Assembly (NCBI RefSeq): GCF_001194135.2
Contig: NC_068988.1
Coordinates: 58,356,923 to 58,398,743, forward strand
DNA: 41,821 nt
Direction: 5' to 3'
From: Octopus bimaculoides
Taxonomy: Eukaryota
The notes below the pieces were generated by a model that made no database searches, was not told where the DNA came from, and worked only from the letters and a program-made list of their open reading frames with translations. Below, piece after piece: positions 1 through 41,821 of this stretch (position 1 is its first letter; each line of letters opens with the position of its first letter). The translations under genes and the position numbers were made by a program.

Positions 1-320
1 ACATACATACATACATACATACATACATACATACATACATACATGCATGCATACATATACGATCGTGAGCCGAATGCCATAACCACTAAGCCACGCACCT
101 TTGCTTACATACGTACACTTACATACGTAAATGCTAAATACATACATACGTACATACATACATGCGCACATGCGTATATGTATGCATGCGCACGTACACA
201 TATACATACACGCATACATACATAAATATACATACATACATACATACATACATGCATACATACATACATACATACATACATGCATGCATGCATGCATACA
301 TACATACATACATACATACA

Positions 321-351
<31 letters not shown>

Positions 352-385
352 GTATGTATGTATACATAAACATACATAAACACAT
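1..385. repeat. (ACAT)n / (AT)n compound microsatellite
   Basis: Direct tandem ACAT repeats; the overlapping HTYI/MYVC ORFs are translations of this repeat. Confidence 0.97.
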
Positions 386-1626
386 GTATATCATGTCGCG
401 GTTTCAAATGAAAATTTGACACAAATGAAAATTAAATTAAAGATAATTTGCCAACATAACGTGGCAGTCCCGGTTGGAACGAATGCTACTGTTATTTAGT
501 CCCAGGAAACATCGTCTCCAGCTGGCTATACGACACACTATTTGTGTCCTTATATTTTCGAAGAGGGGAGTTTAGCATCCTCACTCAACACAAAACAATA
601 TCTGTGGATCGCGGTTCCACGCTGCAATTGTTTTTGTTTCAGCACACGATCTCAAATCAAGTCACTTGCTATGCAAGTATATCTCCGTAAAATAATAACA
701 GTTGTTCGCAATTAAAGGTGGAATTATTGAAACTTGAATTGAATTCTGTCAGCTGTTATTCATTGTATTGTTTTAATAATATACTATTGTATCGAGTATT
801 GCATAACTTTGTTGTAAATTATTAAAAAAATATTGCAAAGAAGCTAATCCGAATACATGTGTGTATATGCGTGAGTATACATGCATACATACATACATAC
901 ATACATACATACATACATACAGACAGACAGACAGACATACACACGTACATAGAAATATTTATTTATCATTGAGTTGTACATTACTGTTTATAGCATGTAA
1001 CTAATCAAAATATTACCACCGGCTTGTCACCGACTATTGTTCTTAGACAATATTGACGATTCTTCATCGATATATAAAAATATAACCGCTCTATTACTCA
1101 TGTGCATTTTGTCTGACTTAGGAACAACTGATACACACATACACATGCAAACACATATTGGAGGAAATGGCTTTTGGTAAGCGTACAGAATAGTATATTG
1201 CTATAAGGTTAGTCACAAGAAATGAAGGAATTATTCGTCAGTTTATTTATATACTGATACAAAAAGTCTTCAAATGTTCCAGTGAAATGAAATAAAATGA
1301 AATGGAATAAAATAAAAGCAATAAAGTTATGTAAAATACGTAAAATATTTACTTTATTACATTTGAGTATTTTTCGGGAAATGATTGAAAATTCTTGTAC
1401 CCCTTATCTCTCTCTCCCCTCTTTCCCTTTAGACTATAATACTTATAGATCACTAATAATGAAGGAGCTACATAAAAAATATAAAATTATACAGATATAA
1501 CAATTTAAAGTAATATATAATTATTATTGTATAACAATTTAAAGTATTATAATTGATAATACTAAGTGGACTTTTCCTTTTTCTCTCTCTTTTTCCTTGT
1601 GATGTAATCTCGGGACTGAAAATGTT

Positions 1627-1725
1627 TGTGGCTGAAGATAGCTTTAAACGATCCTTTGTATCAACAATATATACTGATATATATACTGACAGTTTGTATA
1701 TAAAGCTTGAAACACGTGTATCGCG
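1627..1725 (+). ncRNA. Type I hammerhead ribozyme motif (long stem II, palindromic stem III)
   Basis: UGUGG-CUGAAGA(1632-1638)-U-AGCUUUA...UAAAGCU-U-GAAA(1709-1712)-CACGUG-UA^UCGCG. Core intact; stem II 7 bp; stem III ACACGUGU is a perfect palindrome; stem I 5 bp, three of them G.U. Confidence 0.75.
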
Positions 1726-1861
1726 ATATCCTTTGTGTTCTGTTTTCAATTTACGTTTAATATATATATATATATATATATATGTATTTCTGTATATATT
1801 ATATATATATGTCTAGGTATGTATATATGCATATGTACGTATGTATGCATGTATGTATGTA

Positions 1862-1918
<57 letters not shown>

Positions 1919-2959
1919 GTGGATGTAGAAAATGGTGTAGTTACATTCGTATTACATATGTTTCAAAGGAAAACTGAACGAAAGTTATGTAGATTTAAGG
2001 TCTTCCTGATAACGAACTTGTAAACAACAGGTGTAAGTACCCGAAGAAAAGGGAGGATGAAGCTGAGTATATATGTAATACCTTAAAGTTACATAACTTC
2101 AATTCTCTTTTCCTCGCAAACATATGAAATATCTACTCAATTCCCTACATCTACCGATCTATAATCAAATATTTAGCAAGTTTTGTTAATATTTATTGGA
2201 GTTGTATAGTGGCTGTCAGTTTATCGGAATCTCTGTGTAATTTGATACGGGACGAAGTGTATGACATACGTTGTTCAATACATTTTATTGATCGAGTATT
2301 AACCACTTTGTGATATCTATGCAGCTGTGTCTATGTTTGGGGCTCACAAACTGCCTGTACCATGACCCTAAAATACTATATATATTATATATATATATAT
2401 ATATNNNNNNNNNNNNNNNNNNNNNNNNNNNNNNNNNNNNNNNNNNNNNNNNNNNNNNNNNNNNNNNNNNNNNNNNNNNNNNNNNNNNNNNNNNNNNNNN
2501 NNNNNNNNNNNNNNNNNNNNNNNNNNNNNNNNNNNNNNNNNNNNNNNNNNNNNNNNNNNNNNNNNNNNNNNNNNNNNNNNNNNNNNNNNNNNNNNNNNNN
2601 NNNNNNNNNNNNNNNNNNNNNNNNNNNNNNNNNNNNNNNNNNNNNNNNNNNNNNNNNNNNNNNNNNNNNNNNNNNNNNNNNNNNNNNNNNNNNNNNNNNN
2701 NNNNNNNNATATATATATTGAAGGAAAATAAGGAGAAGAAAATGCAGAATAAATGGATGTAATTACTGATTTATTTGCATGTTATAAAAAGATGTCGTTT
2801 TTGAAAAAAAAAAATTTCATATAAATTGATTGGAAGTTGAAAGCTCAAAAAAGTTAAGATAAAAACAGAAAAAAGAACGTATATATATGTTTCAGTCGCC
2901 GCATCTAGATGTTAAAACATTTTTTAACATCATCGGAACGAATCTGAAATATTAAAACG

Positions 2960-3490
2960 AAAAAAGATAATAATTAATCAAGCACTTATCTTGAGCAAAA
3001 TGCAACCACATAAGCTAAGGAAAGTATTAACAAAGGCAAAATTCAACATGAACAAACCGGATAACACGTTCACAGTATTTAAATGTAATGATAATAAATG
3101 TAGAACATGTAAATACATTAATACGGGTAGATCCATTAGAACAAAAATTGGACAGATTTTCGCAAGTGCAGATATGAACTGCAAGAGCAGAAATTTGATC
3201 TGCTGCATTAAATGCCCGAATTGCGACATATTATATATATAGGCGAGACAGGGAATACATTATCGGAACGCTCACGAGTCCACAGACAACAAATCCAGAA
3301 CACCAATGTTCGCCAAATTCCATTGAACGAACGTACAGAGACATGTAGTCAGAAAATGTTTCTAATTTTTCCTTTCCACAAACTACATGACGCAAGTGGG
3401 GTTGGAAGAAAGATAAAAGAAAAACGATTTATAAAAATATTCAAACCTGTTCTGAATGGAAATAACAGCAATAATATAACAACCAGTTAA
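2960..3490 (+). mobile_element. Penelope-like element remnant: Cys-rich linker plus GIY-YIG endonuclease, frameshifted
   Basis: KCNDNKCRTCKYI...MNCKSRNLICCIKCPNCDILYI/GETGNTLSERSRVHRQQI...KIKEKRFIKIFKPVLN; frameshift in the TA run near 3240 joins ORFs 2991-3242 and 3212-3490. Confidence 0.9.
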
Positions 3491-4489
3491 TGATGTGGAT
3501 TAATAAATATAAACAAGTTACAGAATATCGGTACGCCTGGAAAACCGTGATGTTTAAGAGCATGCGGATTGATCCAATAAGTATTCTAAAAGTTCAGCTG
3601 GTTGGAGCTTTCTAAGAGGTACCAAAGTTAAGAACTAAACTGTCAGTTAAATACATTTGAAATCTGATGCGTATGTATGGGAGCGTTAATTTTGTTAAAA
3701 TACTATAATAAAAAAACGTTTAGACCAGACTACGCTTTAACTTTATTCAACTGATATATATATATATAATATATATGTATATAAAATTTCTTTTATTCAT
3801 CAAGAAGCTGTAAATTATAGAATTGAATACGTAAACTAAGAGAGTTCTTAAACAAATTTTGACCGAATGGCTCTAAAAGATAAGTTCTTCGAGTTTAACG
3901 TTACCACTCTCTTAGATGACAGTCTAAGCCTCTGGCTACTCTAATTATCGGATCTAAAATTTGGAATATATAAATGCCTTCGAGAAACGCTTATCTCATT
4001 ATTTAATACCATGTCAAACAAGGGATGTCTTATAATACAACTCTTTCGAGATTAGGCTTTTCATCTGCTTCCTGGCAAACATAGCAATACAAATTTTTTT
4101 AAAAAGTCTTCTTTCACGTTGTTTCATTTATCCTTATCTGCAGAACCTCACACAACGGACACCACACAAAAATTATTATGAAATTTCGTTGCTGTCTAAA
4201 TAATTCTTTTTACAAACAATGATCTAACAGCAGTTATTACTTCGTAACAAGCATTTTTTTCGTTAAATCGGGTTCAAAATCAAAGGAGCCACCACTGTCA
4301 GAAAAGATGTTTAGCGTCATGAATATAACTTACTAATAACTCTGTTCAATTGTTCAAACCATTGCTGTCTTGAAACAAAATTCTTATTTTCTTGCTCAAA
4401 CAATAATCACGCCGCATTTTGTGTGACAAACACTGGTGCAAAGATACACGAAAGATACGTAGAGAAGCGTACGCACACACATACACATA

Positions 4490-4655
4490 CATATGCATGA
4501 CGGACTTCCACAAAATTTCCGTCAATCAAATTCACGCACAAAACATTGGTCGGCCCGGGGCTGTAGTAGAAGACATTTGTCTAAATTGCAACGCAGTGGG
4601 ACTGAATTTGAAACCACATGGTTGCAAAGTGTGCTTCTTAACCACACAGCCATGA
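4490..4655 (-). mobile_element. tRNA-type SINE, family A head
   Basis: Reverse strand reads CATGGCTGTGTGGTTAAGAAG...TTCAGTCCCACTGCG...GTCTTCTACTACAGCCCCGGGCCGACCAATG; related copies at 6585 and 32560. Confidence 0.8.
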
Positions 4656-5122
4656 GTCTCCCAACGATTTCATTCCCAGCACATTTCTTAGCTCTGTATA
4701 TGGCTTGCAAAGTAAATGCTTCTATGATATTTCATTTCACAAGTCATGACTACTTCTTTCTTTTCAGCATCTATCGTATATGATTTACACCTTAAAAAAC
4801 TGTTAAAATTATTATATTATTATATAGGCGTAGGCATGGTTTTGTTGTTTATAAGTTCGCTTTGTAACAACGTGGTTTCAGATTCAGTCCTACTGCGCGG
4901 GCTCTTAGGCATGTTAATGACCTGTAGGGACACCAAATTTTGTTATGCAAGCATAATATACTACTCATACAAAGCGTTTAATATACTTTATAGTTAAGAG
5001 AGTATTGTAGTTCGCTTGAAGCATTGTGTATTGTTTGTAAAGAATAAAAAGTTTAGTGAGGTATAACAATGCACTATAGAACAAAAAATGGACTATATAC
5101 CTGTTGTAACTTGGTTATCTAT

Positions 5123-5165
5123 AGTCCGATGATATTTCGGAATTAGAATTCCTTCTTCAGAGACT
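5123..5165 (-). ncRNA. Minimal type I hammerhead motif in the left arm of the inverted repeat
   Basis: AGUCU-CUGAAGA-A-GGAAU(UCUA)AUUCC-GAAA-UAUCA-UC^GGACU; stem I 5 bp, stem II 5 bp, extra A after A9. Confidence 0.7.
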
Positions 5166-5179
5166 CCAGCAAATAAGAT

Positions 5180-5217
5180 CTGAAGAAGGAATTCTAATTC
5201 CGAAATATCATCGGACT
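5180..5217 (+). ncRNA. Hammerhead motif in the right arm, lacking the 5' strand of stem I
   Basis: CUGAAGA-A-GGAAU(UCUA)AUUCC-GAAA-UAUCA-UC^GGACU; the inversion breakpoint falls immediately before C3. Confidence 0.55.
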
Positions 5218-5482
5218 ATAGTTTACCAAGTTACAACAGGTATATAGTCCATTTTTTGTTCTATAGTGCATTGTTATACCTTTCTAAACTTTTTATTCTT
5301 TACATACTTTATAGTATATTATGTCTGCATAATGAAATATTGTGTCCTAACAGCTCATTAATGTTTACGTACAAGCTTCCAGGAATGTGTTTACTATGTA
5401 AAATTGGTCTATCCAATAACGTTACACCACTATATTTAGTGGCTGTTCAGGCAATGAGTTCGTGGACGATTAATGGGTTGGT

Positions 5483-5525
5483 TGGGTGCTGATGAAGGAA
5501 CAAAACCTACTGAAATGTACACCCA
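5483..5525 (+). ncRNA. Minimal type I hammerhead motif with degenerate stem II
   Basis: UGGGUG-CUGAUGA-AGGAACAAAACCUACU-GAAA-UG-UA^CACCCA; perfect 6-bp stem I; stem II has a G.A mismatch; stem III AUGU may be a CpG-decayed ACGU. Confidence 0.6.
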
Positions 5526-5538
5526 TTATACATACGTA

Positions 5539-5542
<4 letters not shown>

Positions 5543-5594
<52 letters not shown>
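5543..5594. repeat. (CA)n microsatellite between two convergent hammerheads
   Basis: Direct tandem repeat. Confidence 0.97.
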
Positions 5595-5598
<4 letters not shown>

Positions 5599-5599
5599 A

Positions 5600-6235
5600 A
5601 CATAAAGTTAAAGTCTGGTTATAGAGTGACCAATGGTTTCGTATCCACCAAAGCTACAGCCTTGTGGACAGCTCATCAGACTCTATACAAAGACAAATTT
5701 AACTTTTTATCTCGCGGAGGCGGAGAAATGCTAGGACAAAATGTTCAAACGGCTTACATAGAAAAAAGTTGAGGACGGGTTTTCTTCTCTTGACTAGAGG
5801 ATAAATGGAAGCTAAGATCAATTTTCCAGTAAGTAGCGCTTGAAATGAACACATTTTGAGAAAATTTGTTTACGATTATTTAACGTGCAAGGCTTAGCAC
5901 AGTTTTTAAGAACTTTGGTTCACTCAGCGATGCAGATTTTGCAGCGCCCTCTCCCATTAATATATGGGCCTGGATGTTCTACGATTTTCCATCTGATATC
6001 ATATGGAGTCCTTTGATCTTTGAGGTGCCACACATGGCAAACCGTCTTTTTGGGACTCCGAAGGATGACTGGTGGTTACAGTATTTTACTTCATTCTTTG
6101 ATCATATATCTTCCGTTATTGTTCATATCAAGTACTTTGATTCTTCAATTTGTCTGAGCGTCTTCCTAGCTATTTCAATTCAATCGACTATTTTGTTCAC
6201 GTTTTCCAACTGTTTTTTATCATTTTTCTTTTCAT
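5600..6235 (-). mobile_element. Penelope-like element 3' remnant (decayed GIY-YIG C-terminus plus 3' pLTR)
   Basis: Minus-strand reading with stops and frameshifts: KYCNHQSSF.../HVWHLKDQRTPYDIRWKIVEHPGPYINGRGRCKICIAE*TKVLK...TLNNRKQIFSKCVHFKRYLLEN*. This resembles the HIWxLKD...W...CxLC..E...LN.R.E..SKC.H tail of PLE endonucleases. Not in the ORF track. Confidence 0.82.
5620..5687 (-). ncRNA. Canonical type I hammerhead ribozyme in PLE pseudo-LTR
   Basis: UAUAGAGU-CUGAUGA-G..GUCCAC-AAGGC(UGUA)GCUUU-G-GUGGAU-AC-GAAA-CCAUUGG-UC^ACUCUAUA; perfect 8-bp stem I, G10.1-C11.1, GUC site; about 130 nt downstream of, and in sense with, the PLE stop codon at 5818-5820. Confidence 0.88.
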
Positions 6236-6584
6236 CACTTATTTTAATTCTATATCTTCTTGTATTTGTATTGAGATAAGTTGATAAGATCTCTAACTTC
6301 TTCCTTATTTTGTCTGATTAAATCAATATCATGGCAAAACGGAAATTACTGACATCTCTGCAATTATTTTGATATTTCATACAGCTAACTCAAAGCCGCT
6401 CATCGTTATATATTCTAGAAACACATTGAAATAAGACTGTTGAGAGAATACACCCTTGTCTGACACAAAGTGTTGTTTTAGACCAGTTATTTGGGGAATT
6501 TACAACCAAAGCCAATCTTTCTATAAGTATATTCCATATATAGAACATCGAACTAAGAGGTGCGTTAGGAAAGAAATTACTGGG

Positions 6585-6720
6585 ACGCGTGTGGGGTTGA
6601 GAAGCTCACTATTGCGTGGCACCTTGGGAAAGTGTTGTCTACTGTAACTCCTGGCCAACCAATGCCTTGTGAGTGAATTTGGTTGATAGAAACAGCGTAG
6701 AAGCCTGTCGTATGTATGTC
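6585..6720 (+). mobile_element. tRNA-type SINE, family A head
   Basis: TTGCGTGGCACCTTGGGAAAGTGTTGTCTACTG...GCCAACCAATGCCTTGTGAGTGAATTTGG...AGAAGCCTGTCGTATG. Confidence 0.8.
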
Positions 6721-7318
6721 ATTATTCATTTTATTTCAAGATGTCTTACCAATAAAGAACCGGTTTCTAATCTAGATCCATGGCTCCTTCACTGGAATTT
6801 CAACATCAACAACAGGGTATGTATGTATGTATGTATGTATGTATGTATGTATGTATGTGTATGTATACATATATATATATANNNNNNNNNNNNNNNNNNN
6901 NNNNNNNNNNNNNNNNNNNNNNNNNNNNNNNNNNNNNNNNNNNNNNNNNNNNNNNNNNNNNNNNNNNNNNNNNNNNNNNNNNNNNNNNNNNNNNNNNNNN
7001 NNNNNNNNNNNNNNNNNNNNNNNNNNNNNNNNNNNNNNNNNNNNNNNNNNNNNNNNNNNNNNNNNNNNNNNNNNNNNNNNNNNNNNNNNNNNNNNNNNNN
7101 NNNNNNNNNNNNNNNNNNNNNNNNNNNNNNNNNNNNNNNNNNNNNNNNNNNNNNNNNNNNNNNNNNNNNNNNNNNNNNNNNNNNNNNNNNNNNNNNNNNN
7201 NNNNNNNNNNNNNNNNNNNNNNNNNNNNNNNNNNNNNNNNNNNNNNNNNNNNNNNNNNNNNNNNNNNNNNNNNNNNNNNNNNNNNNNNNNNNNNNNNNNN
7301 NNNNNNNNNNNNNNNNNN

Positions 7319-7640
7319 ACGTTCGGGAAATCCATCGTACAAAACGGCTTCCGCATGTGCAAATGGTCGTGAATGATTTTTTTCCACAGACCCTACACTT
7401 ATTTTCACTTCTTGGGCTAGTTATCGAATAGTTGTGCGGTGATCCTCCAAAATGGCGACTTCCGCTTTATGGATGGCGCCGTCATCACTGGCGGAATGTT
7501 TGAAAGTCCAAAGAGAGTTGCAAATTTTATTCACCGCTGAGAACTTCAGAAAGTCAGCTATCTTATTTATCTGAAAATTTGAGTGAACAACTGAGAATTG
7601 AGGTGGAGGATAGAAATCACAGTTGTGACGCATGAGGTAA
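7319..7640 (-). mobile_element. mariner-family transposase remnant (second HTH and WVP linker)
   Basis: IHKAEVAILEDHRTTIR*LAQEVKISVGSVEK/IHDHLHMRK, then a decayed ARWVP-like linker; resembles ILEDRRITVREIA...ILHEDLGMRKVSARWVP. Confidence 0.8.
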
Positions 7641-8593
7641 CACCAGCCATCATAGGATTAAAGAGGTAATATCCTCAAATTTGCTGTTAACAATTCAAAG
7701 ACAATAGCCATAGCAGAAGCAGCAGCAACAACAGTAAGAATAATCACACCAACGCATCAATTAAACACACAAATAACAGTATCACCCAAAATATTATCGA
7801 ACGAACGCCTTCTTCCTTTTCTGAAGTGACACTAACAATACAGATACAAACTTATGCGCGGAAATGACTCCATCGACTTCCTTCCTCGATCTATCTTCCT
7901 CTGTGTTTTCGAGGAGGCAAACCCTAACAAGATGCGTGAGTGTATGTGTGTATATGTGTGCATAAGAAGAAGAAGAAAATAAAAAGGACTAGTAAAGAAA
8001 GGAATGTTTATGCGACAGAAAAAAGCAACAAAACTTTAAGGTTCAGAAATGTCGAATTATTTGTAACAAATTTAGACTCTTGAAGAAGTTTTAGAAAAAC
8101 AAACAAACAAAAGAAGCTAACTTAAAAAATAAAGAAACATATCTTTTCCTCTGAGACTTTGAAAATTGTTGAGAGACATTTTAACAAGTAAACAAAAGCC
8201 AGGTTTTGAAACTGAATTTAGTAAAGTAATATCAGTGTTATTTATGTTTATTCTTAGTGATATAACACGATATAACCCAGAATTAAGACCTAAGATAACC
8301 AAGGAATTCATTTGTTTAATAGTAAGCTATTAAGCAGGAAATATGTTAAAGTTTGTAAGAATTTCGACTGTTATATCTGAAGTTATAATGTTGCAAAGTT
8401 GGATGAAAAAGAGACGCGAACAACAGGCAAACAACGATCATGCAAAATTTGCGAAAACTCGTTACTGGTGGCAACTACCTGGCAAAGTCAATAATATACA
8501 GCGCATGAGTAGAAATAAACAGTGGACATGAACCTAAAATATATATTGGGACAACTGAATTAAGAGTTGAGAGAAATCAGTGGTTTCGAAATG

Positions 8594-8639
<46 letters not shown>

Positions 8640-8804
8640 AAGTACAGATGAGGACATAAACTTCGGAGGGATAAAAATATCCAAGATTATACTGGTTGAA
8701 TACCTAACAATATAGACACATACATATATATTATTAAAATTATTATAAACCAAAAGAGAAGATGGAGATAAGATTAATAAAAGTTTATTAATACATTGAC
8801 AAGA

Positions 8805-8920
8805 CCAGACCTACAATTGTTTCAATTCATCACTTGCAGCATAAAATCAACCATATTTGATTTAATTTAACTAAATCAATTTAATTAATTACTACAAGTG
8901 AGAATATCTTCAGGGAAGGA
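8805..8920 (-). ncRNA. Type I hammerhead motif (long stem II variant)
   Basis: CCUUCC-CUGAAGA-U-AUUCUCACUUGUAG...CUGCAAGUGAUGAAU-U-GAAA-CAAUUG-UA^GGUCUGG; stem III ACAAUUGU is a perfect palindrome; stem I is weak (2 bp, internal loop, 2 bp). Confidence 0.72.
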
Positions 8921-9469
8921 TGTACAAAGAAACTTAACATATTTAAAACATAATGAAAACAGTAAAAAGGAAGAATACAGTGTACCAGTAACGTTTAAAA
9001 TATATTACATTAATGAAAACAGACACAGTTATAAAAGAACTAAATGAGCATTAAATGACGAAAACGTATTTCATTTTCCTTCCTTTTCAATTCTCTTGTA
9101 AGAACAGTGTAAATAATCNNNNNNNNNNNNNNNNNNNNNNNNNNNNNNNNNNNNNNNNNNNNNNNNNNNTATATATATATATATGGTACATAAGTTGAGG
9201 CACCAGAATTTAGTACGGTATTATCCATACAATTTCAAAGTAAGGTGATTAAAAACAAAATATATACACAACCACACAAACATATATGTACACACATATC
9301 CATATATATCATACGCTTTTATATGCATACAGGACATAACAAATAATAGAGTAAGACAACGACGGCATTTCTTCTTGCACGTTGGACCAAAATTAAGGAT
9401 ATTCACCAGACACTTTCTAGCAAACAAGTGTATGTTTTTTTGCATGTGTTGTTCCGTCCATCGTCGTTT

Positions 9470-9595
9470 GATAGAGTAAGTAAAATGCTTTCAAAGAATA
9501 AGTCCTGAGGTCGTTGTGTTCGACTAAAGGCGATGTTCTAGCATGGCCGCCGTCAAATGACTGAAAGAAGTAAAGAATTAAAGAATAAAAGGATA
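9470..9595 (+). mobile_element. SINE family A 3' tail
   Basis: AAAGAATAAGTCCTGAGGTCG...CGACTAAAGGCG...AGCATGGCCGCCGTCAAATGACTGAAA; a related tail occurs near 34860-34930. Confidence 0.75.
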
Positions 9596-9944
9596 TAAAT
9601 ACATGACGAGAAGAAGGTAGAATCAGACTCGTTGAATAAGCCATGAGGTAATACTTAAAGACCTCAATCAAAACTAAGTTTTCTCTTTACTAAGTGTCCT
9701 TCATGATGACACCTGATGTTAGTTCCTCGTAACTTATTGGCAATGTTTATTTTTCTCACAAAAGATTACTTTGGATTACACCTTGAGATTTTAGCCGTTA
9801 TTGCATTCGTAAATTAACATATACATACATTCATACATATTGGTTGTTGTCTCATGTAGTCTGTAATTCTTTCTAACTCCACTCTCTCTGCGTACTTGTT
9901 TCAATCTATTTTTTAAAAATTCTTCTCAATATTATTAGTTAATG

Positions 9945-10310
9945 TATTCCGTGATTCTCACTCTGTTGTTAGTTCATATATGATATCATTCTCTCACTGT
10001 TGTTACCTGATTTCAACTATGACTCTATCACTCTTTTCTTACATTATGTAATCTGTTATTCTCGCATTCTTCTTGTTTTTACTTATATCATCTGTGATTC
10101 TCTCCCTTTTGTTGCCTCATATCATCTATGACACACTTTTGCTCTCTGTCTATCCTTACCGTTATCCTTAAATAATCTGTCATTCTGTCTCTCTGCTTTA
10201 ACGAATTGAATTTGCGATTCTTCCTCCTTTCTTGCACCATACAATCTTTGAATCACTTCCTGTTGTCACTTTATGCAATCTGTTATTCTCTCTCTCTCTG
10301 TCTCTGCCCC
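9945..10310 (+). repeat. Degenerate pyrimidine-rich minisatellite upstream of the MAO exon 2 acceptor
   Basis: Motif (A)TCTGT(T/G/C)ATTCTC recurs near 9948, 9985, 10051, 10091, 10176 and 10278. Confidence 0.6.
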
Positions 10311-10355
10311 TCCTCTGTTTGTTGCTTCATGTTTCCGTCTGTCTTTTGCTTTCAG

Positions 10356-10450
10356 GTTTGTCCGCTGCCAAGCTACTGCATGATCATGGTCTTAGTGTCA
10401 AGCTCCTCGAGGCCAGGGATCGCGTTGGAGGACGTACATTCACGATATAC
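10356..10450 (+). CDS. MAO: Flavin monoamine oxidase, exon equivalent to vertebrate MAO exon 2 (FAD-binding Rossmann fold)
   Basis: ttttgctttcag|GT...TAC|gtaagt; 95 bp, phase 1 to 0; (G)[31 protein letters not shown] versus human [36 protein letters not shown]. Confidence 0.96.
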
Positions 10451-10536
10451 GTAAGTCCTCGTCTTCTTAACCCATTTCTCCACTTCGAGTTTCATCCTTA
10501 ATTGGAAACGATATCGTCATACTGTGACTGATACAT

Positions 10537-10634
<98 letters not shown>

Positions 10635-11334
10635 TGAAATACACGCACATACAACACACACATACCCACATGTACTACAAACTCATACACACACACATAT
10701 ATACTTATATATATAAATATATGCATATATATATATATATATATATAGTTCAAAAAACCAATAACAAAAAAACAAAAAAACAACAAAGTGAGGACGTGAT
10801 ATGGATAGTATTATTGGACGCTCAGGAAAGGAAAGAGAGAGTGTATGACGTTTCGGGCGTAGCCCTTCGTCGGAAAGATGGAAAGTTCGGAGAATGGAAG
10901 AACGGAGAAAGAGGAAAATGGTACCGATGCCCACGAGGTTATATATATATATATACATACATACACACACACGCACACACACACACACAAACATACGCAG
11001 GAGCCTGCATGCGCACACACGCATGCACACACACCTAGTGGCAATACAGTGGCTGAACCGGTTTAGCCTCAGACTAAAACATGCTTATGTTTGTTTTGAG
11101 ATCAAATTCCACATTGGAAACCGTTTTTACCTTTCATTTTACCTCAGTTTGTTATGAGTGCCCCGCCTATGCACATGTTTACGGTTATTTTAATATTATT
11201 ATATTATAAACAATGAAAAACAATAACAAAACTGATACCTCAGTTCTGTATTTGAGCCGAATTCCTCTTAAATAAGAAACATTTGGAATACTACTACTAC
11301 TACTACTACTACGACTACTACTACTACTACTGTA

Positions 11335-11681
11335 GATTCTCCAAGAAAACGAACATTGGAGTATCTACACGCTGTACCTTAAAGAACAGCCGCAAGAGAG
11401 GTAAGCCCTGTTCATTGAGCAACAACATGAGTGAAGTGAATACCATCAAAAATCATAATAGAAATGTTATGATTTATACAGAAGGGGGAACCTGCAAAGA
11501 TTCCCATTTAGTGTACGGTGCAGAATGCACGAAACATAACTTGATTTATGTTGGTTGTACAACGGAACAATTAAACAAAAGGTTTAATGGGCACAGATTC
11601 GACGTCAGGCACAAGAACAGTAGTTCAACAGAACTTGCTGAACATTTCGTTTCAAGCGGCTGCAATTTTGAAGAAGATTTG
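11335..11681 (+). mobile_element. Penelope-like GIY-YIG endonuclease remnant, cut off by an assembly gap
   Basis: GGTCKDSHLVYGAECTKHNLIYVGCTTEQLNKRFNGHRFDV...STELAEHF (LVY...YVG...RF..H motif); preceded by (TAC)n. Confidence 0.88.
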
Positions 11682-12400
11682 NNNNNNNNNNNNNNNNNNN
11701 NNNNNNNNNNNNNNNNNNNNNNNNNNNNNNNNNNNNNNNNNNNNNNNNNNNNNNNNNNNNNNNNNNNNNNNNNNNNNNNNNNNNNNNNNNNNNNNNNNNN
11801 NNNNNNNNNNNNNNNNNNNNNNNNNNNNNNNNNNNNNNNNNNNNNNNNNNNNNNNNNNNNNNNNNNNNNNNNNNNNNNNNNNNNNNNNNNNNNNNNNNNN
11901 NNNNNNNNNNNNNNNNNNNNNNNNNNNNNNNNNNNNNNNNNNNNNNNNNNNNNNNNNNNNNNNNNNNNNNNNNNNNNNNNNNNNNNNNNNNNNNNNNNNN
12001 NNNNNNNNNNNNNNNNNNNNNNNNNNNNNNNNNNNNNNNNNNNNNNNNNNNNNNNNNNNNNNNNNNNNNNNNNNNNNNNNNNNNNNNNNNNNNNNNNNNN
12101 NNNNNNNNNNNNNNNNNNNNNNNNNNNNNNNNNNNNNNNNNNNNNNNNNNNNNNNNNNNNNNNNNNNNNNNNNNNNNNNNNNNNNNNNNNNNNNNNNNNN
12201 NNNNNNNNNNNNNNNNNNNNNNNNNNNNNNNNNNNNNNNNNNNNNNNNNNNNNNNNNNNNNNNNNNNNNNNNNNNNNNNNNNNNNNNNNNNNNNNNNNNN
12301 NNNNNNNNNNNNNNNNNNNNNNNNNNNNNNNNNNNNNNNNNNNNNNNNNNNNNNNNNNNNNNNNNNNNNNNNNNNNNNNNNNNNNNNNNNNNNNGTCTTG

Positions 12401-12685
<285 letters not shown>

Positions 12686-15600
12686 TAAGAGTCGTAACTA
12701 AATTCTCAAAGATATTTTGTTTGATGCTCTAACAATGCTATCAAAGTTCAGATTCCGTTACCATTATAGTTTAGTTTTCATTAAATCTCTTCGGTAAATA
12801 GAATTTTATCGGACATAAACAAACTACGTGATCAATAAATCAATAAAAATGAAAATGTAGAGATACCTAAAATTTATGGTTATACTCCATAGCAAAGTTT
12901 AGTTTGAAAAACAAACACTTCCGGCATCTCAATAATTTTAGGTTATATAACTAACAACAGAAAATGTGATGAGTATTGAAATCAGTGTAACTAAATACTT
13001 GATTAATGTTATAAGCCTTAGCAGTAGTGTTTTTAAATACAATTTCACTATGGATGTTAATGTGTAAACGATCGAGCCCTTTTTAATGTCCATAATGCGG
13101 TGTATAATCATAGTAGATGTTTACAACCGTCTAATGTATCTAATAAATTGAATTAAACGTTGTGACAGCTAAAAACGTATAGATTTAGAAAAATTGTAAA
13201 ATAAATTCTGAATCAAATGGTAAATAAATGGAGTGAATCTGTTTTATTTATAAAAGTCTATATTAAACTGTGATTGATGTATTAAATTTTCCTTTCCCTG
13301 TATGGGATAAGTAATTAATTCAAAGACGTGTGTGAAAGTCATTAGAAGGATGTAATAATCGGACTAAGTCTCCGAGTGAAATGGGATATGTGGAGTTCTA
13401 ACTTTATGGTTACATGTCGCGCAATTTAATCCTTCGTTTGTCTAAATCAGTTTCACAAGTTAGTTCTAAACGTCCATGCTTGTTTTCAGACTTTTAGTCA
13501 GGCCTTTTTACGTACGTTCTAAGTAATATAACGCTTTCCTCCCATAAGTCCTAAGTTACTCTGGTAGTCGGAAAAACTTGGTAATGTGTATCGTATATGA
13601 TGCACTGACGTCAGGTAAATATGTCCTGTGTAGCACGTGTGATAGGTACTTTATGAACTTGTATGAAAAGGTATTCATAAACGCACATATATGTGCGTAT
13701 GTATGCATATATGTACTCGCATAGACATTTGACTCGCTGTCTCAATCAAAGGCATTTGATTCGTCATCTCTATCAGATCGCTTAACGTAAAAAACGCACC
13801 AGATACTGAGCAAGGTTAAAAAGACCGTTAGCTTCCAACGATCCATAGTTTCTTTGAATAATATTCTATCATAAGGCTATATGGAATCATCGTTATGCTT
13901 GTGGGAGACTATTTCAATGGCATTATTTTGGTTACCAAGATTGGAGGTGCAATATATTTTCAAGAATCCACCAACAATAAGATTTTCCAATTTATGGAAG
14001 CTACAAAAACATTTAACAAAGCTTTAATTCTATTCACTCCGTGAATTCTTTGCAGCAATGAGTAGTCGCTGCAGCGGAAACACGTGTAGGTTACTATAAT
14101 AGGCTGTATATGATTATAAATAAAATTTGTGGGTGTAAAAGTCTCCATACGCTTTATTATATATATTGAAACGTAGTTACTCATCGCCAATTAATGTAAT
14201 ATCGCCACTATTCATGACAATACTTGTTTGCAGAATAACCGTGTGGTAACAATAAAATATATAACGAAACAGTGTAAACAACAACGCAACAATTCTACAA
14301 ACTCTCCACTTACCATACACGAACCAACAAACGGTATTCCGACAAATTACCAAAGCGACATCTTACGACTTTCTACGATTAACGCCTACACTCTGTCTTA
14401 TATATATGTATATNNNNNNNNNNNNNNNNNNNNNNNNNNNNNNNNNNNNNNNNNNNNNNNNNNNNNNNNNNNNNNNNNNNNNNNNNNNNNNNNNNNNNNN
14501 NNNNNNNNNNNNNNNATATATATATATATATAAGGCATGTGCCGTCAGTAATTACTCAGGGTAGGCAGTTGATGACCTTTATGTAATAAAACTGACAAAA
14601 CATAAGCGAAGCACAGGCGTATGACTGAGTTGAAGGCAGATTTGCTTCTGCCTTTATAGCACGTAGAAAACGTTGTAGGACTGTACGCGGCACGTGTACT
14701 ACAGCAGTATTATGCGTAGCTTAAATACTGAGATTGAAAAGCAAGGGTGAATTATGCCTCCCTGGTCTACAAAGGAATAAAATATTTTGCATTCTATGCA
14801 TAATAATCAGAGTAATCATAATAATCATAGTTTTATTGAATTAGGTGCACATTTTGCCATAAAAGGAAAATGTTGCTATCTATCTATTTTATTCAAGGTA
14901 AGCACTGCCTACCTTGCCTACCTAGACGACACGACCATACTTGTCTCTGTCTGTTTACGTATTTTTCACTCGTTGGTGATGTCCTATAATTAATGTGTAT
15001 TTTTAATTATATATACTCATAGATTGATACATAAATTGATGCATATTTTTATATATGCTAGTATATATAAACGTATATATATGTGTAAACATTATCAATG
15101 TCACATACTTAATGTGTGTGCTTTATTTATACTCTTATTAGTTGCTGGATTGTATCAAGGGAAAAGTCCCTTTAAGACGCCGAGTGTTAAAAACTACTGA
15201 ACTCGTCAGACCAAGAGTGACAACTCGGGTCGTAGGTGAAAGAGAACGGTAGATATTAATATTTCGTTGCCGTTTTAGCTCATTGGCACCGTATACCCGG
15301 AGTCACCTCGAAATGAATTGGAATCTCTGTCTGAGGTATACAAATGGTGTAATGTCTAACTACTGATGTGCTATAGCACCGCATAAGTAGAACAAAATTA
15401 CATTTTGAATTAGAAGTAGCTCTAATAATGTAAATATTATCGGTGATAATTCTGCGGTTAATATACGTAGAAACAAAACACATAGATTGAATATGCGACA
15501 TCGGTAATGTAAACAAAAACAAAGCCTGCACTTAGTCGAACGTGAACGCAATTCATGCATTCACATGATATTATCTTACGGAAAATATAATTAAAATAAC

Positions 15601-15985
15601 ATGGTAGTCATTCTCGAAACATATGACTCGATTGTTGGCGTCAGTACTTGAAGAATATCAAAAGGAATTTAAACATAACATAACAGCTGTCAAACTATTG
15701 TCAGTCGTATCGATACATATCAATAATCAAAGATAGCTTGAACTAAGTGGAAGCAAATAAATTATCTGTACACGAACCGAAATGTAAGTTAAATAAGACC
15801 CCTGTTATATTATTGATTTATGTAATTTGTGCTTGTGTAACATAATAATAATAGCTTACTGTTATCGATAATTACGCTCATTCGGTTAATCGGTTAATTA
15901 ATTTCTGCAGTTATTTTCAATTTCCGTAGATGTACATATTAACGAAATTGACTGCATTTACATTTGGAATAATGATAATAATAAT

Positions 15986-16176
15986 GGTTTCAAGTTTTGG
16001 CACAAGGCCAACAGTTATATCAACCCAAGTGCTCAACTAGTACTTATTTTATCGACCCCGAAAGGATGAAAGGCAAAGTTGACCTCGGTGGAATTCAAAC
16101 TCAGAACGTTAAGACCGACGAAATGTCACTAAGCATTTTACCCGGCATACTAACGGTTCTGTCAGTTCGCCACCTT
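15986..16176 (-). mobile_element. tRNA-type SINE, family C
   Basis: Near full-length copy; minus strand has a B-box-like GAGTTTGAATTCC. Confidence 0.88.
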
Positions 16177-16194
16177 CTTACAAAATATTACGTT

Positions 16195-16392
16195 GGTTTC
16201 AAATTTTAGCACAAGGCCAGCATGTTCGGGGGTAGGGATATTCGGTTACATCGACCCGAGTACTCAACTGGCATTTATTTTATCGACCTCAAAGTCAACC
16301 GCAGTCGAATTTGAACTCAGAATGTAAAGACGGACTAAATACCGCTAAGCATTCTGCCCGGTGTGCTAACGGTCCTGCCAGCTCGCCGCCTT
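16195..16392 (-). mobile_element. tRNA-type SINE, family C, tandem with the previous copy
   Basis: Minus strand starts GGCGGCGAGCTGGCAGG...GTTAGCAC, with B-box-like GAGTTCAAATTC. Confidence 0.88.
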
Positions 16393-16469
16393 CTGACAAA
16401 ATATCATAGTGTTAATCAATTCTATTAGGTCAGCTTCACAGAATTCAGAGTTCTTAATTTTAGTGGTGA

Positions 16470-18830
16470 CTGGTTGATACCAGACGAAAATATTTAATCA
16501 TAGAAAAGAGCGAAGACGAAGACTTCACTACTTACATAGGCAGAGTCAGCTAAGAATGTGAGAGATTTAAGCTGGATAGTGCTTACTCCAGATTCTTTCA
16601 AGTGTTTGATTTTTGTACAAGGATTGGCAGATAAAAATTATGCAGAAATCCAAACGAAAAAAAATCTAGCAAACTGGAAATGAAACCGAATTTCACATTG
16701 CAGAAACTGACGGAAGAGTGTAATATGATATTAAAATTAAGGCATGACACAGAAGAAATTCAACGGAAAAAGTGTTTTCGCATAAGACTAGTGTAAAAAA
16801 ATAAGTTGGAAAACAAATAGTGTTGCAGGAAAAACGGAAAAAATATCGGGATGTAGACCCATGTATGGCATGTGGTGGGATGCACCTGAAAAAAGATTGT
16901 CCGTATAAAAAAGCAAAGTGTTTTCCCTGCGGGTTCTCACTGCAAAACTAGAATGATTGGAAAATGGAACAAACAAGAAAAAATAAATAGTTTGACTGCA
17001 ACAAACAGGAAATATGTGAATGTGAGAATTGAAACCACTAGTGTCTGAATGCAATTAGACACGGGAAATAACACCACAATCATAAATGAGAAAACATGGG
17101 AATAAATGGGTAAATCACAATTATGTAGTATAAACAAAATAGCGGGAAGAAAATTATATTACACAGGCGAAAGCGTTTGTAATATAATGCTTAAAGGTCG
17201 AACCAAAAAACTGAATGTTTATGTGTTGAAAAATCCATGAATTTCTTTGGCATCGAATATATGGAGAAATTTAATTTATGAGATACACCCATAAGCGTTT
17301 TATGCGATAACGTAAACGGAGCAGTCAAACGAACGAACGAATGAGGTCATGAACTGGGACAAAAAAATAGAAGAAACTTTCCCAAAAGTTTTTTCGGAAT
17401 GTCTAGGCTGTTGCACAAAAACAAAAGCAAGGATTGCTATCAAAGAAAATTCAAGACCTATTTTCAGGCCCAAACGGAACGTGCCGTTTGCGGCGGTAGA
17501 CCAGGTCAATAAAGAACTAGAAAAGTTGGAAAGCCTGAATATAATTGAAAAGATTGATCATGCAGACTGGGGAGCACCGGCGGTCTACGTAAAATATTAA
17601 AAAAATAAGCTAAGAGTGTGCGCAGACTTCTCAACCGGATTAAATGACTGTTTATTCACACACAACGACTCACTACCAAGCCCAGAAGTATTTGCTAAAC
17701 TAAACGGAAGGAAAATTTTCTCAAAGTTAGACTTCTCGGAGGCATACCTTCAAATTCAGTTAGGAGAAGATTGCATACATCCAGAACAATCAACACGCAC
17801 CGTGGTTTGTACAAGTTCAAACGATTACCGTTTGGAGTATATGTGGCACCCGCTATGTCCAACAAATAATGGATGCGATGGTAAGTAATTGCGACTTTAC
17901 CATCGCATACCACGATGACATTTTGATAAAGAGCCAGTCTTGGGTGCAACACGTCGAATACATAAAGAAAGTATTGGAGAGAATAAGTGAATACGGGCTA
18001 AAACTGACAGAAGCAAAATGCGAATTTTTGACTGAAAAAATAAAATACCTAGGTCAAGTAATTGACGAAAGTGGACGCAGACCGGACCCATCAAGGGCGA
18101 CGGCAATACGAAATATGCTGCCCCCGACGAACATGACAATGTTACAAGCATTCCTAGGCTTGGTAAATTGTTACCAAGTATATATCCTAAATATACATAA
18201 GGTAAGGGCACCACTTAATTACTAAAAACAAATGCCAAATGGATTTGAAGAGAGAAATGCCAGAAAGCCTTTAATGAGTTAAAGATATGTTAACTTAAAA
18301 CTTGTATCTTAAGCATTTCAACCCAAAGTTAGAGATAATACTAGCTACAGATGCTTGCGAGTATGTGATAGGAACCGCTCTCCTACACAAGGATAACGAT
18401 GGCAAGAGAAGGCCATAGCTTACACATCAAGGACATTATTGCCGGCGGAAAAGAGCTATAACCAGATTGAAAAAGAGGCGTTGGTTATTATATTAGGCAT
18501 GAAAAAGTTCCACAGGTTCATTCATGACAAACGTTTTTGGTTGCAAACAGACCATAGACCTCTAATAACGATATACGGATCCAAGACAGGAATCCCGACA
18601 CATACGACAAAAGCGGTGGGATAACATTCTGTTAAACTACGGTTATAAAATTGAATACCTGCTTTCAAAAATGTTGGGGCATGTCGATGGTCTGTTTAGG
18701 TTAATTCCGAGAAATAAGGAACCGCTGGAAGACACCGTAGTAGCAGCGTTAAGAGCGGAAGCGGACGCAAAACAAGTGATATGGCGCATCGTACGTGAAT
18801 TACCAGTAACTTTGGAAGAAAGTGTCTGAT
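16470..18830 (+). mobile_element. Ty3/Gypsy LTR retrotransposon gag-pol remnant (Mag/K02A2.6-like), many stops and frameshifts, no integrase or LTR seen
   Basis: Gag EDEDFTTYIGRVS*ECERFKL..FKCLIFVQGL; zinc knuckle CMACGGMHLKKDCPYKKAKCFPC at 16862; protease MQLDTG (17049-17066); RT RPKRNVPFA..DWGAP..CADFSTGLN..FSKLDFSEAYLQI..AYHDDILI; RNase H ATDAC..YNQIEKEAL..TDHRPL. Confidence 0.95.
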
Positions 18831-19226
18831 GATTGTGGTAGGATACGAGACGTACTAAAAACACTATTTGGCATGCTCTTAGCGCATGAACCTAATGGTA
18901 GCGCATAAAACATATATTGTGTTTATTAAATAATATATATATATATATATATTATGCGTACACATACAGACACACACATACGCACACATACACACGCACA
19001 CACACACACTCACACACGCACGCACGCAAGCACACATACGCAAGAATATACATAGCCACCAATACCGAGTCGTATCAGTTTCGCCAAACGATTGCAATGA
19101 CGGGAAACTCTGGTTGCGTGGCAAGCTCTCAGCTTCAGGTTTAATGAAAAAACAGCCTCGTATCTTCTACAACTTGTATTGTGCATTCCTTTCTCATTCG
19201 TTTGACATTAAGCAACACACACACAC

Positions 19227-19309
<83 letters not shown>

Positions 19310-20083
19310 TTCACGCACACATAATCACACACGCGCACACGCACACACACACACACACACACACACGCATAAAGAGAGCATAGAGAGGAAGGGTAGGGGT
19401 AAGTCTATGTGTTACAATTTACATAAATTACCATAATAGGCTTACTAAAAGAGAGTAATGGAATAAAATCGATATGGAAGAAGATTAAGGTGTGTATGAG
19501 AGTAGGGGAGCAGTTGAGTACAGGTTGCTCTGTGTGTGTGTGTGTGTGTGCTGATGTACGGTCATGTGCGTACGTAGGATTATGGATGTGCATGTGTAAA
19601 GAGGAGTGTGGGAACATGGAGGATGAATAAATATAGAGAAAGAGAGAGAGAGAGAAGGTAAGAGCTTCTGTAAATGAACAGATTAATGTGTAAGTGTGTG
19701 TAAATGTGTATGTGAATATATGCATATATGTACGAATATATATATATATATATATNNNNNNNNNNNNNNNNNNNNNNNNNNNNNNNNNNNNNNNNNNNNN
19801 NNNNNNNNNNNNNNNNNNNNNNNNNNNNNNNNNNNNNNNNNNNNNNNNNNNNNNNNNNNNNNNNNNNNNNNNNNNNNNNNNNNNNNNNNNNNNNNNNNNN
19901 NNNNNNNNNNNNNNNNNNNNNNNNNNNNNNNNNNNNNNNNNNNNNNNNNNNNNNNNNNNNNNNNNNNNNNNNNNNNNNNNNNNNNNNNNNNNNNNNNNNN
20001 NNNNNNNNNNNNNNNNNNNNNNNNNNNNNNNNNNNNNNNNNNNNNNNNNNNNNNNNNNNNNNNNNNNNNNNNNNNNNNNNNNN

Positions 20084-20141
<58 letters not shown>

Positions 20142-20207
20142 CGTATGTGTGTATGTATGTATGTATGGAGGAGAGCATGTCTATATATGTATCATGCGTA
20201 CTTGTAC

Positions 20208-21545
20208 AATTGACAGGATTTTTTTCCTGTTTGTCAACTCCTGGAGAATTGTATCGCATAGCTCTTCAGCAGGTCTTTGTCGATTTAATAAAATCCTTCG
20301 ATACTGTTTATAGGATCTTTCTTTGAATCAATTCATCTCAAATCGTCCACTTGTTTAAGCGGCTCAGTCGCAAAATGAAAGTTTGGTTTTACTTTAACGG
20401 TTCACTTTCGAAACTAATTTCCATCGATAACTCTCTTTTTCTTCATATATTTTACTGTAACTATCTCGTACGCCCCCGGAACAGCAATATAGGCGTGTAC
20501 AATCGCATCAGAGCCACAGGTAAAATCTTTGATGTAAGACACTTCAACGCAAACTCGAATAATTTCCACTCCTTTGTTCATGAACTCCTTTATGCTGACA
20601 ATGTAGATCTCGTTACGCACATCGAAGCAGACATGCCGGTTATAATGGATCTCTTCTCTAGAACATGCCCCACTTTTGGACTTACCATCAGTCTGAAGAA
20701 AGAAAAAGCCATGCTACATGTTCTCTCCGCCTTCAGGCCAGTTCTATAGCGATCTGATCTTAACGTCTTCGTCCAGGATACATGGTTGGATATGATCTAA
20801 TATTTCGTCTACGTTGGCTGCAGTCTTCCTAGAGACGGATCACTTGATTCTGAAGTAAATCTGAAGATCGAAAAAGCCAGCAGTCTTCGAAAAGCTCGAA
20901 AAATCATGGTCTGAGAAAGATATCATCTCCAAAACCAAACTCAGCATCTACGAATAAAACACCTTAACTACCGTTTTGATGCTTGGACTAAGTATCATTA
21001 TCACATCAAAGCCTTGAAAGAATTCTATGAAGCTTGTCATAGAAGGATCTTAAACATCTAACGGCCGTCTCTGATTTTAGAAACTGTTGTTTTTCAGTGA
21101 GTCATCACATCGAGTATTGAAATGCCCCTCAGATGCATTGGGCTAGGAATCTTATTAGGATGCAGGATGACAGGTTATCTAAACAGTTGTTTTACGGCTA
21201 GTGACAACATGGTAAACGTTTAAAACATAAACCCAAGAAACGTTGTAGAGATTTCGTCAAAAACAACCTTAGGCTCTTAGTATGGATGTCGAAAAGTGGG
21301 AGCAGATGCTGGAAAATCGATCGGATTGTAAAGAAGTGATCTACAATAGTTGGAAAGCATTTAAAACATGAATAATTGAACACTATCATGGAAAGAGCAC
21401 TTCGTAAATGAGACTTTATTTCAAATCCCAATACTTTTCCGCCTGAACATGTATGTAACATCTGCAGTATGGTTTATTCATTCAAAGGTGGAATTGCTTG
21501 TCATATGAGATCTTATGGCGGCATTTGCTAATTGAAGGAAGGGCA
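20208..21545 (+). mobile_element. RTE-clade LINE, 5'-truncated and decayed RT plus C-terminal zinc finger
   Basis: FVDLIKSFDTV; HELLYADNVDLVTH...FSRTCPTFGLTISLKK; terminal CNICSMVYSFKGGIACHMRS. Confidence 0.9.
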
Positions 21546-21588
21546 TTTAGTATATGTATGTTCATCGTATATGTATGTATGGGTGAAA

Positions 21589-21625
<37 letters not shown>

Positions 21626-21942
21626 NNNNNNNNNNNNNNNNNNNNNNNNNNNNNNNNNNNNNNNNNNNNNNNNNNNNNNNNNNNNNNNNNNNNNNNNNNN
21701 NNNNNNNNNNNNNNNNNNNNNNNNNNNNNNNNNNNNNNNNNNNNNNNNNNNNNNNNNNNNNNNNNNNNNNNNNNNNNNNNNTTATAATATATATAAAAAT
21801 ATATAGTTTTAGGGAAAAGAACCAAGTTTCAAGAACTCATCGATGAAAATCCACTATCACATATAGAAAAATTAATAATTAAAAGCACAATAAATGAGTA
21901 TAATATAAAACAAAGTAAATATCATAAGATAAAGATAGTAAA

Positions 21943-22059
21943 ATAACTACACGTGTTCCATAATTAATTTTCAAATAGAAAGGAAATTTAAATCGATTAA
22001 AATCAATTAAATTATCGAAAATAAATTCTATTCAAAAATACAGCTAATCGTCAGGTCGT
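21943..22059 (-). ncRNA. Type I hammerhead motif, long stem II variant, A13G (probably inactive)
   Basis: ACGAC-CUGACGA-U-UAGCU..GAAUAGAA...UUCUAUUU..AAUUA-U-GGAA-CACGUG-UA^GUUAU; same ACACGUGU palindrome as the copy at 1627. Confidence 0.62.
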
Positions 22060-22441
22060 AAATAAAACAATAATTATAATAAATAAATATATATATCAAC
22101 CAACAATAAGTTCCAAATGAATTTATCTAAAATACTTATTTTATAGAGATAGAAAAATTATTAAAAATATTAAAATATCAAAATAATAAACATTCCATAA
22201 TCATCCCTACTTCCATTATAATATATGCTAACTTGTATATTATATACAAAAACCAGCTTACATAAATTATTATCGTTTTAAATACAATTTAAACGAAGTT
22301 TAAGGTTAAAATAATAATAAAGATAAAATTAGTACATATTTAACCGGTGTAATAGTTAAAGCTATACTATTTAAAACTAAAAACGTTCATTTAATTATCA
22401 TTAAAAATCAATTGAATAATAGAAAAATACAATAATACTTA

Positions 22442-23030
22442 TTTCTACGTTTGGCTAGATATATTTGTCTCCTTGCATCCATTCCGGCAAACTGATACAG
22501 TACCCAATTACCCCCATTCTTCCAGGCCTGTTTCTTAGCTCTTATGGCCCTGTCTACCGCATTGTCCCACTACCACTTTACCCTAGGTCTGGATGGGATT
22601 TTGAACCAGCCACAGATTTGGTCTGTGGCACTCAGTAAGTTGACCCTCTGGAATTCTCAGTTGCCTTCTATGTCACAAGTCTGTAGCTCCTCCTCTCTTT
22701 CACCGAATTTTTCAATTAGGATGTCCATAAATCTCTGACCATATGAAGAGTTCTTAAGCTTCCTAATCCTTCTTTTCCAGATTGTTTTACTTCTTGGCAT
22801 CCTACTGGCCTAGAGTCTAAAGCCACTAATGACTAGTCTATGATGGGGAGTAGATTCTTCACTCGGAAGGGTCTTTGTATTTAGGAGCAGCCATACATCA
22901 CGCTGTTTGGTGAGAATGTAATCGATCTGGATAGCACAGGCACCTGATTGGTAGGTTATCAGATAGCTGGCTGGCTTCTTGAAGTTTGTGCTGCAGACCA
23001 ATAGGTTATTTGCATCACATAACTACAGTA
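22442..23030 (-). mobile_element. RTE-like LINE fragment (APE endonuclease C-terminal half and linker)
   Basis: TNFKKPASYLITYQSG..IQIDYIL..HHRLVIS; downstream KW*WDNAVDRAIRAKKQAWKNGG. Confidence 0.85.
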
Positions 23031-23931
23031 TTTACACGCACAGACACAGACACAAATACACACATACACACACATACACACACACAGTCACATACACACA
23101 AACAGTCACATACACACAAACAAACAAGCATATTTAGGCAGTAAAGTTTCTTTTAAAGAAACCATTACTGTTTAAAAATAACAATATGTCAATATGAAAA
23201 GCTGACAAAGTAGCTGTGCAGCGTCTTCAGGGACCTTACTTCAAGATCCTTTTGCATTTAACTGGTTAAAATTTTATGTTGATTTTCTTTGCGTTCAATG
23301 ATGTGGAGTTGTACGTTAATTTAGACGCGAACTATCCTGAATTCCGAGTATTGATTTGATAATCACTCCTTTATTCCTTATTGTTAGTTATTTCAAAAAA
23401 CTTCGTTGCTTTAATATTTATAACATTTATATTGAGCAAAGGTAAATTTTCTCATATGCAAGCATCTTAAAACTCGTTCTTGCCTAGAATCTATTATATT
23501 ATCCTCAGATGTAAAAATTCTTCTATACATAAGTCACATTTATTAGTTCCTGGCCTGTATGGTTTTGCAGTACTAATCAATTCCCAGTTGATAGTATAGT
23601 CTTTGTTTTTATCTTTAATGGACCAGAATAACCTACTTAGACTTGATTGGAGTTTTTTTATTTTTATTTTCAACTATAAATGAATTTAAGTGATTAGCCA
23701 GTAGGTAACGCAGTATATACATTTGATATATCAAATTAGCAACAGGAAGAAAGTACCAATAAAGATTATTCAATACTAAGTCAATTATAGAGTTTCTAAA
23801 TATTTTTATAAGATAAAATTGACTGTTATGAAGAAGCTATTTTCTTTCACAGATAATTGTTTCTCAAAGAAATTCCTGAACAGCTGTGTACAAACAGCTG
23901 CTTTTAAAAGTTCAATTTTCTGTAATAACAC

Positions 23932-23936
23932 TACTG

Positions 23937-23986
<50 letters not shown>

Positions 23987-24085
23987 GATTTCAAATTTCG
24001 GCACAAGGTCAGCGATTTCGGGAGAGGGGCAAGTCGATTAAATCGACTCCATGCTCAACTGGTATTTATTTTATCGACCCAAAAC
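23932..24085 (-). mobile_element. SINE family C 3' part (23987-24085) with (CTA)n tail (23932-23986)
   Basis: GATTTCAAATTTCGGCACAAGGTCAGC...GCTCAACTGGTATTTATTTTATCGACCC. Confidence 0.82.
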
Positions 24086-24129
24086 GTAGGTCGTTTCGCT
24101 TTCCTGGAGGCCTTTTGACAAATTCTCGC

Positions 24130-24495
24130 TTATTAGAAAGCGAAAAGACTCACGTTATAACACGAAAACAGTGAAGTTTGGGGGTAAGAATCTGATGCTT
24201 TGAGGATACATAAAAAGTGATGGTTCAAAGAAAGTTGGTTTAAATTGACGGTAACTTGAATAGTGCCAAATATATCCATTTGCTGAAGGGAAATTTGATA
24301 CCAGACTTGGATGTAAGTGAGATTTTTCAGCATGACGGAGCTCCATTCCACAAATCGCGTGCAACACAAAGAAATCTGGCTGATGGTGTTACCGTATTGA
24401 AAGACTGGTCAGCTCAGAGTTCTGACTTAAATATCATCGAACAAATGTGGACAGAACTAAAGAGAAGAGTCCGTCAGAAGAATCCACGCAGTCCT
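24130..24495 (+). mobile_element. Tc1-like DD(E) transposase remnant
   Basis: NSAKYIHLL...IFQHDGAPFH...WSAQSSDLNIIEQMWTELKRRV (QxDxAPxH and WPxxSPDLNxIExxW motifs). Confidence 0.9.
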
Positions 24496-24785
24496 GACTT
24501 TCTTTTATACATCTATATCTGTAAACGGTTATATTTAATACATTTTTCGCTGTATTGTGTATTCATTACTTTTTGCATCAGTTACTTATTATTAATCTTA
24601 TATAAATCGAAGCTGCATCCTTTAATTTGCTGCTTTTCTATACACAAACCGAAAAGGTATCTTGTGGAATAGTCGTTATTTTAACGCAATGCATCTTGTA
24701 ATCACCTGAAGAAACACATCTACACCGTCGGATACTCCTAAACCAGTTGTTAAGTATATATACATATACATATATCGAGGGAGAA

Positions 24786-24870
<85 letters not shown>

Positions 24871-25178
24871 NNNNNNNNNNNNNNNNNNNNNNNNNNNNNN
24901 NNNNNNNNNNNNNNNNNNNNNNNNNNNNNNNNNNNNNNNNNNNNNNNNNNNNNNNNNNNNNNNNNNNNNNNNNNNNNNNNNNNNNNNNNNNNNNNNNNNN
25001 NNNNNNNNNNNNNNNNNNNNNNNNNNNNNNNNNNNNNNNNNNNNNNNNNNNNNNNNNNNNNNNNNNNNNNNNNNNNNNNNNNNNNNNNNNNNNNNNNNNN
25101 NNNNNNNNNNNNNNNNNNNNNNNNNNNNNNNNNNNNNNNNNNNNNNNTTTTTTTTTTTTTTTTTTGCTTTTCTTATAG

Positions 25179-25316
25179 AATAAAGATGTCGACTATGAAG
25201 ATCTCGGCGGTGCTTATGTGGGACCCACACAAAATCGACTCCTACGGATGGCCAGAGAGTTCAACATCAAAACTCATCTGGTTAACGAAAAGGAAGATTC
25301 TGTGTTTTACAGCTCG
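25179..25316 (+). CDS. MAO: Monoamine oxidase exon equivalent to vertebrate exon 3
   Basis: T-tract..tcttatag|AAT...TCG|gtaaga; 138 bp, phase 0 to 0; [46 protein letters not shown] versus [33 protein letters not shown]. Not in the ORF track. Confidence 0.96.
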
Positions 25317-25415
25317 GTAAGAAATATTTTTAACAACAACAGATAACCGTAAAAAAGATGTAGATGTGATCACGTCTAATATATAACATACTTCATCTGT
25401 TACGCATATATTCTA

Positions 25416-25945
25416 CAGGGTGTCCCAGAATTAACTATTTCAATGAAATCGGACAATTTAAAAAAAAAACCCAGCTTTATCTATGTTTATCAGGTTTGAT
25501 ACGTGTTAAAAGTGTATAAAGTTTTAGCTTTGTTTATAATTTTATAATTCTTATAATTTTAAAATAATTTTATTTCCATTCCTGTTGGATCCCGTTTATC
25601 TATCCACGACAACTTTTTTTTCAATTTGACTGCGATCATTTTCTCTACCTCCACCTCCAGGATGGAGCAGTAGTTTAGATGCACTTGAAGAAGGCATTCA
25701 GTTAGGAGTGCAGGAGATGACTCCAAAAATGCTTCAAAATGTGTTTTGCAATGTTAAAGATAGATTTGAAATTTACAGGGATACAGACGAAGCACGTGTT
25801 GAAAATTTTCAATAAATTTTTGATGTAAAATTTATAAATCTATTTGTTTTAGTATCATAATTAAGTAATAAACATAAATTCTGTCTGTTTTTTTTTTTAA
25901 TTGCCCGATTTCATTGAAATAGATAGTAAATTCTGGAGCATCCTT
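25416..25945 (+). mobile_element. Internally deleted Tc1/mariner-superfamily element with about 75-bp imperfect TIRs and TA target duplication
   Basis: TA|CAGGGTGTCCCAGAATTAACTATTTCAATGAAATCGGACAATTT versus right-end reverse complement AAGGATGCTCCAGAATTTACTATCTATTTCAATGAAATCGGGCAATT; internal transposase C-terminus LEEGIQ..EMTPKMLQNVF.NVKDRFEIY...HVEN. Confidence 0.8.
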
Positions 25946-26789
25946 TATACTGTATTTTCTTTCTGTATATTGTGAATGGATGAACGTCCGCATGAAAAGC
26001 ATATCTGAACCCAGTCACGCACCAATTGCTAGTCTGTACAACAGCTGTCTTTTCGTTGCCTTTTCTATTGTTGGTTACTTTTGAATATCTCACCGTTGAC
26101 CCGACCCATATATTCACGCCTCTTCTTGACAAAAGACCACCTTACAGTAACTACTTCATCTTCTAGTCCTTTCAGTCCTTCTCCCAGACACTATTACTTG
26201 CTACATTTATCTCTTCTTCCCAAAGTTTACAACCCTTCTATATTCATATTTATGCAAACATTCATATCATCCGGATTCAAGGGAAGGATTGGCAGAGTCG
26301 TTAGAGCACTAGGTTAGCATATCTTGCAGTATTTGTTCCTCTTCACTGTCCTCTAATTTCAATTTTACCTTTTTTCCTCTCAGGAAGATGGGGGGCGGGC
26401 ATAAAAAAGTACCAGCTCAGCGTGGCAGATTGCTAGTACTGTGAGGACGTCTAACCGGATGCCTTGCAGTATTTGTTCCACCTCTTTGCAAGGCCTACTT
26501 GGGTGGCTACACTTAATACGTTGCCCAGTTTAACGCCGCCACCACCACCATCTGGAATGGTTTTCTTTTTCAGAGTTCATTCCTTTGCAAGCAACCGGGT
26601 CAAGACTCTAGTTTGAAGATGCGTTCTTCGTTTCCTTACACTGGTCTTGGAGGCTCTGTGAAAGATCAGGGGCGCTGCTTTCCACTTGACTAAAAGATGA
26701 AAAAAACCCCAAGACAAAACAATCCCATCTTCAGACAAGACCTAAATCTTCTATAGAAAATAAAACGTTTAAGAACCAAACTCAGAATA

Positions 26790-27243
26790 GCAAGGTTGAA
26801 AATTGGCCGAAGCTTATGATCTTCGGACGAAATAGCTCGAAGTATTTATTCTAATTCCTTGTGTACTGAGTTCAATTCCCGCCGACGTCAGCTTTACTTT
26901 TTATCCTTTTGGGTCGATAAGTTAAATACTGGCGGAATTTGAACTCAGAACGTAAGGACGGACGAAATGCCGCTGAGCATTTTTCCCGGCGTGCTAACGA
27001 TTCTGCCAGCTTGCCGCCATAACAACAATTTAATATTAGTAATGCAAAATCGTTAGCACGCCGGATAAAATGCTTAGCGCCATTTCATCCGTCTTCTCGT
27101 TCTGAGTTCAAATTCCACCGTCGTCCACTTTGCTTTTCATCCCTTCGGGGTCGATAAGATTAGTACCAGTTAAGTACTGGGGTCGATGTAATCCACCTGT
27201 CCCTTCCCCACGATCTTGTTGGCCTTGGGCTAAAATTTGAAAT
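26790..27243. mobile_element. Cluster of three SINE family C copies (+ about 26790-26920, - 26931-27018, + 27048-27243)
   Basis: Shared CGTTAGCACGCCGG..GCTTAGC..GTTCTGAGTTCAAATTCC..GGGGTCGATAA sequence in both orientations. Confidence 0.85.
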
Positions 27244-27829
27244 CAATATTACTAGCAGCAACAACAAATGTGATTCGACAACGTAAGGTGGTGAGCTGCA
27301 CCTCTGTGCTTGTATGCTTCGCTCTCTCTTTACATGTCTGTCTGTCAGCCTTTCTGTCTGTCTGTCCGTCCGTCCGTCCGTCCGTCCGTCCGTCCGTCCG
27401 TCCGTCCGTCCGTCCGTCTGTCTGTCCGTCTGTCTGTCTCTCACTCTCTCTCACCATCTCTTTTTATCCCTTCTATCCTTGGCACATATTTTGGAAGAAA
27501 ATGTTGCTAAAAACTAGTTTTCATCATGTTTTCTGTTACTGAAATCTAAGACCACAGGACGACGGAATCCTACCACCACCACCACCACCACCACCCATAA
27601 AAAAGAAGTCATTACTATATTATAGTTGACGGCACCAACTAAAATTGGTTTTGGCAGATTCTAATTTTAGTCAGCTATTGAAGAATTCTGGTTACTTAAT
27701 ACTTGTTAGCTACTACCAACTGCTAACACAACGGTTATATCTGGTAATATAACAAGCAGTGGCATCGAAAAATTCTCTTTGTCAAAGAAAAAATATCAGG
27801 AGAGGGTGAAGATAAATGTAAACAGCTTT

Positions 27830-28150
27830 CGAGTGTTGTCGAATGGTTAAGAAAGTTTGCTTTTAATCACAATGTCTCTGATTCAGTTTCACTATGTGGT
27901 ATCTCGGGAAGATGAAGGCACCTGGCCTGGTGGCTAAGATGTGCTCACGATCACAAGGTTGTGGTTACGATTCCGGGACCGGGCAGTGCGTTGTGTTCTT
28001 GAGAAAGAAAAAAACCCACTTCATTTAACGTTGTTCCACTTCACCTAGCTGTAAATGAGTGAGCCTGAACGGACTGACGTCTCTTTCAGAGGGAATGTTA
28101 TGATCTCGGTTCACTTATACGCCATAGAACCGGATAACTAGCGCTATAAG
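27830..28150 (+). mobile_element. Two adjacent decayed tRNA-type SINE heads
   Basis: AATGGTTAAGAAAG..GATTCAGTTTCACT and TGGCCTGGTGGCTAAG..GGTTACGATTCCGGG..CACCTAGCTGTAAATGAGT (A-box and B-box-like). Confidence 0.6.
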
Positions 28151-28333
28151 CCCTAAGACAATACTATCCAGGACTTGATGCTGTAGCTACTGCTTCTTGA
28201 ATAAAGCTGCTCACACCTTTTAGAGTCTAAATTGCTATTGTTGTCTTAGTAGTTTTAGCTGTAGTTTAGTCCTTATGTCTCCTTATTGAGCAAACTTATG
28301 GATATATAGGTAGTCGATCGCAATTTCGTTATT

Positions 28334-28382
<49 letters not shown>

Positions 28383-28385
28383 CGA

Positions 28386-28530
28386 AGTGGTGATGGTGGT
28401 GGAGGGGATAGCAGCAAAATGAAAGGCGAAATCAAAGGTGGTGGCGTCAGAAGTCTGAATGGTGTATGTATGGCAGTTGTGGAAGCAATGGTAGTGATAC
28501 TGGTGATGGTGATGGTTGAAAACAATCAAC

Positions 28531-28583
<53 letters not shown>

Positions 28584-28779
28584 NNNNNNNNNNNNNNNNN
28601 NNNNNNNNNNNNNNNNNNNNNNNNNNNNNNNNNNNNNNNNNNNNNNNNNNNNNNNNNNNNNNNNNNNNNNNNNNNNNNNNNNNNNNNNNNNNNNNNNNNN
28701 NNNNNNNNNNNNNNNNNNNNNNNNNNNNNNNNNNNNNNNNNAGTGATACTGGTGATGGTGATGGTTGAAAACAATCAAC

Positions 28780-28829
<50 letters not shown>

Positions 28830-29045
28830 TAGACAGAAAAAATATTGTACTGACTCCCGAATGGGAAGGCAAAAAGTGTTTATCATGCAGCTTTGCAATA
28901 AGTTCCAAGTCGACAAATTATATCATTGTTTTGATGAAAATTGTTCACTGCTTGAAAAATATTGGTCAAGTTTAATAAAATTTAATATGCACTCAATGCA
29001 TGAAGTGTCATTGTTGGACCCTGGGCCCAATGAAGAGCCCCCCCC
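28386..29045. repeat. Copy 1 of an unclassified repeat with an internal (GA)n
   Basis: Shares GGCGTCAGAAGTCTGAATGG, GGTTGAAAACAATCAACAG(AG)n and TTCCAAGTCGACAAATTAT...GGGCCCAATGAAGAGCCC with 30995-31445. Confidence 0.88.
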
Positions 29046-29454
29046 CACAAGAGCTAGCATAAAGCCGCCCGATAGGGTGGCTTTTAAGCTACTTTACTAT
29101 ATATCTGTACTACAAGTCTATATCTATATCCCACTCTACTGCAAGCGCATACCAAATTATCCTCGCCCGCCAAACACAAATGTCATGACTAAAAATTCTT
29201 GCTTCACAAAATTGCATTCTGTAATAGATAGCATTAAACCATTGTTTATATTAAACCAGTTTAATTCTTCCTGTTCAGTCTAGATAAAACCATGTCTGCT
29301 CCATCAGTAGGTTTATGCTTATGTTCACCCTTCTACAGAAACCACGCCCACTCATATGTACGGTCTTACTTTAACCAACATATGCATAAACGGTCATACA
29401 CGCCATGGGGAATAAGCGAAGTATGTGAACATATATGTGTGTAGTGAGTGTGTT

Positions 29455-29537
<83 letters not shown>

Positions 29538-30124
29538 NNNNNNNNNNNNNNNNNNNNNNNNNNNNNNNNNNNNNNNNNNNNNNNNNNNNNNNNNNNNNNN
29601 NNNNNNNNNNNNNNNNNNNNNNNNNNNNNNNNNNNNNNNNNNNNNNNNNNNNNNNNNNNNNNNNNNNNNNNNNNNNNNNNNNNNNNNNNNNNNNNNNNNN
29701 NNNNNNNNNNNNNNNNNNNNNNNNNNNNNNNNNNNNNNNNNNNNNNNNNNNNNNNNNNNNNNNNNNNNNNNNNNNNNNNNNNNNNNNNNNNNNNNNNNNN
29801 NNNNNNNNNNNNNNNNNNNNNNNNNNNNNNNNNNNNNNNNNNNNNNNNNNNNNNNNNNNNNNNNNNNNNNNNNNNNNNNNNNNNNNNNNNNNNNNNNNNN
29901 NNNNNNNNNNNNNNNNNNNNNNNNNNNNNNNNNNNNNNNNNNNNNNNNNNNNNNNNNNNNNNNNNNNNNNNNNNNNNNNNNNNNNNNNNNNNNNNNNNNN
30001 NNNNNNNNNNNNNNNNNNNNNNNNNNNNNNNNNNNNNNNNNNNNNNNNNNNNNNNNNNNNNNNNNNNNNNNNNNNATATAAAATATATAAACACTCACAC
30101 ACACACACATAGATAGATAGATAA

Positions 30125-30620
30125 ATGATTTTGATGACTGCTGAATAAGTGACAATCAGACGGGGTAATGGGGGTTGGACATCGTTTCCCATTCAAACTA
30201 CGCCAGCCTTTGGAATGTCATCCTCGCTGTATGTGGCCGAGCCTTCTATTGGTGGAAGAACACCTTTCGTCTTGAAACCAGAGATAGTCATTTTTTCTTC
30301 TAGCGCTAACTTGGATGACTGGTTGAATGACCAAATCCAAGCTTCTCCGTTAGTTCCCCAACAGTTACGATAGTATTTTGTTCCACCAGGTTTTGCAGGA
30401 CGTCCTTGTCGAGCTCTACAGATCTTTCAGGACGAGGCTTGTCTTCTAGGTTGTAGTTTCCGGCTCGGAATTTCTGGAGCCACTGTTGACACTGGCTTAC
30501 GCTTATTGTCCGATCCGCATATACTGCATTAATATTCCTCGCACTTTCCGATGTCTTGTGGCCTTTATTGAACTCATGAATCAAAATATGCCGAATATGC
30601 TCCTTCAATGACACTCCTAC
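30125..30620 (-). mobile_element. mariner (Mos1/Hsmar-like) transposase remnant with a large internal deletion
   Basis: MSLKEHIRHILIHEFNKGHKTSESARNINAVY..QKFRAGNYNLEDKPRPERS.. joined near 30310 to RRKVFFHQ*KARPHTARMT..FEWETMSNPHY (HQDNARPH and HPPYSPDL region). Confidence 0.9.
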
Positions 30621-30994
30621 TATTCCTCATGAGGGAGTGAGAGTAATAGTAGGCATAGAGACGGTGAGGATGGTGGCGAAGACAGAGAGATAGAGATAGA
30701 TATAGAGAGAAAGAAAAAGAAAAGGAGAGAAAGAGTGAGATAAAGAAATTTAGGGAGAGTTCATGTTTTTCTAAAAGTAGTAGTGTTGATGGTGGCAGTA
30801 GGAGTAATAATAAGAGAGAAAACATGAATATGTAAGAGAAAGGGGGACTGAACACTGAAGTAACATGCTGAATAACATTCTAAACAAATACATGCATTTA
30901 GTCTTTTTGTGATAGTAATGGGGTGATAATAATAGTATGTGCTGTAGTTGTGATAGAGGCGGCGGTGATGACGGTGAGAGTAAACGATATGAAA

Positions 30995-31445
<451 letters not shown>

Positions 31446-31531
31446 CGCAGGAGCTAGCTTATAAGCTGCCCTGTATCTGTGTTTGTACCCCCACCCCTCC
31501 ACCATCGCTGATTTATACGTAGGTAGATGAT

Positions 31532-31567
<36 letters not shown>

Positions 31568-32150
31568 AACTATGTTTATTTCTCTCGTTTTTGAAACAGC
31601 AGCAAAATCGGAAGCATGTGTATGTGGGAAGTACGTAAAAAAACAGTTTTAAATTGAAAATTGTAAAGAGAGAAGAAAAAGAGAAGAAAGAGGTAGAGAT
31701 GCAGTGAGAGAGGGAGAGAGAAGTGGGGAGAGTGAGGGAGAGAGAGAGAGAGAGAGAAGTGGAAAGAGTGAGGGAGAGAGAGAGAAGTAAGAGAGAGAGG
31801 GAGAGTAGAGAGAGGTGGAGAAAAGAATGTAGATGAGAGGAAGGAAGTGTTGAGTGATTGAAATGTATGAGAAGTAAGACAAGCATTGGTAAAAGAAGAC
31901 ACAGATATAAAAAGATGGTGGCGCGGGTTGGTGATAAAGGGGGAAGGAATGTATAAAGGAGGGGTATAGCTGAATGAAAAGAGGGAGAGACAGAGAGAGA
32001 GGGGGAGAGAGGGGGAGAGGAGGAAGTAGTAGTTTGAGATCGACAAAGAAGAAAAAGAGAGTAATCTAGCTATATATTTGTCTAAATACATCACTCTACA
32101 GCTATACTTGTACATTATGCCTGTATATACATACACACATACACACACAG

Positions 32151-32234
<84 letters not shown>

Positions 32235-32559
32235 TATAAAGATACAGGAAGAGTGAAACAAGTAGAATTAGAGAGAGAGAGAGATAGAGAGATAGAGAGA
32301 GAGAGGGAGGTTAAGACTAAGAATATTTACATAAATTCACTTATGTCCCAGATACTGACATTGTAAACACCTATTTTCGTTCGCATGTCTGAATAAAAAT
32401 GAAGCTGTAGTCAGGCTCCACCACGTGTGTGCGTGTGCGTATATGCGTGTGTAGGTATGTGTGTGCCTGTGTGGAGAGCCGACATGGCTGAACAATTAAG
32501 TGACTTACAATATAATCAAGTGGATTTAATGTTCGATTCCACTGTGTGTCATTCAGGCA

Positions 32560-32718
32560 ATGCATGGCTGTGTGTTTAAGACGCTCGTTTTGCAGCTACG
32601 CAAACTCGAGTTCAGTCCCACTAAGCAGTACGATGGACAAGTGTGTTCTACTATAGCTTCTGACCAAACGATGCTTTGTGAATACACTTGATTGACGCAA
32701 ATTGAAGGGTGCTCGTCT

Positions 32719-32720
<2 letters not shown>
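32560..32720 (+). mobile_element. tRNA-type SINE, family A head followed by (TA)n
   Basis: GCATGGCTGTGTGTTTAAG..GAGTTCAGTCCCACT..CAAGTGTGTTCTACTATAGC. Confidence 0.8.
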
Positions 32721-32759
<39 letters not shown>

Positions 32760-32790
32760 CAAAATAAGCAACACGGATTTTAAAGATGAT

Positions 32791-32878
32791 TGCAGTACGC
32801 ACGTTTCATGCTACTCCATTTATTCAAGTAATGCGAGCATTACATTAAATGCAATATGTAGAGCAATCTTCAGCTGCA
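32791..32878 (-). ncRNA. Type I hammerhead ribozyme motif (long stem II variant), apparently intact
   Basis: UGCAG-CUGAAGA-U-UGCUCU...AGUAGCA-U-GAAA-CGUGCG-UA^CUGCA; perfect 5-bp stem I; 7-bp hairpin GUAAUGC/GCAUUAC inside loop II. Confidence 0.82.
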
Positions 32879-33256
32879 CAAAAATGTAGAAAATTACAGT
32901 AGAATAGACATATTATAATTGTGGTAACATTTAAAAATCCAAGTGGGAAGAAGAATACATAAAAAATCCATCTCGACATAGCCAAGGCTATCAGGCTAGT
33001 CTATATATAGGTAGGAATGGAGAATAAATTTCAAAGGTCAAATCAAATTAAATCACTACACATCATAGGTATGTTCTTATACAATATCAATTCAAGTACA
33101 AATATACAAATCATGAAAGCGTATAATACATAAATGTACCTGCATTAAAATATTTGGTGTTAAACATTCTAATTTTACGAATTGATGACGAGGTTAGAAG
33201 GTAGGAATCCAAGGAGCGGAGGTATACAATGAATTAAGATGAATCTTTAGTGAGTA

Positions 33257-33351
33257 AATATTCTTACGATCGTTTCGAAAAATTGTGATTTGAAATGGGC
33301 GAGTTTTCTATCCATGACAATTGACAACATTTCTCTCATCAGAGGAACATT
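33257..33351 (-). ncRNA. Type I hammerhead ribozyme motif, apparently intact
   Basis: AAUGUU(C)CU-CUGAUGA-GAGAAA...UUUUUC-GAAA-CGAUCG-UA^AGAAUAUU; G10.1-C11.1; ACGAUCGU perfect palindrome; 8-bp stem I with a 1-nt bulge. Confidence 0.82.
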
Positions 33352-34399
33352 AAAGATTTAAAAGAGTTCAAAATATTTTATAATTTCGAAACATAAAAGC
33401 ATTTTAAGATNNNNNNNNNNNNNNNNNNNNNNNNNNNNNNNNNNNNNNNNNNNNNNNNNNNNNNNNNNNNNNNNNNNNNNNNNNNNNNNNNNNNNNNNNN
33501 NNNNNNNNNNNNNNNNNNNNNNNNNNNNNNNNNNNNNNNNNNNNNNNNNNNNNNNNNNNNNNNNNNNNNNNNNNNNNNNNNNNNNNNNNNNNNNNNNNNN
33601 NNNNNNNNNNNNNNNNNNNNNNNNNNNNNNNNNNNNNNNNNNNNNNNNNNNNNNNNNNNNNNNNNNNNNNNNNNNNNNNNNNNNNNNNNNNNNNNNNNNN
33701 NNNNNNNNNNNNNNNNNNNNNNNNNNNNNNNNNNNNNNNNNNNNNNNNNNNNNNNNNNNNNNNNNNNNNNNNNNNNNNNNNNNNNNNNNNNNNNNNNNNN
33801 NNNNNNNNNNNNNNNNNNNNNNNNNNNNNNNNNNNNNNNNNNNNNNNNNNNNNNNNNNNNNNNNNNNNNNNNNNNNNNNNNNNNNNNNNNNNNNNNNNNN
33901 NNNNNNNNNNNNNNNNNNNNNNNNNNNNNNNNNNNNNNNNNNNNNNNNNNNNNNNNNNNNNNNNNNNNNNNNNNNNNNNNNNNNNNNNNNNNNNNNNNNN
34001 NNNNNNNNNNNNNNNNNNNNNNNNNNNNNNNNNNNNNNNNNNNNNNNNNNNNNNNNNNNNNNNNNNNNNNNNNNNNNNNNNNNNNNNNNNNNNNNNNNNN
34101 NNNNNNNNNNNNNNNNNNNNNNNNNNNNNNNNNNNNNNNNNNNNNNNNNNNNNNNNNNNNNNNNNNNNNNNNNNNNNNNNNNNNNNNNNNNNNNNNNNNN
34201 NNNNNNNNNNNNNNNNNNNNNNNNNNNNNNNNNNNNNNNNNNNNNNNNNNNNNNNNNNNNNNNNNNNNNNNNNNNNNNNNNNNNNNNNNNNNNNNNNNNN
34301 NNNNNNNNNNNNNNNNNNNNNNNNNNNNNNNNNNNNNNNNNNNNNNNNNNNNNNNNNNNNNNNNNNNNNNNNNNNNNNNNNNNNNNNNNNNNNNAATGG

Positions 34400-34630
34400 T
34401 TTCAGCTAGAGGCTGGGGGCCTTGCCGGAACAGCCCCTTTCAGTGTTTTTGATTCTCCTTTCGGTACTGTTTTGGTGAAGAAGCGAGCTGGACGAAGTTG
34501 CTCTTCTTTGTATCTCCTGCCGTGATGAGGGTCCATCTGGGATTTCAGGTAGAAATTTGTCCAGGTGCTTTTTGAAGGCTTTCACATTTACACTTCGCAG
34601 ATCTCTGAGGTTCTTTGGGAGGCTGTTAAA
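34400..34630 (-). mobile_element. CR1/L2-group LINE ORF2 extreme C-terminus
   Basis: IFNSLPKNLRDLRSVNVKAFKKHLDKFLPEIPDGP...RRATSSSSLLHQ resembles the FNxLP..FKxxLDxFL..PDxP tail of these LINEs. Confidence 0.75.
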
Positions 34631-36694
34631 TATGTGTGTAAGTGTGTATGTGTGTGTGTATATGTGTATGTGTGCGTTTGTTTGTGTATGATGCATGCAT
34701 GTATATATGTGTCACTTTGTTTATATTTGTTCTCCACCATCGCTCAACCTTAGTGGTTCGGAAAAATTATGAGTACCATAAAAAAGGTACTTTTTCTGTG
34801 GTACTCATATTGTCGTAATAAAATGGTACTCATATTGTTGTAATAAAAGAGTCAGTTTGAGTAAAATCCATCAAAGCGTTGCTATGGCATGGCCGCAGTC
34901 TAATGACTGAAACAAGTAAAAATAAAAGATTAGTAATGTAATCAAATGAAAAAAAAATTTTAATGGATTACACGTTGCCCTTTAGAAGGCCTCCGAAATT
35001 TGTTTGAGGAAGATATCCTCATACTGAAAACCTTGCCCGAATACTTAGAACAGAGTGTACTCCAATAAAGCATTCAATGTTCTAGGTTATGGTGTTAAAC
35101 TTAATGATAGACTAAATCTAAAAATTTGTTATTGGGAAAGCCAAAACCAATTTGCTTAATGTCATAAAAAATGCGAGTAATGAAAAAGTCCTCACAATCT
35201 ATTAATTTCATGTAATTTACTGTCTATCTTGGCCTTGATGCAAAGAAATTACACTTGAAAACCGAGGAATAAATCCAGTCAGCTTGGCTCGAAAGTCATC
35301 TCGTTAACTTATGTTGAGATATCTTCGTTTCTAAGTCAATATATCTGTAATAATAAAGACATATTCAATCAAATATTTTGCTGGAAAGGGCAAAAGCTAA
35401 TTTGTTATATGTTGGGAGGGTCATTATGCTAAGAATAAACTCACGCACAAATTATATTTCTCTTCTTTATATTATTTATTTTTTGTCAGTAGCTTAGCTA
35501 TTTAACTACTTAAGTAATCAGTTGTTTCAGTAATCATTCGGTTAATCAAACAGTCAGGTTTGTCAAAGTCTTTTCGTCGCCAACCATGACCTCTTCAATG
35601 TCGTGCTCTCTAAATAATTGATTGATTGATCAAATAATCCATTTAGTTAATTGGTTAAATAGTTATCCGTCTGTTAAATAAATAATACAAAAGTGAAATA
35701 GAACTAATCTGCGTGTTTATTAATTTGCACTATTCGGAAACAACTTGAGAATTCAGCTATACGAAGTATTGATTTGAAGCATGGATCGGCTTGACACCGT
35801 CATTGTTTTCCATGCTCATTAGTTAGTTTATCGATCGTTACTTCGTTGATTAGGTTCCAGGTTAGCCAGGTAGTTATTATTTTCTCACTTAAGGAGAAAT
35901 GGCTGAAAAATCCAAGAAGGCAAGTTCTCATAGTTCAGATTACTGAAGCAATCGTTCGGGACAGGAAGGAGATTGAAGAGGTGTTTTTAGATTATTTGTA
36001 AGACATTTTGCGATGATTGTGTTTACGGAGATTTATGAAGTGAAAGGGGTTATTTCTCAAATTGAGGACCATCCCTCCAAAATATATACGTATGTATTAC
36101 ACACACACACACACACACACGCAGACAAGCATTCTCTTACAAACCCATACACTTGTTACTATATACCTATCTATTTTACTTCGTGTTAAGTTTTCTCTGT
36201 GTCGAAGTGTACATCTGTTTACGCACATATATAACATACACGAGTCGCTGAACAAACGAAAGTAGCATTGAGCACATTTAGTTGGAGCTGAAAACATTTA
36301 ATGAGATAGTGAAAAAGTCACGTGGTTACATTAACTAGTATCAATATTTTTTTTCATTTTATGCTCCACGTGGTAGGGTAGATATGATGTTGGTACCAGC
36401 TGATTGATCGTTTCTGGAGCATGACATTTCATCGACAACACTTACCATATGGGTAGAAATCTTGTTTGATGGGGTCGGTCTTACATATTCGTTTGTGTAA
36501 CCAGAAGCATGGCAACGTTGGATAAATATTGACTCAGTTGGTCACAGGTGGCCACAGTTCCTGAATAAGAAATAATTCCACTACGGACTGAGGGATTCTA
36601 TGCTTCTATATCTATATATCCGTCTCCCTCCTTTTTCTTTATACATACATAAATATATACAAATACCGACATACATATTTACACACACACACAC

Positions 36695-36731
<37 letters not shown>

Positions 36732-37027
36732 TACACACACACACACATACACACACACACACACAGATACACACACACACACACATATATGTGGAGACCG
36801 ATTGATAGATAGATTTATAAATAAATAGATAGNNNNNNNNNNNNNNNNNNNNNNNNNNNNNNNNNNNNNNNNNNNNNNNNNNNNNNNNNNNNNNNNNNNN
36901 NNNNNNNNNNNNNNNNNNNNNNNNNNNNNNNNNNNNNNNNNNNNNNNNNNNNNNNNNNNNNNNNNNNNNNNNNNNNNNNNNNNNNNNNNNNNNNNNNNNN
37001 NNNNNNNNNNNNNNNNNNNNNNNNNNN

Positions 37028-37091
<64 letters not shown>

Positions 37092-37323
37092 GCTGCAATA
37101 AGTGTGTGAATCTAAGAGGGGAATATGTTGAATAAAATCATAATTAACTGAACCTCTTGTATTTTCTTTTACCGAAATCCAGGAACTTTTCAGCATCCCC
37201 TCGCATGTGCGAGTGCGCGCGTGCGTGTGTTTGTGCATTTGTGTGTAAGCATGTTTTGTGAAATTTTGTAAATAACTTCATCGATTCTCAACCGAAAACA
37301 TTGTTTCCGATTTTTCTTTATAG

Positions 37324-37425
37324 GGACATACGAAAAGATTTAGAGGAACATTCCCCAAAATGAATTTTCTTGCCTGGTTAGACGCCAACAATCTGTTCAG
37401 AACGATGGATAAGATGGCGGAGGAG
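37324..37425 (+). CDS. MAO: Monoamine oxidase exon equivalent to vertebrate exon 4
   Basis: ttttctttatag|GGA...GAG|gtaagt; 102 bp, phase 0 to 0; GHTKRFRGTFPKMNFLAWLDANNLFRTMDKMAEE versus MAOB [35 protein letters not shown]. Confidence 0.95.
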
Positions 37426-37467
37426 GTAAGTAAGCTACATGTCTTTCCCTCTTATTTATTTATTTAT

Positions 37468-37639
37468 TTATTTATTTACGTATTTCATTTCCTGTTTTTG
37501 ATATCATCGTTTACCTATCACCTCGTAATGGCGAGTCTCTTGCTGTTGAGCCCGTGCATCGTCGAACATATGCAATAACTGAATAGTTCCTTCTGTCTGT
37601 CTGTCTGCTTGTCTATCTGTCTGTTTGTCTGCCTCCCTG

Positions 37640-37736
<97 letters not shown>

Positions 37737-38108
37737 TTTTCGTTTCTACCGATTCCTTTTGATCGGATATTTTTTTAAAGAAAAGCTCTGCAGTTGTATT
37801 TGTCCCCTCTGTGTGCAGCCCTGTGTGACTAATAAAAGAAAGTTATCTATCTATTTCAGGAATTAAACTCAGAGGTAAAATGCATGTCTAAGTATTCACA
37901 TGATCGCAAACGTTGTCTGTCTCTAAGCCTTTTTCGCATTAGTCGTAACATGTCACGTGATGGATATTAGTGCAGGTTACTGATGTGAGACACGTGTATT
38001 ACACGAATGTAAGGGAAGCAACGACACTGATATAAAATTTGTTTAGCAACAGAATAAGTTATGCATATTCATTTCTTAGGTACTTTTTCGATGCCTAAGC
38101 GATATATG

Positions 38109-38139
<31 letters not shown>

Positions 38140-38370
38140 NNNNNNNNNNNNNNNNNNNNNNNNNNNNNNNNNNNNNNNNNNNNNNNNNNNNNNNNNNNNN
38201 NNNNNNNNNNNNNNNNNNNNNNNNNNNNNNNNNNNNNNNNNNNNNNNNNNNNNNNNNNNNNNNNNNNNNNNNNNNNNNNNNNNNNNNNNNNNNNNNNNNN
38301 NNNNNNNNNNNNNNNNNNNNNNNNNNNNTATATATATAAAGTGTAGTATATTGCCACTTAAGTGTGGCTG

Positions 38371-38429
<59 letters not shown>

Positions 38430-38601
38430 CAGGGAGGCAGACAAACAGACAGATAGACAAGCAGACAGACAGACAGAAGGAACTATTCAGTTATTGCATA
38501 TGTTCGACGATGCACGGGCTCAACAGCAAGAGACTCGCCATTACGAGGTGATAGGTAAACGATGATATCAAAAACAGGAAATGAAATACGTAAATAAATA
38601 A
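37468..38601. repeat. Perfect inverted repeat, arms about 37468-37698 and 38371-38601, in MAO intron 4
   Basis: About 170 bp of unique sequence plus (CTAT)n are exact reverse complements; an N-gap (38140-38328) lies between the arms. Confidence 0.92.
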
Positions 38602-38833
38602 TGTATGTGTGTGTGCGTGTGTGTGTGTGTGTGAAAGTCTTTGTGAAAATTGCTTTATGCAGTTTTTAAGTATTGGGTCATCTCATAAATAATGCGTTTT
38701 TTAAATTGCATGAACTAAAAGTCGGAGGGGGACGGAATAATTGATACATATGTGTTGGTAATATAAATAAATGTAAACCAGCATATATGTATCAATTATT
38801 TTCGCATCTTAACCGATGCATCTATCTATATTC

Positions 38834-38884
38834 GCATTCTGAAGAGATTTACTTAAACCAGTAAATTGAAACGGTCGTAAATGC
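38834..38884 (+). ncRNA. Compact type I hammerhead ribozyme motif, sense to MAO pre-mRNA (intron 4)
   Basis: GCAUU-CUGAAGA-GAUUUACU(UAAACC)AGUAAAUU-GAAA-CGGUCG-UA^AAUGC; perfect 5-bp stem I, 8-bp stem II (G.U at 10.1/11.1), stem III ACGGUCGU self-complementary with G.U pairs. Confidence 0.86.
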
Positions 38885-38985
38885 TACCCTCATCTCCGCT
38901 TCTTCCTCCTTTGTTATCTACTTAATTAAAGGCATACCAGCGAAAACCAACAGTTTTCCATTGTTATTATATCCATTTTCTTTTC

Positions 38986-39025
<40 letters not shown>

Positions 39026-39156
39026 ATTTCGCTTAAACATTTCGTGACTAATAATCTGGTATATAATTCTATATACATATGCTTCAAAACATATAAGCAT
39101 ACGAATACATATAGATATGTATATAATATCTTATTATCTCATTATATTCTGTATAG

Positions 39157-39248
39157 ATCCCAATATCTGAACCATGGAAAGCTCCAAAAGCACAACTGTG
39201 GGATAAAATGACTTTGAAAGACTTTTATAATGAAACCATCTGGACAAA
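39157..39248 (+). CDS. MAO: Monoamine oxidase exon equivalent to vertebrate exon 5
   Basis: attctgtatag|ATC...AA|gtaagt; 92 bp, phase 0 to 2; IPISEPWKAPKAQLWDKMTLKDFYNETIWT versus MAOB [30 protein letters not shown]. Not in the ORF track. Confidence 0.95.
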
Positions 39249-39375
39249 GTAAGTAATCGGATATCTTAATATTTATATAGACTGCGTGCCTGTCTAGTTT
39301 TTTCACTCATGAAAAACCTATGCCATTTTAATCCCGAGCAAGGCCGGGTATCTCTGCTAGTATATATATGACACG

Positions 39376-39419
<44 letters not shown>

Positions 39420-39604
39420 NNNNNNNNNNNNNNNNNNNNNNNNNNNNNNNNNNNNNNNNNNNNNNNNNNNNNNNNNNNNNNNNNNNNNNNNNNNNNNNNN
39501 NNNNNNNNNNNNNNNNNNNNNNNNNNNNNNNNNNNNNNNNNTAGTTTGCTTCCTTGTAAGCTAGCAAATTGGTGTATGAGAAACGGAAACTGTGTAAAAT
39601 CTTG

Positions 39605-39648
<44 letters not shown>

Positions 39649-40724
39649 ATATATAATCCAAATAATAGATGATTGTAACGAATGATTAAAGTTGTGTTAA
39701 AGGATTTCTTGGTCTTATTATTAGGATTATAGTTTTCTCTTTGCCACCCTCACACAGCGGTTTTACCGTTGTGAAACCAGGATTTTCTACACTTGTAAAA
39801 TTTCGGTATTAGTCTGGAATCCAACTATGTTGATAGCGCAGAACTCAGGTCGAGTGCTTCTCTGGAATTACCCTACATTTATACGCTACGAGGACCTAAG
39901 TATATACTCGTATACATATACATATACATACGCGTGTGCGCACACAAACACGCGACAATCTTCCACGCAGTTTCCGTTAACCGAATTCATTAAGTTGACC
40001 TGAGGCTATAGTTGAAAAGAAAGGCTAAAGGCAGGAACATAGGAGATGGACATGAGGTGTTGGCTGACCACCGGCCATGTGAAATGAGGAGAGATGGGTA
40101 GGGGGCAGCGGGATTGAAGGATTAGAAAAAAATCAGAGACAAAGAGAAAGGTACAGGAGATATAAACGAGTTGGAAATAGTGGGAGTTAAAGAAAGAGAG
40201 GGCCAAGAAATGTGAGAGAGGGCGAGCGAGAAAAAAGAAGGAAAATGAGAGAGGGAATAAAAGATAGAGTAAGAGTCGTACAAGATTTAGATACATACCA
40301 TCTATAAGGTAGGCACAAGGGTGTACGTGCGCCGCTATATGTATATATATATCAATGGAATATATATAAATATATCAATGGAATTAACTATTTGTGTGTG
40401 TGGTGTGTGTGAGTGTGTGTGCGTGCTCGTGTGTATGCGTACGTGACAATCCAACAGGTCCTGACCTTATATGTAAAAGATGACATCATAAATTTGAGAC
40501 ACTATTTGACTCCGTGTCACATTGATCTTTGATTGTTGAACAAAAGGCTGTTTGTTCCACAGTTACTAATTAGCATTGTTAAGAGCAGTGTTTATATGTG
40601 ACTTATCTATGTGATGCCTCTGTATTACACGACCTTATGAGAAGAAGAGACGTATTGTTGTAGAGAGTTTTTACGCTTCGAAACATTGCGTCTACAGGCT
40701 CAATTTTATTGTGAACAGAATTAC

Positions 40725-40778
<54 letters not shown>

Positions 40779-41164
40779 AACATTCGCAGAAAATAAAAAA
40801 AATATTTTATTGTAGGTGATTGGTTGATATCAAATGATTAAAACTTTTAATGGAAATTAAGAAGAACGGAGAAAATTCTGCATGCAATAGGATCAAGTCT
40901 CCTGCCTGATGATATTGAGATTTCCCCTTTTTTTCTTCATCAAATTTCGAAAGCCTTATAGCAAAGTTACGGGTGCTGTCTTTCTTTTCTGTTCAAGACA
41001 AAGATATATTTAATTTGAGAACCGATTTGTTTATATTATGAAGAACTCTTAGAATTAGTCGAGTAAATGCTATACTTGGCAGTCAAATTTGGATGAAAAC
41101 AATAAAAGGTTTCATAGCTCACACCAATGGCGAATTGCCCAAGTTGTTAGAGTGTTGGATAAAA

Positions 41165-41265
41165 TTTCTCAAAATATTTGTTCCGAGTCTCTACCATTTG
41201 AGTTCAAATGTCGCCGAAGTTAACATTGCTTTTTGTTCTTTCGGGGTCGAAAAATAAAGTATCAA
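41165..41265 (+). mobile_element. SINE family C fragment
   Basis: TTTGAGTTCAAATGTCGCCGAAGTTAAC..CTTTCGGGGTCGAAAAATAAAGTATC. Confidence 0.7.
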
Positions 41266-41451
41266 TCGAGGGAGGTGGATTGATGAAAGTGTGTGAGGTT
41301 CAAGCAAGATGCCTTGCAGTATCTGCTCCGGATCTTACCACCCTGAGAGCAGCGTCTGCGGCAACTGGTGCCGAGCTGTATCGGCCCAAGTCGCCGGCCT
41401 TTATACCATACCAGTAGCACTAAATGTGACCTGGCCTGGCATGTGTGTATG

Positions 41452-41488
<37 letters not shown>

Positions 41489-41740
41489 AAGTAGAATGTT
41501 CTCTATGTGGCTTGTGTGTTTTCTCGTCTCTGTTTTGTTTGCAATGTCCTGTACCCAGATATGCACTTATACATACAGATGGATGTCGGTATGCACATAC
41601 CTGTACGTATATATGCATATACTCATTTACTATTTGTTTTTACATGATTGAACGCAGCGTCTCCAATTGTAAGTAGTTTTTCGTAACTTCATATTTTCCG
41701 ACGCTACTCTATTTCTTTCTCTTCCTCTATCATTTTTCCT

Positions 41741-41821
41741 CCCTCTCGTTCTTCCTCTTTACTACTACGTATCTCGCTTTACCCCTCTCGTTCTTCCTCT
41801 GTTACTACTACGTATCTCTTT
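41741..41821. repeat. 42-bp tandem repeat (2 units, runs off the window)
   Basis: CCCTCTCGTTCTTCCTCT(G)TTACTACTACGTATCTC at 41741 and 41783. Confidence 0.85.

Follow-up and report, generated by a model that had tools for sequence, protein, structure and literature searches.

The hammerhead ribozyme motif on the sense strand of intron 4 of the MAO gene of Octopus bimaculoides (38834-38884, + strand) is probably a solitary, functionally silent motif of transposon origin. All positions given here are those of the window, the whole stretch of 41,821 nucleotides of contig NC_068988.1 that was analysed. The candidate is filed as a transposon-type minimal hammerhead (min-HHR) of the Penelope-like element (PLE)/retrozyme kind, and within that kind as a variant; it is not a proven fragment of a PLE terminal repeat. 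A PLE or retrozyme origin of this particular copy is likely. As its flanks show no sequence homology to any PLE or, beyond a weak local alignment, to the other motifs, and no second copy of the surrounding segment was found in the window, the transposon assignment rests on motif-level similarity and on context.

Position in MAO and anatomy of the candidate

Exons 2-5 of MAO were located by tblastn with human MAO A as the query, and occupy approximately 10356-10450, 25179-25315, 37324-37425 and 39157-39249 of the + strand. Their splice sites are canonical, including the donor of exon 4 (GAG/GTAAGT) and the acceptor of exon 5 (...tgtatag/ATC), and the translation of the joined exons aligns unbroken to human MAO A (2z5x, E = 3e-49). 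Exon 1 was not found in the upstream part of the window. A search of exons 2-5 against a collection of 5.8 billion proteins yielded no close orthologue, the best matches being fish and spider fragments at 58% identity. Exons 3-5 alone, used as a protein query, yielded no close relative sharing 5-mers, and exact look-up of the open reading frames over exon 5 yielded no match.

Intron 4 spans 37426-39156 and contains an N gap (38140-38328). Around this gap lies a perfect inverted repeat of 231 bp (37468-37698 and 38371-38601, 100% identity), the left arm of which starts 43 nt past the exon 4 donor site. The repeat is either a gap-related assembly artefact or a very recent inverted duplication, which leaves the actual length and organisation of intron 4 in doubt. 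The cut site of the candidate lies 277 nt upstream of the start of exon 5 at 39157, so that the placement given in the original prediction, on the MAO-transcribed strand of intron 4, agrees with the exon map. The accompanying claim that the remaining motifs between exons 2 and 5 are antisense was borne out as well, with one motif at 32791-32878(-) in intron 3 and a poor one at 26656-26738(-).

Read directly from the + strand, the 51 nt of the candidate consist, in order, of GCATT, CTGAAGA, GATTTACT-TAAACC-AGTAAATT, GAA, ACGGTCGT and A^AATGC, where the caret marks the predicted cut. Helix I is open-ended and helices II and III are closed, which is the type I topology. The 5' strand of helix I (GCAUU, positions 2.5-2.1; 38834-38838) pairs with the 3' strand (AAUGC, positions 1.1-1.5; 38880-38884) through five Watson-Crick pairs, and inspection of the helix I flanks revealed no internal loop and no closing stem. 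The hammerhead core is complete, comprising CUGAAGA, GAAA, the A15.1-U16.1 pair and GUA. The first box, C3 U4 G5 A6 A7 G8 A9, occupies 38839-38845, and G12 A13 A14 occupy 38868-38870. A15.1 and U16.1 are found at 38871 and 38878, and H17, the A of the GUA triplet, is found at 38879, with the scissile bond predicted at 38879/38880 by position arithmetic. The full core, the perfect stem I and the cut position that had been predicted were thus all recovered on direct reading.

Helix II (GAUUUACU / AGUAAAUU, 38846-38867) encloses loop 2, UAAACC, at 38854-38859. It had been described as a stem of 8 bp, and this count stands if the closing G10.1.U11.1 wobble is included; counted as Watson-Crick pairs, the helix has seven, and it lacks the G-C pair by which helix II is usually closed. 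The helix III segment, ACGGUCGU, spans 38871-38878. In a monomer it would form ACG-GU-CGU, with 3 bp and a 2-nt loop, which is sterically marginal. In a homodimer all eight positions pair (8/8, two of them G.U), as the segment is near-palindromic but not perfectly so. The earlier description of a stem III that is marginal as a monomer and paired as a dimer therefore holds.

Statistical standing of the motif

A strict descriptor was defined by the core together with at least 5 bp in helix I, at least 6 bp in helix II and at least 3 bp in helix III. The candidate is its sole match in the window, while Markov shuffles gave an expectation of about 0.0007 matches per window. When the core of the descriptor was replaced by composition-matched scrambled cores, none of the resulting decoys matched the real sequence (0/539). 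A relaxed min-HHR descriptor returned six motifs in the window, compared to a decoy mean of 0.19 and a maximum of 3 among 539 decoys, an excess of hammerhead motifs of about 30-fold. The candidate motif is very probably not a chance occurrence.

Searches with Rfam models (RF00163, RF00008 and RF02275-7) left the candidate unmatched at the gathering score, at E <= 10 over the whole window and in a 121-nt search. As the near-canonical hammerhead at 5620-5687(-), which served as a control, was likewise missed, the Rfam negative for the candidate is uninformative.

Other hammerhead motifs in the window

The six motifs matched by the relaxed descriptor lie at 1626-1726(+), 5123-5165(-), 5176-5224(+), 5620-5687(-), 32791-32878(-) and 38834-38884(+). 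Three motifs fall on each strand, so the sense orientation of the candidate is not special.

Three of the six, the motifs at 1626(+) and 32791(-) and the candidate, follow the pattern CUGAAGA...GAAACNNNNGUA. The motif at 1626-1726(+) consists of UUGUGG, CUGAAGA, a helix II of 70 nt, GAA, ACACGUGU and A^UCGCGA, followed by (TA)n. The motif at 32791-32878(-), which is antisense in MAO intron 3, consists of UGCAG, CUGAAGA, a helix II of 59 nt, GAA, ACGUGCGU and A^CUGCA. Common to all three are A7, U11.1 before G12, C15.2-G16.2, an 8-nt near-palindromic helix III and GUA, and these shared traits are not demanded by the descriptor. Helices I, II and III vary in sequence across the three motifs yet stay paired, with helix III segments of ACACGUGU at 1626, ACGUGCGU at 32791 and ACGGUCGU in the candidate. 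Judged by sequence, such shared traits in combination with covarying helices are the pattern of a ribozyme family and not a coincidence. Helix II inserts are of unusual length in the motifs at 1626(+) and 32791(-), at 70 and 59 nt. The immediate flanks of these two are also alike, and each stops about 50 nt short of a (TA)n tract; by these features the two motifs look like the 3' ends of one element family inserted in TA microsatellites.

The motif at 5620-5687(-) is a near-canonical type I hammerhead with CUGAUGA, G10.1-C11.1, GUC and a helix I of 8 bp. An internal loop follows helix I, and beyond it a 9-bp closing stem (AAAGTTAAA/TTTAACTTT) extends the structure out to 5602-5706; helix III is ACC-AUU-GGU. 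This hammerhead adjoins (TG)n, and is much better formed than the candidate despite being Rfam-negative. The two remaining motifs belong to a 161-nt palindrome within 5080-5260, each arm of which carries one min-HHR core (- strand, 5123-5165; + strand, 5176-5224); the two cores are arranged head-to-head on opposite strands. The arms are 88% identical, and each contains CTGAAGA-A-GGAATTCTAATTCC-GAAAT, in which the extra nucleotide after A9 and the G10.1-C11.1 pair correspond to the published Penelope-element signature.

Predicted folding and expected activity

As a monomer, the candidate is predicted to reach a hammerhead-like fold at -4.2 to -5.4 kcal/mol, compared to -9.0 kcal/mol for a misfold in which the CUG of the core pairs with the helix III strand. 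When folded in a context of 201 nt, the 3' strand of helix I (38880-38884) pairs with 38780-38793 instead of with its hammerhead partner. Helix II is the one helix kept across all predicted folds. A 65-nt hairpin with 24-nt arms that are 92% complementary lies at 38736-38800(+), 34 nt upstream of the candidate; its matches to miRNA families are weak and at chance level. Part of the 3' arm of this hairpin is predicted to compete with hammerhead helix I.

The homodimeric helix III of the candidate was predicted at -5.8 kcal/mol for the 8-mer and -7.8 kcal/mol for 15-mers, corresponding to roughly 3-80 uM. Of four motifs compared, the candidate has the least stable dimer helix, at -5.8 versus -8.8 to -10.3 kcal/mol. 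Heterodimers were also considered. Both pairing with the 1626 motif and pairing with the sense-strand complement of 32791 were rejected on inspection, as the helix III strands are non-complementary in the middle. Little or no cleavage is expected of the candidate, since it has no partner, a weak monomer helix III, no tertiary contacts, no G10.1-C11.1 pair and more stable competing folds.

Flanking sequence and mobile-element context

The candidate lies in a unique, AT-rich segment of 352 nt (38634-38985, + strand; 32% GC) that is bounded by (TG)n and (CTAT)n, the boundaries being inferred. This segment possibly represents the extent of a truncated element or of a solitary monomer. No second copy of it was found in the 37 kb of sequence in the window, and no compatible second sense copy of the candidate was found in intron 4 or within 33 kb. 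No tandem copy of the segment was detected either; the adjoining 130-170 nt show no residual similarity, with an alignment below the shuffle mean. A direct repeat at a spacing of 172 nt, considered under a tandem-repeat or retrozyme reading of the segment, proved to be microsatellite only.

The flanks of the candidate show no homology to the element at 5620 and no sequence homology to any PLE. Compared with the elements at 1626 and 32791, they give a weak local alignment (z about 2) and no BLAST match. A metagenome scan with the motif pattern returned 0 matches, and an open reading frame across the 3' flank of the candidate returned low-complexity matches only when compared with representative proteins.

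Elsewhere in the window, a frameshifted relic of a Penelope-like GIY-YIG endonuclease (CxxC...YIGETG) was identified at 2928-3487(+), with a Pfam GIY-YIG match at E = 0.0017 that is below the curated cut-off; further hammerhead motifs lie beside this relic. Two ENA proteins match it at 69-73% identity, one of them with PF01541. They are encoded on the only two ENA contigs returned by the endonuclease query, metagenome contigs of 515-661 nt, which are too short to contain a terminal repeat and are presumably host DNA of a related animal. Other mobile-element fragments lie at 17316-18826(+), 30309-30626(-), 24244-24669(+), 20327-20746(+) and 6393-6605(-). They include an HTH of the mariner Mos1 type (E = 2e-18), Ty3/BEL-like pol of retroviral type (RVT_1, E = 2e-12; RT_RNaseH, E = 1e-15), a piece of DDE_3 transposase, and LINE-like reverse-transcriptase bits that were identified by eye only. 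A total of 4554 N in the window is spread over 14 gaps, and tracts of (GATA)n, (TG)n and (TA)n are plentiful.

Comparison with known hammerhead systems

The closest published counterparts are the min-HHRs of metazoan PLEs (Cervera & de la Pena 2014, PMC4209133; Lunse, Weinberg & Breaker 2017, as cited in PMC6765202). In these, helix II measures 7-8 bp and helix I 4-5 bp, helix III is palindromic and tiny, and loop 1 is absent or poorly defined. They occur by the thousands per metazoan genome, mostly as single motifs described as 'probably truncated PLEs' (PMC4209133). Single copies showed no detectable cleavage in vitro, and dimers showed low cleavage (PMC4209133). PLEs themselves favour microsatellite targets (PMC8557442). 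The candidate resembles these ribozymes in its type I topology and full CUGANGA/GAAA core, in its helix II of 8 bp and helix I of 5 bp, and in a near-palindromic helix III of very short length, from which dimeric action is predicted. It is also a dispersed single copy beside microsatellites, in a window with a PLE relic, and has no recognisable loop-loop contacts. It differs from them in carrying the G10.1.U11.1 wobble in place of the highly conserved G10.1-C11.1 pair, although 1626 and 32791 also have U11.1, and in lacking an unpaired nucleotide between A9 and 10.1; counting the G after A9 as this additional nucleotide would leave an unpaired U opposite. Further differences are that no PLE terminal repeat or open reading frame is tied to this copy and that the related motifs at 1626 and 32791 have helix II inserts of 59-70 nt.

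Non-LTR retrozymes of animals (Cervera & de la Pena 2020, PMC7229834; Li et al. 2026 preprint) are likewise AT-rich units of a few hundred nucleotides with one type I hammerhead and a short helix III. Monomeric derivatives of them are scattered through genomes, introns included, and they share descent with PLE terminal repeats. Unlike the candidate, for which no tandem copy exists, these units form tandem repeats, and their hammerheads are canonical, with a helix I of 6 bp, a helix II of 4 bp, contacts between loop 1 and loop 2 and efficient self-cleavage. The candidate has the minimal architecture instead, with its 8-bp helix II and a helix I that has neither internal loop nor closing stem. 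The hammerheads of newt satellite 2 and of salamanders (Forster et al. 1988; PMC7229834) share with it a helix III that is too short as a monomer and a palindrome that allows a double-hammerhead dimer. Those ribozymes reside in tandem arrays of 330-350 bp, which provide a partner in cis, and they keep their loop-loop contacts, whereas the candidate is solitary.

The original prediction drew an analogy to intronic hammerheads of other animals, and the candidate does share with HH9 and HH10 a type I motif on the intron sense strand of a protein-coding gene and a thought derivation from retroelements. HH9 and HH10 are reportedly conserved amniote hammerheads in introns of RECK and CTCL, a finding attributed to a 2010 study (de la Pena & Garcia-Robles). 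The analogy fails on tertiary-contact architecture, as HH9 and HH10 are canonical, have tertiary contacts and are conserved at orthologous amniote sites, while the candidate is minimal. No match to the HH9/HH10 models (RF02275/RF02277) was obtained at E <= 10 in the 121-nt search.

Origin of the motif and alternative explanations

The favoured explanation is that a minimal type I hammerhead of the kind found in PLE terminal repeats or non-LTR retrozymes was left in MAO intron 4, the element having presumably inserted between microsatellites. In the life cycle of such an element, the near-palindromic helix III strands of two tandem motifs (ACGGUCGU in the candidate) would pair with each other and form one long intermolecular helix III with two active sites, by which the multimeric element transcript would be cut. 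This pairing and cutting step is taken from the literature (PMC4209133, PMC6765202, PMC7229834). A single copy in MAO pre-mRNA, having no partner, would be predicted to have no effect on MAO expression. A silent relic of a transposable element had been offered in the original prediction as a fallback, and it is favoured here on the set of six motifs, the PLE relic in the window and the min-HHR architecture. Besides the lack of flank homology, two further observations run counter to it: an intact core is somewhat unexpected in an old neutral relic, and two published hallmarks of PLE min-HHRs are missing from the candidate.

Two other explanations would likewise leave MAO out of account. It is unlikely that the 352-nt segment is a live non-autonomous element, a retrozyme or SINE-like monomer whose hammerhead would process element transcripts in trans and independently of MAO. 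Its length and 32% GC fit the size and composition of metazoan non-LTR retrozyme monomers, which measure about 170-400 nt and are low in GC (PMC7229834), its core is intact, and monomeric derivatives are scattered genome-wide in Xenopus (bioRxiv 10.64898/2026.07.22.740005). Against this reading, there is no tandem repeat, no residual similarity in the adjoining 130-170 nt and no second copy in 37 kb, the segment boundaries are inferred from microsatellites only, and the canonical, loop-contacting hammerheads of retrozymes are not of the candidate's type. A chance match, in which CUGANGA and GAAA boxes flank an AT-rich hairpin of a low-complexity intron by coincidence, is rated as quite improbable. 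A/U-rich hairpins like helix II are indeed common in this sequence, 12 CTGAAGA heptamers occur in the window, and extrapolation of the per-window rates to an assumed gigabase-sized genome gives roughly one to tens of matches of equal quality genome-wide. The lack of an Rfam match and of any homologous copy in the window, the metagenome motif scan or the representative proteins points the same way, although the Rfam negative carries no information. Against chance stand a per-window probability below about 0.002 under two independent nulls, the 30-fold surplus of hammerhead motifs in the same window, and the optional traits (A7, U11.1, the 8-nt near-palindromic helix III and GUA) that the candidate has in common with two other motifs.

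The remaining explanations give the motif a role in MAO expression. The proposal that cleavage, depending on concentration or splicing rate, severs MAO pre-mRNA and so controls monoamine catabolism found no support, given the balanced strands (3:3), the weak dimer, the competing folds and the missing second copy. We regard as very unlikely a domesticated, cis-acting ribozyme that cuts MAO pre-mRNA in intron 4 and thereby lowers or re-routes MAO mRNA, which would act as a dimer of adjacent nascent transcripts, or with help from a host chaperone. Its intact core on the transcribed strand and its fully paired homodimeric helix III are compatible with such a role, as are the conserved intronic hammerheads of amniote genes, which have been proposed to play a part in mRNA biogenesis (PMC6155905, PMC6765202); by our own estimate, the local concentration of nascent RNA on a heavily transcribed gene could near the micromolar range. 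The orientation of the motifs provides no signal, with 3 of 6 on each strand, and the candidate has no tertiary-contact elements, a G.U wobble where G10.1-C11.1 is usual, competing predicted folds and, at about 3-80 uM, the weakest dimer helix of the four compared. Min-HHRs are moreover nearly inactive in vitro (PMC4209133), and slow intronic hammerheads leave splicing intact: in the studies summarised in PMC2995048 (Dye 2006, Fong 2009), intronic hammerheads did not block splicing in vivo and only a fast ribozyme did. Of Xenopus retrozyme copies, 42-44% are intronic, though retrozyme-type elements are depleted in introns compared to intergenic DNA, which suggests a cost and not co-option (bioRxiv 10.64898/2026.07.22.740005). 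Least probable is a co-opted sensor of transcription rate, in which dense bursts of MAO transcription would lead to ACGGUCGU pairing and to a cut in intron 4 ahead of synthesis of the 3' splice site. The partners would be neighbouring nascent transcripts or abundant family RNAs in trans, with which double hammerheads would form; if this were true, MAO output, and with it monoamine breakdown, would be under negative feedback.

Significance

As a silent relic, the candidate belongs to an expected background, as many animal genomes contain PLE and retrozyme min-HHRs by the thousand, a large part of them in introns. Evidence of conservation and of cleavage in vivo would be required before it could bear on whether intronic hammerheads regulate host genes. 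Annotation of such motifs calls for descriptor searches with decoy-core controls, since both the candidate and its near-canonical neighbour escape the Rfam hammerhead models. The local variant, with A7, U11.1, an 8-nt near-palindromic helix III, GUA and a helix II of 22-70 nt, would extend the catalogue of min-HHRs if it recurs genome-wide.
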